Positions 1-64,000 of a stretch of 64,000 nt of DNA are shown piece after piece. The position numbers and the translations under genes were made by a program. How positions within the stretch are numbered: the stretch's first letter is position 1; each line of letters opens with the position of its first letter. The notes beneath the pieces are model-generated. The model was given only the letters and a program-made list of their open reading frames with translations, did no database searches and was not told where the DNA came from. Source of the stretch: Alphaproteobacteria bacterium (GTDB lineage: Bacteria > Pseudomonadota > Alphaproteobacteria > UBA7887); the NCBI GenBank assembly GCA_965216755.1, contig CBDCGL010000011.1, positions 3,840,001 to 3,904,000 on the forward strand, in the 5' to 3' direction.

Positions 1-360
1 ATCCAAAAGCGTGACGGTTCCAACCACGTTGGTCATGAAGGTCTCGATAGGCTCACAATAGGAATATCGAACCAGTGACTGGGCCGCCATATGGAAGACG
101 ATCTCTGGCTGGTAGGCCCTCAGCACATTGGCAAGTTTGGCGCGGTCGTTGATATCGAACAAATGCGAGCGCATGTCTTGCGCCAACGCCAAGAGTTCGA
201 ACATGTTGGGCGCGGATTGCGGGCTGAGCGCGACGCCTTCCAGACGCGCACCGAGACGATGCAACCAGGCGCACAGCCAGCTACCCTTGAAGCCCGTGTG
301 CCCGGTGACCAGAACCTTGCGCCCGGCCCAAAATCCAGGATCTATGGCCAGACCTTCCAC
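1..360 (-). CDS. rfbG: CDP-glucose 4,6-dehydratase (5' part; runs off the window)
   Basis: Manual minus-strand translation from GTG at 360: ..FWAGRKVLVTGHTGFKGSWL..PEIVFHMAAQSLVRYSYCEPIETFMTNVVGT; directly downstream of rfbF. Confidence 0.92.
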   Translation of the reverse strand, partial: MEGLAIDPGFWAGRKVLVTGHTGFKGSWLCAWLHRLGARLEGVALSPQSAPNMFELLALAQDMRSHLFDINDRAKLANVLRAYQPEIVFHMAAQSLVRYSYCEPIETFMTNVVGTVTLLD

Positions 361-1115
361 GGCGCCTTTTCCTCTACCCAAAGGTTTTCCAGCAATGTCT
401 TGTCGCGCAGCGTATCCATGGGCTGCCAAAAGCCGCGATGTCTGTACGCATGAAGCTGACCTTCGCTGGCCAGGCGTTCCAATGGCGCGCGTTCCCAAAC
501 GGTCTTGTCGTCGTCCAGATAAGCCCCGACCTTTGGCGACAGCACGAAAAATCCGCCATTGATCCAGCCACCTTCACCGTCGGGTTTTTCGGCAAAATCG
601 ACTACTTTCGATTTGCTGATGGCCAACTGACCAAATCGCTTCGGCGGCGGCACCGCCGTGATCGTGGCCAGCCCCTTATGTTTGCGGTGAAAGGTGGCGA
701 GCGCGGCGATATCGATGTCGGCGACGCCGTCGCCATAGGTCAAACAAAATGCCTCGTCTTGTTTCAGCATCGGCAATATCCGTTTGATCCGTCCGCCCGT
801 CATGGTTTCCATGCCCGTGTCAATCAACGTCACGCGCCACGGTTCGGCCTGGTTGTGGATCACCTCCATGGCGCCGCGGCCCAGGTCGAACGATACGTCA
901 CTCATATGCAAGTGGTAATTGGCGAAATACTCTTTGACGACGTAGCCCTTGTAGCCCAGGCAAACGATGAAGTCATCGATGCCCCAGTGGCTGTAAATCT
1001 TCATGATGTGCCACAGCATCGGCCGGCCGCCGATCTCGACCATCGGTTTTGGGATGCGCTGGGTTTCCTCGCTGAGGCGGGTTCCCAAGCCGCCAGCCAA
1101 GATGACACATTTCAT
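342..1115 (-). CDS. rfbF: Glucose-1-phosphate cytidylyltransferase
   Basis: MKCVILAGGLGTRLSEET..PKPMVEIGG..LTYGDG..GFWQPMDTLRDK; start set at ATG 1115 within ORF 342..1493. Confidence 0.95.
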   Translation of the reverse strand: MKCVILAGGLGTRLSEETQRIPKPMVEIGGRPMLWHIMKIYSHWGIDDFIVCLGYKGYVVKEYFANYHLHMSDVSFDLGRGAMEVIHNQAEPWRVTLIDTGMETMTGGRIKRILPMLKQDEAFCLTYGDGVADIDIAALATFHRKHKGLATITAVPPPKRFGQLAISKSKVVDFAEKPDGEGGWINGGFFVLSPKVGAYLDDDKTVWERAPLERLASEGQLHAYRHRGFWQPMDTLRDKTLLENLWVEEKAPWKVWP

Positions 1116-1368
1116 CGGGTTCGCTTCCTGTATTGTGCGACCGTGTGCGGCTCTATACACGGTGTTATGCGTCTCGTCACGACGGTGCGTCTTTTGTCGG
1201 CCGGCGCCGATTTGATTGTCGTCGGATTTTGTTAAGCGAATACATATAATGCACGCATGAGAACGGGTAACGCGTTCGCTCGTGTGGCTGTCGAACCAGG
1301 GGATGTAAGGCCGCACGGATCTGAATGGCCAGGGAGAAGGCCCTCGTGACGCCGATTTGGGCATTGCC

Positions 1369-2589
1369 ATGACGGGGCATGTCGATGTGTCGGGGGCGCC
1401 GATCCGAATCGGCGTCGACGCGACATGTTGGACCAATGACCGAGGTTTCGGCCGATTCACCCGTGAACTGCTCACCGCGCTCGCCGTCCGCAACGACGGT
1501 TTCAGCTATACGCTTGTGTTCGATCAACCGCCGCCGCCAGGCACGGTGCCCGCGGGCGTGGCGGTCGCGAGCGCCAAGACCCGCCGCACCCTCGGTAACT
1601 CCGCCGTGGGTACGTCGTCGCGCTCGCTCACATATCTCTGGCAAATGGGCCGCCTTGTGCGCGCGGGCCGCTTCGATCTGTTCTTCTTTCCGGCTGTCTA
1701 TTCCTATTTTCCCTTGTTAGCGCGCGTGCCTTGTGTCGTCTGTTACCATGACGCGACGGCCGAACGGCTGCCACATTTGTTGTTCGCGAACCGATTGAAT
1801 TGGTGGCTCTGGCGCGCGAAAACAGAGCTGGCGCGCCTGCAGACGACCCGTGCGATGACTGTTTCGCTGACCTCGGCGCACGATGTCGAGACGATCTTGC
1901 GAATCCCGCGAGACAAGATCGACGTTGTCTCGGAAGCGGCCGATCCGGTTTTTCGGGCAATCGATGATCGACAAATAACTGCCACGGCAAGAAAGCGCTA
2001 TGATATCCCCGAAGATGCCGAATTGTTGGTGCACGTTGGTGGCATGAATGCCCACAAGAACATTCTTGGTTTACTGAAGGCCATGCCCGACGTTGTTGCG
2101 CGACAGCCGCAGGTACATTTGGCCATTGTTGGTGATCTTTCCGGCAAGGGATTTTGGGACAATGTTCCTGTCTTGATGGATTTTGCGCAGAACCATCCAG
2201 GTCTTCGATCGCGGGTCCACTTTACCGGGTATGTTGCCGATGCCGAACTGGTCGAGCTGCTCAGCGGGTGCGCCGCTTTGGTGTTTCCGTCGCTATGGGA
2301 GGGTTTTGGTCTGCCGGCGGTCGAAGCGATGTCGTGCGGTGTGCCCGTGCTGGCGAGTGACCGGGGCAGTTTGCCTGAGGTGATCGGCGATGCCGGACTG
2401 TTTTTTGACCCGGAAGACCCGGTCGATATCACCCGGTGTGTCCTGTCATTTCTAGCTGATGCGGATGCGCGACACACGCTCAGAGAACGGGCCTTGGCTC
2501 GGGCTCAGATGTTTAGCTGGGACAAGGCGGCCGCGCGCGCCGCGGAGAGTTTTCGGCGCTGCTACGAGGATGCGCGGCGTTCCCGTTAG
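1369..2589 (+). CDS. Glycosyltransferase family 4
   Basis: FPSLWEGFGLPAVEAMSCGVPVLAS GT-B (EX7E) motif. Confidence 0.92.
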   Translation: MTGHVDVSGAPIRIGVDATCWTNDRGFGRFTRELLTALAVRNDGFSYTLVFDQPPPPGTVPAGVAVASAKTRRTLGNSAVGTSSRSLTYLWQMGRLVRAGRFDLFFFPAVYSYFPLLARVPCVVCYHDATAERLPHLLFANRLNWWLWRAKTELARLQTTRAMTVSLTSAHDVETILRIPRDKIDVVSEAADPVFRAIDDRQITATARKRYDIPEDAELLVHVGGMNAHKNILGLLKAMPDVVARQPQVHLAIVGDLSGKGFWDNVPVLMDFAQNHPGLRSRVHFTGYVADAELVELLSGCAALVFPSLWEGFGLPAVEAMSCGVPVLASDRGSLPEVIGDAGLFFDPEDPVDITRCVLSFLADADARHTLRERALARAQMFSWDKAAARAAESFRRCYEDARRSR

Positions 2590-4046
2590 TCTTCGACCAC
2601 ATGCGATTTGAAGTCCACGCGATAGTCGGACCATCGATTGCGGTCGAAGGTGCCGTCGGGCCGCAAGCAATCGGCGGCGGCGTAGGCCATGGCCATGGCA
2701 TGATGCGTATTGTCATGGGCGAACAACCCCTGGCGACCGAATGTCAACAGGCCACCGATTTCGGAAAGCCAAGAGTCCATGACCTCGAAATGCCGCTCAT
2801 AGTCGCGGTCATAGACCGGATAGGCGTGGGCGAGGCGGCGCGTGACGACCGTCTTGACGGGCGCGTCGACGGGCAGGTCGACGCTTGCCAACCATCCACA
2901 AAGGCGTGCACCCAGATCTTGATCGGTCAAGGCCCATTCCGGTTGACCGGGGTCGGACGGCAATTCCGCACATAGCACGGTCTGGCCAGCGGGATGCGCA
3001 GCGGCTCGGTAATTCTTGGGCTCGGACATGCGCGATATGGGAATCGTGCTCTCTGGGAAGTAATGGGCGTCGTAGGCACTGAACTGAGGTTGTTCGAGCA
3101 CCAAATAGATCAGGATCATGCCGCGGAAACGGATACTGTCGGCGGCCGCGCGGACCGCCGGCGGCGCCGGCGGGTCAATCATATGTATGAGTAAGCTAAT
3201 CGGTAGGGTTGACCAGACAATGTCGCTGCGCAGTGACGTGTCCTGTCCATTCTGGCGATAACGCACGGCGGTGACGCGTCCATCTTCGATGTCGATACCG
3301 TTGACAGTGGCATCGAACGCAAACTCGACGCCAAAGGCCGTCGCCGCCGTGTGCAGGCTCTGCGAGATCTGGCCGAATCCGTCACGCGGATAATAGAATC
3401 CGCCCGCCTGCGCCGTACGCAGGCCGGGCAGTTGACGCGCGACTTTGGCAAGGATCTTTCCGATGGAGCTTCCCGAAACACGCCGTTCGGCAAGGGTGAC
3501 CACCAAGTCCTCCGGTGCCACCCCCCAAAGCTTGCGCACGTAAGGAAAGTAGAACGACTCACACATCGCGGTGCCCAGGCCGTGCTGCAAAGTGGTGGCG
3601 AAGTTCGGGTTAGCGACTGGGGCCCGTGGCAATGCATTGCGTAGAGCGCCAAGAGCCAATGTCAGAGCAAAGCTCTTAGGCAAGCGCAACAGCAGGTCGA
3701 ATGGTTTGAGTGGAAAATGGATCCAGCGCCCTTTCAGGCGAATCCGACCATGGCGGGGGCGCCACAGCAGGTCGTCGCCCAATAAAGAGCGCAGGTCGTC
3801 GAGCACCCGCGGTTCGGCGACGGGATGCAGGCGATGGCTGCCGAAGTCGCACCAGACACCGTCGACCATAAAACTTGCTGCGTTGCCGCCGACGTCGCCC
3901 CGTTTCTCGACCACCGTGACATCGGCTTTGCGATCCCGTGCAAGGGCATAGCCGGCCGCCACGCCCGCTGGACCGGCGCCCAGCACGGCGACGCGCGGCA
4001 ACGGCGATGCACGGTGCGCGCGGGCATCGATTGGCGTCCCGTTCAT
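2586..4046 (-). CDS. FAD-dependent oxidoreductase (protoporphyrinogen oxidase / UDP-galactopyranose mutase-like)
   Basis: VAVLGAGPAG dinucleotide motif, DFGSHRLH, YYPRDGFGQI, AYPVYD, GRQGLFAHDNTHHAMAM. Confidence 0.85.
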   Translation of the reverse strand: MNGTPIDARAHRASPLPRVAVLGAGPAGVAAGYALARDRKADVTVVEKRGDVGGNAASFMVDGVWCDFGSHRLHPVAEPRVLDDLRSLLGDDLLWRPRHGRIRLKGRWIHFPLKPFDLLLRLPKSFALTLALGALRNALPRAPVANPNFATTLQHGLGTAMCESFYFPYVRKLWGVAPEDLVVTLAERRVSGSSIGKILAKVARQLPGLRTAQAGGFYYPRDGFGQISQSLHTAATAFGVEFAFDATVNGIDIEDGRVTAVRYRQNGQDTSLRSDIVWSTLPISLLIHMIDPPAPPAVRAAADSIRFRGMILIYLVLEQPQFSAYDAHYFPESTIPISRMSEPKNYRAAAHPAGQTVLCAELPSDPGQPEWALTDQDLGARLCGWLASVDLPVDAPVKTVVTRRLAHAYPVYDRDYERHFEVMDSWLSEIGGLLTFGRQGLFAHDNTHHAMAMAYAAADCLRPDGTFDRNRWSDYRVDFKSHVVED

Positions 4047-4987
4047 ACGGGACCCGCCTGGCGCGCGCGCTCACGGCGCATCGACAGCGCAAACGCAATG
4101 CCACCTAGAAGACCCGACGCAAAAAGGATCGTTTGCCAAACCAGGCCGACCGCCACGACCTTTGCCGCGTCGGCGCCGAAGGGCGTGAGCATCGTCGCCA
4201 AGCTCGCCTCGCGCACGCCCAGGCCGGAGATGCTGATCGGCACAATGGCAACGAGTTTGGCCAACGGCCATGCAAAAAACCAGTGCGCAGCTTGTGCATC
4301 GACCGCGCTGGCCGCGCCCAACGCAACGTTCAATCCAACGAACACGGCTTGCACGCTGATCGATAAGCCAAAACAAAATAACAGACGGCCCGGCATGCGT
4401 CGGAATTCTGTCATAACGCTTGTGATCTTCTCCACAATCCCGCTTTGACTGAGCCGTGGAACAATAATGAGTGCGAGAATGATCGCCGCGGCCGCAACGA
4501 AAAGAACACTGCCAATCGCCAACAACGGACCACGCCACACAATGGCGGGTCCCAGAGCCGTCAAGGCGCCGGCTGCCGACAAAGCAAGCAAAGCAAAGCT
4601 GTCCAAGAACCGGTCGGCGAGCGATCCGATAGCGACCCGTGCCTTGTTGCTGGCGGGTTGTAGCACCAATCCGGCCCGGACCACGTCGCCACCCGCGATC
4701 CCCGGCAAGCACAAATTCGCCGCCAGTCCGGCAAAGTGCGCCCTGATGGCGGTGGCAAAGGGAATGTCGGCGTGGCGGCTGGTCAGAAGCCACCATTTGG
4801 TGGCGGCGATCACATGCCCACCCAAAAATGCAAGAAGAACGCCGGTCCACAGCAACGGTGGGATACTGGACATAGTTTGCCAAACCTCGCCAATGGGCAA
4901 TATGGCAAACGTCGCCGTAAGAACGAGCGCTGACCCAACGACCCGGATCACCCATGACCGCGGAATCCGCTTGAACGGTGTTGTCAT
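4043..4987 (-). CDS. Lysylphosphatidylglycerol-synthase TM-domain / flippase-like membrane protein
   Basis: Multi-TM; NLCLPGIAGGDVVRA and PISISGLGVREA motifs. Confidence 0.85.
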   Translation of the reverse strand: MTTPFKRIPRSWVIRVVGSALVLTATFAILPIGEVWQTMSSIPPLLWTGVLLAFLGGHVIAATKWWLLTSRHADIPFATAIRAHFAGLAANLCLPGIAGGDVVRAGLVLQPASNKARVAIGSLADRFLDSFALLALSAAGALTALGPAIVWRGPLLAIGSVLFVAAAAIILALIIVPRLSQSGIVEKITSVMTEFRRMPGRLLFCFGLSISVQAVFVGLNVALGAASAVDAQAAHWFFAWPLAKLVAIVPISISGLGVREASLATMLTPFGADAAKVVAVGLVWQTILFASGLLGGIAFALSMRRERARQAGPV

Positions 4988-5024
4988 GGCTCAACGCATC
5001 GTCGGCTTTGTCCGTGCGCCGAAC

Positions 5025-5942
5025 TCACGGACGTAAATGGAGACGCGAAATCATGTCGGCCAGCAAGCCCAATGACCAGACCATGATCCCACCCAATAGG
5101 CCAAGGACGGCGCTCTCCGACAGGTCGCCGATGAAGATGTCGTAGACCAGCTTGAGGACACCAAGCCCAAACAACACCGCACCGAGTGGCAAAAAAATAC
5201 GTAGTGGGCTAAATAAGACGATCGCGCGCAGGACCAACAAAATGAAACTGAAAAAATCGGAAGGCCTGATTTTCGATCGTCCGATTCGACGACCATAACT
5301 GATCGGGTAATAGGTGACGGCATGATCAGAGCAGATCATGCAAAGCGTGATTGTGGTGGTAAACGAAAAGCCAAGCGGCAGCAGCGGTAGAAATTGCGTC
5401 AAGGCGGCGCGGCGGAATATGCGCAAGCCCGAGTTCAAGTCGGGAATTTTGCGCCGCGCCAGATAGTTCGCCAAGCCGTTCAGGATGAACTTGGCGGGCC
5501 GGCGCACCAGCGGCACATTGTTGGCGCCAACTTGCCGGGCGCCGACCACCATGTCCGCTGTTTCGGCTTGCGCCAGCATGTCGGGCAGACACGCAGCCGG
5601 GTAGGTGCCGTCTGCATCAATGATCGCCACATAGTTCGAATTGCCTGCCAATATGCCCCGTTTCAGCGCCGCGCCGTAGCCGGAATTCTGTGCCAGCGAG
5701 ATGACGTGCGCGTCGCTGCGCTCAGCCTCGGCGCGTGTGTCATCGCGCGATCCATCGTCAACGACAATAATATCGAAATCTATGCCGCTCTTGGCCATCG
5801 CGTCGCGCACCGCAGCGACTGTTTGGAAAATCGCCTTTTCTTCGTTGTAAGCCGGGATCACAACGCTCAACGTGACGAATTCACGCGCTGAGTCGGGCGC
5901 GGCGCGGGTTTGTGGCACGGGCATTTCGCGCACTGACGTCAT
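5025..5942 (-). CDS. Glycosyltransferase family 2 (polyprenyl-phosphate sugar synthase-like)
   Basis: SVVIPAYNEE, VDDGSRD, IIDADGTY, DLNSGLRIFRR; two C-terminal TM helices. Confidence 0.9.
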   Translation of the reverse strand: MTSVREMPVPQTRAAPDSAREFVTLSVVIPAYNEEKAIFQTVAAVRDAMAKSGIDFDIIVVDDGSRDDTRAEAERSDAHVISLAQNSGYGAALKRGILAGNSNYVAIIDADGTYPAACLPDMLAQAETADMVVGARQVGANNVPLVRRPAKFILNGLANYLARRKIPDLNSGLRIFRRAALTQFLPLLPLGFSFTTTITLCMICSDHAVTYYPISYGRRIGRSKIRPSDFFSFILLVLRAIVLFSPLRIFLPLGAVLFGLGVLKLVYDIFIGDLSESAVLGLLGGIMVWSLGLLADMISRLHLRP

Positions 5943-6398
5943 GGATGGCGTGGGCGTGCCTTGCGCGGCGGCCGCGTCATCTTGCGCCGTCCTCGATGTC
6001 TGGTCATTTTGGATCTTGGGTTCCTATTCTGTGGTTTGTTGGTCGCCATGACCCCTTAGCATCGATCATCCTGGCGCTTGTCCACGGTATTGTATGCAAA
6101 TCTTGACAACAAGGCCTCTTGTTGCACATAGCGCACGCGGCATGAACGGACAAACGCGGGCCGTGACGGGGCAATTGAGCGCTCATAGCAAATCAACTTT
6201 AATCAGATGTTGAGGGTGTATGAGTTATTGTTTTCGTTAAATATTCGGCAATAATTCTGAGGCGAGTTGACGGATCTTTGGCGGTTTGTTAGAGACGCGT
6301 TTCACTCAGATCAGGATCGTTTTGAGCAGAATTGCGCGTTCCGATGTAGACTGGATGCGCATTGCCTGACAACGCGTTGATGACGGGAGATAGATTGC

Positions 6399-6743
6399 AT
6401 GAGCACAGTGTCCCGTGACGAGCAATTTGTCCGCAGCACATTCGCCCGGTTGGACCCGGTTGCGATGGGGGTGGCCTTGGGTGTCGTGTGCGCGGCCGCG
6501 CTGTGTTTGGGGACGGTCATTTTGTTGTTAAAGGGTGCCCCGCCGGGCCAGGAAGTCGGACCAAATCTGGCGAATATTGGCCATCTTTTGATCGGGTACG
6601 AAGTCACGTGGATCGGCAGCCTGATTGGTATTGCCTATGGCGGGCTGATCGGTGGTGCGCTGGGTGTCGGCTTCGCGTTTTTATGGAATGTCGCCCATTT
6701 GCTGATTTTGAGTGTCGTTTTGCTTGGCAGCGACGTGCTATGA
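6399..6743 (+). CDS. Small membrane protein (2-TM module, holin-like family)
   Basis: RBS-like GGGAG upstream; GYEVTWIGSLIGIAYGGLIGG..FAFLWN; homologous to both halves of the next ORF. Confidence 0.75.
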   Translation: MSTVSRDEQFVRSTFARLDPVAMGVALGVVCAAALCLGTVILLLKGAPPGQEVGPNLANIGHLLIGYEVTWIGSLIGIAYGGLIGGALGVGFAFLWNVAHLLILSVVLLGSDVL

Positions 6744-6797
6744 GCGGATTGCTTATGACAGCTTTAACCGACGAACAGATCCATCAGGGCGTCGCAC

Positions 6798-7511
6798 ATG
6801 GGTGTTGATATGCATCAGCGGTCGCCAGATAGCCGTGCTGTGGTCAAGGCCAGCGTTTGGTTCAACACCGGTATTATGGCGATTCTGGCCGGACTCGCGT
6901 TGGCCGCCGCGCTGTTTGTCATCACGCATGCATCGCTGGCTATTTTCGGCAAGCACGCGGGTGGCTATCTGAACCTGTTGGGCGTTTTCTTACCGGGCTA
7001 TCACGCCAGTCCCAGCGGTGCTTGGATCGGCTTGCTGTGGGGCGTCTTGGTCGGCGGTTTCATCGGCGCCGCGTTTTACCGTATCTACGCGGCCGACGCG
7101 CTGCGCAGTGGCACACCGATGGCCCACATATCCAGCCAGGCCGATGATGCCGAATCCTGGCAACCACCGGTCATGCTTTTGTCAGGACATCACTTGGGTA
7201 TCGCTGTCGGCGCATTGATGGCGGCCCTTTTGGCCATGGGCACGCTGTGGCTGGTTATTCGCGGTACGGCGCATGAAAGTGTCCATGCCGCGCTTTTGAG
7301 CAACTACTTGCCGGGGTACTCCGTCGATGTTGGCGGGGCGCTGATCGGGGCGGCGGACATATTCCTTGCAACTTACGTTTTCACAACCATCTTCGCGTTT
7401 ATTTACAACAGGGTCGCGAAAATGCGCTGTGAGAGGGGGATTGGTGGAAGCACCTCAGGGGAAAGTCGTCATCCTCGGTGGCGGACCGGGCGGGCTGGCC
7501 GCGGGACATGA
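6798..7511 (+). CDS. Membrane protein with duplicated 2-TM module
   Basis: Two copies of LPGYxxxxxGAxIG; ends FAFIYN. Confidence 0.75.
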   Translation: MGVDMHQRSPDSRAVVKASVWFNTGIMAILAGLALAAALFVITHASLAIFGKHAGGYLNLLGVFLPGYHASPSGAWIGLLWGVLVGGFIGAAFYRIYAADALRSGTPMAHISSQADDAESWQPPVMLLSGHHLGIAVGALMAALLAMGTLWLVIRGTAHESVHAALLSNYLPGYSVDVGGALIGAADIFLATYVFTTIFAFIYNRVAKMRCERGIGGSTSGESRHPRWRTGRAGRGT

Positions 7512-8943
7512 GCTCGTCGCGCGCGGCATGCGCGTGATGGTGCTGGAACGCAATGGTTATGTCGGCGGCCTGTGCCGCACAATTCACCATAACGGCTATA
7601 AATTCGATCTTGGCGGCCATCGTTGGTTTACCAAGAACGAGGATTTGAACCGATGGTTTCGCGAGTTGATGGAAGGCGAGATCGTCTGGGTCGACCGCAT
7701 TAGCCGCATCTATTACGGCGGCAAATACTTCAACTATCCGGTCCGGTTTGGTGACGTCGTGCGCAAATCGGGCCCGTTGACGATCCTGCATGCCGGGTTG
7801 TCGTTTTTGTGGGCTGTGGTCAAGAACGCACTCGGCAGCAAACCGCCCGTAACCATGCGCGATGCTTATGTGCGGCAATTTGGCTACAAGCTCTATGACA
7901 TGTTTTTTCGCCTTTACAGCGAGAAGGTCTGGGGGCTGCCGTGCGATCAGTTGTCTGCGGATTGGGTGACACAGCGCAGCAAAGGCCTATCGATTTGGAC
8001 AGTGATTAGAGATGCGCTTGCTGGCAGTGGCGGCAAGGTGGTGAGCCTAATCGAGCAGTTCATGTATCCGCGCGACGGCTATATGCGTATTCCCGAGCGC
8101 ATGGCCGAAGATATCACCGCTGCCGGTAGCGAGGTTGTCTTGGGCAGCACGGTCACGCGCATCACGTACAATGGACCGCGCGATTTTGTCATCACCTACA
8201 GCCAAGATGGCGTTGAGAAGACGACCAAGGCCGACGCCGTGGTCTCCACCATTCCACTGGGTTTGCTGGCACGCATTTTCGAACCGCAATGCGATGATGC
8301 GGTGACGAATGCCGCGCAAGCCTTGGTGTTTCGGGATTTGATTACCGTCAACGTCATGATCAACCGACCGCAAGTGACCGGCGACACCTGGCTCTATGTC
8401 CAGGACCACGACATCCTGTTTGGGCGAATTCACGAGCCGAAGAACTGGAGCCCGGCCATGGTGCCGGATGACGGCGTCACGTCTCTCGTATTGGAGTGCT
8501 TTTGCTCACGCGGCGACGACATTTGGTCGATGTCTGACGAAGACGTTGCCGCCCGCTGCATTGACGATTTGGTGACCAAGCTTGAATTCATTGATCGCGA
8601 CGATGTCGTCGATACAAATGTCGCGCGCGTGACGCAGGCCTATCCTGTGTACGATTTGCAGTACAAACAACGTATCGATGTGATTCAGGATTTCTTGCAG
8701 AGCTTTAATGGCCTCTACACGGTCGGGCGCGGCGGTACGTTTCGCTACAACAACGCCGATCACTCCATTGAGATGGGTCTTTTGGTGGCGCGCCGCATTC
8801 TGGGCGAATCGATCGATTTTATGTCGGTGAATACGGAGCATGCCTATCACGAAGAAGTCCGCGAAGGCGACGAAACGCGCGCGGATCTTTACACCTATTT
8901 TCCCAGCTCGGTGACCCTGCGATGCGCGCGCGAGGCCGAGTGA
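7444..8943 (+). CDS. FAD-dependent oxidoreductase, paralog of 2586..4046
   Basis: VVILGGGPGG, DLGGHRWF, MYPRDGYMRI, AYPVYD, GRGGTFRYNNADHSIEM; GTG 7444 preceded by GAGGGGG. Confidence 0.85.
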   Translation: MEAPQGKVVILGGGPGGLAAGHELVARGMRVMVLERNGYVGGLCRTIHHNGYKFDLGGHRWFTKNEDLNRWFRELMEGEIVWVDRISRIYYGGKYFNYPVRFGDVVRKSGPLTILHAGLSFLWAVVKNALGSKPPVTMRDAYVRQFGYKLYDMFFRLYSEKVWGLPCDQLSADWVTQRSKGLSIWTVIRDALAGSGGKVVSLIEQFMYPRDGYMRIPERMAEDITAAGSEVVLGSTVTRITYNGPRDFVITYSQDGVEKTTKADAVVSTIPLGLLARIFEPQCDDAVTNAAQALVFRDLITVNVMINRPQVTGDTWLYVQDHDILFGRIHEPKNWSPAMVPDDGVTSLVLECFCSRGDDIWSMSDEDVAARCIDDLVTKLEFIDRDDVVDTNVARVTQAYPVYDLQYKQRIDVIQDFLQSFNGLYTVGRGGTFRYNNADHSIEMGLLVARRILGESIDFMSVNTEHAYHEEVREGDETRADLYTYFPSSVTLRCAREAE

Positions 8944-9005
8944 ACCGGCAAGCGACGATGCAAATGTGGCGTCGCCCGTAAGAGCGTTTACGGATCGCGA
9001 CGGTT

Positions 9006-10019
9006 ATGACGACGCCCGCGCACGACGCCACGATTTCGGCGATCATGCCTGTCTACAATGGCGCCGACTTTATCACCAAGAGCCTGCCGCCGCTCTTGCG
9101 CCTGCGGACGCAGGGCGATGTCGTGGAAGTCATTGTGGTCGACGACAGTTCGACCGATGCATCGGCGGCGATCGCCGCCCAACTTGGTGCCACGGTTCTG
9201 CCCTCGGGTGGGCGCCTGGGGCCCGGCGCCGCGCGCAACGTCGCGGCGCAACAGGCGCGGGGCACAATACTCTGGTTCGTCGATGCTGACGTCGTGGTGC
9301 ACGATGATGCGGCCAAGAAATTCCTGTCGGCCTTTGCTGATCAAGATGTGACCGCAGTCTTTGGATCGTATGACGACAATCCGCCGGTACAGACGTTTGC
9401 CGCGCAATATAAGAATCTGGTCCATCATTTCTATCATCAGCGCGGCCGCCGCAATGCATCGACATTCTGGGCTGGTTGCGGTGCGGTCCGAAAGGCCGCT
9501 TACTTGGCGGTCGGCGGTTTTGACGGCCAGCTCTATCGGCGCCCGGCGATAGAGGATATCGAGCTCGGCTATAGATTGATCGATGCCGGCGGCCGCATCG
9601 AGTTACACCCCGATATTCAATGCACCCACTTGAAAGCTTGGAAACTGTGGGAAGTCATACGGGTAGACGTATTTCAACGCGCCATCCCGTGGTCACGTCT
9701 TTTGATCAGTCGGCCTTCGGTGCCAGCCGATCTGAACATCAGCGCTGGCGAGCGACCAAAGGCGGTACTCGCGTTAGCGTGCTGGGCGGCACTGTTTTTC
9801 ACGATGGTTGGGGTCATCCCGTGGTGGGCCGCGCTTGGCGTCTTGGCTCTGGCATGGGCGGTCAATCGCCGATTGTTCGGCCTATTCTTGCGACGGCGGG
9901 GTGTGCTGTTTGCAATGGGCGGGTTCTTGTTTCATCAGCTCTACTATACATATAGCATAGCCAGCTATGTTTGGGCGTGGCTGAGCACGCGGCGGCCGGC
10001 CCGTGTTGCCGCCGGATGA
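9006..10019 (+). CDS. Glycosyltransferase family 2
   Basis: AIMPVYN, VVDDSSTD, ARN, FVDAD, GGFD, IEDIELGYRL; C-terminal TMs. Confidence 0.9.
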   Translation: MTTPAHDATISAIMPVYNGADFITKSLPPLLRLRTQGDVVEVIVVDDSSTDASAAIAAQLGATVLPSGGRLGPGAARNVAAQQARGTILWFVDADVVVHDDAAKKFLSAFADQDVTAVFGSYDDNPPVQTFAAQYKNLVHHFYHQRGRRNASTFWAGCGAVRKAAYLAVGGFDGQLYRRPAIEDIELGYRLIDAGGRIELHPDIQCTHLKAWKLWEVIRVDVFQRAIPWSRLLISRPSVPADLNISAGERPKAVLALACWAALFFTMVGVIPWWAALGVLALAWAVNRRLFGLFLRRRGVLFAMGGFLFHQLYYTYSIASYVWAWLSTRRPARVAAG

Positions 10020-11731
10020 GCCCAACAACACGACAAGACCGCCCGTGGGAGCCCGGCGCGGCCGGCGAAGCCTCAACGATCGGCATAACCGATACGGACA
10101 CACGGACGCAGGGCATGATCCGATTGGTCCAGGACCTAATACGGGCGCTGAATGCGCGCTACCCTCGGGAAAACCGCTTGGTCTTGTCTCTCGCACTTGT
10201 GACGATCGTCGTTTGGACCGTGTGCGTCGCTGTGACCGGGTTTCACCACGAGTTTTGGCGCGATGAAGTCCGGCCTCTGACCTTTGCGCGCGAAGCGGTA
10301 TCATTTCTGGGCCTGTGGGACCTGATCGGTGGCGACGGCCATCCGGCGTTGTGGCCGGCGATTCTGTATTTTTTGCACGGCATATTTCAGTCCAACGCGG
10401 TGCTTGGTCTGGCCAGCAGCGGGATCGGGTTTTTGGCCGCATGTTTGCTGGTGTGGAAGGCGCCTTTGCCGCTTTGGGTCAAGGGCTTGGCGATCTTCTC
10501 CAGCGTGCTGCTGTACGAATATGCGGTGATGGCGCGGAACTACGGCATCAGCATGCTTCTGATGTTTGTTTTCGCATGGCTCTATCGCGACCGCAGCCGC
10601 AACGCACTTTGGCTGGGGCTCGTGCTGGCCCTTTTGGCGAACAGCAATATTCATTCCGCCTGCCTGGCCTTGGTGTTCGCTGGCATTTGGTTCTTGCACG
10701 AGATACAGGACCGGTGGCACGGGCGTGTGCGCGGCCTGCCGAAAAAGGAGTGGGCCGCGCTAAGCCTGCTGGCCTTGGGGTTGGCGCTATCGGCCTATAC
10801 CGTGTGGCCCGACGCGGACAGCGACGTGATCTCCAAAGTCTCCGGGCGGGCGGTCGAAGAACGTCCTTTTGATATTTTGGCTATGTTGCTGTTTCCGGCC
10901 GAGAAGTTCGTCGACATCGTCCGGCCGCCGTTTCCGATCTGGCAATCCATCATATTGCTAGCGCTGTGCGTGGGGCTTGTTGTCGATCTCGCGTGCGCGC
11001 TTGGCGCGGTTATCGCTGTTGTTGGCCTGGCAATCTTCTTTGAGATCGTCGCGCCCGGCTATTATCGCCATCAAGCCTTGATCGTGCCATTGTTCCTGAG
11101 CCTGTATTGGATAGCCGCTCAGCGTGCCGTCGCGCTCGGCACCGGCGGTCGTCGGCTCAGGGTCTTGGGCGTTGGGCAGCTGGTCGCATTGCCGTTGCTG
11201 TTGATCCCACTGGTCAAAGACACGGGTGACTTTGTTTTGGCAGACTTGACCAAGGCGCTGAGTTCCAGCGCGGCATTCGGCGATTTCTTGCGCGACCATC
11301 CCGAATATGCCGAGGCGATCCTGGTTGGCGAACCTGCATATCAATTGGAATCCTTGCCATACTATTTGGATATGACGATCTATTTACCACGCGAACGCCG
11401 GTTTGGAACCACAGTGCGATTTGGTGACCAGGCGCATGTGTTGCGCCTAACGTCGCTGCTTGATCGCGCGCAGCGATTGGCATTGTGCGAGAGCCGGACT
11501 GTGTTGATTGTCTTTGGGCATCCGGAAATTGACGACCACGCGCAGTACGAAAAGACGTTCTCTTATGGCAGCGCCGTGACATGGTCGGCTGCCGCGCGGC
11601 GTCGATTTTTCGACGCTACCGTCAAGATCGCATCGTTTCGTGACTCAATGCGGGAACGCTATGATGTGTTTGAAGTCATCGCGCCAGCGAGGACGTCGGC
11701 GGGTTCGACATGTGCCCAGGATGGCTTGTGA
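10016..11731 (+). CDS. Multi-pass membrane protein, probable GT-C-fold glycosyltransferase
   Basis: HHEFWRDE first loop, GHPALW, YEYAVMARNYG, many TM helices; ATGA overlap with upstream GT2. Confidence 0.7.
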   Translation: MSPTTRQDRPWEPGAAGEASTIGITDTDTRTQGMIRLVQDLIRALNARYPRENRLVLSLALVTIVVWTVCVAVTGFHHEFWRDEVRPLTFAREAVSFLGLWDLIGGDGHPALWPAILYFLHGIFQSNAVLGLASSGIGFLAACLLVWKAPLPLWVKGLAIFSSVLLYEYAVMARNYGISMLLMFVFAWLYRDRSRNALWLGLVLALLANSNIHSACLALVFAGIWFLHEIQDRWHGRVRGLPKKEWAALSLLALGLALSAYTVWPDADSDVISKVSGRAVEERPFDILAMLLFPAEKFVDIVRPPFPIWQSIILLALCVGLVVDLACALGAVIAVVGLAIFFEIVAPGYYRHQALIVPLFLSLYWIAAQRAVALGTGGRRLRVLGVGQLVALPLLLIPLVKDTGDFVLADLTKALSSSAAFGDFLRDHPEYAEAILVGEPAYQLESLPYYLDMTIYLPRERRFGTTVRFGDQAHVLRLTSLLDRAQRLALCESRTVLIVFGHPEIDDHAQYEKTFSYGSAVTWSAAARRRFFDATVKIASFRDSMRERYDVFEVIAPARTSAGSTCAQDGL

Positions 11732-11820
11732 TTTGCGGGAGACTTCGCGACCATCTTGCCGCAAACTGACCATCGATGAGGTTAACAAGAGGTCGCGCCG
11801 GGCGCACGCACAACACATTC

Positions 11821-12831
11821 ATGCCAGACAACAAAAGCTATCAGCCACCGACAAATTTCACCGATTTGTTTCCGGAGATTTCGGGGAACGCGATCAATGG
11901 TTTGGGTGAACAAGACGTGCGCCGGCCGTCGCCATTTTTCTGGCATCCGCCGGACCAGCAAACTCATGGCGCCCTGCAGCGAGAGGTGATCCGTTATCAC
12001 CGACAATCGGCGGAAATGCGCGTGCATTTTTCGTCAACGCCACCGGGCGGCCGCGGGCCGAAGCCGGAGCTCCAGGCGCCGACAAGGGTCGAACGGTCAC
12101 CGCAGGCATGGGCGAGTTTGGTCAAGCGCTTTGCGCTGGATCACGAGGGCGATTTGGTTGGCATCGCGGCCATGGATCCGCTCTATGTCTATGAAGGGTA
12201 TGAGCTGGACGATCCGTGGATCATTCTGATCGGTGTCAGCATGCCTTACGATGAATTGGCACAGGCGCCGGCATCGTTTGACAACCCCACGGCCGGTGTG
12301 GTCGTGGCCCGTGAATATAATCGCGCGTCGCGGGTGTCCAGAAACCTTGCCAATTATATCCTAGAGCAAGGCTACCATGCTAAAGCCTGGCCTGGGCCGT
12401 TCGCCTCGGCACTGTCGATGATGCCGGCCGCCATCGCGGCGGGGCTCGGTCAGCTTGGCAAGCATGGCTCATTGATCAACAAGCGCTATGGGTCGTCGTT
12501 TCGCTTGGCCGCAGTCACCACCAGCATGCCCTTGGTGGCGGATGCGCCTGAGGATGTCGGCTCGGAAGACTTTTGCGTGAACTGCCAGGTTTGCGTCAAG
12601 GCCTGTCCACCGGGTGCGATCGCCAACGACAAGCGGATGGTGCGTGGTGTCGAGAAGTGGTACGTGGATTTCGACAAATGCATTCCCTACTTTGGCGAGA
12701 CCTTGTCATGCGGCATCTGTTTGGCGCGCTGTCCGTGGTCGAAACCAGGTACCGCCGACCGGCTGATGACGAAAATGCTCAAACGGCGCGCCCGCCAGCA
12801 GGCGGCGGATGGTGATCAAAGCCAAGAATAG
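11821..12831 (+). CDS. 4Fe-4S dicluster protein, reductive dehalogenase / epoxyqueuosine reductase (QueG)-like
   Basis: AGLGQLGKHGSLI..RLAAVTTSMPL, CVNCQVCVKACP, WYVDFDKC..CGICLARCPW. Confidence 0.8.
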   Translation: MPDNKSYQPPTNFTDLFPEISGNAINGLGEQDVRRPSPFFWHPPDQQTHGALQREVIRYHRQSAEMRVHFSSTPPGGRGPKPELQAPTRVERSPQAWASLVKRFALDHEGDLVGIAAMDPLYVYEGYELDDPWIILIGVSMPYDELAQAPASFDNPTAGVVVAREYNRASRVSRNLANYILEQGYHAKAWPGPFASALSMMPAAIAAGLGQLGKHGSLINKRYGSSFRLAAVTTSMPLVADAPEDVGSEDFCVNCQVCVKACPPGAIANDKRMVRGVEKWYVDFDKCIPYFGETLSCGICLARCPWSKPGTADRLMTKMLKRRARQQAADGDQSQE

Positions 12832-12843
12832 AGGAGGAGCACC

Positions 12844-13149
12844 GTGTCACGATTTGTCGTACTGGCGCAGTTTCGCGTCAAACCTGGAACCCGCGATCAG
12901 TTTGTCGACATCGCCAAAATCGATGCCCAAGCGTCTGTCGCCAATGAGCCCGGTTGCCATCGGTTCGATGTGCTTGTGCCCCATGACGCACCCGATCGGG
13001 TGATGCTTTATGAGATCTATGAGAACAAGGCGGCGTTCGATGCCCATTTGGAGACCCCGCATTTGAAGGCGTTTCGCGATGGCATCGCCGACCTGGTCGA
13101 CGATCGCGACATCTCCATGTGCGACCTGACCGAGAACGCGAAAACCTAG
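12844..13149 (+). CDS. Antibiotic-biosynthesis monooxygenase (ABM/LsrG-like) protein
   Basis: NEPGCHRFDV..LYEIY..AFDAHLETPH; strong RBS GAGGAGGAG. Confidence 0.88.
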   Translation: MSRFVVLAQFRVKPGTRDQFVDIAKIDAQASVANEPGCHRFDVLVPHDAPDRVMLYEIYENKAAFDAHLETPHLKAFRDGIADLVDDRDISMCDLTENAKT

Positions 13150-13165
13150 TATCCTGATCCAGGTA

Positions 13166-13255
13166 TTTCGGTGACAGTTTACTAAATACACACTATCTTG
13201 TGTGCCTATGTATTGACCCACAATATTTTGCGTATTTAGTAAACTGTCACCGAAA
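13166..13255. repeat. Perfect 24-bp inverted repeat with 42-bp AT-rich spacer (REP/MITE-like)
   Basis: TTTCGGTGACAGTTTACTAAATAC (13166-13189) and GTATTTAGTAAACTGTCACCGAAA (13232-13255), between convergent genes. Confidence 0.9.
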
Positions 13256-13260
13256 GTGTG

Positions 13261-14148
13261 TCAGGCACCCGGTACCGGCACGACGATATCTTCATAGGTT
13301 GGCGGCGCCGTTACGAGACCGGCATGGGTGAAGATCTCGACGCTGGCGTCGAAGGCCGCGCGGGTGATGTCCAAATGCGAGGTCCAACAGTCCATCGCCT
13401 GGTATGTGGCGATTGTTTCGGTCAGGATCGAATGCGCGATATTGGGAAAAAACGACTCCGCGGCGCGGGCAATGTCGGCCGCCGGTGTTTCGATCGTGTA
13501 CGCCCGCGCCTTGCGATAGGCACGCGTGAATGCTGCCGCCATGTCGGTTTCCAGCCAGGCGGGTGTCGCCGCCAGACTTGAGAACGCGCACAATCCGACC
13601 GTTTTACCAACCGAGGCGACGACGTGGCCAACGCCGTCATGCTGCAATTGCTGTGGCGCGGGGCCTTGCAGCTGCACATAGTCGCCGGTTCCGGCTCGAA
13701 ACGCGGCCTCCATCTCATCGGGGCCGCCCGCGTCGATGGCTTCTATGTTGTCGTAGTCCAGTCCCATCCGGTGACATCCGAATTGAAACATGGCCTTGGG
13801 CTGCGCGGCGTGGTCGACCAGCACCTTTTTGCCCGCCAGTCGCGACCATGTAAAGGCGCTATCGGGCACGCGGCCGGCGACAAAAAATCCGTCGGTTTCG
13901 TTGATCTGGGCGAAATGCACGACCGCTGGCGCTTGGCCATCGGGGCGCGGCGCGAAGCCTTGCGATGGCGCGGATTGCACGACATGGACACTGCCATCCA
14001 ACAACGAGGCGATCGCCGATTTGCTGGCGGTTGCGACGCTATGGCGTCCGTCCAGGCCCTCGGCCGCCAGAAATCCGCCTGAGATGGTCGCGATCAACGG
14101 CGTGTAAAACGCCGAGAAACGCGAAAACTGAATGTTGATCTGGGTCAT
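13261..14148 (-). CDS. ABC transporter substrate-binding protein, NitT/TauT (SsuA/ThiY-like) family
   Basis: AFYTPLIATISGGFLAAEGLD N-terminus, LAGKKV; no adjacent permease. Confidence 0.7.
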   Translation of the reverse strand: MTQINIQFSRFSAFYTPLIATISGGFLAAEGLDGRHSVATASKSAIASLLDGSVHVVQSAPSQGFAPRPDGQAPAVVHFAQINETDGFFVAGRVPDSAFTWSRLAGKKVLVDHAAQPKAMFQFGCHRMGLDYDNIEAIDAGGPDEMEAAFRAGTGDYVQLQGPAPQQLQHDGVGHVVASVGKTVGLCAFSSLAATPAWLETDMAAAFTRAYRKARAYTIETPAADIARAAESFFPNIAHSILTETIATYQAMDCWTSHLDITRAAFDASVEIFTHAGLVTAPPTYEDIVVPVPGA

Positions 14149-14169
14149 GAAACGGCACCTCCTGGGCGC

Positions 14170-14718
14170 TCAATAGGCGGGCTGTCGATCAGCGGGGCCG
14201 CTGGTGCAGCCCAACACATTTCGACAATGCACCAAACAGTCGCTATCAGCCGGGCAATAGGTGACCGCGATGCCCAAGCGTTCGTGGAATAGGCGCTTGA
14301 CGGCGCTGAAATCGAACACATTCAAGCTTTCGATCGGAACAGTATAGAGCCCGATACGTTGTCCAGGCGCCAATGTTTCATCGACGGGCACCCGGCTCGG
14401 CGGCTCGAAATTCGGAAACAGTTGGATCCTGTTTTCCGCCAGCTTGGCCGTGACGGCGGCCCAGCTATCCATGGTCAGATCGTCGAGCACGATCACGAAC
14501 GCCGTGATCTCGGCCGGCGTCGTGCCACGATTTTCCAAATAAAGGCCGACTTCGCCCACATCTGCGTCGGTTTGCGGGATAACGATCACTTGCGACAAAT
14601 CTTCGCCGCTTTCCGTCGGCGCGAACTGTCGCCACAAGAACCACCCGAGCACGAGCACCGCAAACGCCATTGCCGCACTCAGCCCGATCCGACGACGCGA
14701 TGGGGGTGTGTCAACCAT
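14170..14718 (-). CDS. Hypothetical membrane-anchored protein
   Basis: N-terminal TM helix; C-terminal Cys cluster (YCPADSDCLVHCRNVLGC). Confidence 0.6.
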   Translation of the reverse strand: MVDTPPSRRRIGLSAAMAFAVLVLGWFLWRQFAPTESGEDLSQVIVIPQTDADVGEVGLYLENRGTTPAEITAFVIVLDDLTMDSWAAVTAKLAENRIQLFPNFEPPSRVPVDETLAPGQRIGLYTVPIESLNVFDFSAVKRLFHERLGIAVTYCPADSDCLVHCRNVLGCTSGPADRQPAY

Positions 14719-14748
14719 GAGCTTACATCGCCCGGCGACGCGCCGGCG

Positions 14749-15162
14749 TCAACCGTCGGGAATGACCGCGACCGCTTCGATTTCGACCTTGGCACGATCT
14801 TCGAGCAATGCGACCACTTGGACCAATGTCATCGCCGGGAAATGCCGACCGATGACACGCCGATAGGCGTCGGCCAAGCCACGGCCGCTGGCCAAATATT
14901 CTTGTTTGTCGGTGATGTACCAGGTCAGCCTGGTGAGATGTTCGGGTCTTGCGCCAGCTTCGGCCAAAATGGCGACAATGTTGCGCAGGGTCTGTTCAAC
15001 TTGGCTAGCGAAGTCGTCGGTTTCAAAGATCTGGGCGGCGTTCCAGCCAATCTGGCCGGCAACGAACACGGCTTGCCCCGCCGCGGCAATGCCGTTGGCG
15101 TAGCCCTTGGGCCGTTCCCAACCCGCGGGTTGGAGCACTTGGTGGATCGACGCCGTCGTCAT
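14749..15162 (-). CDS. RidA/YjgF family protein
   Basis: PKGYANG..VFVAGQIGW..FPAMTLVQV..KVEIEA. Confidence 0.9.
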   Translation of the reverse strand: MTTASIHQVLQPAGWERPKGYANGIAAAGQAVFVAGQIGWNAAQIFETDDFASQVEQTLRNIVAILAEAGARPEHLTRLTWYITDKQEYLASGRGLADAYRRVIGRHFPAMTLVQVVALLEDRAKVEIEAVAVIPDG

Positions 15163-15180
15163 ACGCAATCACTCCGTTCT

Positions 15181-15864
15181 TTAGATGCCAAGATAGCGAT
15201 CACTGACCTCGGGCGTCAGCATGCTTGGGACACCGGACCACACCGAACGTCCCTTTTCCAGGATCACACATCGGTCGGCCAGGGCCAAGAGCGCGTCGAC
15301 CGACCGATCGACAATCACAGCCGCCTGGCCCCGTGCCTTGAGTGTCGTCAGCGCGGTCCATATTTCGGTGCGCACCAGCGGCGCCAGACCTTCGGTGGCC
15401 TCGTCAAGAAGCAGAAGTTGCGGGTTGGTCATCAAGGCCCGGCCCAGGGCAAGCATTTGTTGTTCGCCGCCCGACAATGTTCGCGCCATTTGATGGCGTC
15501 GTTCGTCGAGGCGTGGAAACAGCGCAAAAATCCGATCCAAGGTCCACGGGCCCCGCCGTGCCACCGCCATCAGATTTTCGCGCACGCTGAGGTTGGCGAA
15601 ACAGCGACGTCCTTCCGGCACCAGGCCAAGGCCGAGGCGTGCCGCGCGATGGGGCGGCGTGTGAGCCAGATCGTGGCCGCGAAACGTCACACGGCCCCGG
15701 GCTGGCACCAACAGCCGGCATATGGATTGTATGGTCGTGGTCTTGCCCATGCCGTTGCGGCCCATCAGTGCGACGACCTCACCGGCGGACACGGTCAGGT
15801 CGACCCCAAACAGCGCCTGGGCCGGGCCATAGAACGTTTCCATTTTGTCGACCACCAGCATCAC
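15181..15864 (-). CDS. LIV-type ABC transporter ATP-binding protein (LivF-like)
   Basis: GRNGMGKTT, LSGGEQQM, LLLDE. Confidence 0.92.
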   Translation of the reverse strand: MMLVVDKMETFYGPAQALFGVDLTVSAGEVVALMGRNGMGKTTTIQSICRLLVPARGRVTFRGHDLAHTPPHRAARLGLGLVPEGRRCFANLSVRENLMAVARRGPWTLDRIFALFPRLDERRHQMARTLSGGEQQMLALGRALMTNPQLLLLDEATEGLAPLVRTEIWTALTTLKARGQAAVIVDRSVDALLALADRCVILEKGRSVWSGVPSMLTPEVSDRYLGI

Positions 15865-16610
15865 GTCGCCGTGCCCAAATAGGCGTCGCGCACGCGCGGG
15901 TCAGCCCGGATGTCGGCGACGCTGCCGGTGGTCAGAAGTTGTCCCTGGACCAATACGGAGACGCGGTCAGCCAGTGCGAATACGGCCGCCATGTCGTGTT
16001 CGACCAGTAGGATCGGCGCGGTTGTCTTCATGGTCGATAGCAGTTCGACCAGTTTGGTCGTATCCGCGGCATCAAGCCCGGCCATCGGTTCATCGAGCAA
16101 GAAGGCTTTCGGCTGCAGCGCCAGGGCGCAGGCAAGTTCCAATTGACGCCGTTCGCCGTGGGACAGGGCGGCCGCCGGCACCGGCGCGCGACTTTCCAGC
16201 CCCACCTGACGTAGGCACGCCAGGGCGGGGTTGATCAATGTCGGGTCGTCATGAACCCGTCGCCAAATGTTGAATGGCCGCTGTTGGCGCCCTTGCACGG
16301 CCAGCATGACATTGGCGCGCGCCGACAGCGCCATGGCCAGCGACGACACCTGAAACGTCCGGCCGAGGCCAAGTTGGGCGCGCCGCGCAACAGACAGTTT
16401 GGTGATATCGCGCCCGGCCAAAGTCACCGTGCCACGGTCAGGCCGCACCCAGCCGGTGACCAAGCTGATCAACGTCGACTTGCCGGCGCCGTTAGGGCCG
16501 ATCAGCGCGTGGATCTCGCCAGGGTGCAACGCCATACTGACATCGTCGATGGCGTGCAGCGCGCCAAACGCCTTGCGCAGGCCGGAGACGGTCAGAATCG
16601 GCTCAGGCAT
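15861..16610 (-). CDS. LIV-type ABC transporter ATP-binding protein (LivG-like)
   Basis: GPNGAGKST, LSHGERRQLE, LLDEPMAG, VEHDM. Confidence 0.92.
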   Translation of the reverse strand: MPEPILTVSGLRKAFGALHAIDDVSMALHPGEIHALIGPNGAGKSTLISLVTGWVRPDRGTVTLAGRDITKLSVARRAQLGLGRTFQVSSLAMALSARANVMLAVQGRQQRPFNIWRRVHDDPTLINPALACLRQVGLESRAPVPAAALSHGERRQLELACALALQPKAFLLDEPMAGLDAADTTKLVELLSTMKTTAPILLVEHDMAAVFALADRVSVLVQGQLLTTGSVADIRADPRVRDAYLGTAT

Positions 16611-17592
16611 AACGCGGTGGGCCCGCGATCAGGCCCAGCACGCCACCACGCGCGAACAACACGATCGCCAGCAGCACCAAACCCAAAATCAATTGCCAAT
16701 GTGGGGTGACGCCGCCGACAAACGTCTCCAGTCCGACAAACACCGTCGCTCCAGCGACCGGCCCAAACAAACGGCCCACACCGCCCAGTATCACGAACAC
16801 CATGATTTCGCCGGACCTGTGCCAACTGAGCATCGATGGTCCGGCAAAGCCATTGAGATCGGCAAACAGCGCACCGGCGAGACCGGTGATCATGGCCGAA
16901 ACCACGAAGGCCGCCAGTTTAATGGGATAGGGCGCGATCCCCACGGTTGCCAAGCGCATCTCGTTCATGCGCCCGGCTTGCAAGGCGACGCCGAAGCGCG
17001 CGCCCATCAACCGCCACGTGAGCAGCAAGGCCAATCCCAAAAACGAATAGCATACCATTGAAAAGGCCAAGGGGTCATTGGAGTCGACGACGGGCACAGT
17101 GTTGCGCAGATAAATTGGCAAACCGTCTTCCCCACCATAAGTCGGCCAAGAAACGGCGAAGTAGAAGATCATTTGCGCGAAGGCCAGGGTGATCATGATG
17201 AATGTCACGCCCGTAGTGCGCAACGATATGGCACCGATCAGCAATCCGGCGAGCCCGGAAACAAGGATGGCGACCAGCCAGACGATAAGCAATTGGTTGG
17301 ATCCCGGAATCGCGAGCGGCCAGGTGGCCAACATCGAACCGTCAAAAGCGTGGCTGGCCAGAATCGCGGCACAATAGCCGCCAAGTCCGAAAAATGCGGC
17401 ATGGCCCAAACTGATCATGCCGCCATAGCCCAACGCCAGATTCAGGCCCACGGCGGCGAGCGCCAATATCGCGACACGGGTGGCAAGGTTCACGTAATAA
17501 GGCTCACCGGCGGCCGCGGCGATAAGCGGCGCCGCCACCAGACCCAAAGCCAACACGCCGTTGCATAGAGTCTCTGGCGACAGCCTAGCCAT
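16603..17592 (-). CDS. LIV-type ABC transporter permease (LivM-like)
   Basis: GYGGMISLGHAAFFGLGGY, VILGGVGRLFGP; start ATG 17592. Confidence 0.9.
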   Translation of the reverse strand: MARLSPETLCNGVLALGLVAAPLIAAAAGEPYYVNLATRVAILALAAVGLNLALGYGGMISLGHAAFFGLGGYCAAILASHAFDGSMLATWPLAIPGSNQLLIVWLVAILVSGLAGLLIGAISLRTTGVTFIMITLAFAQMIFYFAVSWPTYGGEDGLPIYLRNTVPVVDSNDPLAFSMVCYSFLGLALLLTWRLMGARFGVALQAGRMNEMRLATVGIAPYPIKLAAFVVSAMITGLAGALFADLNGFAGPSMLSWHRSGEIMVFVILGGVGRLFGPVAGATVFVGLETFVGGVTPHWQLILGLVLLAIVLFARGGVLGLIAGPPRYA

Positions 17593-18505
17593 GAACGGGG
17601 AACAGCCCTTTTGGCCGCAGGGCGAGAACCAAGGCCATAAACGCATAGATCAGCATAGAGGCGAGCGCGGCGCCAATTGCGGTGGCGTCGGCTGACTCCA
17701 TGAAAGTCCGGAACAGGGCGGGCAGAAAGACCCGGCCGAGCGTGTCGACGACGCCTACGAGAATGGCGCCGACCAGCGCGCCCTTGATCGAGCCGATGCC
17801 GCCGATCACGATAACCACGAACGCCAAGATCAAGACCGGTTCGCCCATGCCGATCTGTACCGATTGCAGGGCCCCGACCAGCGCGCCCGCCAGGCCCGCC
17901 AGGGCGGCCCCGAGCGCGAATACAATCGTGAACAAGATCCCGATATTGACGCCGAGCGCGCCGATCATTTCACGGTCGGCCTCGCCCGCTCGAATCCGCA
18001 TGCCCAGGCGCGTATGGACGATCAAGCCATACAACCCGAACGCCAAGACAATGCCGACCCCAATGATTGCCAAGCGATAAATCGGATAGCGGCCGCCGCC
18101 AGGTAGGGTCACCGAACCATCGAGGGCCACTGGGATGTCCAACCACAGGGGCTGGGCGCCAAATACCCAGCGCGTTCCCTCAGTAAAGATGAGGATCAAG
18201 GCAAAGGTGGCCAAGACCTGATCGAGATGATCGCGATCATACAGGCGACGCATGACGACCAGTTCAATCACCGCGCCGGCGGCTGCTGCTGCCAAAACGC
18301 CCGCGGCCACGCCCACCCAAAACGAGCCGATCGCGCCGGTGACCCAAGCGCAAACGAACGCGCCGACCATGTAGAGCGAGCCATGGGCCAAATTGATCAA
18401 CCCCATAACGCCGAACACCAGGGTCAGGCCGGCGGCCATGAGAAATAAAGTGACGCCGAGCTGCAGCCCGTTAAGCAGTTGCTCAATCAGAAACGCGGAT
18501 GTCAT
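17585..18505 (-). CDS. LIV-type ABC transporter permease (LivH-like)
   Basis: GLTLVFGVMGLINLAHG, VIGGIGSIKGA. Confidence 0.92.
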   Translation of the reverse strand: MTSAFLIEQLLNGLQLGVTLFLMAAGLTLVFGVMGLINLAHGSLYMVGAFVCAWVTGAIGSFWVGVAAGVLAAAAAGAVIELVVMRRLYDRDHLDQVLATFALILIFTEGTRWVFGAQPLWLDIPVALDGSVTLPGGGRYPIYRLAIIGVGIVLAFGLYGLIVHTRLGMRIRAGEADREMIGALGVNIGILFTIVFALGAALAGLAGALVGALQSVQIGMGEPVLILAFVVIVIGGIGSIKGALVGAILVGVVDTLGRVFLPALFRTFMESADATAIGAALASMLIYAFMALVLALRPKGLFPVHG

Positions 18506-18514
18506 GCCGCTGTG

Positions 18515-19669
18515 TTACGGCATTTTGCACATCTCGGCAAAGGCGTCGGCATGATTCTCCAGTGCCACCCCGATCAGCTTGTTGGTCGGCCGTTCGGGTC
18601 CGGCGACGACCTCGCGCACATAGATGGTTTGAATCGGGTGATGATTGGGGCCGAACGCGAACGCCCCACGTACCGATTGAAAATCGGCGGCCCGCAAAGC
18701 CGCGCGAAACGAGTCTCTGTCGGATGGATGGGCGCGCTCCAACGCAGACACGATCAAGTTTGCTGTGTCAAACCCTTGAGACGCGTAAAGCGTCGGCATG
18801 CGCCCATAGGCAGCCTTGAACGAACTGACAAAGGCGCGGTTGACGGCCGTATCCAAATCATGGGCCCACTGCGATGTATTCTTGACACCCACCGCCGAAT
18901 CGCCGACCGCGCCTAGAATGATCTCATCAAATGAAAACGCAGGGCCATAGACCGGGATCCCTACGTCGGCCGCCGCATATTGTTTCATGAATGCGATTCC
19001 CATGCCGCCCGGCAGAAAAAAGAATACCGAATCCGGTCGGGCGGCGCGGATTTGCGCGATCTCCGCGGCATAATCAGTTTGGCCAAGCTTGGTATAGATT
19101 TCACCGGCGATGTTATCGCCGAAAAAGCTCTTGAAGCCGGTCAGGGCATCGGTGCCCGCCGGGTAGTTTGGCGCCAAAATGAACGGATTGGCCAGCCCGG
19201 CCGATTTCATATGCGCGCCCATGGCTTCGTGAAGATTGTTGTTCTGCCACGCAACATTGAAATAGTTCGGGTGGCACGCTTTGCCTGCCAAGGCGGATGG
19301 ACCGGCATTCGGCGACAGGTAAAAGACGTCTTGACGCACCGTCGACGGCACCACGGCCATCGCCAGATTTGACCAGATAATGCCGGTCATGATGTCGACC
19401 CGATCTTTTTGAATCAGTTGGTCAGCTAATTGTTTGGCAATATCGGGCTTGCGGGCATCGTCTTTGACGATCACTTCGATATCGGATCGACCGCACTGGG
19501 CCATCGCCAGCATGAAACCATCACGCACGTCAATGCCCAGATGTGATCCGCCGCCGGATAGTGTGGTGATCATGCCGATTTTGATCGGCTGCGCATCGGT
19601 TTGGGCCTCGGCTGGACCGTTGGCGACCAGGCACGCGACAGCGAATAGCGCTGTTAACTTGCGGACCAC
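18515..19669 (-). CDS. LIV-type ABC substrate-binding protein (probably aromatic acid)
   Basis: Signal peptide; IKIGMITTLSG; within the abm-type cluster. Confidence 0.9.
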   Translation of the reverse strand: MVRKLTALFAVACLVANGPAEAQTDAQPIKIGMITTLSGGGSHLGIDVRDGFMLAMAQCGRSDIEVIVKDDARKPDIAKQLADQLIQKDRVDIMTGIIWSNLAMAVVPSTVRQDVFYLSPNAGPSALAGKACHPNYFNVAWQNNNLHEAMGAHMKSAGLANPFILAPNYPAGTDALTGFKSFFGDNIAGEIYTKLGQTDYAAEIAQIRAARPDSVFFFLPGGMGIAFMKQYAAADVGIPVYGPAFSFDEIILGAVGDSAVGVKNTSQWAHDLDTAVNRAFVSSFKAAYGRMPTLYASQGFDTANLIVSALERAHPSDRDSFRAALRAADFQSVRGAFAFGPNHHPIQTIYVREVVAGPERPTNKLIGVALENHADAFAEMCKMP

Positions 19670-19692
19670 ACCTTTTTCCTCCCCACAAATAC

Positions 19693-21315
19693 TTATGATT
19701 GGCCTTGCCGCAGACGAAATCGTTGCACTTTACCCGTCTGCGTTTTCGGCAGAGCGGCGATGAATCTTACCGACCGCGGATATTTGTACGGCGCGATTGT
19801 CGCTTTGACATGCTCTTGCAATCGTTGGGCGCACGCCGCATCGCCCGTGACACCGTCGGCCAGAACAATATGCGCTTCGACAATCTGGCCGCGTTCGGCA
19901 TCCGCTACGCCGATAACGCCGCACTCGGCGACATCCGGATGCGCAAGCAAAGTCGCTTCAACCTCGGGCCCGGCAATGTTGTAACCGGACGAGATGATCA
20001 TATCGTCGGCGCGGGCGGCGAAGTGAAAGACACCGTCGTCATCTTGCGAAAATGCGTCTCCGGTCAGATTCCAGCCATTGCGGACATAGTTTTCTTGACG
20101 ATCATCGGCAAGATAGCGGCAGCCGGTCGGACCGCGCACGGCGAGCTTGCCAACTTCGCCACGGGGTTTTTCGTTCATGTCGTCATCGACCACCTTGGCC
20201 TCGTAGCCGGTGACCGGACGCCCCGTGGCGGCCGGCTGCGCGTCGCCAAGCCGGTTAGTAATAAAGATATGCAAAAGTTCGGTGGCGCCGATGCCGTCGA
20301 GGATCGGCGTGCCGGTTTTCGTCGTCCAATTTTCAAACACGGGGGCTGGCAAGGTCTCGCCGGCCGAAACCGCCAACCGCAGTGACGACAGATCGGCGCC
20401 ATCGTCCATGGCCGCCATCATCGCCCGATAGGCCGTCGGTGCCGTGAAGCAGATCGTCGCCTTATAGGTTTCGATGATCTCAATCATGTTTGGCGGTGCG
20501 GCGTTTTCCAACAAAGTTGCTGTGGCGCCAAACCGCAGCGGAAAGATCGCCAAGCCACCCAAACCGAACGTGAATGCCAAAGGCGGCGATCCGACGAAAA
20601 CGTCGTCCGGTGTCACGCCAAGCACCTCTTTGGCATATCCGTCGGCGATGATCAGCAAATCGCGATGAAAATGCATGGTCGCTTTGGGCGCACCGGTCGT
20701 GCCCGAGGTAAAACCCAACAGTGCGACGTCATCGCGACCCGTTTGCACGGCATCGAAACGCACCGGCTTGTCAAGTGCGATCCGGTCCAATTCCGCGTCA
20801 TGGTTCGAGGTGCCGTCGAAACCGACCACTTTTTCGAGATAGCGGCTGTCTTTGGCGCACGCCACCAGTTCGTCCATCATGCGCGTGTCGCACAGCGCCA
20901 GCGCCACTTCGGCCTTGTCAACGATCTGTGCCAGTTCGCCCGCGCGCAACAGGGGCATCGTATTGACCACAACCGCGCCGGCTTTGGTCGCCGCCAGCCA
21001 GCACGCGACCATGGCGGGATTGTTACCGGACCGGATCAGCACGCGATGGCCGGGCACGATGCCGTAGTCTTCGACCAGGGCGTGAGCCAGTCGGTTGGTC
21101 CAGTCAGTCAGTTCCTTGTAAGTGCGGCGCCGCCCATTGCCGATCAGCGCGACATGATCACCGAGGCCCTGTGCCACCATGCGATCGGTCAGTTCGACGG
21201 CGGCGTTGAGATGATCGGGATAAGCGAAGCGGTCCATAAGGAAATCAGGCTGCTGCTTGGTCGGCGGCAAATTGTCGCGGGCAAACGTGTCGATATGTGC
21301 GGAGGGTCCCAACAT
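19693..21315 (-). CDS. abmG: 2-aminobenzoate-CoA ligase / benzoate-CoA ligase family
   Basis: MLGPSAHIDTFARDNLP N-terminus, FTSGTTGAPKA AMP motif, APYKYPR, PKTQTGK. Confidence 0.88.
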   Translation of the reverse strand: MLGPSAHIDTFARDNLPPTKQQPDFLMDRFAYPDHLNAAVELTDRMVAQGLGDHVALIGNGRRRTYKELTDWTNRLAHALVEDYGIVPGHRVLIRSGNNPAMVACWLAATKAGAVVVNTMPLLRAGELAQIVDKAEVALALCDTRMMDELVACAKDSRYLEKVVGFDGTSNHDAELDRIALDKPVRFDAVQTGRDDVALLGFTSGTTGAPKATMHFHRDLLIIADGYAKEVLGVTPDDVFVGSPPLAFTFGLGGLAIFPLRFGATATLLENAAPPNMIEIIETYKATICFTAPTAYRAMMAAMDDGADLSSLRLAVSAGETLPAPVFENWTTKTGTPILDGIGATELLHIFITNRLGDAQPAATGRPVTGYEAKVVDDDMNEKPRGEVGKLAVRGPTGCRYLADDRQENYVRNGWNLTGDAFSQDDDGVFHFAARADDMIISSGYNIAGPEVEATLLAHPDVAECGVIGVADAERGQIVEAHIVLADGVTGDAACAQRLQEHVKATIAPYKYPRSVRFIAALPKTQTGKVQRFRLRQGQS

Positions 21316-21316
21316 G

Positions 21317-22471
21317 TCAGGTTCCGTGTGCGGCCAACGACTGCCGCGCAATCACCACTTTCTGGACTTCGGACGCCCCTTCATAGATGCGCAGGGCGCG
21401 GATTTCCCGATACAATCGTTCGACAATATGGCCTGCGCGAACGCCGTCGCCGCCATGGATCTGGACGGCGCGGTCGATCACCTTTTGCGCGTGTTCGGTC
21501 GCGAACAGTTTGGCGATCGACGCCTCGCGGGTCACGCGGGGCGCGCCTCGGTCTTTGGCCCAGGCGGCGCGATAAACCAGCAACGCTGCCGCATCGACGT
21601 CGACGGCACTGTCGGCAATGTGATTTTGGACCATTTGTAATTCGGCCATCGGTGCACCGAACAATTCGCGCTGGCCGGCGCGGGTCAACGACTCGTCGAG
21701 CGCCCGGCGCGCGAAGCCCAGCGCCGCCGCGCCGACGGTGGGCCGAAAAATATCAAGCACGGACATGGCGATTTTAAAGCCATCGCCGGGCGCTCCAACC
21801 ATGGCGTTGGCCGGTAGTCGCACCTGATCCAGTTTCAAGCGCGCCAGCGGATGCGGCGCGATGACGTGCAAGCGCTCGGCGATTTGCAAACCGGGCGTGG
21901 TCGCCGGCACCAAAAATGCAGACAAACCACGCGCGCCGGGCGCTTCACCAGTGCGCGCGAACAGCACATAGAAATCAGCGATACCGCCGTTAGAGATCCA
22001 GGTCTTTTCGCCGCTCAACACATATTCATCGTTATTTCGCTGCGCCGCTGTGTCGATGTTGGCGACATCGGACCCCGACTTCGGCTCCGACAAGGCAAAG
22101 GCGGCGATCGCCGCGCCGGCGCGTGTCTTCGCCAGCCACGCTTTGTGAGCGTCAGTGCCGAACATCCATATGGCGGCGGCGCCGAGCCCCTGCATGGTGA
22201 AGGCGAAATCGGCCAGGCCGTCATGGCGGGCCAGTATCTCGCGGATCAAGCACAAGCTGCGCACATCAAGATGTGTCGGGTGATCGGGATCCGGTGCGGT
22301 ATGAGTCAGCCATCCGTCGCGGCCCAGTTGCGCCACCAAATCTCGGCAGGCTTGGTCGACATCGCCCTCAACCACGGGCAAATGCGTGTCCGTCCACACT
22401 TCGCACGCGGCCGCCAATTGGCGGTGGCGGTCTTCAAAGAACGGCCAAGCCAGAAAGCTTCGGTCGGCCAT
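21317..22471 (-). CDS. Acyl-CoA dehydrogenase
   Basis: [39 protein letters not shown]. Confidence 0.93.
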
Positions 22472-23283
22472 CAATTACCCTCAAACACTGGTTTTTGTTT
22501 GGTGGCAAACGCCTTGTAGGCCCGTTCGAAATCGCGCGTTTGCATGCAAATTGCCTGCGCCTGTGCTTCGGCCTCGATCGCCTGCTCCAGGCTCATCGAC
22601 CACTCTTGGTTCAACTGGGTCTTGGTAATGCCGTGGGCAAAGGTCGGCCCCGCGGCAATTGTGTGGGCGAGGGCAATCGCATCCGACTCGAGCGCGTCCG
22701 CGGGCACAAGGCGGTTGAAGAAACCCCAAGCGGCGCCTTCCTCGGCGGTCATCGTGCGGCCGCTATAAAGAAGCTCGGCGGCGCGGCCCTGGCCGATGAT
22801 ACGCGGCAGAATGGCGCACGCGCCCATATCGCAGCCGGCCAGCCCGACACGCGTGAACAAGAATGCGGTTCGCGCTTCCGGTGTCGCCAAGCGCATGTCG
22901 GACGCCATGGCGATGATGGCGCCGGCGCCAACACATATGCCATCGACCGCCGCGATGATAGGTTTGCCGCAACCGATCATGGCCTTGACAAGATCGCCGG
23001 TCATGCGTGTGAAGGCCAGCAGGCCCTTCATGTCCTTATCGACCAACGGCCCGATGATGTCGTGTACGTCGCCACCCGAACAGAAGTTGCCGCCATTGGA
23101 GGCAAATACCACCGCGTGCACGTCGTCGGCATCGCGCAGGCTGCGAAATGTCGCGCCGAGCTCCGCATAGCTTTCAAAAGTCAGTGGATTTTTGCGTTCC
23201 GGCCGGTCCAATGCGATGACCGCGACGGTCTCATCCATACGCCACCGAAACGTGAATGGTGACAGGTGTGCCATGGTGGTCAT
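22471..23283 (-). CDS. Enoyl-CoA hydratase family protein
   Basis: [22 protein letters not shown]; start ATG 23283 overlaps the MarR stop. Confidence 0.92.
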
Positions 23284-23771
23284 GCGCGCGTCTCCCGCTT
23301 GCTCTCGCTTCCGGCTGTCGCATGCGCCAAGGTTCCCGCGACGATGCGCGCATCGGCGGCGCTGAGCCCGCTTAGCTGGTCGTTGACCCAACCTTCCAAT
23401 GTCGCCGCCATGACACCGAATCGCGTCCGCCCCGCGTCCGTGAGACGCACGGACGACGTTCTTCGATCCCCTTCGCGCAGGGCGCGTATGACAAGTCCAT
23501 CATCCACCAAGCGATCGACGATACCCGTGACGTTGCCGTTCGACACCATGAGAAAACGCGACAGATCCGACATGATCATACCCTCTGGCACGCGATAAAG
23601 CGCGGCCATAACATCGAACCGGGGCAGGGTGGTGTCGAATTCCGTGCGCAATCGGTCGCGCAGCACATGCTCGATGCGGCGGGTTGTGCGCAGCAACCGA
23701 AGCCACAGGCGCAAACGGTCCTTGCTATCCGCGTGGTCGACGTGTGCCGGGGGCTGGTCGTCTTCCGGCAT
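23280..23771 (-). CDS. MarR family transcriptional regulator
   Basis: [40 protein letters not shown]. Confidence 0.93.
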
Positions 23772-24532
23772 CAGACCTCACCCCCGGACAATGACAAGGC
23801 CTGGCCGGTCATCGCTGCGGCGCCGTCGCCACATAACCAAATGACCGCGTCCGCGACCTCGGCCGGTTGAATCAGGCGGCCGCGTGGATTGTTTGCGGTG
23901 AGCGCAGCGCGCGCCGCGTCTTCGGTTTGGCCGGTCTTGGCCGCGATGTTGGCAAGTGCGCGGTCCAGCATCGGCGTATCGGTGTAGCCGGGACACACCG
24001 CATTGACGGTGATGTTCTGGGGCGCCAGTTCCAAGGCCAAGGCGCGCATCAGCCCGATCACGCCATGTTTGGCCGCGCAATAGGGTGCGACATACGCATA
24101 TCCCTTAAGACCAGCGGTCGAGGCGATGAACAGGATGCGGCCCCAGCCCGCGCTCCGCATGTCGGCCAACGCTGCGCGCGCGGTCAAGAACGCGCCGGTC
24201 AGATTGACCGACAAGCTTGCCTGCCAGTTGTCCAAGGATGTTTTGGCGATGGGCGCACTTTCCGCGTTGCCGGCATTGGCGACAACAATATCGACCGGTC
24301 CATGCTGCGCGCGCGCGCCCGTGAACATCGTTACGACCGCGTCTTCATCGGTGACGTCGGCGCAAACCGGCGCGATGTTAGCGTTGGTTTGCGCGATCTC
24401 GCGCAACGGGGCGTCGCGACGCCCGGCGATCGTGACGGCCGCACCATTGTCGGCCAAGGCGATTGCAATCGCTGCGCCGATGCCGGTACCGCCGCCGGTC
24501 ACCAGGGCATGCTTGCCGGTCAACCCGGTCAT
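23771..24532 (-). CDS. SDR family oxidoreductase
   Basis: TGGGTGIG, NAG, YCAAKHG. Confidence 0.93.
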   Translation of the reverse strand: MTGLTGKHALVTGGGTGIGAAIAIALADNGAAVTIAGRRDAPLREIAQTNANIAPVCADVTDEDAVVTMFTGARAQHGPVDIVVANAGNAESAPIAKTSLDNWQASLSVNLTGAFLTARAALADMRSAGWGRILFIASTAGLKGYAYVAPYCAAKHGVIGLMRALALELAPQNITVNAVCPGYTDTPMLDRALANIAAKTGQTEDAARAALTANNPRGRLIQPAEVADAVIWLCGDGAAAMTGQALSLSGGEV

Positions 24533-24535
24533 CGC

Positions 24536-26830
24536 TCAAACGCGCATGGTTGGTGCGTCACCACGATCGACCAGCCGGCGCAGCTGATCGCGCCCGGCGT
24601 AATACGGTTCCGGCCAGGTTTCCTGATCATCGCCCAAGGCTGCGGCGGCGTGCAAAGTCCAGTAGGGGTTGGCCAAGTGAGGCCGCGCCAGGCACACCAG
24701 ATCCGCGCGGCCGGCCATCAGGATCGAATTGACGTGGTCGGGTTCATAGATGTTGCCGACGGCCATCGTAGCCATACCGGTCTCATTGCGAATCCGATCG
24801 GACAGCGGCGTTTGGAACATACGGCCGTAAAGCGGTCGCGCGCGGGTCGAGGTTTGACCGGCCGAAACATCGCAGACATCAACGCCGGCGGTTTGTAAGA
24901 GCTGGGCGATCGCAACCGAGCCTTCCGGTGTGATGCCATCGTCGCCGACCCAGTCGTTGGCCGAAATCCGAACCGAGATCGGCTTGTCAGCCGGCCACAC
25001 GGCCCGTATGGCGTGAAATACCTCCAGCGGATAGCGCATCCGGTTCTCGAGCCCGCCGCCATAACCGTCGGTGCGCTTATTGGTGAGCGGAGTAATGAAC
25101 GACGAGAGCAAATAACCGTGGGCGCAATGCAGCTCCAGCATGTCGAAGCCGGCGCGGTCGGCCATTTGGGCGGCCGCGACGAACTGGTCGCGCACCCGAT
25201 CCATGTCTGCTCGATCCATGGCTTTGGGAACTTGATTGCGCTCTGACCAAGGAACGGCGGAGGCGCTGATCAGGGGCCAGTTGCCATCTTGCAACGGTGC
25301 GTCCATTTCTTGCCAGCCCAGTTGGGTGGAACCTTTAGCCCCCGAATGGCCTAGCTGACACGCGATCTTGCTGTCGGTCTCGGTGTGGACAAAATCGGTT
25401 AGGCGCCGCCATGCGGCTTCATGTTCCGGCGCATAAAGACCCGTGCATCCGGGCGTTATGCGCGCTTCAGGGCTGACACAGGTCATTTCAGAGATGACCA
25501 GGCCGGCGCCGCCCTTTGCCCGTTCCGCATAGTGAACCAAGTGCCAGTCGGTGGGGCGGCCATCGACCGCCTTATATTGGGCCATCGGCGACACCACGAC
25601 CCGGTTTTTCAGGGCCATGCTGCGCAGTTTGAAGGGGGCAAACATCGGCCGACGGATGCTGTTTGCGGGCGCCGCGCCGGCCTGCCGCTGAAACCACTGT
25701 TCGGCGCTTTCCAGCCAGGTCTGGTCGCGCACGCGCAGGTTCTCATGGCTAATCCGTTGCGATCGGGTCAGCAACGCGTAGTTGAACTGAACCGGGTCCA
25801 AGTCCAGGTAACGCTGAACGTCCTCAAACCACTCCAGCGAATTGCGCGCCGCGGACTGTAGCCGCAACACCTCTAATCGCCGCGTTTCCTGATATTTCGC
25901 CAGCGCCGCCGCCATCGTTGGTTCGCTGTGCAAATAGTCCGCCAAGGCGATCGCGCTTTCCATCGCCAATTTCGAACCCGAGCCAATCGAAAAATGTGCC
26001 GTGGCCGCCGCATCACCCATCAACACGATGTTTTTGTGGTACCACTTTTCGCACAGGACCCGTGGAAAGCTCAGCCAAGCCGAGCCGCGGATATGGTTGG
26101 CGTTGGTCATCAATCTATGACCGCCGAGATGGTCGGCGAATATCCGCTCGCAAACCGCGATCGACTCCGACTGGCTCATAGAATCAAAGCCGAATTTTTC
26201 AAATGTCGCCTGCGCGCACTCGACGATGAATGTCGCGGTGTCGTCGTCAAATTGGTAGGCGTGCGCCCAGATCCAACCATGTTCGGTCTGCTTGAAAATG
26301 AAGGTAAACGCGTCGTCGAACTTCTGATGGGTGCCGAGCCAGACAAACTTGCATTTGCGGACGTCGATCTGGGGTCTGAAATGGTCGGCGTACGCGTCGC
26401 GCGTCTTTGAGTTCAAGCCATCGGCGGCGATCACCAAGTCATAGTCGCGCGCATAGTCCGCGACGCTGTCGACCTCGGTCTCGAAACGCAACGTGACGCC
26501 CAAGTCGCGGGCGCGCTGCTGCAACAAAAGCAACATCTGTTTGCGGCCGATACCACAAAACCCGTGGCCCGTGGACACGGTCTTGTCGCCCTTGTGGTAC
26601 ACCGCGATGTCGTCCCAATAGGCAAAGTTGCGGCGAATCGTTTCGGCGCTTTCCAGGTCGTTCGCGGCTAGATTGTCCAGCGTTTCATCTGAGAGCACGA
26701 CGCCCCAGCCAAAGGTATCATCCGGGCGGTTGCGCTCGATAACCACTACCTCGTGGGTGGGATCGCGCCGCTTCATGCAGATCGCGAAATAAAGACCCGC
26801 GGGGCCACCACCAAGACAAGCGATACGCAT
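24536..26830 (-). CDS. abmA: Bifunctional anthraniloyl-CoA monooxygenase/reductase (salicylyl-CoA 5-hydroxylase/oxidoreductase)
   Basis: N-terminal flavin monooxygenase ([27 protein letters not shown]) fused to an OYE domain ([16 protein letters not shown]). Confidence 0.93.
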
Positions 26831-26883
26831 GATGTTCTCCACCGGCAATGTGTTGTGTAACGGAATTTTCAAAGGTTTGATAT

Positions 26884-26909
26884 TTTAGATATAAACTTTT
26901 AATCATAAA
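26884..26909. promoter_or_regulatory. Tandem TTTA-N4-TAAA boxes upstream of abmA (candidate MarR operator)
   Basis: TTTAGATATAAA (26884-26895) and TTTAATCATAAA (26898-26909) in an AT-rich island. Confidence 0.5.
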
Positions 26910-27126
26910 GCTTCAACATGACCCGCCTTTGGGGGGCCTATGTGCTGTGCTTCGATCTCAATAAAGTTGACGCACTGGCAATTGGCGGGAATGGCCGAGG
27001 GATCGCGCGCCGGCCTGTGGGTGACGTGACCCCCGACCCGGACGGCCCGCAAGGTAGCGGGGGCATGGTTGCAAGATTGGCAGCGCGAACAAACAGCGCG
27101 GTGCCAATATGACCATCGTCCAGCCG

Positions 27127-28023
27127 CTATGAGCAATGCTCTTGTATGAACGTGCCTGCTTCGCGAAGACCTTCGTGCCCCTCGTCGAGCATTGGCGCAA
27201 ACAAATGCCAGACATGGATCATGTCTTCCCAAATGCGCAATGTGACATCGACACCAGCCGCGCGGGCATTTTCCGTCAGGCGCGTTGCGTCGTCGAAGAG
27301 AATTTCAGCGCCGCCCACCTGAACCAAAAGAGGCGGCAAACCGTGCAGATCGGCGTGGACCGGCGAGGCCGCCGGGTGCGCGACGTCGGCGCCGTCTAAA
27401 TAGAGACCGGCAAACCAATGTAGCGCGGCTTCATCGACGACCGGATCGCGTTCGGCCCGAGCTGTGATGCTGTCGCTGGTGCCCGACAGATCTGTCCATG
27501 GTGAGATACTGACAGCGGCCGCGGGCAGGGGTTGGTGCTGGTCGCGTAACGCGCACAAGCTTGCGATGGTCAAGCCGCCACCGGCGGAGTCGCCGGCGAT
27601 GGCAATTTTCTCGGGTGTCGAACCGCCGGCCAACATCCAGGTGTAGGCGGCGACCGCATCGTCTCGCGCGGTTGGAAACCGGTGTTCGGGTGCCAGTCGA
27701 TAGTCGAGTACCAAAACTTGGGCGTTTGCGTGTTGCGACAATGTATAAGCGAGCGCGCGATAGATATCGGGTGAGCCCATGACGTAACCACCGCCGTGCA
27801 AATAGAGCACGTGGCGATCGGCATCGGTACCCGGCGCCGCGACCCATTCGGCCGAACATGCGCCGACTTGCTGCTTGGCCACCACGGCGTCGGCGGGCGC
27901 CAGGAATTTATCGCCCAACTCTTCCATGCGCGCGCGCATCGGCGCCACGTCCAAGGGATTCGGGCGATCGACGGCACGCTCACGCAATACGGTGATCAGT
28001 TTATCGAGTTGGGCTGCGGACAT
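27127..28023 (-). CDS. Alpha/beta hydrolase, HSL-family esterase
   Basis: HGGG, DYRLAPEH, GDSAGG, HVWH. Confidence 0.93.
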   Translation of the reverse strand: MSAAQLDKLITVLRERAVDRPNPLDVAPMRARMEELGDKFLAPADAVVAKQQVGACSAEWVAAPGTDADRHVLYLHGGGYVMGSPDIYRALAYTLSQHANAQVLVLDYRLAPEHRFPTARDDAVAAYTWMLAGGSTPEKIAIAGDSAGGGLTIASLCALRDQHQPLPAAAVSISPWTDLSGTSDSITARAERDPVVDEAALHWFAGLYLDGADVAHPAASPVHADLHGLPPLLVQVGGAEILFDDATRLTENARAAGVDVTLRIWEDMIHVWHLFAPMLDEGHEGLREAGTFIQEHCS

Positions 28024-28129
28024 AAGACCATTCCCATGCGGGCAAAAAAAGAAAAGGGACGGATCAGAGCGAGATCACGTCCCATGGATTGGTTCGACTT
28101 GTGGTGCGCTTTTGCGCCTCTTTGGTCGG

Positions 28130-29518
28130 CTACAGCTCCAGCCGGCCGCCAATGGTGATGATATGCTCGGTCAGGTCGGAATTGCCAAGAACTGTTTCGT
28201 ATTCGATGAACCCGGCCTTGCCGCCCGCCAACTGTGCGGCTGCGCCGAGCGAGAAGTTGAAGGTGTCGCGCTCCGGATCTTCGGTCAGCACTTGGAACGG
28301 AGATCCGAATGGATCGGACGCGAAGCGAGACGTGATAGCGCGGCTGTCGTTTTCGAACTCATGCTCCCATTCCAAGCGAGCTTGGGGGCTAAGAATGCCG
28401 AAATCCATCGATACCGGATACACCGCGATCACACCCAATCGGCTGCGTCGCGAGGTAATATCCTGCTCATCGACACGCAAATTGAGACCGTTGGCGCCGG
28501 TTTCGGTAAAGCCGTCGATGTCAACCCGCAGCTCGGTCAGCTGGGCAAACGGCGTGACCGTTGCTTGTTCCAGCTGGATATTGTAGCCGGCGCCGATCGT
28601 GCCCGCGATTTCAAAGCCATCCGAATTGCCACTGGCCGTGCGGCTGAGCGTGTCACTGGGGATTGAATAGACGATCCGCCGCTCGGTATCCATGTCCAGG
28701 AAACTGATCTCCAGCACACCTTCGACATACCAATTGTCGACGAAATAGGTCGCGAAACCGGTGAGATTGTAGGCGTTGGATTCCAGGCTGCCGCCACTGC
28801 CGTCGAAGTCATTGTCGCTGAAGGTATAGCCCGCGGCCGCGCCGACCAGGAACTGGTCAGAGACTAGGTAGTCGGCGCCAATCGTGAAGTCCAAGGCGTA
28901 GAAGTCAAAGCCTTGCCGCTCTGACGTGCCGTCGACGTCACCAAAACTGAAGGAACCCGAGCCAAACAAACCAAGCTGGCTGAAATCACCATCGCCGGCA
29001 CTCAGACCACTGTCGCTGGGTTGTAACCCGGTCAGGTTTGGTGAAACCACGTAGTCGTGGGCCATATTGAAGGCGGTCGACAGTCCACGCAGGTCGACCC
29101 GCGGACCACCAGCGCGCAAGCTGCCCAGTCTGTCGCCGACCGCCTCGCGCTGTGGACTCGATATGTCTGTCGCATTGATACCGCCTGCAGGGAAATCTGC
29201 CGGTGATACTTCTTCCAAGGCGCCCAATACGGGCCCGGTCGCCAGTCCATCGACGACATAGTCCGTGCACCTTCCGGCGAGATCGTCCAATGCACTGCCG
29301 CCGTCCACGCCGCGGCCGGGATCGACTGCCCCCGCGCCGCCCAACAAGGGGCACGACGATGCCACGGCATTTGACACACTGGACTGCAGCCGCGTTTGCG
29401 CCTGCGTCTGGCTCGCACCAAACGAAGTCAACGCAAGCGCGATTGCCACACCGGCATAAACAACGAACTGCGACGCCCTGACTGGGATCGCATCGTCAAT
29501 TCTTGCTTCACACAGCAC
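28130..29518 (-). CDS. Autotransporter beta-barrel domain protein with very short passenger
   Basis: Signal peptide, Cys pair, amphipathic strands (GADY, GAAAGY, PQARLEWEHEF), C-terminal GRLEL; RBS AGGGGG before GTG. Confidence 0.85.
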   Translation of the reverse strand: MLCEARIDDAIPVRASQFVVYAGVAIALALTSFGASQTQAQTRLQSSVSNAVASSCPLLGGAGAVDPGRGVDGGSALDDLAGRCTDYVVDGLATGPVLGALEEVSPADFPAGGINATDISSPQREAVGDRLGSLRAGGPRVDLRGLSTAFNMAHDYVVSPNLTGLQPSDSGLSAGDGDFSQLGLFGSGSFSFGDVDGTSERQGFDFYALDFTIGADYLVSDQFLVGAAAGYTFSDNDFDGSGGSLESNAYNLTGFATYFVDNWYVEGVLEISFLDMDTERRIVYSIPSDTLSRTASGNSDGFEIAGTIGAGYNIQLEQATVTPFAQLTELRVDIDGFTETGANGLNLRVDEQDITSRRSRLGVIAVYPVSMDFGILSPQARLEWEHEFENDSRAITSRFASDPFGSPFQVLTEDPERDTFNFSLGAAAQLAGGKAGFIEYETVLGNSDLTEHIITIGGRLEL

Positions 29519-29737
29519 GGTGAAACCCCCTGCCTTTATCTAACCCGTCCAAGAAAATGGTAAGCGCCCCAGTCGGGTACTGTCAAACCAGCAGTTGCAG
29601 AAAGGTCACGTGTGTGCGTTTTGACAAAATGTGTGGCGTCAATGCCATATGCTTGGACGATAACCAACGAATGGGTGATTGCTGCGTCCGCGCACAACGT
29701 CAACCGATTGCGACCGAGGCAGCCGCCATTGGCCAAA

Positions 29738-29783
29738 CAAAAAAACCGGCCGGAACGGGGTGACGCCCCACTCCGACCGGCCC
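29738..29783 (-). terminator. Probable rho-independent terminator after 29807..30172
   Basis: GC hairpin CCGGCCGGAACGGGG..CCCCACTCCGACCGG followed by a U-tract on the minus strand. Confidence 0.55.
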
Positions 29784-29806
29784 TTGGTTGTCTATCGTGG
29801 TGCGTT

Positions 29807-30172
29807 TCAGCGCACGGCTTGGACCAAACAAAGTGATTCACGGAAGGCCAATATGAACACCGATGGATTGACCTCGCCTTGGCGTCGGAACGACACCGAT
29901 TGTTCGTCAATCAGCGTATTGAAGGTGAAGCCGGCCAATTCAGCCTCGTCGATCACTTTCTTGCCTTCTTGCCAGCATTCGGCACGGACCGGACGATCGG
30001 CCAAATAGTACTGGCGCGTTGCCGTGATCGGGCCGGACGCCGCATTCGAATCGACTTCACCATCGATCGCGCTACGACCTTGCCCGGCTTGCGTGAGGAT
30101 GCCGCCCGCCAGAGCCACGGCGAACAAGGCACCCAGGGTCAAAGGGCGGACCTTAAGGGGGGAAAGGGCCAT
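29807..30172 (-). CDS. Hypothetical exported protein (Cys pair, CWQEG motif)
   Basis: RBS AGGAG; N-terminal hydrophobic segment; 24 bp downstream of the CsgG-like gene. Confidence 0.75.
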   Translation of the reverse strand: MALSPLKVRPLTLGALFAVALAGGILTQAGQGRSAIDGEVDSNAASGPITATRQYYLADRPVRAECWQEGKKVIDEAELAGFTFNTLIDEQSVSFRRQGEVNPSVFILAFRESLCLVQAVR

Positions 30173-30196
30173 GGTTTTTCTCCTGTTGCTCAGACG

Positions 30197-31693
30197 CTAT
30201 TCGACACGGATCTTCAACCGCGCGTCGACGGCGCCGGCCGGATCGAGACGGCGGTAGATGTTCACGACCTCATCTAGCGTATTGACGGGAACCGGCGTCA
30301 GATCCGCGATTTTCAGGTTCTCAGGCACACTCATGCCGACTTCTTTGTACGAGGCCACGCAGGCAACCTCTTCTTGCGCGCCTGGTTGGTCGAAAACGAT
30401 GTCGTAGAGCGCGACTTCGCTCGGCAGATCGAAGGCTTGGCGACCGACCACATAGGGATCCGGCCGGAATTGGTTCGGATAGATCCGGGCGATCGAACCG
30501 CGCGCATCCTGGTAGTAGCAATAGAGATACGAATCCTGCGAAACGGCGACCCGCATCTTGAGCTTCTGACCGACCTGATAGGTCGGTGACGGACCGTTGG
30601 CCGTCGACAAGTCGATCGACAGCGGCGGCACAATGTTGCTGGCCGCTATAATTTCCGGTTTCGCCGGTTGTACGCCCAACGCCAGGTCTTGAGTCATCAG
30701 CGATTGATACAGATCGAAATCGATGCGCCCATTGGCGATCAACCCGGCATCGGCCTGATAACGCGAGATCGCACCAACGGTGGTGGTATCGAGTTGTCCG
30801 TTTTCCTCGCCGGCGTAATAGCCTTGGCTGGCGAGCGCTTGCTGGGTGAAGCGGATCTGTTCGTCCTGGGTCATCGAGTCAAACCAGTCACGCGCTTGCG
30901 CGATCATTTTCGGGTTGGTGTGCTCGATCTGCAGGCAACGCCAATACGGAACGCGGGTGAGCTTGCCCAACGTTTCGATAGCGGTGAGTTCGATCAACGT
31001 GCGCACCGATTGGGCCATGCCCTCGGCCGCATTGAGCGAAATATTGAAGAAGATACCGGCGTTGCCGATCGTGCCGCCGGCATCGCCACCGGTGCCGGTG
31101 CGGGTTACCGAGATCGAGTTGCTGGCGCCAATGCCCGGCATGATTTGCAACTTGGCCAGTTCGCCAATGTTCATATCCAGGGTAACGACCGAAACAACCT
31201 GGTCCTTGTTGATACCCAGTTCGGCTTGCGGGAACGCAAGTCCGCCACCAGCCGACTCGGCGATGACGCCCTCGTCCAATTGCGTGATGGCGCCGCGGAT
31301 ATAGTAGCGCGGCACGCTGAACTCGTCGGTGAAACCGACCAGGCTGTGCAACTGCAGCACATCCGCTTGGGTGACGTCGAAATCAACAAACGTGAACGCC
31401 TTACTGCGGACCGACATCCGCGAAATTGCGGAAATCAACATGTCCTTTGTGCCGGCACGCACATTGCCTGTCTCGTCGGGAAGACCAGCGCTGGTAATGA
31501 CAATATTGTTGACGCCAAAGGACGCGTACAAATTGTCCATGCATTTCAGCGATTCGCTGAAACTGGTGATATTCCGGACCGCCGTCGATTTAGGCTGTGC
31601 TGCAACCGGCGCTGTCTGCGGATCGGAAAAAGCACATGCCGATGTGGCGGCCGCGACGCACACGGCAATCGCCGATTTGATTGACCGTCTCAT
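30197..31693 (-). CDS. CsgG/HfaB-like lipoprotein fused to peptidoglycan-binding and DUF4384-like domains
   Basis: Lipobox TSAC; SFSESLKCMD..LPDETG..DMLISAIS..YIRGAITQLD; PG-binding motif QQALASQGYY..GQLD..AISRYQ..GLIANG; C-terminal YQVGQKL..YLYCYYQD..IYPN. Confidence 0.8.
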   Translation of the reverse strand: MRRSIKSAIAVCVAAATSACAFSDPQTAPVAAQPKSTAVRNITSFSESLKCMDNLYASFGVNNIVITSAGLPDETGNVRAGTKDMLISAISRMSVRSKAFTFVDFDVTQADVLQLHSLVGFTDEFSVPRYYIRGAITQLDEGVIAESAGGGLAFPQAELGINKDQVVSVVTLDMNIGELAKLQIMPGIGASNSISVTRTGTGGDAGGTIGNAGIFFNISLNAAEGMAQSVRTLIELTAIETLGKLTRVPYWRCLQIEHTNPKMIAQARDWFDSMTQDEQIRFTQQALASQGYYAGEENGQLDTTTVGAISRYQADAGLIANGRIDFDLYQSLMTQDLALGVQPAKPEIIAASNIVPPLSIDLSTANGPSPTYQVGQKLKMRVAVSQDSYLYCYYQDARGSIARIYPNQFRPDPYVVGRQAFDLPSEVALYDIVFDQPGAQEEVACVASYKEVGMSVPENLKIADLTPVPVNTLDEVVNIYRRLDPAGAVDARLKIRVE

Positions 31694-32103
31694 AATTCTA
31701 GACCCTTTCCTGGCCGAGGGGCGGACCGAAAGCCACGCTGCCGGTTGTTGTTCTCCCGCTCGGGCTCCATTGATACCTCGTTCCACAACGACGATCATTT
31801 GGCGTCTTCGCCGGCGCAAACCGGTTCGACGTCGTCGGCACCGACGTTACCACAACAAGGTCGAAGACGCCCATGCAACCGCTGGATCGGACCGGCATGG
31901 CGCAGCCGGTGGGTCAACTGCGCGACGTGCCCGTGCACCCGCCTTCGCCGCGGTCGCCGAATGCCTTCGTCGTTTGCCGCATTCAAGTCAATGCGTTGGT
32001 CGGCGACAACAACGTGACAGGTCGAGGGCAGGGCGGCGCCGCGTCGCGCGGCCCCGATCCCTGCCCCCAATCGTCATCGAGTGACGAGTGGATTTGGCAT
32101 TGC

Positions 32104-32616
32104 TTAGCAAGTGGGGGTGCCGAGCGTGCCGATCTCCATGCAGGTGGTGGTGTGGTTGCCGACAGACACCGCCGCGTTGCGCTTCGCGATCACGGCCTGC
32201 TGCACGACACCGTTGACCTCGATGTCACGCGCCGTGCCGATGTGCTGGCGGCTGTAGGCGTAGTTGCCGTAGGCGACGTTGGCGTTGTCCTTGGCGATCA
32301 CGGCGCGCTGCATCACACCATTGATCTCACCATTCTCGACCGTGCCGATCCGGGTACGGGCGTCGGCGTAGTTGCCAACCGCGACCGTGGCGTTGCCCTC
32401 GGCGATCACCGCATCCTGCAGCACACCATTCACCGTCAGGCCACCCTTCTTGGCGCCACTTTCCTTGCCGAAGTCGTTGTTCGACAGAACGTTCACGACG
32501 GCGGCTTTTTGCTTAACCTTGGTGAAGTCGAAGTTGATGTCGTCAGCCGAAGCGGCCGAAACGGAAACCACGGTCAGAGCCGCAACAGCCGCCGAAATCT
32601 TCAGAAGTGCGTTCAT
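32104..32616 (-). CDS. Secreted 36-aa-repeat protein A1 (putative fibre subunit)
   Basis: Sec signal (..SAASA), three xxNGVxQxAVIAxxNxxVxxGN..IGT repeats, C-terminal Cys pair; RBS GAGG. Confidence 0.88.
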   Translation of the reverse strand: MNALLKISAAVAALTVVSVSAASADDINFDFTKVKQKAAVVNVLSNNDFGKESGAKKGGLTVNGVLQDAVIAEGNATVAVGNYADARTRIGTVENGEINGVMQRAVIAKDNANVAYGNYAYSRQHIGTARDIEVNGVVQQAVIAKRNAAVSVGNHTTTCMEIGTLGTPTC

Positions 32617-32702
32617 TGTTGAATCCTCAAATTAGGGTGGGTTTGATCTAGTCGCGTGACGACCGGGTCGTTTGGCTCTAACCGTGTCGCCCGGCCTGCC
32701 TG

Positions 32703-32733
32703 TAAACACGCTGCCCGCGGCACAGAGGGGTGA
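32703..32733 (-). promoter_or_regulatory. ECF-type promoter of A1
   Basis: TCACCCC-N16-CGTGTTTA with upstream A-tract. Confidence 0.75.
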
Positions 32734-32789
32734 TCAGCTTGAATTTTTTTGTTTCATGTCTGTTTGGCGCCGGCGCGAATACTGCGAAA

Positions 32790-32834
32790 AAACAAAAAAA
32801 TAAACCGCCGCAGCATTTTAAGCACTGCGGCGGT
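32790..32834 (-). terminator. Rho-independent terminator after B1
   Basis: ACCGCCGCAG..CTGCGGCGGT stem followed by a long U-tract on the minus strand. Confidence 0.8.
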
Positions 32835-32888
32835 GTCGGATCGTGGGGCATACACGTCGCCAGGTTGGCGACTCCCAAACAGCCAGAA

Positions 32889-33191
32889 TTACCTGCATCC
32901 GCCGGCGCCGACCACGTTGATCACGTTCTTGGCGACGACGATGATCTCACGTGGCGCCTGGCCGTTGCCGGGATCGACATTGCCGATGCTGACATTGCCG
33001 CAGTCGCTGGAACGTTGCTCCAGACGCCGGGCCTCGCCACGCGTCAGGAACGTCTTGGCGAAAGCGCTGTTGACGCGCGACTGTGATCCGGAATCCAAAT
33101 GCGGCCGCTGATTGAACTCTTTGGCGCTGACGCTGGCTGCGGCCAGGGTCAACGAACCGGCCAACGCGATCACGAAAGCTGTTTTGGTCAT
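32889..33191 (-). CDS. Small secreted Cys-pair protein B1
   Basis: Signal peptide; CGNVSIGNV..PREIIVVAKNVINV..C; paralog of 34029..34337; RBS AGGAG. Confidence 0.85.
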   Translation of the reverse strand: MTKTAFVIALAGSLTLAAASVSAKEFNQRPHLDSGSQSRVNSAFAKTFLTRGEARRLEQRSSDCGNVSIGNVDPGNGQAPREIIVVAKNVINVVGAGGCR

Positions 33192-33281
33192 TGGTGATCT
33201 CCTATGTCCCGGTGAAAGGCTTTGGCGGAACCCGGGACTTTGCCGCGGGTTCCGCCGTGTAAGCGGTGGATTTGGCGTTGC

Positions 33282-33794
33282 TTAGCAGGTGGGGGTGCCG
33301 AGCGTGCCGATTTCCATGCAAGCGGTGGTGTGGTTACCGACGGAAACGACCGCGTTGTCCTTGGCGATCACGGCCTGCTGGACGACACCGTTGATCTCGA
33401 AGTCACGCGCCGTGCCGATGTGCAAGCGGCTGTAGGCATAGTTGCCGGCGGCGACGTTGACGTTGTTCTTGGCGATCACGGCACGTTGCAGAACACCGTT
33501 GACCTCACCGTTCTCGAGCGTACCGATGCGGGTGTAGGCCTCGGCGTAGTTACCGACCGCGACCGTGGCATTGCCTTCGGCGATGACCGCGTCCTGGACC
33601 ACACCGTTGACCGTCAAACCGCCCTTCTTGGCGCCGGTACCGGGGCCGAAGTCGTTGTTCGACAGAACGTTCACGACGGCGGCTTTTTGCTTAACTTTGG
33701 TGAAGTCGAAGTTGATGTCGTCAGCCGAGGCGGCCGAAACGGAAACCACAGTCAAAGCGGCGACGGCGGCGGAAATCTTCAGAAGTGCGTTCAT
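33282..33794 (-). CDS. Secreted 36-aa-repeat protein A2
   Basis: 152/170 aa identical to A1 by manual count. Confidence 0.88.
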   Translation of the reverse strand: MNALLKISAAVAALTVVSVSAASADDINFDFTKVKQKAAVVNVLSNNDFGPGTGAKKGGLTVNGVVQDAVIAEGNATVAVGNYAEAYTRIGTLENGEVNGVLQRAVIAKNNVNVAAGNYAYSRLHIGTARDFEINGVVQQAVIAKDNAVVSVGNHTTACMEIGTLGTPTC

Positions 33795-33881
33795 TGGTCA
33801 AGTCCCCTAAGAAGCGTTGATGTGTTGCTGGTGACGTTGCGTTGTTGGTGATGGCGTGACCGTGTCTTGCCGGTCTGCCCT

Positions 33882-33912
33882 TAAACACGCAGCGCTTCCG
33901 AAAGGGGGGTTA
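33882..33912 (-). promoter_or_regulatory. ECF-type promoter of A2
   Basis: TAACCCC-N16-CGTGTTTA with upstream T-tract. Confidence 0.75.
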
Positions 33913-33950
33913 GGGACGCCAAAAAAATGTCGGGGCACGCCAGTCAATAG

Positions 33951-33975
33951 AAAAAGGCCGCCCGATGGGGCGGCC
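33951..33975 (-). terminator. Rho-independent terminator after B2
   Basis: GGCCGCCC-N4-GGGCGGCC stem plus UUUUU on the minus strand. Confidence 0.8.
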
Positions 33976-34028
33976 CTTGCATCTTCAGTGGCACCAGCCT
34001 ATTTGGCGCCAAACGTCTTGATCACGTT

Positions 34029-34337
34029 CTATTGGCAACCGCCTGGGCCGACCACATTAACAACGTTTTTGGCGACCACAATGATCTCGCGTGGTGCCTG
34101 GCCATTGCCAGGATCGACGTTGCCGATACTGACATTGCCGCAATCACCCGTGCGCTTTTCAAGCCGTCGCACTTCTCCACGTTTTTGAAAGTTCTTCGCC
34201 AAAGCGCTGTTCACGCGCGATTGCGAACCGGAGTCCAGATGCGGCCGTTGGTTAAACTCGCCGGCTTGCGCTGCGCCGGTCAATGCCGTCACGCTGAAGG
34301 CGAAAGCCATGGCGATCAAAGGGGCAGGAAGTCTCAT
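34029..34337 (-). CDS. Small secreted Cys-pair protein B2
   Basis: Mature part 65/77 identical to B1 by manual count; different signal peptide. Confidence 0.85.
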   Translation of the reverse strand: MRLPAPLIAMAFAFSVTALTGAAQAGEFNQRPHLDSGSQSRVNSALAKNFQKRGEVRRLEKRTGDCGNVSIGNVDPGNGQAPREIIVVAKNVVNVVGPGGCQ

Positions 34338-34507
34338 GATCCGTCTCCGTGTCTAAGGACGGTGCCGATAGAGTAACCCGGCCTTGGCGAGAAAACCACG
34401 TCGAAGCCGCGTATATGTCTACCGGCGCCCCCTAACTGGCCAAATAGCAATGCCAATGCCATGCGGTCTTTCAATGCAACACCGCTCGGCGATAGGTCAT
34501 GTGCAGC

Positions 34508-35014
34508 TTATTCACACGTCGGTGTGCCAACCGTGCCAATTTCCATGCAGGCGTCGGTGTTGTTGCCCGAAGAGACCACTGCATTATCCTTGGCAATAAC
34601 CGCTTGCTGAACCACGCCGTTCACTTCTACGTCGCGCATCGTGCCAATATGCAATGTGCTTTCGGCATTGTTGCCGGCCGCGACATTGACATTGTCTTCG
34701 GCGATCACGGCGCGTTGCACGACGCCGTTGATTTCGCCACTCTCAATCGTACCGATGCGTGTATTGGCTTCGGAATTGTTGCCAACCGCGACTGTGGCAT
34801 TGCCGTCAGCGATGACAGCATCCTGCACAACGCCATTGATCTCAACACCACCGGATTTGGCACCCTTGCCGTCGGCGTCGTTGTTTGACAAGACGTTGGT
34901 AACGGCCGCTTTTTGTTTGACCTTATTGATGTCGACTTCTTGTGCGACAGCTGTCGAAAACAACAACACCGCAATTGCACTCGTTGCCATCAGAACTTTA
35001 CCAAAAGCGCTCAT
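34508..35014 (-). CDS. Secreted 36-aa-repeat protein A3 (more divergent paralog)
   Basis: Same KVKQKAAVxNVLSNND leader, three repeats and CMEIGTxGTPTC end; start ATG 35014 (or 35029). Confidence 0.85.
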   Translation of the reverse strand: MSAFGKVLMATSAIAVLLFSTAVAQEVDINKVKQKAAVTNVLSNNDADGKGAKSGGVEINGVVQDAVIADGNATVAVGNNSEANTRIGTIESGEINGVVQRAVIAEDNVNVAAGNNAESTLHIGTMRDVEVNGVVQQAVIAKDNAVVSSGNNTDACMEIGTVGTPTCE

Positions 35015-35205
35015 CTCACGATCCCCCATCGGAATGTTCGGTCAAAAGTACGGAATCTTTCGCTTCGTTCGCCTCCGATGTCTTCCAACAGCAAATACTA
35101 TAGCGTGGCAGTCGAATTTCGCACCTACAATTCGGCTCTGTCGCGAAACATTCATTCTGGGATTTGTCGGCGCGGGCCGACCTATAACCACAGTCGTAGT
35201 ACAAC

Positions 35206-35240
35206 AAAAAGGGGCGCTGTCCCGATTGGTCAGCGCCCCC
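35206..35240 (-). terminator. Rho-independent terminator after the anti-sigma gene
   Basis: GGGGCGCTG..CAGCGCCCC stem plus U-tract on the minus strand. Confidence 0.8.
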
Positions 35241-35263
35241 GCACGACGTCGATTGTTCAGCCT

Positions 35264-36775
35264 CTAGCCCGCGTCGCCTGGCCCGAACTCAAGAAAGATG
35301 TGATCGCTCAACACTTGCGCCTCACCACCCTTTTCCAGCTCGACCAAGGCACGACGCAGATGGGCAAAGTAGCTCTGCGCGTTTTCCACTTCGGGCCGGG
35401 GCTCGGCAAACAAAGGGTGTGACGATGAAATGATCGTGATCATTTCCGTGCCAAACGGTGCCACCACTTCATACGGTTTCGGGCCGTCGCCAATGCGCAT
35501 GGCCTGCCCGCGCGGCACGGCCTGGGTCGGATCCCGTCCGGCCAGCGTCAGATGGCGGACGGACCCGTCGCCCTGAATGAAATCGACATAAACGTAGCTG
35601 TCAAACAGGCTCGTCGCCGTCGCTTCCAAGAGCAAGGTCTCGCCCTCGACATAGCTTAAGGTGTGGGCAACCGGCCGGATCATGGGTGCGGCGCCGACGC
35701 TGGCGTCGGTGACCGTGAAGCGGTGCAGGATTTGCAGCGTCTCGCAAAATGGCCAGTCGCGCACGAGGACCTTGTCCGTATTGACGGCAACCTGTTCGGA
35801 AAGATCCGAGACTTCTCGACGCAGCAACGCGACATCGCTTTTGCGCGAAACATAGCCGGTGATGTTCAGCGCGTCGGCGCCCTCGACATGTGCGCCGAGC
35901 CGGGCGCAATCAAAGTCGTCCATGATCGACGTCAGTTTTTTCAGCGGGAAACCAGCCAAACCGACCGGGCCTTCCAAGGCCCGTGTGCGCGGTTGGCTGA
36001 GCTGTTGATTCTGTTGCGCCAAGCGCGCGTTTTCCTCGGCCAATCCGGCATTCGATTGCGCCAACCCGGCGTTTTCCGCGGCCAACTCGTTATAGTCGGG
36101 TGAAACGCCCAAATGCAGGTATGGGGTCACGCCTTGGCCGACAAACATGCCGATCAGCAAACTGGCGGCCATCGCGAAACCGGCGACCGGCGAATGGACA
36201 ATGCGACCTACCATAGACCGCCGCCGCGGCTGGAACCGCACCACCGTGTCATCGGATGGATCGGTTGCTTCATCGGTTATCTTCGGTGTCGGCGCATCAA
36301 CGGTTTCGACCGACGCGTCCCGGCCCATGTCTTGTCCGACGCCATTCTTGGCGTAAGCCAAGATGGCGTCATCATGGCCGTCCCAGGCAATCGGTTGCTT
36401 GGTCTGTTCATAAAGGCCGTAAATCGCCCGATCGGCTTCCGACATGTCGTCGTCGCCGATAGCGGGGCTCTGGTTCGCGCTGGGTCGGGCATGCACTTCG
36501 CCGCTGCGGGCATACGTCAGAATCGACTCATCCCAGGCATCCCACGGGATCGTGTCGCGGCCGCGGTCATACAATTCCAAAACAACGGCCTCGGCTTCAT
36601 CGACATCGGCGTGACTATCACGCGCCGCGTCCTGGGATTCCTTGGCGAAGCCCAGAATGGCATCGTCAGACTCGTCCCAGTCAATCGGGTCCTGTGTGCT
36701 TTCATAAAGACGCAGGATGACGCGGTCTGCCGCTGTCAAATCCTCGTCGTCGCGTTTTGTTTTGTCCTGTGCCAT
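35264..36775 (-). CDS. Putative membrane anti-sigma factor (triplicated cytoplasmic motif, TM, coiled coil, DUF4384-like C-terminus)
   Basis: Directly downstream of the ECF sigma; VVRFQPRRR then TM with AASL; C-terminal YVEGETL..YVYVDF..APFGTEMI. Confidence 0.7.
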   Translation of the reverse strand: MAQDKTKRDDEDLTAADRVILRLYESTQDPIDWDESDDAILGFAKESQDAARDSHADVDEAEAVVLELYDRGRDTIPWDAWDESILTYARSGEVHARPSANQSPAIGDDDMSEADRAIYGLYEQTKQPIAWDGHDDAILAYAKNGVGQDMGRDASVETVDAPTPKITDEATDPSDDTVVRFQPRRRSMVGRIVHSPVAGFAMAASLLIGMFVGQGVTPYLHLGVSPDYNELAAENAGLAQSNAGLAEENARLAQQNQQLSQPRTRALEGPVGLAGFPLKKLTSIMDDFDCARLGAHVEGADALNITGYVSRKSDVALLRREVSDLSEQVAVNTDKVLVRDWPFCETLQILHRFTVTDASVGAAPMIRPVAHTLSYVEGETLLLEATATSLFDSYVYVDFIQGDGSVRHLTLAGRDPTQAVPRGQAMRIGDGPKPYEVVAPFGTEMITIISSSHPLFAEPRPEVENAQSYFAHLRRALVELEKGGEAQVLSDHIFLEFGPGDAG

Positions 36776-36826
36776 GTCTTGACCATTTAGGAAGCCCGAC
36801 GCAAATCGGACCGTTTCCAATACTTT

Positions 36827-37414
36827 CTATTGCGTGCCCAAGACCTTGTTCTTCAGGTGCTGGCGGGCGTAGCGCAATCGCGTTTTCACCGTTTCTCTAT
36901 TCGTGTTCATGACCTCGGCGATTTCCTCGTAGCTCATGTCACCTTCCAGATGCATCAGAAGCGTGGCCTTTTGCACGTCCGAGAGTTCGTCGATGGCTCT
37001 CATCAGAATTTGGGCCTTTTGCTTGTCGCCGTAGATCTCTTCGGGGTTGGCAATATCGATGTTGAACGTGTCCAGGACTTCTTCATCGCCGACCACGGTC
37101 TCGTCGAAATCTACGGTTTCGTAGTTTTTGTTCTTCCGATACCAGTCAATGAGTTGATTCTTCGCCAGTTTGTACAAGTAGGTCGTGAACTTTGCCTCCG
37201 CTGTGTATTGGCCCGATCGACACGCCCGAACCAGCTTGAACCACGTTTCGTGGGCCAGCTCGTCGCCAACTGCGGGAGATCCGCACTGGCGCGCGAAAAA
37301 GCGCCGTAAGCCTTCTCTTCGTCGGCGGTATACCGCCTCGAAAGCACCATCATCGCCCGACAAGTACTGTTTCATCAGATCTTCGTCGGTCAGAGATATG
37401 TCCGCTACGGTCAT
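36827..37414 (-). CDS. ECF (sigma-70 group 4) RNA polymerase sigma factor
   Basis: DEDLM..GDDGAFE, DELAHETWFKL, FTTYLYKLAKNQLIDWYR (region 2), MSYEEIAEVM..TVKTRLRYAR (region 4). Confidence 0.93.
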   Translation of the reverse strand: MTVADISLTDEDLMKQYLSGDDGAFEAVYRRRREGLRRFFARQCGSPAVGDELAHETWFKLVRACRSGQYTAEAKFTTYLYKLAKNQLIDWYRKNKNYETVDFDETVVGDEEVLDTFNIDIANPEEIYGDKQKAQILMRAIDELSDVQKATLLMHLEGDMSYEEIAEVMNTNRETVKTRLRYARQHLKNKVLGTQ

Positions 37415-37460
37415 CTCCGCGCCTGGCTGTCTAGTGATCAAAACGGCCATTACACTTCCA

Positions 37461-37490
37461 TAACACGCGTGCCGCGGCAAGAAGGGGTGA
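37461..37490 (-). promoter_or_regulatory. Autoregulatory ECF-type promoter of the sigma gene
   Basis: TCACCCC-N16-CGTGTTA, 46 nt upstream of ATG 37414. Confidence 0.75.
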
Positions 37491-37618
37491 CCGTTGGCGA
37501 TGCGTTAACGACAAAAATCCGGCGCGCGATGTCGTTTCGATAATGCATTGATTTTTCTTAAATTTATTTGCAAACCGCAAATTCGCGCCGCCGTCGCGGC
37601 GATTTTTTTGCCGTCCGG

Positions 37619-37648
37619 TGACCCTCATCCATTTCAACCGACGTTTAA
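37619..37648 (+). promoter_or_regulatory. ECF-type promoter of the divergent small ORF
   Basis: TGACCCT-N16-CGTTTAA preceded by a T7 tract. Confidence 0.6.
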
Positions 37649-37727
37649 AGAAGTGCGCGGGCACGGATCGCGCGGTCGGCCGGTCGAAACGCCAGGCCGA
37701 AGACTTAGCGGACAATGGGAGGCAGAA

Positions 37728-37892
37728 ATGGCCAACAATTCAGACTATCAGCGTGCTTTTGCCCGCGAGTTGATTAATTCCATGGGCGTCGACGGCGCTA
37801 TCTATATTGCCCAGCAGCATCATTGGGACGGCGTTTTGGCCCATTGCCTGCGCGCCCAAGCCGAAGACCGCGTTCAGGCCTGCGCCGCCTAG
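37728..37892 (+). CDS. 54-aa hypothetical protein
   Basis: RBS GGGAGG; MANNSDYQRAFARELINSMGVDGAIYIAQQHHWDGVL..; own ECF-type promoter. Confidence 0.7.
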   Translation: MANNSDYQRAFARELINSMGVDGAIYIAQQHHWDGVLAHCLRAQAEDRVQACAA

Positions 37893-38021
37893 TCGGTCCC
37901 CGGCATCACATCACACTGTCGATAAAACGCGCCGCGTCTTGCGGCGCATATTTCTTTTTTGGCCGTCGACAATGTCCGCGGATCACCAAGTGACAGACAA
38001 CCGCATGGGGCGCACATAACT

Positions 38022-38075
38022 CCTGCCGCCCAAATGCGCCCTGCCGCCCAAATGCGCCCCGCCGCCCAAGTGCGC
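38022..38075 (+). repeat. Three tandem 18-bp repeats
   Basis: CCTGCCGCCCAAATGCGC x2 plus CCCGCCGCCCAAGTGCGC. Confidence 0.9.
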
Positions 38076-38116
38076 CTTATGACCGGGTCACACATCACAC
38101 ATTTTTTTGTCGGCAC

Positions 38117-38147
38117 CAACCCCGATCGACGCGCTCTCCCGTGACTA
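38117..38147 (+). promoter_or_regulatory. ECF-type promoter of the OmpA-family gene
   Basis: CAACCCC-N16-CGTGACTA preceded by a T7 tract. Confidence 0.65.
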
Positions 38148-38258
38148 TAGGTGAGACGTGCCCCGGCCCTGGCGGCGGGGCGCCCGTGTAACAGGTTAGA
38201 CAACAGGTTTGGCGGTCGGTCCTTGGTTTGAGAGCCGACACCTTAAAGGGAGCGGATT

Positions 38259-39095
38259 ATGACTAGGCTCAAAACAACTTTGATGGCGACGGTGTGGAGC
38301 GCGAGCGTGGTTTTCGCCGCGGCCCAGGCTCAAGCCCAAGATGTGAATTATCTTGATGAGAATGCCACCCATTGTGAAATTTTCTCGTCGATCAGCATGG
38401 TGATCCCGGGCGACTGTGCCCTCGGTCTCGATGCGCCGGCGGCCAACCCGGCTACCGGTTTGGCGCCGCGCACCCGTGGCATCGTGCGCTACGATACGCC
38501 CGGTGGTACCCCGACGCCGGTGGTCCAGGCGACCGTGCCGTCGGCCCCGGCCCCGGCGCCCGTGGCGGCGGTCGAAACGCCGGAGTGGGATGACGTGCAG
38601 ATCGAGGACGCGGTCGCGGTCGCCGCACCGGCGCCGGTGGTGGCGGTCGAAGTGACCCCGGTTGCCGAAGAGGCGATCGTCGCCGACGCCACGCCCGTGC
38701 CGGCTGCCGTCGTCCAACAGGACAAGGACCCAGAGGAATTGGGTGTCGCGCTGCGCGTCGAGTTCGAGTACGACTCGTACCGATTGACCGGTGAAGCTCT
38801 TCAGGTCCTGGATCGTGTCGCCGCGGTGCTCAACGATCCCTTGCTGCGCGACAGCATGTTCCTGATCGAGGGACACACCGATGCCGCCGGCCCCGACGCT
38901 TACAACGTGACCTTGTCAGAGCGGCGTGCACAGAGCGTGCGTCAGTATCTGGCCCAGGCTCACGGCGTTGACTTCTCGCGCTTGGCCTACATGGGCAAAG
39001 GCGAGAGCGAGCTTTACAATCCCACGGATCCGTATGCCGCGATCAACCGTCGTGTCGAGATCCGCAACATCAGTGTGAACACGCCCACCGGCTAA
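38259..39095 (+). CDS. OmpA-family peptidoglycan-binding protein with Pro/Ala/Val linker
   Basis: Signal peptide; IEGHTDAAG..YNVTLSERRAQSV..NRRVEI. Confidence 0.9.
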   Translation: MTRLKTTLMATVWSASVVFAAAQAQAQDVNYLDENATHCEIFSSISMVIPGDCALGLDAPAANPATGLAPRTRGIVRYDTPGGTPTPVVQATVPSAPAPAPVAAVETPEWDDVQIEDAVAVAAPAPVVAVEVTPVAEEAIVADATPVPAAVVQQDKDPEELGVALRVEFEYDSYRLTGEALQVLDRVAAVLNDPLLRDSMFLIEGHTDAAGPDAYNVTLSERRAQSVRQYLAQAHGVDFSRLAYMGKGESELYNPTDPYAAINRRVEIRNISVNTPTG

Positions 39096-39125
39096 TTGCC
39101 GCTACCACTCACACCACCAGCGACC

Positions 39126-39158
39126 ACGCCCTTCGCGCTTGCCGCGGAGGGCGTTTTT
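39126..39158 (+). terminator. Rho-independent terminator after the OmpA-family gene
   Basis: ACGCCCTTCGCG..CGCGGAGGGCGT stem followed by TTTT. Confidence 0.75.
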
Positions 39159-39255
39159 GCCTGCGCGGTCCGCGCCGCTCCCTTGTTGGCATTCCGCAGG
39201 CCAGGTCACACGGGCGGTTGGGCGCAAAACGCATTGTCGGTGATTGTGTTCACTT

Positions 39256-39278
39256 GTGGCCGGATCAAGCCCGGCCAC
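39256..39278. repeat. REP-like palindrome
   Basis: GTGGCCGG-ATCAAGC-CCGGCCAC hairpin. Confidence 0.55.
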
Positions 39279-39368
39279 GACCACTTCTCTTTAGGAACGA
39301 GCTCTTTTGGGGATGAGTGCGTTCAACGCGCGCACCGCAGGTCAGCTTCAGACCGCAACACTGCTCTA

Positions 39369-40202
39369 GGGCTTGTTGAGATTCATCGAGAATTGATGAC
39401 CGCGGCGCATGCGTGAATCATGGAACAAAAGTTACGATCTGTCTTTTCGCAACGCATGGCGACCGCTTTGAATTCCTTGAGCTTCGCAAAGAAGTTTTCG
39501 ATCAGGTGGCGCCACTTGTAGATCTCCAGATCAATCTTGAGAGGGGCCAACCTCTGGGGGCGTTGCGAAATGACGATCTGCGCCCCGCGTTCATTCATCT
39601 CTTCGATGATCCAGTTGGAATCGAATGCTTTATCGGCCAGCACTGCGTCGAATTCGATGTCTTCGATTAGCGGCGCAACACCGACCGTATCGTAACGGTT
39701 TCCCGCCAGCAGGACAAAGCGTACGAGATTTCCCAAGCCATCCGTCAGCGCAAGGATTTTGGTGGTCCAGCCTCCCTTCGACTTGCCGATGGCTTGATTT
39801 TGAGTCCCCCTTTTGCGCCGTGTCCGTGGCGGTGGACCGGAACAATGGTGGCGTCGATCATGGCATATTCCATATCAGGGTCATCCGAGACCGCGGCAAA
39901 GAGGCGTTCGAAAACGCCCGCCTTCGACCAATCGTCAAACCGCTTGAATACCGTGTTCCACTTGCCGAATTCTTCAGGAAGATCGCGCCAAGGACTGCCC
40001 GTCCGCGCCTTCCACAAAACCCCTTCGACAAACAACCGGTTGTTATCACCACTGCGGCCCGGATCAGTCCGCTTGCCTAAGCAATGCGGCTCCATCTTGG
40101 CCCATTGATCGTCTGAAAGTACTGTACGCGTCATCAAAGCCCCCAAAAGGAAGCTTGAATCACAAATACAACACCATGGGAATCCTAATTCTCAACAAGC
40201 CC
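39369..40202 (-). mobile_element. IS5-family (IS427-like) insertion sequence, 834 bp
   Basis: Terminal IRs GGGCTTGTTGAGA / TCTCAACAAGCCC, TA duplication in a CTAG target, two-frame transposase. Confidence 0.93.
39383..40134 (-). CDS. IS5-family transposase (orfA 39745..40134 plus orfB, programmed frameshift)
   Basis: WRDLPEEFGKWNTVFKRF, IDATIV, ADKAFDS, YKWRHLIENFFAKLK; slippery AAAAGGGGG at 39806-39814. Confidence 0.9.
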
Positions 40203-40684
40203 TAGTTCAGCTGTTTGCCGAGACCCTTGATGGCATCGTTAATCAACCTGGCGCCACGTTTTTCGTCGACGGTGTTCTCGATCGCATGTGCCGTCGCCGA
40301 CATGGCGATGTCTACGGTTAAGGACTGAATTTCATCCAGCGCGCGTGCTTCGGCTTGGCCAATCTTGTCTTTGGCCAGCTGCTCCCGGCGCGCGAGTTGG
40401 TCGGCGATATGGGTCTTGGCTTCCTCTGATATGCGTGCTGCTTCCTCGCGCGCATGGGTGATGATCGCCTCTGCCTCGGCGGCCGCCTCGCGTTGTTTAC
40501 GCTGATACTGCGCAAGCAGGTTCTGCGCTTCCTCGCGCAAGCGCACCGCTTCCTCGAGTTCTTGGCGAATGCGTTCGCTGCGGGCATCCAATTGGCCAGT
40601 CAGCGCCCGATAGATCTTGGCACCGAAGAAAACGAAAAACAGGACAAACGCGACCGCGACCCAGAATTCCGGACTGCTCAGCAT
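40202..40684 (-). CDS. atpF: F0F1 ATP synthase subunit b
   Basis: EFWVAVAF TM then LDARSERIRQELEEA coiled coil; operon position. Confidence 0.93.
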   Translation of the reverse strand: MLSSPEFWVAVAFVLFFVFFGAKIYRALTGQLDARSERIRQELEEAVRLREEAQNLLAQYQRKQREAAAEAEAIITHAREEAARISEEAKTHIADQLARREQLAKDKIGQAEARALDEIQSLTVDIAMSATAHAIENTVDEKRGARLINDAIKGLGKQLN

Positions 40685-40727
40685 GGTCACCTTTCCTTTT
40701 TTCGCGCCGCCATGGCCATCATCATGC

Positions 40728-41210
40728 TTACTCTTGAACCTTGGCCAGGGCGGCCTTTACTGTCGCGGCGGTTGGTTTCGCGCCAATCAGTTTCTTGGTG
40801 GCGTCCGTTACCAATTCAGCCGCGACGCCACGGATTTCAGCCATGGCCTTGGTTTTCGCGTCGGCGATACGGCCCTCCGCGTCCGCGACCATCACATTGA
40901 GGCGCGCGGTCAGTTCGTCGTTGCGTTGGGTCGACAGGGCCGCCACCTCTTGTGTTGCGCCCACGGTCACGTCATGCGCTTCGGCGCGCGCCCGGGCGAG
41001 CGACGCCTCGTAGGCGGCCAGCACTGATTCAGCTTCTGCTTTTAGGGCCTCGGCACGCTGCAAATCGTTTTCCAAGCGTTGGCGTCGCGCCTGCATAACC
41101 TCTTGGATGCGCGGCAACGCGGTGCGCGCCATCAGCACATAAAGCACCACGAAACATACGACCAACCAAAAGATTTGCGGCAGAAATGTCGCGCTATCGA
41201 GTTGCGGCAC
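40728..41210 (-). CDS. atpF2: F0F1 ATP synthase subunit b'
   Basis: MPQLD..QIFWL..ALPRI. Confidence 0.93.
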   Translation of the reverse strand: MPQLDSATFLPQIFWLVVCFVVLYVLMARTALPRIQEVMQARRQRLENDLQRAEALKAEAESVLAAYEASLARARAEAHDVTVGATQEVAALSTQRNDELTARLNVMVADAEGRIADAKTKAMAEIRGVAAELVTDATKKLIGAKPTAATVKAALAKVQE

Positions 41211-41274
41211 GCGCGCCTCCTACAAGTCGAACCTTAGCCCAACGACCAAGGCGTTCAAAAACGCCGACGGCCAA

Positions 41275-41499
41275 TCAGGTGAACAGAATGAGGAATGCGA
41301 TCAGCAGCGCGAACAACGCGATCGCTTCGGTCAGCGCGAAGCCCAGCAACACATTGCCAAACACGCGTGACTGTGCGGCCGGGTTACGGGCGACGGCGGA
41401 TACGAAGCTGCCGAAGATTGTGCCGATACCCACCCCCACGCCAGCAAGCGCTATGGTGGCGAGGCCCGCGCCGATCATTTTGGCGGCGTCAAGTTCCAT
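41275..41499 (-). CDS. atpE: F0F1 ATP synthase subunit c
   Basis: GAGLA..GVGIG..ARNP..FALTEA. Confidence 0.97.
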
Positions 41500-41545
41500 G
41501 GCAAGGGATCCTTTCTGGTCTCACTTTCGGTTTCGATGATCTGAA

Positions 41546-42382
41546 CTAGTGATGCAAATGGATGGCGTCGTTTAGATAGAGGCAGCTCAACACCGCGAAC
41601 ACATAGGCCTGCAAGAACGCGATACCCATTTCCAAGCCGGTCAAGGCGACGATCAGCAAGAGTGGCGCGATGCCCCCGACCAGCCCCAGCGCGATGACGA
41701 AGCCGCCGAACACCTTGAGCATTGTGTGGCCGGCCATCATGTTGGCGAAAAGCCTCAGGCTGAGGCTGACCGGGCGGACGAAATAGGACATCACCTCGAT
41801 CGGCACCAAAATCGCCAACAGCGGTATGGGCACGCCTTCGGGTACGAAAAACGACAGGAATTTCCCGCCGTGTCGGGCGAAGCCGATTAGCGTGACACCG
41901 ACGAATACCACTGCCGCCATCGTGAAGGTCACGATGATATGGCTGGTATAAGTGAAGCTGTAGGGAATCATGCCAAGCATGTTGCCCATCAAAATGAACA
42001 CGAATAGTGTAAAGATGAACGGGAAATAGCGGCGGCCCTCGCTGCCCACATTATCGCGAATCATGTTGGCGATAAATTCGTAGGACAGCTCGGCGATCGA
42101 TTGCCAACGCCCCGGTACCAGGGCGCGGCTACGCACACTGAAGGTAAACAGCAGCGTGGCGACAACAATGCCGATCACCATCCACAACGCGGAATTGGTG
42201 AAAGACAAATTTAGATCGCCGAAATGAAGGCTGATCAATTCCTTGATTTCGAACTGCTCCAGCGGGCCGTGCGCTTCACCGCCGTGACCATCCGCCACAC
42301 CGTGGCCGTCGGCGGGCGCGTGGTCACCGTCAGTCGCTGCAGCGCCTGACTCCGGATGCTCGTTTTGCTGTTCGTCTGCCAC
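41546..42382 (-). CDS. atpB: F0F1 ATP synthase subunit a
   Basis: PLEQF, SFTNSAL, RPVSLSLRLFANMMAGH, LQAYVF. Confidence 0.97.
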   Translation of the reverse strand: MADEQQNEHPESGAAATDGDHAPADGHGVADGHGGEAHGPLEQFEIKELISLHFGDLNLSFTNSALWMVIGIVVATLLFTFSVRSRALVPGRWQSIAELSYEFIANMIRDNVGSEGRRYFPFIFTLFVFILMGNMLGMIPYSFTYTSHIIVTFTMAAVVFVGVTLIGFARHGGKFLSFFVPEGVPIPLLAILVPIEVMSYFVRPVSLSLRLFANMMAGHTMLKVFGGFVIALGLVGGIAPLLLIVALTGLEMGIAFLQAYVFAVLSCLYLNDAIHLHH

Positions 42383-42409
42383 GCGCTGTTGCTTCCTTCG
42401 TCCGACGCA

Positions 42410-42808
42410 TTATCTGCGGTCTGAGTCTTCGTCTTGCGTGCCCGACTGGCTTTCCGCCGGTTGACCGAATCCCGCCCGCATGATCGCCCGATACGTATTA
42501 AGGGCGCCCGCGCCGGCGCCCAAAAAGAAAAACACAATGAACATGAACGGTTTTGTCCCCAACCAATGGTCGAGCACATAACCGAAACCCAGCCCGACAG
42601 CGACTCCCGCGACCATTTCGACACCGACTCGCAATGCCATGCTCAAAGGCGTTGCGCTCCGGCCGACCGCCGGCCCCCGCGATGGGGGCGGTGCCGTCGC
42701 GGTGCGCAAACGTTTCAGCCGTTCGCCGAGTGTGGCAAGCTTATCCGACTCGGAATTCCTTGGATCCGAAGGGTCTGGACTGTCTGGCCGAGGTCGGCTA
42801 TCCGGCAT
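42410..42808 (-). CDS. atpI: AtpZ/AtpI family protein
   Basis: EMVAGVAVG..GYVLDHWLGTKP..LGAGAG; first gene of the atp operon. Confidence 0.88.
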   Translation of the reverse strand: MPDSRPRPDSPDPSDPRNSESDKLATLGERLKRLRTATAPPPSRGPAVGRSATPLSMALRVGVEMVAGVAVGLGFGYVLDHWLGTKPFMFIVFFFLGAGAGALNTYRAIMRAGFGQPAESQSGTQDEDSDRR

Positions 42809-42951
42809 GAAGGCCGCGCACCATTGGGCCACGATGGGTACCATCGAAAGGCGGCCGCACGATACGCATTGCAGGAAACCCTGTCAAGACCGCGGCTTAA
42901 CAATTAAATATATGTTATGTAAGGGTTTTTCGAAATTCGTGCGGACCGGTT

Positions 42952-45900
42952 CTATTCCGCAGCTTGCAAATGCTCGGCATCGCCCAAATCAACCGAAACC
43001 AATTTGGAGATGCCGCGCTCGCTCATGGTCACCCCGAACAGGCGATCAACCCGGGCCATGGTCAGCCGATGATGTGTGATCACCAAAAAACGGGTCTGGG
43101 CGCTGTGGGCGATTTCGGTCAAAAGGTCGCAAAACCGATCGACGTTTGAATCGTCAAGCGGTGCGTCAACCTCGTCCAACACGCAGATCGGGGCCGGCTT
43201 GGTTAGAAATACGGCAAACAACAAAGACAGGGCCGCCAAGGCTTTTTCACCGCCCGATAGCAGCGACAGGTTCTGCAGTCGCTTGCCGGGTGGGCTGGCA
43301 AGGATTTCCAATCCGGCCTGCAAAGGATCCTCGTCGCCGACCAGCGACAAGTGGGCGCGGCCGCCGCCGAACAAGCGCACGAACAGTGGCTGGAAATGGG
43401 CATTGACTTTGTCAAAGGCATCCAGCAAACGCTGACGGCCTTCACGGTTCAATGAGCCGATGGCGGCGCGCAATCGTGTAATCGCCGCGATCAGGTCGGC
43501 GCGTTCCGTTTCCAAGCCGTCGATGCGTTCGCCCAGCTCGCGGGCTTCTTCTTCGGCGCGCAAGTTCACGGCGCCCATGCCGTCACGCTCCGCCATGAGC
43601 CGACTTAGCCGCCGATCAATATCTTCGATCGATGGCAAATCCTCGGCTGCGGCAATTTCCGCAATGGCCAAGGCTTGGTCCGGCGCACAGTCGAGTCGCT
43701 CGCGGAGCCGTTGGACCTCGACATCACGCAAGCTTGTCGCCTGTTCCAGCCGACCGTCGGTGCGCGCTTTTGTTTCACGGCCGGCGGCCAAAGCTTCGTT
43801 TGCCGACCTTAGCGCGCGATCACACTCGGCCGCGTGCGCCTCGGCCCGCGCCAAAACATCGGCCGCCTTGCCGTGCAGATCTTCGACTTGTTCCATCTTG
43901 TCGAACAAGACTTGCCGTTCGGCGTCGATCTTGGTCGGCTCGGCGCTCAAGCGCGCCAGCTCAACCGCCATGTTGTCACGGCGCTCACCCAGCGCCGTAA
44001 GGCGGTTGCCGGCGCCATCGCGGCGTCGCGCCCAGTCACTGGTCTCGCGCGCGATATCGTCGAGTCGGTGCCGTCGGGTGTTGGCCTCGCCAGTAAGGCG
44101 ATCATGGTTGCGCGCCAACTCGTCCCGGGTGGCGCGGGCGGCAGCCAGGCGCGCACGCGCGGCATCACGCGGCTCGCGGACATGATCCGGGTCGGGAAGA
44201 GAGGCGAGCGCGTGCTCGGCCGCATCCAACTGTTCGACGTGCTCATGCTGGTCGGCCCGCAACTGCACCAGTGAGTCCGTCAATGTGTCGAGGCGTGATT
44301 GGTTCTTGGCGTGAGTTTCCGCCGCGGCACTGTGTCGCTCCGTGGCATGATCCAAGGCTCGCTGCGCTTCGGCATAGCGTTTGCGGGCGGCCGCTTCCGC
44401 CGCGCGTGCGCCCTCACATGCTTGTCGGGCGTCGGTCAGCGCGCCATTGCGCGCCGTCAAATCCGCTTCGGCGGTGGCCAACGCGGCGTCGCTTTCCGTC
44501 ACCATGTCTTTGAGATCAGCCAGTCGATTGCGCTGTTTGAGTCGCGCGGCGGCGGCGCTGGGCACGTCTCCCTGAACCACCAGGCCATCCCAACGCCACA
44601 GCCGACCGTCCCCGCTGACCAAGCGTTGGCCCTGGTGAAGGTCACGTTGCAGCGCGAAGCCATCGTCGGCGGCGATTACGCCAATTTGCGAAAGCCGGCG
44701 CTGCAATGATGCCGGGCCATTCACAAATTTCGTCATTGGCGTGGTGCCTGCCGGCAAGGGCGGTAGCGTTTCCGCCGCACCCAGGTCGCGCCAAAAGATC
44801 GGCATGTTACCGTCGTCGTCGGCCGCGGCGAGGTCGTCGCCGAGCGCCGTACCGAGCGCGGTCTCGTAACCGGCGGCGACGGTCAGTTGGTCCAGTATCG
44901 GCGCGACATCCGTGCCAATTTGCTCAGCTGACGCCAGCAAATCCTCTAACGCCGCGACTTCGGCGGCGAGTCGCGCGTGCCGCGCCTGGGCGTCATCGAA
45001 CTGGTCCCGCGCCAGTCGCTGCGCCGTTTCGGCGTGGTCGCGACCATGTTCGGCCGTGCTGCTGTCGGCTTGCGCCTGATCAAAGTACGCGCGCGCCGCG
45101 GCAACGGCGGCACGCGCGTCTTCCTGGTCTTGCAGCGCCTGTTGCGCCTCGTCATTTGGCGTATCGGTAAGCGCGCGCAATTGTGCACATTGCTGTTCCA
45201 ATTCGGCCAACCGCGAACGTATTGCCGCAGCGCGGCGCGACAAGTCTTCCACGCGGCGCGCACTTGCGGCGCGCTCGGCTTCCGTCTTTGAGACGATATC
45301 GGTATGACGCGCGGCCTCGTGTTCCAGCGTTTCGATATTGTGGTTGGCGGTTTGTAGTGCCGCCGCGCTATCCGCCAAGCTGGCGGCCTCGCCGTCTTGG
45401 TCCTGACGCAAGGCCCGTGCTTCACCGTCCATCCGCGCCGTTGCTTCGATCGCGTCTTCGCGCAGGCTTTCTTCGCGGGCGATGTCGCCGTCGATTTGTG
45501 CCGACTGCCGTTTGATCGAGTCAATTTCCTGCTGCACGCGTTGAATGCGATCGTCCAGCCGTTCACGGGCCAGGTTTAGATGATGCACGGCCGCGCCGGC
45601 CTCCGCCTCGGCCTGGCGCAAACCCGGCAACGCGGCCGCGGCCTCAGCCTGGGCTGCGGCGCAGCCCGCGGCCCGGCGCGTGCAGTCCGTCAACGCCTCG
45701 GTGGCCGATTCCGACTCGGCGCTGGCGATTTCGACCGCGGACTCCGTTTCTTGCCATTGATGGAACAACTTGGCCGCTTCGGCTTTGCGAATACGGTCAT
45801 TGATCGAGCGATAACGCGCGGCCTGCCGGGCCTGTTTTTTCAACCCCTGAAGTTGCGATTGCAAGGTGCCGATCAAGTCTTCCAGCCGCTGCAAATTGCC

Positions 45901-46464
45901 TTCGGCGGCATTCATGCGCAGTTCGGCTTCGTGACGGCGGGTGTGTAGGCCCGTGATGCCGGCGGCTTCTTCCAACAGATGCCGACGTTGGGTGGGCTTG
46001 GCGCCGATAATGGCGCCGATTTGGCCCTGGCTGACCAAGCTGGTCGAGCGCGCCCCCGACTGGGCGTCCGCAAACAGCAACTGGACATCGCGGGCGCGCG
46101 CGTCCTTGCCATTGATGCGGTACACGGATCCCGAGTGCCGTTCAATCCGGCGCGAGACATCGATGTCTTCCGCGGTATTGTATGGCCCGCTGGCATCAAG
46201 CTTATCGTTGCGCAAACTCAGCGCGACTTCGGCGACATTGCGTGCCGGACGAAACGCGGTGCCGCCAAATATGACATCGTCCATTTCGCCGCCACGCATT
46301 TGCTTGGCGGAGTTCTCTCCCATGACCCAGCGCAGCGCTTCGACCAAATTGGACTTGCCGCAGCCATTCGGTCCGACAACGCCGGTCAAGCCAGGCAGGA
46401 TCAGCAGCTCAGTGGGGTCGACGAAAGATTTGAACCCGGTCAGCCGGAGGCGGGTGAATTGCAC
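42952..46464 (-). CDS. smc: Chromosome segregation protein SMC
   Basis: GFKSF, GPNGCGKSN, long coiled coils, LSGGEKAL, LDEVDAPLD. Confidence 0.97.
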   Translation of the reverse strand: MQFTRLRLTGFKSFVDPTELLILPGLTGVVGPNGCGKSNLVEALRWVMGENSAKQMRGGEMDDVIFGGTAFRPARNVAEVALSLRNDKLDASGPYNTAEDIDVSRRIERHSGSVYRINGKDARARDVQLLFADAQSGARSTSLVSQGQIGAIIGAKPTQRRHLLEEAAGITGLHTRRHEAELRMNAAEGNLQRLEDLIGTLQSQLQGLKKQARQAARYRSINDRIRKAEAAKLFHQWQETESAVEIASAESESATEALTDCTRRAAGCAAAQAEAAAALPGLRQAEAEAGAAVHHLNLARERLDDRIQRVQQEIDSIKRQSAQIDGDIAREESLREDAIEATARMDGEARALRQDQDGEAASLADSAAALQTANHNIETLEHEAARHTDIVSKTEAERAASARRVEDLSRRAAAIRSRLAELEQQCAQLRALTDTPNDEAQQALQDQEDARAAVAAARAYFDQAQADSSTAEHGRDHAETAQRLARDQFDDAQARHARLAAEVAALEDLLASAEQIGTDVAPILDQLTVAAGYETALGTALGDDLAAADDDGNMPIFWRDLGAAETLPPLPAGTTPMTKFVNGPASLQRRLSQIGVIAADDGFALQRDLHQGQRLVSGDGRLWRWDGLVVQGDVPSAAAARLKQRNRLADLKDMVTESDAALATAEADLTARNGALTDARQACEGARAAEAAARKRYAEAQRALDHATERHSAAAETHAKNQSRLDTLTDSLVQLRADQHEHVEQLDAAEHALASLPDPDHVREPRDAARARLAAARATRDELARNHDRLTGEANTRRHRLDDIARETSDWARRRDGAGNRLTALGERRDNMAVELARLSAEPTKIDAERQVLFDKMEQVEDLHGKAADVLARAEAHAAECDRALRSANEALAAGRETKARTDGRLEQATSLRDVEVQRLRERLDCAPDQALAIAEIAAAEDLPSIEDIDRRLSRLMAERDGMGAVNLRAEEEARELGERIDGLETERADLIAAITRLRAAIGSLNREGRQRLLDAFDKVNAHFQPLFVRLFGGGRAHLSLVGDEDPLQAGLEILASPPGKRLQNLSLLSGGEKALAALSLLFAVFLTKPAPICVLDEVDAPLDDSNVDRFCDLLTEIAHSAQTRFLVITHHRLTMARVDRLFGVTMSERGISKLVSVDLGDAEHLQAAE

Positions 46465-46746
46465 GGATGGGTTCCCTAAACGACCCCACCAGGCGCGCGC
46501 CGAGCCCGTGCCGGCGGCTTGTCTGCGAAAGACCGCGTGGGCCTCAGATTGGTCTTGTTCGGCCCCATATCTGCTTTGTTACGCACGCCGCCCTTCCCCC
46601 GTGGATCGACCGAGGCTCATCTATATATGGATGTGAGCCCAGGTCAAACCACAAAATAAGGGCGGATCCCGCGCTTCGTACTTGACATTGCGACCAAGCC
46701 ACAGCGGCACGGGAACCACGATATGTAGTGGCCAAGGGGCGGCCCC

Positions 46747-47412
46747 CTATTGAGCCGCCGCTTCGATCCGCTCGGTTAAATCGTCTTTTGACGGAATGCC
46801 ACTGATGGTTTCGTCGTTGATGACGAAGCTCGGTGTCGACTTGATGTCATGCGCGTTCTGACCGTCGAGCCGAATTTTCAGGATCTCGTCCTGCAGGGAT
46901 TCATTGGCCATGCAGGCTTCGAAAGCCTCTTTGCTCACCCCGCCCATGTTGGCGATTTTCGCCAATTCGGCTTTCGGATCATCAGCAAAAGCCCATTTGC
47001 GCTGGCGCTTGAACATCAACTCAAGGAACGGGAAATATTTGTCACGATCGGTGCAGTGCGCCAATTGCGCCCCCCAAAGGGCCGGTGCATTGAGCGGAAA
47101 GTCACGATAGATCAAATTGGCCTCGCCGGTGTCGATGAAAGTCTCTTTCACCCACGGCATCATGTCATTGTGGAAATCGGCACAATGGGGGCAACTGAGC
47201 GATGCATATTCGATGATTGTGACCGGTGCATTGGGGTCGCCCAGCATAGGGTCCTGGTGTGCGGTGGTCCGCACGGCGACATCGGCCGTCACCTGGTCTT
47301 CCGCCGTCGCCGACCAGCCCAAGCCCGCTGTCAGCAATACGCCAATGCACAACGCCGCGAGATACCGGGTCGCGTGGTGCTTTGCCCCATTCTTGTCCAG
47401 AGCTGAGATCAT
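46747..47412 (-). CDS. DsbA-family thioredoxin-fold protein
   Basis: EYASLSCPHCA, YRDFPL, STPSF. Confidence 0.92.
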   Translation of the reverse strand: MISALDKNGAKHHATRYLAALCIGVLLTAGLGWSATAEDQVTADVAVRTTAHQDPMLGDPNAPVTIIEYASLSCPHCADFHNDMMPWVKETFIDTGEANLIYRDFPLNAPALWGAQLAHCTDRDKYFPFLELMFKRQRKWAFADDPKAELAKIANMGGVSKEAFEACMANESLQDEILKIRLDGQNAHDIKSTPSFVINDETISGIPSKDDLTERIEAAAQ

Positions 47413-47537
47413 GGCGTTTCCTTTCTGCGCGCGACCGATGCGTTGGCGCGTGATTTTGGCGAACTTTCCCTTGATAGCTAGGGAATAAGCGGCGACGGCG
47501 CAAGGGTTGTTGTTTACGGCAGAGATAAAGCGCCCTG

Positions 47538-48026
47538 TCAGTGACGGCGGTCGCCTTTCGGCCGCGCCAGAACGGCCTTGCCCAGATCGGTCAACGCGTC
47601 CTTGAGGGGGCCGTCGTCCATATCGGCCAGTGTTGCGCGCAAACGCGCGGAATCATACCGTGCGGGCGCCTCGGTCGCCGCCGGCTTGGCGGTGGGGCGA
47701 ATGATCGGGCCCTGACGCAATGCCAACTTCTTGACCGCGCGGAATCCGAAATATGTGGCAATACGGTCCAGCAAGACCGGTTCCAAATGCTGAAGCTCGA
47801 GCGCGAAACCACTATTGACGCGAATCGCCAACGTGCCGTTGCGCCGCAGGCGTTCGGGGCAGCTTTGGCGGGCAAGCAAAGGGCCGACGATCTGTGGCCA
47901 GTCGGTCAGGATCGCCGCCTCGTAGAACCCCCGCGAATCGAATGCGGATTGGGCGATATCGCTGACCATTGCGCCTAGCGGTTTGATCTTACCGCGCTTG
48001 GACCGTCCTATCGCCATGGGCCGCAT
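47538..48026 (-). CDS. DUF721 (DciA-like) protein
   Basis: WPQIVG..ALELQH..RIATYFG..LRQ; conserved position between dsbA-like and mutY; start 48026 or 48017. Confidence 0.85.
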   Translation of the reverse strand: MRPMAIGRSKRGKIKPLGAMVSDIAQSAFDSRGFYEAAILTDWPQIVGPLLARQSCPERLRRNGTLAIRVNSGFALELQHLEPVLLDRIATYFGFRAVKKLALRQGPIIRPTAKPAATEAPARYDSARLRATLADMDDGPLKDALTDLGKAVLARPKGDRRH

Positions 48027-48118
48027 ATCACCAATATATTCTGCTTGCGCGTCGAACTGATTGTCGCGCGCAGCTGATACTGCCAGAGTGGCGCACCGCG
48101 CGCGAACGGTAACATGCC

Positions 48119-50358
<2,240 letters not shown>

Positions 50359-50488
50359 TCATAAATCAATATGGAACTAACGCAAGGGCTCGCAAGGACG
50401 GGCACAGCGGGGCTGCGTCGCGCGTGCGCGGCCAACCGGCCGACCGCCGGCGGATAACCCGCCGACCACACCCGGGCAGATCGGAGAG

Positions 50489-51272
50489 ATGGCTGAGACC
50501 GAACATGATTACGCCTATGACGATCGCTTTGCGGCGATGGCCGAACTGGTTTGGGGGCCGGGACTTCTGTCGGGCGCGGCGGCGACTTACCGGCGCTTGT
50601 TTGACGGCGTGGCAACGCGCGGTTGTCGAATCCTGGATATCGGTTGTGGGCTCGGCGGCGCCGATATCATGTTGATTCGCGAGTGTGGCTGCGCGGCATG
50701 TCACTGGGCTTGAGGTCAACTCGGCATTGATTGCGCGCGCGACAGCCCTGGCGGATGCCGCGGGCGTGGCGGACAGAATAACTTATCGGCTAGTGTCGCC
50801 CGGACCGTTACCGCTACCGGATCAGAGCTTTGATGTCGCGTTTAGCAAGGGTGTTCTGATCCACATAGCCGACGAAACGGCGTTCTTCACTGAGGCGCTT
50901 CGAGCCTTGTGCCCCGGGGGTCGATATTTGGCTTCGGATTGGACGGATGGCGATACCGGTGGCGATAGCCCGGAAATGTTGGCTTTGCGGGCGGCTTTTG
51001 GTGGTCCGGTCGCGCTGCGCACGGCCGCCGATCGGCATCGGGACTTGGTCGCGGCCGGATTTACCGATGTCACGTTTTGGGTCGATCCCCACGCGGCGGG
51101 TGTCGCGCGACGCGAGCACGCGCAAATGACCGGGCCGTTGCGGTCGGCATTGGTTGGTCTGCTGGGGCCGGAACGCTATCGCCACGAGTGTCATCTTTGG
51201 CAACTGACCGTCACGGCGTTCGAAAGCGGCGCGCTTCTCAACGGCAGATTTCAAGCTCGCAAACCGGATTGA
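50489..51272 (+). pseudogene. Class I SAM methyltransferase split by a frameshift near 50690
   Basis: Motif I LDIGCGLGG lies in 50489..50713; the continuation ARHVTGLEV..LPLPDQSFDVAFSKGVLIHI..LCPGG is in another frame. Confidence 0.75.
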
Positions 51273-51284
51273 GCGGTTGGCGCT

Positions 51285-51947
51285 TTACGGTTCGCCCTCG
51301 CGCAAAGCGCGGACCGGCCGAAAGCTCTGCCGATGATGGGGGGTGGCGCCCTGGGCCCTAAGCGCGGCGATATGCTCGCGCGTGCCATAGCCGGCATTGT
51401 GTTCCCAGCCGTAGCCCGGAAACGCCTGGGAAAGTTCCGTCATGATACGGTCGCGCGTTACTTTGGCGATGATCGAAGCCGCAGCGATTGACAGCGAGCG
51501 GCCGTCGCCGCCTACGATGGTTGTCACCGGCACCAGCAATGTCGGCGCCCGATTGCCATCAACCAAGACGTGATCTGGCCGCCGACGAAGGCGCGCAACA
51601 GCTCGTTCCATGGCCAACAGTGTCGCACGCAAAATGTTCGCCTGGTCGATTTCGGTCACTGTCGCGAGCCCGATTCCGACGTCGGCGGTGGCCCGGATTC
51701 GGCTGTATAGAACGCGCCGTTGCGCCGCTGACAGCTGTTTGGAATCATTCAATCCGGCCGGCCAGTCGTGCTCGGCCAGCACCACCGCGGCGGCAATAAC
51801 CGGCCCCGCCAATGGTCCGCGTCCGGCTTCGTCGACACCGCACACCCGGCCGCCGATCGCGGATTCCAAGCTATAGGTTGGCGCGTCTCGATCGCTGGTC
51901 ACAATGTGGTGCAGTATAGCCCTATCTCTGACCCCTGTCAGAGACAT
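51285..51947 (-). CDS. rnhB: Ribonuclease HII (start may be GTG 51902)
   Basis: GVDEAGRGPLAGPV, DSKQL, SIAAASIIAKVTRD, HRQSF. Confidence 0.96.
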   Translation of the reverse strand: MSLTGVRDRAILHHIVTSDRDAPTYSLESAIGGRVCGVDEAGRGPLAGPVIAAAVVLAEHDWPAGLNDSKQLSAAQRRVLYSRIRATADVGIGLATVTEIDQANILRATLLAMERAVARLRRRPDHVLVDGNRAPTLLVPVTTIVGGDGRSLSIAAASIIAKVTRDRIMTELSQAFPGYGWEHNAGYGTREHIAALRAQGATPHHRQSFRPVRALREGEP

Positions 51948-51976
51948 AATTATTGTGCCAAGTTTTTATTCGATGT

Positions 51977-53047
51977 TCAAAACAGCGATAGCTGTGGACC
52001 CGGCACCTTAAACAATCCGGTTTCCAGGGCGAAATCGCGGCGGTCCATGCCATGGCGCCGTGCCGCGGCCGCGAAACGCTTGCGGATCATCTCAGCATAG
52101 GGGCCCTGACCGGTTTGCCGAAGCCCGAAGCGGGAATCGTAAAGTTGGCCTTGGTGGCTGTCCCGCATCAATGCCAAAACCCGCCGGGCGCGGTCTGGCG
52201 TGTGGGCCGCGAGCCATTCAGTGAACAAAGTCTTCAATTCGAGTGGCAAACGCAACAAAACATAGTTGGCTTCCGATGCGCCGGCCTCGGCCGCCGCCGC
52301 GACCACAGTTTCTATCTCGGGGTCGTTCAGGCCCGGAATAATCGGCGCCATCATGACCCCGGTTGGAATACCAGACTTGTGCAGCGCCGCCAGCGTTTTC
52401 AGCCGTTTGGCCGGGGTCGCCGCGCGTGGCTCCAAACGGCGCGCCAAGCCGCGATCCACTGTGGTCACCGAAAGCATGACTTTGACCAGATTTTGCGCGG
52501 CCATGGGCGCCAATATGTCAATGTCGCGGGTCACCAATGCCGATTTGGTGATAATCGCGACGGGGTGATTGTGCGCCGCCAGCACTTCCAAAATGCGGCG
52601 CGTCACTTGTTCCTCGCGCTCGATCGGTTGATAGGCGTCCGTATTGACCCCCAACGCGATGACAGCGCAGCGATATTTGTGGTGCGCCAGCTCTCGGCGC
52701 AATATTGCCGCGGCGTCGCGTTTGGCGAACAGGCGGGTTTCGAAGTCCAAACCGGGCGACAGTCCCAGATAGGCATGGGTCGGCCGCGCGAAACAATAGG
52801 CGCAGCCATGCTCGCAGCCCCGATAGGGATTGATCGATTGGTCGAAACCCACGTCAGGGGAATCATTGCGGGTAATGACGCGGCGGCTGTGATCCGTTTG
52901 CACGGTGGTGCGGGGCCGTGGCGCCAATTCCTCAGGCGGCCGCCAGCCATCGTCAAACGCCTGCCTTTGTTCGCGTTCAAACCGGCCGGATCGGTTGCTC
53001 GTTGCGCCGCGACCTTTGGTCGGCTGTACGGATGGAATTCTTTCCAT
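51977..53047 (-). CDS. PA0069-family radical SAM protein
   Basis: KGRGATSN..RFE, NPYRGCEHGCAYCFARP, TDAYQPIE. Confidence 0.93.
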   Translation of the reverse strand: MERIPSVQPTKGRGATSNRSGRFEREQRQAFDDGWRPPEELAPRPRTTVQTDHSRRVITRNDSPDVGFDQSINPYRGCEHGCAYCFARPTHAYLGLSPGLDFETRLFAKRDAAAILRRELAHHKYRCAVIALGVNTDAYQPIEREEQVTRRILEVLAAHNHPVAIITKSALVTRDIDILAPMAAQNLVKVMLSVTTVDRGLARRLEPRAATPAKRLKTLAALHKSGIPTGVMMAPIIPGLNDPEIETVVAAAAEAGASEANYVLLRLPLELKTLFTEWLAAHTPDRARRVLALMRDSHQGQLYDSRFGLRQTGQGPYAEMIRKRFAAAARRHGMDRRDFALETGLFKVPGPQLSLF

Positions 53048-53060
53048 AAAATTATGCTAC

Positions 53061-53777
53061 ATGATGGAACGAACAAATCAAGAACATTCGGCAAAATCGA
53101 CCGCGCCATCCATCGGTGCGGTTATCCCGACATGGCAGGCGGCGACCGCAATTGTCGCGACCCTTGAAGCGCTGCGTGGCGGCGTGACAGATATGGTCGT
53201 CGTTGACGGCGGGTCAGACGACGGGACGCCAGAGATAGCCGCGCGGCAAGGTGTTCGCGTGGTCGCCGCGGCGCGCGGCCGTGGTCGCCAGCTTGGCGCC
53301 GGGGCGGCCGCCGTAGCCGGCGATTGGTTGTTGTTCATCCACGCCGACACGGTGCTGGAGCCGGATTGGGTGCACAGCGCGCATCAGTTTTGTCGGCAAC
53401 AGGAAAATCAAACCCGCGCCGCCGCGTTTCGCTTTGCCACCGACCTGTCAGGTGCCGGCGCGCGCTGGCTCGAGCGTTATGTCGCGTGGCGGTGTGGCTT
53501 TTTTGGGCTCGCTTACGGTGATCAAGGCTTGCTGATTCACAGAGAGTTTTACAATCAGCTTGGTGGCTACGCGCCGATGCCGATCATGGAGGACGTCGAT
53601 TTGGTTCGAAGAATCGGCAAGCGCCGTCTGCAAATGCTGTCGGCGGCCGCCGTGACCTCAGGCCGGCGTTACCAGAAAGCCGGTGTCTGCGCCCGTGGCG
53701 CGCGAAATTTGGCCTGTCTCATCGGTTATTTCTTGGGTGTGCCAACAACCGCTCTGGCGCGGCTCTACGGGTCATGA
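53061..53777 (+). CDS. GT2-like transferase (TIGR04283-type)
   Basis: VVDGGSDD, GRGRQL, FIHADT, YGDQGL, MEDV, TSGRRY. Confidence 0.85.
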   Translation: MMERTNQEHSAKSTAPSIGAVIPTWQAATAIVATLEALRGGVTDMVVVDGGSDDGTPEIAARQGVRVVAAARGRGRQLGAGAAAVAGDWLLFIHADTVLEPDWVHSAHQFCRQQENQTRAAAFRFATDLSGAGARWLERYVAWRCGFFGLAYGDQGLLIHREFYNQLGGYAPMPIMEDVDLVRRIGKRRLQMLSAAAVTSGRRYQKAGVCARGARNLACLIGYFLGVPTTALARLYGS

Positions 53778-54376
53778 CGCGTCGCGTGTTGGTCATCTTC
53801 TTGAAAGCGCCACGCATGGGCGCGGTGAAAACGCGGCTTGCGCGGGACATCGGTCGCACCGCGGCGTGGCGTTGGTACCGAAACAACAGTGCCCGGACAG
53901 TGCATCGGCTTGCCAGGGACCCGCGATGGCGGAGCATCTTGGCCGTGACACCGGACCGGTTCGCGCGACGCGGCCGTTTCTGGCCCGGTGGGCTGGCGCG
54001 TGTTGGGCAGGGGGCCGGCGATTTGGGCGCGCGAATGGCGCGCCCGTTTTGGCGCATATTCGCTGGTTGTCGGGGCACGCGCGTGGTTCTGATCGGCGGC
54101 GACATTCCGGGCATAACGCGAAGCCACATCATGGTGGCGTTCCGGGCGCTTGACGATGCCGACGCGGTTTTTGGCCCGGCGCGCGACGGCGGATTTTGGC
54201 TGGTCGGTTTGCGGCCGCGTGCGTTGACGGTGCGGCCGTTTCAAAATGTCCGTTGGTCTCACGCCCGCGTGTTGACCAACGTCATCGACAATCTCGGCGC
54301 AGATTGCCGGATTCGGTATGTTGCCACGCTGCACGATGTTGACGACGGCACCGATTGGCACTGCAGTCTAGGTTAG
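53774..54376 (+). CDS. DUF2064 / TIGR04282-type nucleotidyltransferase-like protein
   Basis: KAPRMGAVKTRLA, QGAGDLGARM, GPARDGGFWLVG, DVDD. Confidence 0.87.
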   Translation: MTRRVLVIFLKAPRMGAVKTRLARDIGRTAAWRWYRNNSARTVHRLARDPRWRSILAVTPDRFARRGRFWPGGLARVGQGAGDLGARMARPFWRIFAGCRGTRVVLIGGDIPGITRSHIMVAFRALDDADAVFGPARDGGFWLVGLRPRALTVRPFQNVRWSHARVLTNVIDNLGADCRIRYVATLHDVDDGTDWHCSLG

Positions 54377-54904
54377 CTGTTCCTGCAAGCGCGGCATCAG
54401 CTCGACGAAATTGCATGGCCGGTAGCGGCTGTCTAGCTGATGCACCAGAATCTCGTCCCAGCCATCGCGACACGCGCCCGGGGAGCCGGGCAGGGCAAAC
54501 AGATATGTGCCGCCGGCAACACCGGCGGTGGCACGCGATTGGATGGTTGACGTGCCAATCTTCTGAAATGAGAGCATGCGAAATAACTCACCGAAACCTT
54601 CAATGGATTTCTCGTACATGCTCTCAAACGCTTCGGGTGTCACATCGCGCCCCGTCACGCCCGTGCCACCGGTGGCAATCACCACGTCGACCGCCTGATT
54701 CTCGATCCAATTTTTGAGCTGCGCACAGATTGCCGCCTGTTCGTCACGGACAATGGCACGGTCAGCCAGCTTGTGACCGGCGGCAACGACCCTTTTGGCA
54801 AGCAGATCGCCAGATTTGTCATCGCCCGACGTGCGCGTATCCGAAACAGTCAGGACCGCGATATGAATCGGCAGAAACCGCCGTGATTCGTCAATTCCCG
54901 CCAT
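54368..54904 (-). CDS. moaB: Molybdenum cofactor biosynthesis protein B
   Basis: [38 protein letters not shown]. Confidence 0.95.
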
Positions 54905-56786
54905 TTTGCGCCATCGTCGTCCGGTTATCGAGGCTGCTGTAGCGTGGCCAGCCGCCGCCCGCCAAAGCATCCAGTGATACCGTCGACTGCCCGAAACGAT
55001 CACGATAGGCCCACAAATTGGTCAAGACCCGACGCACATATCGCCGCGTTTCGGCCAGTGGGATGCTTTCCAAGAACATCAGCGGATCGCCCCCATCAGC
55101 AATCGTTGCGCGCCATTTGCCGAGGGTTCCGGGTCCGCCATTATAGGCGGCCAGCAGATAGATCAGATTGTCGCCAATTTCCGGATGATCGAGAAGATAG
55201 CGGACGTATTTTTGGCCGAGACTCAGATTGAGCTCCGGCGCAAAAAGCTTGTCGGCCTGTGCACCGCGATAGTCACCGCCATCGTCGATATAGCTTGCGG
55301 TACGCGGCATAATCTGCATCAGACCACGCGCGCCGCGACGACTTTTGGCGTCCGGATCAAAGCCCGATTCCTGCCGGATCACCGCCAAAACCAATGCCTT
55401 GTCGACGTCGAAACCTTTCTCCGGTGTCCACTGCGGTACCGGATACAAGGCTTGGTCGCGACCGACGGGTGTGTGTGCTGGCAGCATGCTGCCGATACGA
55501 ATTTCGACCGCCGGCAGTTGTAGAAGCTCGGCAAGCTTCAGCAAGGCGGGGCCGTGTTCGCGGCCAAGCTGCGGATAAAGGCGCCGCAATTCTTGTGCTG
55601 CCAAACCGTGCCTGCCGATTTCGCTGAGCGCGACCGCGCGTCGGGTCGCATCCAGATCGCGCACCGCAGCCAAAGGATCACTGGCGTGCAGGGTCGGCGC
55701 CCAATCGAACGCGGTCGTCTTGCCCAGTGCCCGCCGCGCGATCATGCCGTAGAAAGTGCGGGTATGGCCGGCGGCGACTTCCAGCATGTCGCTGGCCAAG
55801 GCCGGCTGGCCACGGACCGCGGCGGCGCGCGCAGCCCAATAGGCGGCGCCACTTACCAGCCAGGCATTGTCGGCGCCGGATCGTGCGGCGGCCTGGAAAT
55901 GGCGCGCGGCACCGTCGATGTCGCCCAAACGCCATGTCGCCAGGCCGGCGGTCCAATGACCATATGCAGCCACGGGTCCGTCGCGGGAAATCGCACCCTC
56001 GGCCAGATGTCGGGCCCTGTTTGGCTGACCGGCGGCCAAGAAACCGTGGCTGACTTCGGCCTGCAAGACAGACCGCGCCAGAGGTGTGGCGTGCCGGCGA
56101 AATTCGGGACGTCTCAGAATCTCGACCGCCGCGTCGAGTGTACCGCGGCGCACGCAGGCGCGGATTTCACGGGCCAGTGTGCGAATGATTTCGCGGCGTC
56201 GTGGCTCCAAGTCGCGCGGCGCCAATGCCGCAAGCGACGGCCCATGATTGTCGCCGATGCCGCCAAGATAGCCCGAATTGGGCTTTTGCGGTGCTGGCGA
56301 TTCGCTCGGCTTGCGTTTCAGCGCCAACCTGTAGACGCGGCGCGCGCCGGGCAAATCGCTGTATTTGTCGAGCCAGCCGGCAAGTTCCGCAAACGACGAA
56401 CGGTAGGCGGTTGGGTGCATATAGCGTTGAAAGGCAACATGCCCCATCAGCACCGGGTCGGATATTTGGTCGATCAACTGATCCGCGGCCCGCCATCGAC
56501 CATCATGCTGCAGCGCGAACAAGGCCTCGTACAAACGCCGGTCTTGAAGATTGAGAACGCCGCGTAATTTCTCGTTACCGGTGGTCGACGCGTCCGGCAC
56601 TTGCCAGTCGACCATCAAATCTTGGGCGCCAACGCGCGCAGCCGCGGCGCCAACAGCGTCCGACGCGGTGAGCCAAGACGGAGCAATCGTGTTTTCCGCA
56701 AGCGCCGACCCGTGGGCCAGAATCACCAAAGGCAGCACGGCTGCCATCTGTGACAAATTCAGTAATTTTCGGCGACTTTTCGACAT
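54891..56786 (-). CDS. Soluble lytic transglycosylase (SLT domain)
   Basis: IRQESGF, GARGLMQIMP, AAYNGG, ESIPLAETRRYV. Confidence 0.92.
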   Translation of the reverse strand: MSKSRRKLLNLSQMAAVLPLVILAHGSALAENTIAPSWLTASDAVGAAAARVGAQDLMVDWQVPDASTTGNEKLRGVLNLQDRRLYEALFALQHDGRWRAADQLIDQISDPVLMGHVAFQRYMHPTAYRSSFAELAGWLDKYSDLPGARRVYRLALKRKPSESPAPQKPNSGYLGGIGDNHGPSLAALAPRDLEPRRREIIRTLAREIRACVRRGTLDAAVEILRRPEFRRHATPLARSVLQAEVSHGFLAAGQPNRARHLAEGAISRDGPVAAYGHWTAGLATWRLGDIDGAARHFQAAARSGADNAWLVSGAAYWAARAAAVRGQPALASDMLEVAAGHTRTFYGMIARRALGKTTAFDWAPTLHASDPLAAVRDLDATRRAVALSEIGRHGLAAQELRRLYPQLGREHGPALLKLAELLQLPAVEIRIGSMLPAHTPVGRDQALYPVPQWTPEKGFDVDKALVLAVIRQESGFDPDAKSRRGARGLMQIMPRTASYIDDGGDYRGAQADKLFAPELNLSLGQKYVRYLLDHPEIGDNLIYLLAAYNGGPGTLGKWRATIADGGDPLMFLESIPLAETRRYVRRVLTNLWAYRDRFGQSTVSLDALAGGGWPRYSSLDNRTTMAQNGGN

Positions 56787-56990
56787 ATACGGCAGACTTG
56801 CACGTCACTCTTGGCGATATGCTGGCGATATGTGGGCCAACGCGCCGGGCAGGATACATTTTGACCGGGCAATCATACAAATGGCGCGGAAAAAGGAAAT
56901 CCCGTGAATATCTCAGAAACATATGGTGGGCCAGGCCCGGCGCCCTCTGATCTGCCCACAAAAAGTATAAATACTAAAGTTTTCATATTG

Positions 56991-57848
56991 TTAAGGCACG
57001 TCAAGTCGGCTCTTGATCGCCAGCAAATCACGCCACGCGTCTCTTTTTTGTCCCGGCTGTCGCAGCAAATAGGCCGGGTGGTAGATGGCGATCGCGGGAA
57101 TTGGCGCGGCGCCATCTGGGCCGTCTTCGTCGGCCGTGAAATTGTGCCAACGGCCACGCAAGCGCGTTATGCCTTCTTTTCTTTTGAGCAAGGTTTTCGC
57201 GGCGATCCCGCCGACGAAGACGAGCACGCGCGGCTTGATCAATGCAACATGGCGGCGCACAAAGGGCAGGCACAGGGTGATCTCCTCCGGCGTCGGATTG
57301 CGATTTCCCGGTGGTCGCCAAAACAACATGTTGGTGATGTAGGCTGTTGTGCGGTCACGCTCGATCGTGCCCAGCATCAGGTCAAGCAGGCGTCCGGCGG
57401 CGCCGACGAAGGGCAGGCCGCGACGATCTTCTTCGGCCCCCGGCGCTTCGCCGACGAGCATCAAGTCCGAATTCGGATTGCCATCAGCGATCACCGTGTT
57501 GGCGGCTGTGCTTTTCAGCGCACAGCCATCGTAATCGCGAATCGCCTGCAACAATGCATCAAGCGAATGACAAGCCGCGGCGAGACCGTGGGCATCGGCG
57601 ACAAGGGGTTGTGGGCGGGGTGTTGGCCTGTCGCGGGGCGTGCCGGATCGATGTACGGGCGCTGGCGACGCACGGTCTTGTGGTGGCGCTGGGCCCGGTT
57701 TTGGTGCTTGCGGCGCGCCGTCGGCAAGCGCTTGCGGCGCGGTCGCGAACCGGTTGCGGGGATGTCGTCCAGTGGCTTCGTCGGCGCCGGCGTCAAGCTG
57801 CCATTTCAAGGTGGCGCGCAGCGCCGACCGACTGGCTTGGTCGGTCAC
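56991..57848 (-). CDS. Uracil-DNA glycosylase family 4
   Basis: GEAPGAEED..PFVG, RPPGNRNP, YHPAYLLR. Confidence 0.94.
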   Translation of the reverse strand: MTDQASRSALRATLKWQLDAGADEATGRHPRNRFATAPQALADGAPQAPKPGPAPPQDRASPAPVHRSGTPRDRPTPRPQPLVADAHGLAAACHSLDALLQAIRDYDGCALKSTAANTVIADGNPNSDLMLVGEAPGAEEDRRGLPFVGAAGRLLDLMLGTIERDRTTAYITNMLFWRPPGNRNPTPEEITLCLPFVRRHVALIKPRVLVFVGGIAAKTLLKRKEGITRLRGRWHNFTADEDGPDGAAPIPAIAIYHPAYLLRQPGQKRDAWRDLLAIKSRLDVP

Positions 57849-57892
57849 GACAGGGCACGTGGGTGCGCGCGACTCATGTCGCCGGGTTGTAT

Positions 57893-58084
57893 CTAGATTT
57901 GTCGGTATGGGATTGGGCGCCCGCCGGCGTCCTTGACCAAAGCGCCGGACTCATCTTGGGCGGCGATGTAACGGCCATGGCCAACATGCGATCCGACATA
58001 CAACACCGGTTTCACTTTTTTGCCATTATGGGTCTTTTCCTGTGATTGCCGCGACCGTCGCGCTGGATTGTTCTTGCTTGCCAT
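57893..58084 (-). CDS. 63-aa basic hypothetical protein
   Basis: RBS AGGAG; MASKNNPARR..GKKVKPVLYVG..GRYIAAQ..GRPIPYRQI. Confidence 0.7.
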   Translation of the reverse strand: MASKNNPARRSRQSQEKTHNGKKVKPVLYVGSHVGHGRYIAAQDESGALVKDAGGRPIPYRQI

Positions 58085-58317
58085 GGTCAAATGCTCCTGC
58101 TTCTAGGCGATATTGCTACCCCTCGGCGGCGGGGTGTGGACGGGTCGTGGGCGCCGGGCCACGTGCGCGACACCAAGTGCAGATTGGGTCCTCAATCGGC
58201 GGCGATGCGTCCTATATATGAGGACAAGGGAGTTTGCGCACCGACGATTGCAACTTCTTGTACCGTGACGTTTTGTGACATCGGATCGCATACGTCAACA
58301 GGGATACCGCAGTCGTC

Positions 58318-60195
58318 GTGGCGATCAGTGTAGTGCAGCGTGAGGCAATGGTGTTGGTTCGAGACGATAGTCCTGTCGCATCACAACGATCAGACGATGC
58401 CCGTCGCAAACAGGGACGACGACGGCGGCAAACGACCTTTTGTCTGGGCATTGCCATCATTGTCGGTGCTTGCAGTGGTGCGCCGACCCGGCCAGAGGTT
58501 CAGTCAATCGCCAGCGCCTCCGACATCGCGGTAGGTGCTGGTGCGGAACTTCTCGCGACCAGCGACGAATCACCATCGGCATTGGGCAGCTACCTGGCCG
58601 CGCGCCATGCCCAAAAGAACAATGATGCCGATGCGGCCGCCGAGTTTTTTGCCCGCGCGCTAATTGAGGATCCGGGAAATCTGGAGCTCCTGCGCAACGC
58701 TATGGTGTCTGCTTTGGCATCTGGCCAGATCGATAAAGGGCTCAAATACGCGTCCCGCTACTATGACATTGAAAAGAACGCGCCCATCGCGACCTTGGCG
58801 TTGGCGTCGCGCGATGTCGCACAGTCCGAATTTATCGGTGCCATGAGTTGGTTGGAGGCGACCGAAAAGAACGGCTACAACCGCTATTTCGTGCCGCTGT
58901 TGGAAGCATGGGTGCTGACCGGACAAAAACGGCCGGAGCTTGTTGCCGAACGGCTTGAATCTCTTGAGGAGTTTTCCGCGGCCGCCACCCAGCATGCCTA
59001 CCATGTCGGCTTGATTTCGGATTTGCTGGATGATCCGGTGCAGGCCGAGACCGGTTATGCGAGCGCGGTCGGCGCGCGCCAAGGCGGGGCATTGCGTTCG
59101 GTTTTGGCCGCCGGGCGTTTTTACGAGCGTGCCGATCGTGCGGACGAGGCGCGCGCTTTGTACGACGTGTTCCAGGACGAGAATCCGGAAACACTGTTTC
59201 TTGAAACGGCGCTGCGGCGGCTTGCGACGGGCGCCACACCCGATCGTTTGGTGTCGGACGCGCGAGCCGGATTTGCCGAGGCGCTGCATGGTGCCGCGAC
59301 GGCGTTCTTCCAGGACAACGCATTCCAATTGTCACAGGTCTATGCGGCACTGGCGCTTCATATTCGGCCGGATCTGGACGTCGCGCATATGCTGTTGGGT
59401 GACATTTACACGACCCTTGGGAATAACGCGATGGCCGCCGAATCGTTTGGTGCGATCGGCGACGATTCGCCGCTCAGCTGGGCGGCCAGGCTGAGATGGG
59501 CAAGCAGCCTCGATGCCGCTGAGCAGACCGAAGAGGCGGTGGGTGTCTTGGAAGCAATGGCGTTGGAGCGACCTGAACGTGCCGATGCCCTGATCTCGCT
59601 TGGCGAACTCTATCGTATGAAGGAGCGCTATGCGGAAGCGGTCGATGTGTACGATCAGGCGTTTACGCGGGTGCCAACAATCGAACCGCGGCATTGGACT
59701 TGGCTTTATGCCCGCGGCATGTCGCTGGAGCGGACCAAACAATGGCCGCGCGCGGAAAAGGACCTTTTGCACGCCCTTGAACTGGAACCGGACCAGCCAT
59801 TGGTCTTGAACTATTTGGGTTATTCGTGGGTGGAGCTGGGGCTCAATCTCGACGAGGCGCGCGACATGATCGAACGCGCGGTCGAACAGCGGCCCAACGA
59901 CGGATATATCGTCGATAGTCTGGGCTGGGTTCTCTACCGTATGGGCGAATACGCCGATGCCTTGCCGCATTTGGAGCGCGCGGTCGAAATTCGGCCAAGC
60001 GATCCGGTCATTATCGATCATTTTGGTGATGCATTGTGGCAGGTCGGTCGTCACGAGGAGGCGCGCTTCCAGTGGCGCCGGGCATTGTCCTTCGAACCCG
60101 AACCCGATTTGGTCGAACTTATCGAGTTAAAACTCGATGGTGGCCTCACCGAGGCCCTGATGAAAAGCGACATGACCGAGTCGGACGACCTCTAA
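58318..60195 (+). CDS. TPR-repeat (lipo)protein
   Basis: GSYLAAR, LNYLGYSW, DSLGWVLY, DHFGDALW; possible lipobox VGAC; upstream of ispE; start uncertain. Confidence 0.9.
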   Translation: MAISVVQREAMVLVRDDSPVASQRSDDARRKQGRRRRQTTFCLGIAIIVGACSGAPTRPEVQSIASASDIAVGAGAELLATSDESPSALGSYLAARHAQKNNDADAAAEFFARALIEDPGNLELLRNAMVSALASGQIDKGLKYASRYYDIEKNAPIATLALASRDVAQSEFIGAMSWLEATEKNGYNRYFVPLLEAWVLTGQKRPELVAERLESLEEFSAAATQHAYHVGLISDLLDDPVQAETGYASAVGARQGGALRSVLAAGRFYERADRADEARALYDVFQDENPETLFLETALRRLATGATPDRLVSDARAGFAEALHGAATAFFQDNAFQLSQVYAALALHIRPDLDVAHMLLGDIYTTLGNNAMAAESFGAIGDDSPLSWAARLRWASSLDAAEQTEEAVGVLEAMALERPERADALISLGELYRMKERYAEAVDVYDQAFTRVPTIEPRHWTWLYARGMSLERTKQWPRAEKDLLHALELEPDQPLVLNYLGYSWVELGLNLDEARDMIERAVEQRPNDGYIVDSLGWVLYRMGEYADALPHLERAVEIRPSDPVIIDHFGDALWQVGRHEEARFQWRRALSFEPEPDLVELIELKLDGGLTEALMKSDMTESDDL

Positions 60196-60229
60196 AGGTT
60201 TTTGGTCTTTCGCCAAATAGATCACCACC

Positions 60230-61120
60230 ATGCCGACGGTTCGCGCCGCCGCGCCGGCAAAAATCAACCTTTGTTTGCATGTCACGGGCCGGCGGCCCGA
60301 CGGCTATCACCTGATCGATAGCATTGTGGCATTCGCTGCCGTTGGTGATGTGGTGACGGTCGCGCCTGCTGATGCGCTGACTTTGTCCGTCGACGGGCCG
60401 TTCGGACCGGTATTGCAGAGAGATCCAGGTGAGAACCTGGTGCTGCGTGCCGCCGCCGCGCTGCGGCGCTTGGTCGGCACGACCGTCGGTGCGCACATCC
60501 GGTTGACGAAAAACCTCCCCGTGGCAGCAGGCTTGGGTGGTGGATCAAGTGACGCGGCCGCCGCCGCGCGGGCATTGAGCCGGTTGTGGCGCATTTCGCT
60601 CACACGCCGATCGTGTGACCAATTGCTGCTGCCCTTGGGGGCCGATTTGCCTGTGTGCATGGCGGCCAGGCCGACCCGCGTCACCGGTATTGGCGACCGT
60701 CTCGTGTCGTTCGATGGTCCATGTGCCGACCTTCATATCGTGCTCGCGAATCCGGGTGTCGCCGTGCCGACAGGGGCCGTGTTCGACCGACTTGACGACC
60801 GGTTCGGCGCGCCCATACCGGTATTGGCGTCAACGACCGCACCGAGCCTGCTACGTGCTCTGGCCGCTTGTCGCAATGACTTGGAACCGCCGGCGCGCCG
60901 CATCGCGCCCCAGATCGATGCTGTGTTGGCGGCACTCAATGGGCTGCCACAATGCGCATTCGCACGCATGTCGGGCAGCGGTGCGACATGTTTTGCGTTG
61001 TTCGAATCGGCTGCGGCCGCGCGCCGCGGTGCCCAACATCTGGCGCGCACGCAACCCGATTGGTGGGTGGTCGCAACGCGCCTTAATGGTCTTGGCGCTG
61101 TCCAGGACGTGTCAGAATAA
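60230..61120 (+). CDS. ispE: 4-diphosphocytidyl-2-C-methyl-D-erythritol kinase
   Basis: APAKINL, KNLPVAAGLGGGSSDAA, MSGSGATCF. Confidence 0.96.
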   Translation: MPTVRAAAPAKINLCLHVTGRRPDGYHLIDSIVAFAAVGDVVTVAPADALTLSVDGPFGPVLQRDPGENLVLRAAAALRRLVGTTVGAHIRLTKNLPVAAGLGGGSSDAAAAARALSRLWRISLTRRSCDQLLLPLGADLPVCMAARPTRVTGIGDRLVSFDGPCADLHIVLANPGVAVPTGAVFDRLDDRFGAPIPVLASTTAPSLLRALAACRNDLEPPARRIAPQIDAVLAALNGLPQCAFARMSGSGATCFALFESAAAARRGAQHLARTQPDWWVVATRLNGLGAVQDVSE

Positions 61121-61544
61121 ACACGGCGATAGGCGCGACGACGGCGGCAACGACCAACGGCAGAATCCAGTTTTCAGCGACAACAGCGAGGATTACTAGG
61201 CTGAGCGTCATGACGCTGATGGCGAGCAGTTTGGCGCGCGACGAGATGACACCGTGGCGGGTCCAATCGCGCAGCGGCGGACCAAATCGTGGGTGCGTGT
61301 AGAGCCAGTTATGGAAGCGGTCGGAGCTTTTGGAAAACGCCCACAGGGCGATAATCAGAAAAACCGTGGTCGGCAAACCAGGCACGACAACGCCAACCGC
61401 GCCAGCCCCGACATTCAGCCAAGCAAACGCAAATAATGCGTGGCGGGCACCGGGCCGCGTTAGCCAACCGCCTTGTGGTTTATCGGTTGCCGGTTTCTCG
61501 GGTGCGTCCGCGCTCTCTGGCGGGCAACTGTGGGCCATGGTCAT
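61083..61544 (-). CDS. YbaN/DUF454 inner membrane protein
   Basis: GVVVPGLPTTVF..AFSKSS..HPRFGP. Confidence 0.88.
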   Translation of the reverse strand: MTMAHSCPPESADAPEKPATDKPQGGWLTRPGARHALFAFAWLNVGAGAVGVVVPGLPTTVFLIIALWAFSKSSDRFHNWLYTHPRFGPPLRDWTRHGVISSRAKLLAISVMTLSLVILAVVAENWILPLVVAAVVAPIAVFILTRPGQRQDH

Positions 61545-61615
61545 GTCGTGAGGACGCTGTTCATGGTCAAAAGTGTAGGCATGTGCCGTCACGCCGACAA
61601 GCAGGCGACCAGGCG

Positions 61616-62596
61616 TCACAGCCCGTGATAGTCACGGAACCAGGCGACAAAACGAGGAATACCGACTTCAATTGGCGTCGATGGCGCAAATCCCAAGTCG
61701 TTTTGTATGGCGGTGATGTCGGCATAAGTGGCGGGAACATCACCAGGTTGCATCGGCGCTAGGATCTTTTCGGCTGTTCGCCCGACCGCCTCTTCGATGA
61801 CTTCGATGAAACGCAAGAGCGGCTCTGGTCGATGATTGCCGATATTGTACAAACAGTGGCGGACGCCGCCATCATCGGCCGGCGGTGGGCGATCGAGCGC
61901 GGCGATAACGCCGGCGACAATATCGTCGATGTAGGTGAAGTCGCGCTTCATGTCGCCATTGTTGAAGACCGTTATCGGTTGATCATCGAAAATCGCCTTG
62001 GTGAACAGAAAAGCGGCCATGTCAGGTCGGCCCCAAGGGCCATACACGGTGAAAAATCTCAGTCCGGTCATGGGCAGATCATAGAGATGGCTATAGCAAT
62101 GACCGAGCAATTCGTCGGCGCGTTTGGTTGCGGCATAGAGCGACACTGGTCGGTCGACGCGATCGCTTTCCGCGAACGGCAATTTGGTATTGCCGCCATA
62201 GACCGAGCTCGAACTGGCATAAACCAAGTGCTCGAAGCCGTCGCTGTGCCGGCACGCCTCCAAGATCACAGCTTGGCCGGCCAGGTTGGCCTGTATGTAG
62301 GCCATCGGATTGGTCAACGAATAGCGGACGCCAGCCTGCGCCGCCAAATGGACAACGCGGCGGATTGGCGCGTGGCGGCGGCACACGTCTTCCATGCCAG
62401 CGGCGTCGGCGATATCTTGATGATAGAACGTAAACCCGTTCTGATCGTCGAGTTGCGCCAGGCGCGCGCGTTTCAGACCGACGTCGTAATAGTCGTTCAG
62501 ATCGTCGACCGCGATAACGGTTTCGCCGCGGCGACGCAGCGCGGCACATACATGATAGCCGATGAAGCCGGCGGCGCCGGTAACCAGGACGGTCAT
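61616..62596 (-). CDS. NAD-dependent epimerase (UDP-glucuronate 4-epimerase-like)
   Basis: TGAAGFIG, HLAAQAGVRYS, YAATK, FFTVYGPWGRPDM. Confidence 0.93.
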   Translation of the reverse strand: MTVLVTGAAGFIGYHVCAALRRRGETVIAVDDLNDYYDVGLKRARLAQLDDQNGFTFYHQDIADAAGMEDVCRRHAPIRRVVHLAAQAGVRYSLTNPMAYIQANLAGQAVILEACRHSDGFEHLVYASSSSVYGGNTKLPFAESDRVDRPVSLYAATKRADELLGHCYSHLYDLPMTGLRFFTVYGPWGRPDMAAFLFTKAIFDDQPITVFNNGDMKRDFTYIDDIVAGVIAALDRPPPADDGGVRHCLYNIGNHRPEPLLRFIEVIEEAVGRTAEKILAPMQPGDVPATYADITAIQNDLGFAPSTPIEVGIPRFVAWFRDYHGL

Positions 62597-62826
62597 AAGC
62601 CCTCGCTTCGGTTGGCGGTGGTCCAGGCCCCGGGCGGCGCATGGACATGTGGTCTTGCGCGTGGTGCGGTCATCATTAAAGGGTCAAATTCGTCAAAGGA
62701 CCGTGAACCAAAGCGCATTGGTCAAATAGGTCAGCCCTTATTACCTTTATTTGGTGGATCGCATGCGCCGAACCCGAATGTTTGCCTGATTCATCGCCGT
62801 GCACCCGTTCTCAAAGGACAGCACTT

Positions 62827-64000
62827 ATGACTATCGCCGCCGTTTCCCTGGATGACAAATACGCACTCGAGTCGGGGCGGGTATATTTGACCGGCACCCA
62901 AGCCTTGGTTCGTTTGCCAATGATGCAGCGCCAACGTGACGCTGCGGCGGGTTTGCACACCGGCGCGTTCATATCCGGCTATCGTGGCTCGCCGCTCGGC
63001 GCGTATGACATGGCGCTTTGGCAAGCGCGGTCGTTCTTGCAGCGCAACCACATTCGTTTTCAGCCGGGAGTCAACGAAGACCTTGCGGCGACCGCCTTGT
63101 GGGGGTCGCAACAACTGAACTTGTTGCAAAAGACCGACTATGACGGGGTCTTTGGTATTTGGTACGGCAAGGGTCCCGGTGTGGATCGGTGTGGCGATGT
63201 GTTCCGGCATGCCAATTTGGCGGGCTCGGCGGCGCATGGCGGGGTTCTGGCCCTGTTGGGCGACGATCATACGGCCAAATCCTCGACCACCGCCCATCAA
63301 ACCGAGTTCGCCATGGCCGACATGATGATCCCGGTTCTGAATCCGGCCGGGGTGCAGGAATTCTTGGACCTGGGTTTGCACGGATGGGCGTTGTCGCGCT
63401 TTGCCGGCACGTGGACGGGGTTCAAGTGCGTCACCATGACGGTCGATTCCTCGGCATCCGTCTATATCGATCCGCAGCGGGTCAACATTGTAACGCCAAG
63501 TGATTTTACCAGGCCCGATGGTGGGCTGAACATTCGCTGGCCGGACGACATATTGGCGCAAGAAGAACGCTTGCACACGTACAAAATGGCGGCCGCGCAG
63601 GCCTATGCGCGCGCCAACCATTTGGATCGCGTGGTGATCGACAGCCGCACGCCGCGTTTGGTCATTGTTACCACTGGCAAGTCTTACCTGGATGTTCGCC
63701 AAGCGCTGGATGATTTGGGCATCGACGAAGCGCTGGCGGCCGAGATCGGTATCAAACTATACAAAGTAGCCTTGGTATGGCCGCTCGACGGACAAAGTCT
63801 GCGCCGCTTTGTCGATGGCGTCGACGAGGTCGTCGTCGTCGAGGAGAAGCGCCCCTTGATCGAAGATCAGCTGAAGGCCTTGATGTTTGGCGACCATGTG
63901 CGGCCACAACGGATTGTCGGTAAGTTCGCCGAGAACGGCCAGCCCTTGTTTCCCTCGCACGGCGAGGTCAGTGCCGAGCGCATCGCCATCGCTCTTGGCG
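62827..64000 (+). CDS. Indolepyruvate:ferredoxin oxidoreductase family protein (5' part; runs off the window)
   Basis: Manual translation: MTIAAVSLDDKY..GTQALVRL..SGYRGSPLG..GVNEDLAATA..WYGKGPGVDR..GDDHTAKSST. Confidence 0.93.
   Translation, partial: MTIAAVSLDDKYALESGRVYLTGTQALVRLPMMQRQRDAAAGLHTGAFISGYRGSPLGAYDMALWQARSFLQRNHIRFQPGVNEDLAATALWGSQQLNLLQKTDYDGVFGIWYGKGPGVDRCGDVFRHANLAGSAAHGGVLALLGDDHTAKSSTTAHQTEFAMADMMIPVLNPAGVQEFLDLGLHGWALSRFAGTWTGFKCVTMTVDSSASVYIDPQRVNIVTPSDFTRPDGGLNIRWPDDILAQEERLHTYKMAAAQAYARANHLDRVVIDSRTPRLVIVTTGKSYLDVRQALDDLGIDEALAAEIGIKLYKVALVWPLDGQSLRRFVDGVDEVVVVEEKRPLIEDQLKALMFGDHVRPQRIVGKFAENGQPLFPSHGEVSAERIAIALG

Follow-up and report, generated by a model that had tools for sequence, protein, structure and literature searches.

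A candidate surface fiber or coat export cluster with a CsgG-fold lipoprotein in an alphaproteobacterium

Experiments have established CsgG-type secretion for curli and, in a less direct way, for the holdfast anchor of Caulobacter. In the survey by Dueholm et al. (2012), only 26% of Pfam CsgG matches lie in curli operons (PMC3521004). The locus analyzed here raises the question of whether a CsgG-like lipoprotein encoded among genes for repeat proteins might serve a fiber that is neither curli nor any other described one. The window, meaning the whole stretch of DNA that was analyzed, comprises 64,000 nt of an Alphaproteobacteria bacterium (UBA7887; assembly GCA_965216755.1, contig CBDCGL010000011.1, positions 3,840,001–3,904,000 of the forward strand). 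We lean slightly toward the view that it carries one copy of an envelope module that is conserved in some Alphaproteobacteria but as yet unnamed, and that works by the mechanism proposed below. The cluster probably exports a surface fiber or coat not described before; we infer both the export and the polymerization.

A preliminary description of this DNA had placed on the minus strand, in this order, genes for an ECF sigma factor, an anti-sigma factor, A3, B2, A2, B1, A1, a CsgG-like lipoprotein, a small exported protein, and an autotransporter, with a 54-aa open reading frame (ORF) and an OmpA-domain protein running divergently; order and strands were confirmed. The Cys pairs that it had noted in most components were read from the translations of A, B, the small protein, and the OmpA-domain protein, and also from the passenger of the autotransporter and the anti-sigma's periplasmic portion. 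The 54-aa ORF (37728–37892, plus strand) has a good ribosome-binding site, no Pfam match, and no relative in the 85 loci searched. Four contig runs of one study, possibly the window's own, covered all unique parts without differences; the same runs break inside the A repeats and neither bridge nor contradict the A1-B1-A2 order. The cluster is flanked by an IS5-family transposase.

The CsgG-fold lipoprotein

The lipoprotein gene (30197–31693, minus strand) encodes a CsgG-fold domain (residues ~41–257), a PG_binding_1 domain (277–332, E 6.4e-9), and an Ig/macroglobulin-like DUF4384 domain (356–498, E 2.3e-18); the latter two are fused to the lipoprotein here, unlike in curli. The signal peptide ends in T-S-A-C, and its Cys aligned with the lipobox Cys of E. 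coli CsgG in hhalign. Homologues number more than 600, and the branch was found in Azospirillum, Magnetospirillum, Rhodopila, and Geminicoccaceae-type genomes. The label "CsgG/HfaB-like" had been applied to this protein. Its CsgG part stood at the level of fold, whereas sequence families gave no Pfam CsgG match and HfaB only at E 0.0058. Thus, in contrast to curli CsgG, the lipoprotein lies below the Pfam CsgG cut-off: PF03783 gave no match at E ≤ 0.01, a six-frame genome search with it returned only a paralogue (19 bits versus a cut-off of 20.8), and a precomputed match was present in 2 of 120 homologues among the matches listed. NCBIfam HfaB (NF037935), the only sequence-family hint for the N terminus, scored 15.9 bits with the lipoprotein and 14.5 bits (E 0.035) in the genome search, against a cut-off of 300 bits. 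The lipoprotein profile returned only weak PG-binding rows from the PDB, and hhalign with E. coli CsgG reached a probability of only 10.6%.

The preliminary description had staked its reading beforehand on a CsgG fold of the N-terminal domain, and structure comparison recovered this alpha/beta fold. CsgG scored 3–4 Z units above PelC, FlgT, LptE, and HpaA-type folds, with more residues aligned; these proteins and GNA1162, all non-curli lipoproteins of the CsgG superfamily, had fold scores below that of CsgG itself. In 38 homologues, neither of two hairpin segments has a gap; both keep their full length and show alternating hydrophobic columns, and both had low pLDDT in the lipoprotein model. 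The first segment aligned with E. coli CsgG without gaps, in the hhalign alignment of low probability (10.6%).

These observations bear on a rival explanation that we regard as unlikely, in which the lipoprotein is a wall-tethered periplasmic ring or scaffold at the inner face of the outer membrane, similar to PelC, FlgT, LptE, or HpaA. A and B would then not be exported and would be periplasmic or membrane-associated structural proteins organized by the lipoprotein. The higher score of CsgG and the larger number of residues aligned to it argue against such a scaffold, as do the full-length segments corresponding to the CsgG barrel hairpins with their alternating hydrophobic positions. PelC, LptE, and the other non-curli lipoproteins named above are not known to have two such long hairpins.

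A second difference from curli concerns the pore. In the hhalign alignment of 10.6% probability, a 12-residue gap in the query falls right after a D-E-T-G motif, at the constriction loop of E. coli CsgG (Tyr51/Asn55/Phe56). A CsgG-type constriction loop was thus not found in the lipoprotein in this low-probability alignment, and because of the gap, pore properties cannot be carried over from E. coli CsgG. A channel without the curli constriction, if true, would be of interest for nanopore engineering.

The repeat proteins and their recurrence with the lipoprotein

The candidate cargo consists of A1 (32104–32616), A2 (33282–33794), and A3 (34508–35029), all on the minus strand. Repeat comparison bore out their description as triple-repeat proteins: each has exactly three 36-aa units, with 16–21 of the 36 residues common between units. 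A1 and A3 are 89% and 68% identical, respectively, to the reference of the alignment, and A3 carries a Sec signal and a C-terminal Cys pair. The model of A2, the copy used for structure prediction, is a beta-solenoid of three rungs with 36 residues per rung, and the last A rung is closed by the Cys pair. B1 (32889–33191) and B2 (34029–34337), also on the minus strand, are paralogues with 70% identity; B2 is small and has a Sec signal, a conserved motif at the N terminus, and a C-terminal Cys-to-Cys segment. In the window copies, this segment spans exactly 36 residues, the length of one A rung. As to the Cys pairs of A and B, passage through a channel would need disulfide loops or oxidation outside.

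Searches with these proteins returned no known fiber subunit. The A profile had no match in the PDB, the A model gave nothing at E ≤ 0.001 in Foldseek, and A had no Curlin_rpt match even at E 5. In hhalign, A versus CsgA and B versus CsgF showed no match beyond the signal peptides, and the B and A profiles aligned with each other in their signal peptides only. NCBIfam gave no HfaA or HfaD family match for A or B, no sequence similarity of the cluster proteins to FapC/FapB was detected, and B and the small protein fell in the ESM Atlas into unnamed "hypothetical protein" clusters only. The preliminary description had recognized no csgA/B/E/F, fap, or hfaA/D sequences and had suggested a new cargo family. 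Against Pfam, NCBIfam, and the PDB this suggestion stands, but other genomes also carry the module. A Pfam OMP_b-brl assignment for three A-like proteins was rejected; it was sub-threshold, and the solenoid model, the Cys termini, and the lack of a barrel signature spoke against it.

We also considered that A might be exported but remain a monomeric or short surface protein, such as an adhesin, an ion- or ice-binding solenoid, or a polysaccharide anchor, with no long amyloid-like fiber. A has only three rungs, the Cys pair of the last rung could act as a cap, and the weak fold matches of the model include ice-binding proteins and adhesin solenoids; HfaA/HfaB (PMC6707917) are also an earlier example of a CsgG-like protein that serves an anchor. 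Set against this are the range of 2 to about 12 repeats in the A family elsewhere, the multi-copy genes, and the strong private promoters. These three features suit a bulk structural subunit. We consider a short surface protein unlikely.

Judging from their sequences, the A and B genes here are recent duplicates. Copies of both, 89–100% identical including the promoter, lie at two other sites of the genome, which holds five A genes (three in the window and two elsewhere) and a second set of the order A-A-B-lipoprotein. Together with the flanking transposase, these copies could suggest that the genes are neighbors by chance or by recent local duplication and form no single system. This is highly improbable and is already disfavored by the synteny survey, in which the order A > B > lipoprotein > small protein > OmpA recurred in many genera at 25–45% protein identity.

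Co-occurrence of A and B with the lipoprotein in other genomes was likewise a point on which the reading had been made to depend beforehand, and the order A > B > lipoprotein proved to be kept elsewhere. Of the 72 other loci with at least 1.5 kb of upstream DNA, 33 have B directly upstream of the lipoprotein gene, 23 have A there, and 22 have both. One genome (G010) carries two sets in the order A > B > lipoprotein. An even sample of 300 genomes of the class included 2 with B; both have the lipoprotein gene and adjacent A and B, and in one of them (G134) the lipoprotein gene directly follows A and B. In about half of the loci, one or more A genes and one B gene precede the core; the others, e.g., in Azospirillum, lack A and B. 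In 39 of the 72 loci, no B was counted just upstream, including all 16 Azospirillum records among those listed; in two of the 39 (L029 and L065), a B gene is present but escaped the coordinate rule. Since so many loci have the lipoprotein without B upstream, its function cannot be A export alone.

Commoner companions of the lipoprotein than A or B are the small protein and the OmpA-domain protein. The small protein gene (29807–30172, minus strand) starts 24 nt after the lipoprotein gene, and its product has an invariant C-W-Q...G...C core (C66, W67, Q68, G70, and C115). Relatives were found by phmmer in 36 of 85 loci, and in 42 of 73 the gene is located downstream of that for the lipoprotein; searches including profile comparisons gave no Pfam, PDB, CsgE, or CsgC match. 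The exported OmpA-domain protein (38259–39095, plus strand; PF00691, E 1.6e-20), which is predicted to bind peptidoglycan, has an N-terminal Cys-pair segment and a Pro/Ala-rich linker. In 56 of 80 loci, an OmpA-domain gene lies no more than 5 kb from the lipoprotein gene; such a gene is downstream in 36 of 73. On this comparative evidence, the conserved core is the lipoprotein together with the small protein, presumably periplasmic and disulfide-containing, and the OmpA-domain protein.

Proposed mechanism and comparison with known systems

In the mechanism that we propose, A, B, the small protein, and the OmpA-domain protein would cross the inner membrane by Sec, as suggested by signal peptides read from the sequence. 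The lipoprotein would go to the outer membrane and oligomerize into a CsgG-type ring with a pore, in which its two conserved amphipathic hairpins, consistent with the fold and the hairpin pattern, would form the barrel. A subunits may then pass through the ring, fold outside into the modeled three-rung beta-solenoids, and stack end to end into a fiber or coat. B could couple A to the channel, or start or cap the polymer, while the PG_binding_1 domain and the OmpA-domain protein would tie the machine to the cell wall. The A genes appear to have been amplified in this lineage, with a private promoter motif that the neighboring ECF sigma factor probably recognizes. The periplasmic DUF4384-type domain of the putative anti-sigma would belong to the same family as that on the channel protein.

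The cluster resembles E. coli curli in having a CsgG-fold outer-membrane lipoprotein, adjacent Sec-exported repeat proteins predicted to be beta-solenoids, small exported accessory proteins, and a major subunit with a second small partner. It differs in that the repeats are 36 aa, compared with about 22 aa for the curlin repeat, and the subunits carry Cys pairs. Moreover, no relatives of CsgE, CsgF, or CsgC were detected by Pfam or hhalign, and regulation would be by an ECF sigma factor instead of CsgD. With Caulobacter HfaA/HfaB/HfaD, the cluster has in common an alphaproteobacterial CsgG-like lipoprotein; one report describes HfaB as required for the surface placement of small proteins that form multimers (PMC6707917). 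The HfaB score, far below its cut-off, and the additional PG-binding and DUF4384 domains set the lipoprotein apart from HfaB, and the window showed no holdfast genes. In contrast to Fap of Pseudomonas (FapC/FapB, FapF), the exporter is CsgG-like, with no FapF-type barrel, and Pfam showed no FapA-, FapD-, or FapE-like genes in the window.

In the openly accessible papers searched, we found no description of the system and nothing pairing DUF4384 with CsgG. Among the papers listed on CsgG-like proteins and amyloid in Alphaproteobacteria, none was relevant. The CsgG literature on Azospirillum contained nothing on this system, and that on DUF4384 concerned caspases, kinases, and Deinococcus. The cluster links one CsgG-like branch, presumably wall-anchored, to a candidate cargo: a 36-residue-repeat solenoid and two small partners. 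A 2026 report on Azospirillum baldaniorum describes thioflavin-, Congo-red-, and formic-acid-type amyloid signals and states that csgA and csgG are absent (PMC13723633). The presence of the CsgG-fold lipoprotein in other Azospirillum species bears on this report.

A further-reaching reading, which we offer tentatively and consider doubtful as a whole, would make this a third dedicated beta-solenoid/amyloid-fiber machine beside curli and Fap. A wall-anchored CsgG-type channel would have lost the constriction and gained a periplasmic Ig-like domain; it would export a Fap-like three-rung A, templated or anchored by a one-rung, disulfide-stapled B. The ECF sigma factor and its DUF4384 anti-sigma would monitor the condition of the periplasmic pathway. 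In Azospirillum, the same core working on different cargo could account for the reported amyloid-like matrix signals.

Regulation and the autotransporter

The sigma factor gene (36827–37480, minus strand) matched Sigma70_r2 (E 1e-10), r4_2 (E 6.9e-14), and Sigma70_ECF in Pfam, and sigma70-ECF in NCBIfam (E 1e-24). As listed, the ORF starts at TTG 37480; ATG 37450 and ATG 37414 are likelier starts. The putative anti-sigma (35264–36820, minus strand; 518 aa), so called from its position and single-pass topology, begins 7 nt beyond the stop codon of the sigma gene. Three repeats of ~45 aa at the N terminus are accompanied by a single hydrophobic span, a stretch resembling a coiled coil, and a C-terminal DUF4384-type domain on the periplasmic side, whose match (E 8.6e-5, 23 bits) falls short of the 27-bit cut-off. 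Neither Pfam nor NCBIfam gave a match to a known anti-sigma domain, and BLASTP against the lipoprotein gave E 0.66. Its 26 homologues are 26–40% identical, and 21 of them have PF14326.

The cluster had been described as standing under its own ECF sigma factor. Sigma regions 2 and 4 and the adjacent membrane protein are indeed present, but the pair is lineage-specific: among 80 other loci, only 2 have it beside the system. A related sigma factor adjoins the system in L080 and L028. In L080, the same pair is divergent from A and OmpA, the anti-sigma relative has 381 aa and one N-terminal repeat, and the OmpA relative has the N-terminal Cys segment in common with that of the window.

Five promoters had been said to share one motif. 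Exact copies of TGTTT[AC]-N17-18-[AT][CA]GGT stand before A1 (32681–32708), A2 (33859–33887), and A3 (35123–35150), all on the minus strand, whereas the other sites are inexact: 9 of 11 positions matched upstream of the sigma gene, and the best scores were 8–9 of 11 upstream of B2, the lipoprotein, OmpA, and autotransporter genes. The motif is exact before all five A genes of the genome, two of which lie outside the window. A strict genome search returned only four near-identical A promoters, and a relaxed form occurs 32 times in the whole genome. The motif is common to the A genes partly because their upstream regions are duplicates; the A upstream region in L080 has only a GACACGG element in common, with different spacing. 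Terminator-like hairpins follow B1 (32804–32834) and B2 (33953–33978) on the minus strand, and a gap of 90 nt without a predicted terminator separates A2 from B1, the next gene downstream.

Last, the autotransporter (28130–29518, minus strand; PF03797, E 1.4e-60; TIGR01414, E 2.6e-21), with a passenger of ~140 aa and the C-terminal beta-domain of type Va autotransporters, had been counted as part of the system, and this did not hold up. It is linked to the system in 2 of 85 loci, and it has its own sigma-70-like site (29557–29586) behind a strong terminator (29741–29785, minus strand) that follows the small protein gene. It is probably a separate unit whose membership is doubtful. In one locus (L023), an autotransporter with 30% identity over its full length lies between the A and B genes.

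The gene cluster and its CsgG-fold lipoprotein

Six-frame reading together with Pfam and NCBIfam scans confirmed the gene list of the preliminary description. On the minus strand, a gene for an ECF-type sigma factor (36827-37480, Pfam/NCBIfam scan) is followed, 7 nt past its end, by one for a 518-aa protein with a single hydrophobic span (35264-36820), the putative anti-sigma, which shows a weak C-terminal DUF4384 match below the cut-off (E 8.6e-5). A3, B2, A2, B1, and A1 come after it in that order, and then the genes for a 498-aa lipoprotein (30197-31693; PG_binding_1, 6.4e-9; DUF4384, 2.3e-18), a small exported protein of 121 aa (29807-30172), and an autotransporter (28130-29518; PF03797, 1.4e-60). 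A 54-aa ORF (37728-37892) and the gene for an OmpA-domain protein (38259-39095) lie on the plus strand. Because terminator-like hairpins are found 3' of B2, B1, and the small-protein gene, and a sigma-70-like site precedes the autotransporter gene, the genes are probably transcribed as sigma/anti-sigma, A3-B2, A2-B1, A1 (the lipoprotein and small-protein genes perhaps included), and the autotransporter by itself.

An alpha/beta-hydrolase gene borders the cluster at one end, and an IS5-family transposase borders it at the other. The transposase (39383-40146, minus strand), split into two ORFs (DUF4096 and DDE_Tnp_1), directly adjoins the OmpA gene, and ATP synthase F0 genes, named from translations, follow from position 40202 on. 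The 54-aa ORF and the OmpA gene are separated by a region with 3.1 copies of an 18-nt unit (38022-38076; 94% matches), a possible regulatory element.

The lipoprotein has the CsgG fold and retains the lipobox and the hairpin segments. Its proposed CsgG-like identity was borne out by this fold, with a faint relation in sequence. Comparison with Escherichia coli CsgG by hhalign gave an E value of 0.0029 and a probability of 10.6%; in this alignment, the lipobox Cys, a D-E-T-G motif, and the first hairpin segment correspond, and a 12-residue gap falls at the position of the E. coli constriction loop. None of the 38 homologues has a gap in either hairpin segment, and both segments show the alternating hydrophobic columns that would be expected of membrane-spanning beta-hairpins. 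When 8000 candidates were scored, at least 621 homologues passed an E-value threshold of 0.001. DUF4384 and PG_binding_1 occur together in nearly all of the 120 that were listed, many of which bear the JGI label "CsgG"; Pfam CsgG matched two of the 120. The window lipoprotein itself reached neither family cut-off: it had no Pfam CsgG match (its paralogue scored 19 bits against a cut-off of 20.8) and about 15 bits for NCBIfam HfaB, for which the cut-off is 300.

The A and B protein families

No Pfam family (even at E 5) and no NCBIfam family matched A, B, or the small protein, in agreement with the proposal that the cargo is a new family. In the A alignment, A1 shows 89% identity and A3 68%; B1 and B2 share 70% identity. 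The C-terminal part of each window A protein consists of exactly three 36-aa units with 16 to 21 of the 36 positions in common. A word-based search of 5.8 billion clustered proteins found A in the source genome only, plus one fragment. A full HMMER pass over 1.84 billion representatives returned 26 proteins at E 0.001 or better, of which 24 are short secreted proteins of the same repeat type; the remaining two are long and unrelated repeat proteins.

Sec signals are present on the exported proteins. The AF2 model of A2 is confident at residues 57-170 (block-mean pLDDT of 81-92) and predicts a solenoid of three beta rungs of about 36 residues each, preceded by ~35 disordered residues past the signal peptide. 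A Cys pair in the last rung is kept across the A family. In B, N27, C64, G70, N92, and C99 are invariant over 37 sequences, and the Cys-to-Cys segment of the window copies is as long as one A rung (36 residues); the B and A profiles gave no alignment past the signal peptide.

Conserved synteny across genomes

We collected 80 loci around lipoprotein relatives from named genomes (Azospirillum, Magnetospirillum, Caenispirillum, Rhodopila, Aliidongia, Geminicoccaceae, and other MAGs) and searched all ORFs with jackhmmer. The genes of the system show conserved synteny, and A and B co-occur with the lipoprotein in other genomes, as had been predicted. Upstream sequence of at least 1.5 kb was available for 72 loci. 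B immediately precedes the lipoprotein gene in 33 of these, A is encoded within 3.5 kb upstream on its strand in 23, and 22 loci have both; L029 and L065 carry a B missed by the coordinate rule and are outside the count of 33. Downstream, where 73 loci had at least 2.5 kb, the small protein was found in 42 and an OmpA-domain gene in 36, and an OmpA-domain gene lies within 5 kb of the lipoprotein gene in 56/80 loci. A genome of another genus in the same family (G010) has the order A, B, lipoprotein twice. Among 300 genomes sampled evenly across the class, two contained B and four the full-length lipoprotein; both B-positive genomes carry the lipoprotein, with A adjoining B.

The 39/72 loci without a counted upstream B, including all 16 listed Azospirillum records, are evidence against strict cargo-channel pairing. 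The Azospirillum order (L040 9995-19014, Azospirillum sp. A26, and 15 other loci) is lipoprotein, OmpA, small protein, and a 373-aa DUF4384 protein, continuing with a probable CHASE2-type cyclase and a caspase-like protein (names from translations); no A or B gene was detected in these loci. Amyloid-like matrix signals were reported in 2026 for Azospirillum baldaniorum, in which csgA and csgG are stated to be absent (PMC13723633). In three Rhodopila-type loci (L062:3243-3842, L064:3416-4006, and L071:1611-2210), the strand opposite the lipoprotein gene encodes, ~6 kb away from it, a secreted protein of ~197 aa; its five or six Gly/Asn/Gln-rich repeats are curlin-like in style, and Curlin_rpt did not match.

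In L019, L021, and L090, B is present and the A genes lie elsewhere in the locus; the source genome likewise has unlinked A copies, its A/B module having been recently copied to unlinked sites. On its contig C11, a solo A copy at 524084-524593 (L001) is 100% identical to A2, promoter included, and at 2824585-2825536 (L003) an A copy 98% identical to A1 precedes a B gene that shares 87% identity with B1. Another, more typical set (C11:2457931-2460735, minus strand) comprises a short A (108 aa, two repeats), a long A (138 aa, three repeats), B, and a lipoprotein that has 59% identity to the window copy; no small-protein or OmpA gene comes after it.

The autotransporter, counted as part of the system in the preliminary description, is linked to it in 2/85 loci only and is likely a separate unit. 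However, the L023 copy, 30% identical over its full length, sits between A and B genes, so a loose association may exist. The 54-aa ORF has no relative among the surveyed loci.

Known systems, proposed assembly, and regulation

Judged from genes and models, the system functionally resembles curli and the Caulobacter Hfa anchor, in which HfaA and HfaD require the CsgG-like HfaB to be placed on the surface (PMC6707917). It falls outside the curli system, as curlin repeats, CsgE, CsgF, and CsgC were not found in it. Only 26% of Pfam CsgG matches lay in curli operons (Dueholm et al. 2012, PMC3521004). The closest likeness of the A cargo model is FapC. No description of the system was found in the literature searched; it would represent CsgG-type secretion/assembly with cargo and accessory families undescribed so far.

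We propose, from sequence and models, that it exports A and forms fibres. The lipoprotein would assemble into a ring-shaped channel in the outer membrane, with PG_binding_1 and the OmpA protein anchoring it to the wall; A would pass through this channel, then fold and stack end to end outside the cell. B could act as coupler, nucleator, or cap, and the small protein as a periplasmic helper. More speculatively, the absent constriction loop might give a wider lumen, tolerant of the short A/B disulfide loops.

The initial reading of the cluster as an undescribed curli/Fap-analogous fibre system under its own ECF sigma was partly supported: the observation is real, but the count of five promoters with one motif is not. 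The motif TGTTT[AC]-N17-18-[AT][CA]GGT is exact upstream of A1, A2, and A3 and of two A copies elsewhere in the genome; it occurs 32 times in the 5.0-Mb genome. The sigma-gene upstream region matches 9/11 positions and has ACGGTCAC in common with the A2 site. Because no site above 8-9/11 positions precedes B2, the lipoprotein, OmpA, or autotransporter genes, three promoters, perhaps four, share the motif, and part of their likeness is mere duplication of A upstream regions.

ECF sigma control would fall on the amplified A genes. A pair similar to the window's sigma/anti-sigma adjoins the system in L028 and in L080, where, as in the window, it is oriented divergently from A and OmpA. Being present in only 2/80 loci, the pair is a lineage-specific addition. 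For the anti-sigma-like protein, 26 homologues (26-40% identity) were found, 21 of them with DUF4384, and it matched no known anti-sigma domain in Pfam and NCBIfam scans. Its cytoplasmic part (residues about 20-165) contains three copies of a ~45-aa acidic repeat without a family match; the L080 relative has a single copy. A 515-aa lipoprotein is encoded directly upstream of A at L031:6885-8432 and L050:6858-8387. In its C-terminal half it is similar to the periplasmic half of the window anti-sigma, DUF4384 included; this domain is thus found around the system in more than one carrier protein.

Follow-up and report, generated by a model that had tools for sequence, protein, structure and literature searches.

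To our knowledge, only a few dedicated export systems for bacterial amyloids or fibres are understood, namely those of curli, Fap and the holdfast anchor. FapC contains three imperfect repeats of about 35–40 residues, each of which forms one cross-β layer, according to PMC12392863, and many CsgG-profile hits are likely to be paralogues outside curli operons, according to Dueholm 2012 (PMC3521004). Here we describe a gene cluster in a 64,000-nt window (the whole stretch of DNA that was analysed) in which three copies of a secreted repeat protein, A1–A3, lie ahead of C, a distant relative of the curli pore; the A proteins are therefore probably the subunits of a bacterial surface fibre that has not been described before. 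We read the cluster, which also encodes the small secreted proteins B and D, as an export system of a curli-like, type-VIII-like kind that serves a new β-solenoid fibre subunit, a reading that we hold with evenly balanced confidence.

The three A genes lie on the minus strand. A1 (32104..32616) encodes a 170-aa precursor comprising a signal peptide, a flexible segment of about 35 residues, three 36-residue repeats and a C-x10-C pair; A2 (33282..33794, 170 aa) and A3 (34508..35029, 173 aa from its first start codon) are paralogues with 89% and 68% identity to A1, respectively. A sequence-only reading of this DNA had placed three paralogous secreted proteins at 32104..35014. The paralogy and the secretion were upheld, each protein carrying an AxA-type Sec signal peptide as judged by reading the sequence, and the three genes are there, but A3 extends to 35029, and 35014 marks its second methionine. 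The same reading had described three gap-free 36-residue repeats per protein with invariant N, G, Q, AVIA, GN and IGT positions, a terminal C-x10-C pair, no Trp, and Pro only outside the repeats, all of which we could confirm. Period-36 self-similarity, scored gap-free with BLOSUM62, reaches 154–185 in A1–A3, far above the maximum of 32 in shuffled sequences (500 shuffles per protein). Of the 36 columns, 15 show one and the same residue in all nine repeat units (N3, G4, V5, Q7, A9, V10, I11, A12, N15, V18, G21, N22, I30, G31 and T32), repeats inside a single protein have 17–21 of 36 residues in common, and a degenerate half-repeat (KVKQKAAVVNVLSNND) stands ahead of repeat 1. Between the A paralogues, dN/dS is 0.12–0.18 (0.09–0.18 overall); the A genes are therefore constrained and under purifying selection.

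Profile comparisons identify A1–A3 as diverged members of an unannotated family with 2–9 repeats of 36–37 residues. Searches with the three proteins found no Pfam, NCBIfam or PDB sequence match, and for these three together with 11 further members no curlin or other Pfam family reached its curated cut-off, the Pfam matches listed at E ≤ 1 being unrelated families far under their cut-offs. With the A, B and C profiles, no PDB sequence reached an E below 0.03. A HMMER search with the A family against 1.84 billion representatives returned 18 matches at E ≤ 1e-3, of which 16 were retrieved; the remaining two are the window's own copy (P0001) and P0011, an unrelated 1328-aa Big_3/SLH protein that we discarded as a relative. 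Fifteen of the retrieved matches are small proteins with a signal peptide and a body of about 36-residue repeats, many with a C-terminal AC..IG.IG...C, and in the sixteenth, P0003, the likeness is confined to the first 56 residues. A repeat HMM made from these relatives found proteins with 2–9 repeats at a period of 36–37. A homologue search with A1 recovered only same-genome copies and one 149-aa chimeric fragment, and a protein search with the A family profile scored at least three proteins as matches, neither search being a measure of family size. Our literature search found no paper on the A-B-C-D module.

In the cluster, A genes alternate with B genes ahead of C, and D follows C, all on the minus strand. 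B1 (32889..33191) encodes a secreted protein of 100 aa; its mature N-terminus is conserved (KEFNQRPHLDSGSQSRVNSA), and at its C-terminus a Cys pair brackets a unit of about 35 residues. B2 (34029..34337) is a paralogue of B1, 70% identical. The C-terminal unit is weakly similar to an A repeat (alignment with the A repeat profile, E 8e-4 over 30 columns). The B tail and the neighbouring A co-vary only weakly (mean z 0.43, median rank 15 of 33; permutation p of about 0.01, computed without phylogenetic control). A complex prediction of the A1 repeats with mature B1, run without controls, scored 0.12 against a mark of 0.32, a value that speaks neither for nor against their binding. D (29807..30172) is a 121-aa secreted protein with a CWQ.G ... 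C motif that lies directly downstream of C and belongs to no known family. Promoter-like motifs precede A1 (GTGTTTA-N16-CACGGT, 32681..32709) and A2 (GTGTTTA-N17-CACGGT, 33859..33888), and terminator-like hairpins with T runs follow B2 (33953..33978, 11 pairs), B1 (32804..32834, 12 pairs) and D (29741..29785, 20 pairs), dividing the cluster into A3-B2, A2-B1 and A1-C-D, with the last hairpin ending the presumed A1-C-D unit. Upstream of the cluster, also on the minus strand, lies a gene for an ECF-type sigma factor (36827..37480), followed directly by that of a candidate anti-sigma factor (35264..36820) of 518 aa. The latter has N-terminal repeats, a hydrophobic stretch that on visual inspection looks like a transmembrane segment, a ZapB/DivIC-type coiled-coil-like match and a DUF4384-like C-terminus that, at 23 bits, does not reach the cut-off of 27.

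The arrangement recurs. Two additional A copies lie elsewhere in the genome, which holds five A, four B and two C genes in total and includes a second complete module, A'-A'-B'-C'; these copies are natural material for separating the roles of major and minor subunits. We sampled 80 loci with a C homologue from Alpha-, Beta- and Gammaproteobacteria, a Deltaproteobacteria-labelled MAG and Myxococcota; the module recurs in the first three of these classes and beyond. Immediately upstream of C, 59 of the 80 loci have B; 6 have it at another place, and 15 lack it (3 of which have less than 1.5 kb of upstream DNA). D is downstream of C in 38. Where B is present, 46 of 65 loci also encode an A-type protein, against none of the 15 that lack B; in the other 19 B-carrying loci our HMM detected no A-type protein. 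Among 401 sampled Pseudomonadota genomes, 11 carry B, the window's own counted.

C (30197..31693, minus strand; reading frame open up to 31819) is a 498-aa lipoprotein with a lipobox Cys, a CsgG-superfamily N-domain, and then PG_binding_1 and DUF4384 domains. Aligning the profile of 120 C N-domains with that of 20 CsgG-family proteins, E. coli CsgG among them, hhalign returned a probability of 98.7% and an E of 1.6e-16 over 238 columns that run from the lipobox Cys as far as the last helix, including stretches that we take to align with the two transmembrane hairpin regions of E. coli CsgG. The match emerged once both sides were deep alignments: a 20-row C alignment compared with the single E. 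coli CsgG sequence gave a weak result (probability 21%, E 0.001). A CsgG HMM made without C proteins matched 45 of the 120 at E < 1e-3. The window's C had no match to Pfam CsgG (PF03783) at E ≤ 1, 6 of 20 C homologues matched it weakly at E ≤ 0.01 (best 5.2e-4), and the genome's second C scored 19 bits against a gathering cut-off of 20.8; C can therefore be called a remote superfamily member only. On profile evidence, then, the N-domain of C is a remote CsgG homologue. The PDB sequence matches of C are to peptidoglycan-binding domains only, and PG_binding_1 and DUF4384 were found in 20 of 20 scanned C proteins. Further, the segment from a D.TG motif to the next helix, which in E. coli CsgG holds the constriction loop, measures 8 residues in 91 of 120 C proteins (both flanking motifs present) versus 16–20 residues in 11 of 20 CsgG-family proteins. 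Given this short segment and the peptidoglycan-binding domain, C may therefore differ from CsgG in its action, or be no pore.

The proposal that A forms a β-solenoid gained support from AlphaFold2 (AF2). With a 38-row family alignment, the repeats (mature residues 34–146) were predicted with pLDDT 83–93 as a three-rung solenoid in which every 36-residue repeat contributes four strands, aligned in register from repeat to repeat; an A1 prediction with the three paralogues alone was of no use (pLDDT 41.6). The model is without a folded cap domain and its N-terminal 33-residue segment is disordered, and either this segment or the C-x10-C loop could cap the solenoid or limit stacking. The leading structural neighbours are functional-amyloid and β-helix proteins, with ice-binding proteins and β-helix adhesins also present, every match being weak. 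The FapC fibril 9u4u is the top Foldseek match (E 0.016, TM 0.15) and, as 9u4u_A, the best in VIA-align (Z 3.6, rmsd 3.9 Å, 106 residues; Z 2.9 on a second look). Because these matches are weak, with a best Z of 3.6, the fold lends support to a solenoid but none to amyloid.

We infer export through C, polymerization of A and the roles of B and D along the following lines. Each A precursor would pass the inner membrane via Sec. The mature protein, about 146 residues long and consisting of a flexible N-terminal segment (about 35 residues) and three contiguous 36-residue repeats, would then pass the outer membrane via C, whose gene shares a unit with A1. Once outside, the repeats would fold into a β-solenoid in which each repeat makes one rung and Asn/Gly occupy the corners, and molecules would stack end to end into a fibre. 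B, with its conserved mature N-terminus and its single Cys-bracketed A-like unit, probably nucleates the fibre or anchors it at the channel; D would be a periplasmic accessory, and the sigma factor and DUF4384 protein pair probably governs expression. Amyloid or fibre formation by A draws indirect support from the CsgG-superfamily lipoprotein next to it and from the conserved A-B-C gene order. A bolder version, which we consider unlikely, would make the cluster a third major class of dedicated machinery for bacterial functional amyloids, next to curli and Fap, with a wall-tied, gate-less CsgG-derived pore and B doing the jobs of both CsgF and CsgB. The conserved mature N-terminus of B would act as a plug or gate in the pore, stacking of the 36-residue-repeat subunits would be templated by the disulfide-bracketed single rung of B, and a wider pore would let through the disulfide-closed C-terminal loops of A and B. 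A resemblance of the B N-terminus to CsgF found no support (hhalign E 0.51 and 0.43).

Many β-solenoids are monomeric, and A could be exported by B-C-D to act as a monomeric or short β-solenoid protein of the surface or matrix (for example, an adhesin or a surface-binding protein) with no amyloid-like fibres, an alternative that is possible yet doubtful. It would suit a molecule of only three rungs, the last closed by the C-x10-C loop, and the ice-binding proteins and adhesins among the weak structural neighbours; it sits less well with a model that has no folded cap domain, with homologues that vary from 2 to 9 repeats and have no other domain, and with the single A-like unit in B, which suits templating. 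Moreover, in the CsgG-type systems that we know of, curli and the holdfast anchor, the exported proteins are subunits of a fibre or an anchor. That C is instead a peptidoglycan-tethered outer-membrane lipoprotein of a CsgG/LpoB/FlgO-like kind, without a secretion pore and forming a periplasmic envelope structure with A, B and D, we regard as decidedly unlikely. The hhalign match covers the whole CsgG fold, presumed hairpin regions included, and the signal peptides and Cys pairs of A, B and D are equally compatible with the periplasm and the exterior. This reading nevertheless draws on the invariable PG_binding_1 and DUF4384 domains, the shortened constriction-loop region and the weak Pfam CsgG scores, that of the genome's second C among them, and, as a lead only, on LpoB and FlgO labels among neighbour clusters in ESM Atlas. 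For a C homologue the Atlas also gave, again as a lead only, its own cluster and CsgG/PG-binding neighbours at 0.81.

A third alternative, that A is a diverged member of a known amyloid family (curlin CsgA/CsgB, FapC/FapB or HfaA), is highly improbable, and the sequence comparisons indicate that A belongs to none of the curlin, FapC and HfaA families. Three repeats of about 36 residues with terminal cysteines do recall FapC, whose fibril heads the structural matches, and the sequence-only reading had drawn this parallel; the architectural likeness stands, but we detected no sequence relation, the structural Z is just 2.9–3.6, and the cluster holds a CsgG-type rather than a Fap-type protein. 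As that reading had also stated, the curli consensus motif is absent: Curlin_rpt (PF07012) had no match at E ≤ 1 in A1–A3 and the 11 further members, none of which reached the cut-off of any Pfam family, and against E. coli CsgA hhalign gave E 0.22 with the A family alignment and 0.093 with the A repeat profile. Profiles of A, B and D against verified HfaA sequences gave E 0.015–0.73 (A: 0.085–0.47), which led us to reject them as HfaA, and comparisons of the B and D profiles with E. coli CsgE, CsgF and CsgC revealed no relatives (E 0.16–0.54); overall, no sequence relation linked A, B and D to CsgA, CsgB, CsgC, CsgE or CsgF. With the holdfast models (NCBIfam NF037934 and NF037935, for HfaA and HfaB), C scores 15.9 and 24.4 bits against HfaB, far short of the equivalog cut-off of 300, where true HfaB proteins score 385–409, and no HfaD-like gene was found among the neighbouring genes scanned.

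The cluster pairs a CsgG-superfamily protein with a subunit family unseen by Pfam, NCBIfam and PDB sequence searches. If A polymerizes, it would be a new compact β-solenoid block with 36-residue rungs, variable rung number and a disulfide staple, relevant to biofilm biology and protein materials, and a gate-less, wall-anchored CsgG relative would widen knowledge of type VIII secretion and CsgG-type nanopores.

Compared with FapC, A has three repeats of similar length, each with one predicted rung, conserved Asn/Gln and terminal cysteines, and the FapC fibril 9u4u is its best, albeit weak, structural neighbour. In contrast to FapC, the A repeats follow one another with no linker between them, each is predicted to have four strands where the FapC Greek key has five per layer, and the surrounding genes are B, the CsgG-type C, D, the sigma factor and the DUF4384 protein, with no Fap operon apparent among them. 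The Caulobacter-type holdfast anchor HfaA-HfaB-HfaD, also from Alphaproteobacteria, resembles this cluster in that the gene of a small secreted partner directly precedes that of a CsgG-family lipoprotein (HfaB), and a TSFS..L.C / TPYS..L.C motif is common to the N-termini of C and HfaB.

The curli system differs in its unit, which spans about 19–23 residues (about 20 in PMC12392863) versus a period of 36 in A and 36–37 in its family. It also differs in its control, which is by CsgD, where an ECF sigma factor probably takes that part here, and in its pore protein, as C bears PG-binding and DUF4384 domains in addition and is shortened in its constriction-loop region. The flexible N-terminal segment of A is, we presume, comparable with the N-terminal targeting segment of CsgA. 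As in curli, the subunit has several paralogues, a minor protein contains a subunit-like unit (B, compare CsgB), and a CsgG-superfamily outer-membrane lipoprotein, here in the terminator-bounded unit of A1, is encoded together with small Sec-exported proteins of imperfect repeats in which Asn, Gln and Gly are conserved.

Three open reading frames on the minus strand of the window, A1 (32104–32616, 170 residues), A2 (33282–33794, 170 residues, 89% identical to A1) and A3 (34508–35029, 173 residues, 68% identical to A1), each begin with an AxA-type signal peptide, as read from the sequence. After residue 55, their gap-free self-score at an offset of 36 residues is 154–185, against a shuffle maximum of 32 (n = 500), bearing out the claim of the sequence-only reading that these are paralogous secreted proteins made of three 36-residue repeats. 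Repeats of one protein have 17–21 of 36 residues in common, and all nine repeat units agree at 15 of 36 columns (N3, G4, V5, Q7, A9, V10, I11, A12, N15, V18, G21, N22, I30, G31 and T32). The C-x10-C at the C-terminus, the absence of Trp and the restriction of Pro to positions outside the repeats also held in all three proteins. That reading overlooked a degenerate half-repeat (KVKQKAAVVNVLSNND) preceding repeat 1 and two further copies of A, which bring the number in the genome to five. The dN/dS among A1–A3 is 0.12–0.18.

Database searches place these proteins in a family that carries no annotation. Neither Pfam nor NCBIfam gave a match at or near its cut-offs for A1–A3, no Pfam family scored above its cut-off in 11 further members, NCBIfam had no meaningful match to 38 rows of the family alignment, and a profile search of PDB sequences found nothing below E 0.058. 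A word-indexed search of 5.8 billion proteins returned nothing beyond the copies in this genome and a single chimeric fragment. The 149-residue protein P0003, from an 840-base ENA contig, has 56 initial residues that are 91–93% identical to the A N-terminus, followed by PF01925; it is probably a chimeric or frameshifted gene prediction from that short contig. With HMMER, 18 of 1.84 billion cluster representatives scored E ≤ 1e-3, just two of them below 1e-10. Small signal-peptide proteins of two to six repeats of about 36 residues made up 15 of the 16 retrieved matches, many of which end in AC..IG.IG...C. Iterating a repeat HMM over these matches and the fetched loci gave the consensus VGGNLNQTTVVGGNTNAAIGLGATACTNIGTI and detected proteins with two to nine repeats of period 36–37. 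The window proteins are only about 20–30% identical to the remainder of the family; the common frame is clear in the 38-row alignment. Because this frame is shared with relatives of two to nine repeats, A1–A3 are, judged by sequence, diverged members of a real repeat family.

Using the 38-row alignment, AlphaFold (AF2) modelled mature A1 with a mean pLDDT of 74.5 and a pTM of 0.69, the pLDDT being 83–93 at residues 34–146 and below 50 in the first 33 residues; with three sequences only, it was 41.6. The model has four strands per repeat, with the register kept across repeats (41–49, 52–56, 61–66 and 69–74 in repeat 1; 77–85, 88–92, 97–102 and 105–110 in repeat 2; 113–121, 124–128 and 133–138 in repeat 3), and the invariant N-G, G-N and I-G-T positions lie at turns, as read from the DSSP string. 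Mature A1 is thus predicted to be a three-rung β-solenoid, as had been proposed from the sequence. Foldseek gave no match to this model at E ≤ 1e-3; the top match was the fibril of FapC, the Pseudomonas functional amyloid (9u4u, E 0.016), followed by ice-binding β-helices and the CsgA fibril 8enq. Among 48,161 chains compared with VIA-align, 11 reached Z ≥ 2 and none Z ≥ 5, the best being 9u4u_A (Z 3.6, r.m.s.d. 3.9 Å over 106 residues) and the EtpA β-helix (Z 3.6), and a second structural comparison again ranked 9u4u first (Z 2.9). The model therefore assigns A to the solenoid class, with a weak resemblance to FapC.

The A genes lie in a minus-strand series that runs ECF sigma factor (36827–37480), 518-residue protein (35264–36820), A3, B2 (34029–34337), A2, B1 (32889–33191), A1, C (30197–31693), D (29807–30172). 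B1 and B2, which are 70% identical to each other, are secreted, about 100 residues long and contain two Cys; the lipoprotein C has the domains PG_binding_1 (E 7e-9) and DUF4384 (E 3e-18). Terminator-like hairpins 3′ of B2, B1 and D suggest the units A3–B2, A2–B1 and A1–C–D. Just past D is an autotransporter gene (28130–29518, minus strand; β-domain E 1.4e-60) with a passenger of just ~180 residues, and an OmpA-family gene lies past the sigma factor (38259–39095, plus strand).

Protein C has 394 relatives at E ≤ 1e-3, the closest, by source name, from Geminicoccaceae and other Alphaproteobacteria. Compared directly, C resembles CsgG weakly: Pfam CsgG matched 6 of 20 C homologues (best E 5.2e-4), and hhalign of a 20-row C alignment with E. 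coli CsgG alone gave E 0.001. We then assembled a CsgG-family set from PF03783-positive proteins, found in 23 of the 121 genomes sampled from the class. Of 120 C proteins, an HMM of this set plus E. coli CsgG detected 45 at E < 1e-3, of which 12 also passed E < 1e-5 (database of 120). When 120 C N-domains were aligned with 20 CsgG-family proteins, hhalign returned a probability of 98.7% and E 1.6e-16, with 238 aligned columns that span the lipobox through the last helix. The C N-domain also matched three HfaB proteins (E 1.5e-9; HfaB identity verified for two of the three), and the NCBIfam HfaB model gave C 15.5 bits against a cut-off of 300. By these profile comparisons C is a remote CsgG homologue. 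The segment from the D.TG motif to the next helix, which holds the constriction loop in E. coli CsgG, is 8 residues long in 91 of the 120 C proteins (those with both motifs) and 16–20 in 11 of 20 CsgG-family proteins, of CsgG and HfaB type; the pore of C, if it is a pore at all, may be gate-less. Together with the wall-binding domain, the loss of the loop may mean a wider, fixed pore, which, if true, would be in keeping with disulfide closure of the C-terminal loops in A and B; alternatively, C may form no pore at all.

The 80 genome loci compared, each carrying a C homologue, belong to Alpha-, Beta- and Gammaproteobacteria, Myxococcota, a MAG labelled Deltaproteobacteria and one labelled Actinomycetota. 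B is directly upstream of C in 59, elsewhere in the locus in 6 and not found in 15 (3 with less than 1.5 kb upstream). A-type proteins occur in 46 of the 65 loci with B and in none of the 15 without, and 38 of the 80 loci have D downstream of C, two of these rows resembling off-frame ORFs. Of the 19 loci that have B but no A-type protein, eight were inspected: other Gln/Asn-rich repeat proteins precede B in four (L089, L090, L070 and L046), an OmpA-like gene possibly does so in L059, and nothing obvious lies ahead of B in L018, L021 and L023. An OmpA-like gene is also ahead of B in L046 and ahead of the repeat gene preceding B in L070. B is present in 11 of 401 sampled Pseudomonadota genomes, the window's own counted, and just 1 of 22 other genomes of the host's family has A-like matches.

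Arrangements vary. In six loci (L062, L063, L073 and L082, of Rhodocyclaceae type, and L056 and L081), A and B are not directly upstream of C but divergent from it or ~2.4–2.6 kb past its end; a Cys pair ends the last A before B, and further A copies have none. In three loci from gammaproteobacterial symbionts of lucinid clams (L075, L078 and L079, the latter two Candidatus Thiodiazotropha), B and C are preceded by two large A-type proteins, of 5 and 7 repeats, that lack the terminal Cys pair. The window's own genome has a second complete module (minus strand, 6926–9737 of locus L128, G000:C11:2451000-2466000) with two A-type proteins (108 and 138 residues), B (a 122-residue ORF) and a second C (501 residues, N-domain 65% identical); no D was detected there. 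It also holds an orphan A–B pair (L002, 1501–2455; A protein 98% identical to A1, 95.7% over 517 bases) and a lone A copy (L003, 1360–2071) that matches the A2 region, with its promoter-like motif, at 98.9% identity over 712 bases. Such near-identity suggests that the A unit underwent segmental duplication recently.

Homologues of the sigma factor and of the 518-residue protein occur in only 10 and 5 of the 80 loci, respectively, which marks both as local additions to the module. The 518-residue protein, read by eye, starts with three repeats of roughly 50 residues (ADRVILRLYEST.DPI.WD..DDAIL.FAK), after which come a hydrophobic segment, a stretch resembling a coiled coil and, at the end, a DUF4384-like domain that scores below its cut-off (23 bits); since C also has DUF4384, the two may sense the same periplasmic ligand. 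The 5.0-Mb genome has four occurrences of GTGTTTA-N16/17-CACGGT, a possible ECF-type promoter, all ~65–95 bases upstream of an A gene (window 32681–32709 and 33859–33888, minus strand; G000:C11:523990-524019 and 2824504-2824533), and none of the reversed control pattern. Upstream of A3 there is just a weaker look-alike; the region upstream of the sigma gene ends in ACGGTCAC.

B has a conserved extreme mature N-terminus (KEYNQRPHL.PG.QAKVNRV), a variable linker and a Cys-to-Cys unit of ~35 residues (C-G-.-L-.-I-G-N-V ... P-R-E-V-I-V-V-.-.-D-I-I-N-V ... C). In profile–profile comparison this unit aligned with the junction of two A repeats (E 8e-4, 30 columns). Any co-variation of the unit with the neighbouring A across 33 loci was slight (mean z 0.43, median rank 15 of 33, permutation p ~0.01 with no control for relatedness). 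No Pfam family matched D or any of 41 B members.

Taken together, these results lead us to a curli-like route that seems equally liable to prove right or wrong, in which A-type solenoids are fibre subunits exported via C. A would cross the inner membrane by Sec and, still unfolded, the outer membrane by way of a C oligomer; outside the cell it would fold into the solenoid and stack end to end, B serving as nucleator or anchor. The arguments for stacking, all indirect, are that homologues differ in repeat number (2 to 9) and carry no other domain, that the model lacks a folded cap, that there are multiple subunit paralogues, that B has a single rung-like unit and that the channel would be of CsgG type. 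A solenoid that is exported yet does not polymerize, to which that same channel would apply, is unlikely but a serious contender. Action of A in a periplasmic complex, which would need no pore in C, is a more doubtful prospect. The fibre reading remains the preferred one.

Searches of full-text literature found no paper on the A–B–C–D module. Its A–B–C gene order is like that of the Caulobacter-type holdfast anchor, but C falls short of the HfaB model and A of the HfaA model, and B, D and the A repeat showed no relation to HfaA. The sequence-only reading had drawn a parallel with FapC, which has three imperfect repeats of 35–40 residues, one layer each, with Asn/Gln networks (PMC12392863). The parallel stands for architecture, FapC being the closest to A in its three repeats of similar length and as the weak top structural match; no homology between FapC and A was detected, and the export gene differs. 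A also fails the curlin profile and repeat-length tests, and we regard it as very improbable that A is a hidden member of a known amyloid family. Nor does the module contain CsgE or CsgF; B, D and the A repeat showed no relation to E. coli CsgA, B, C, E or F. Many CsgG-profile matches are, according to Dueholm et al. (2012), probably paralogues outside curli operons (PMC3521004). By analogy, the working mode of the module would nonetheless be most like that of curli.
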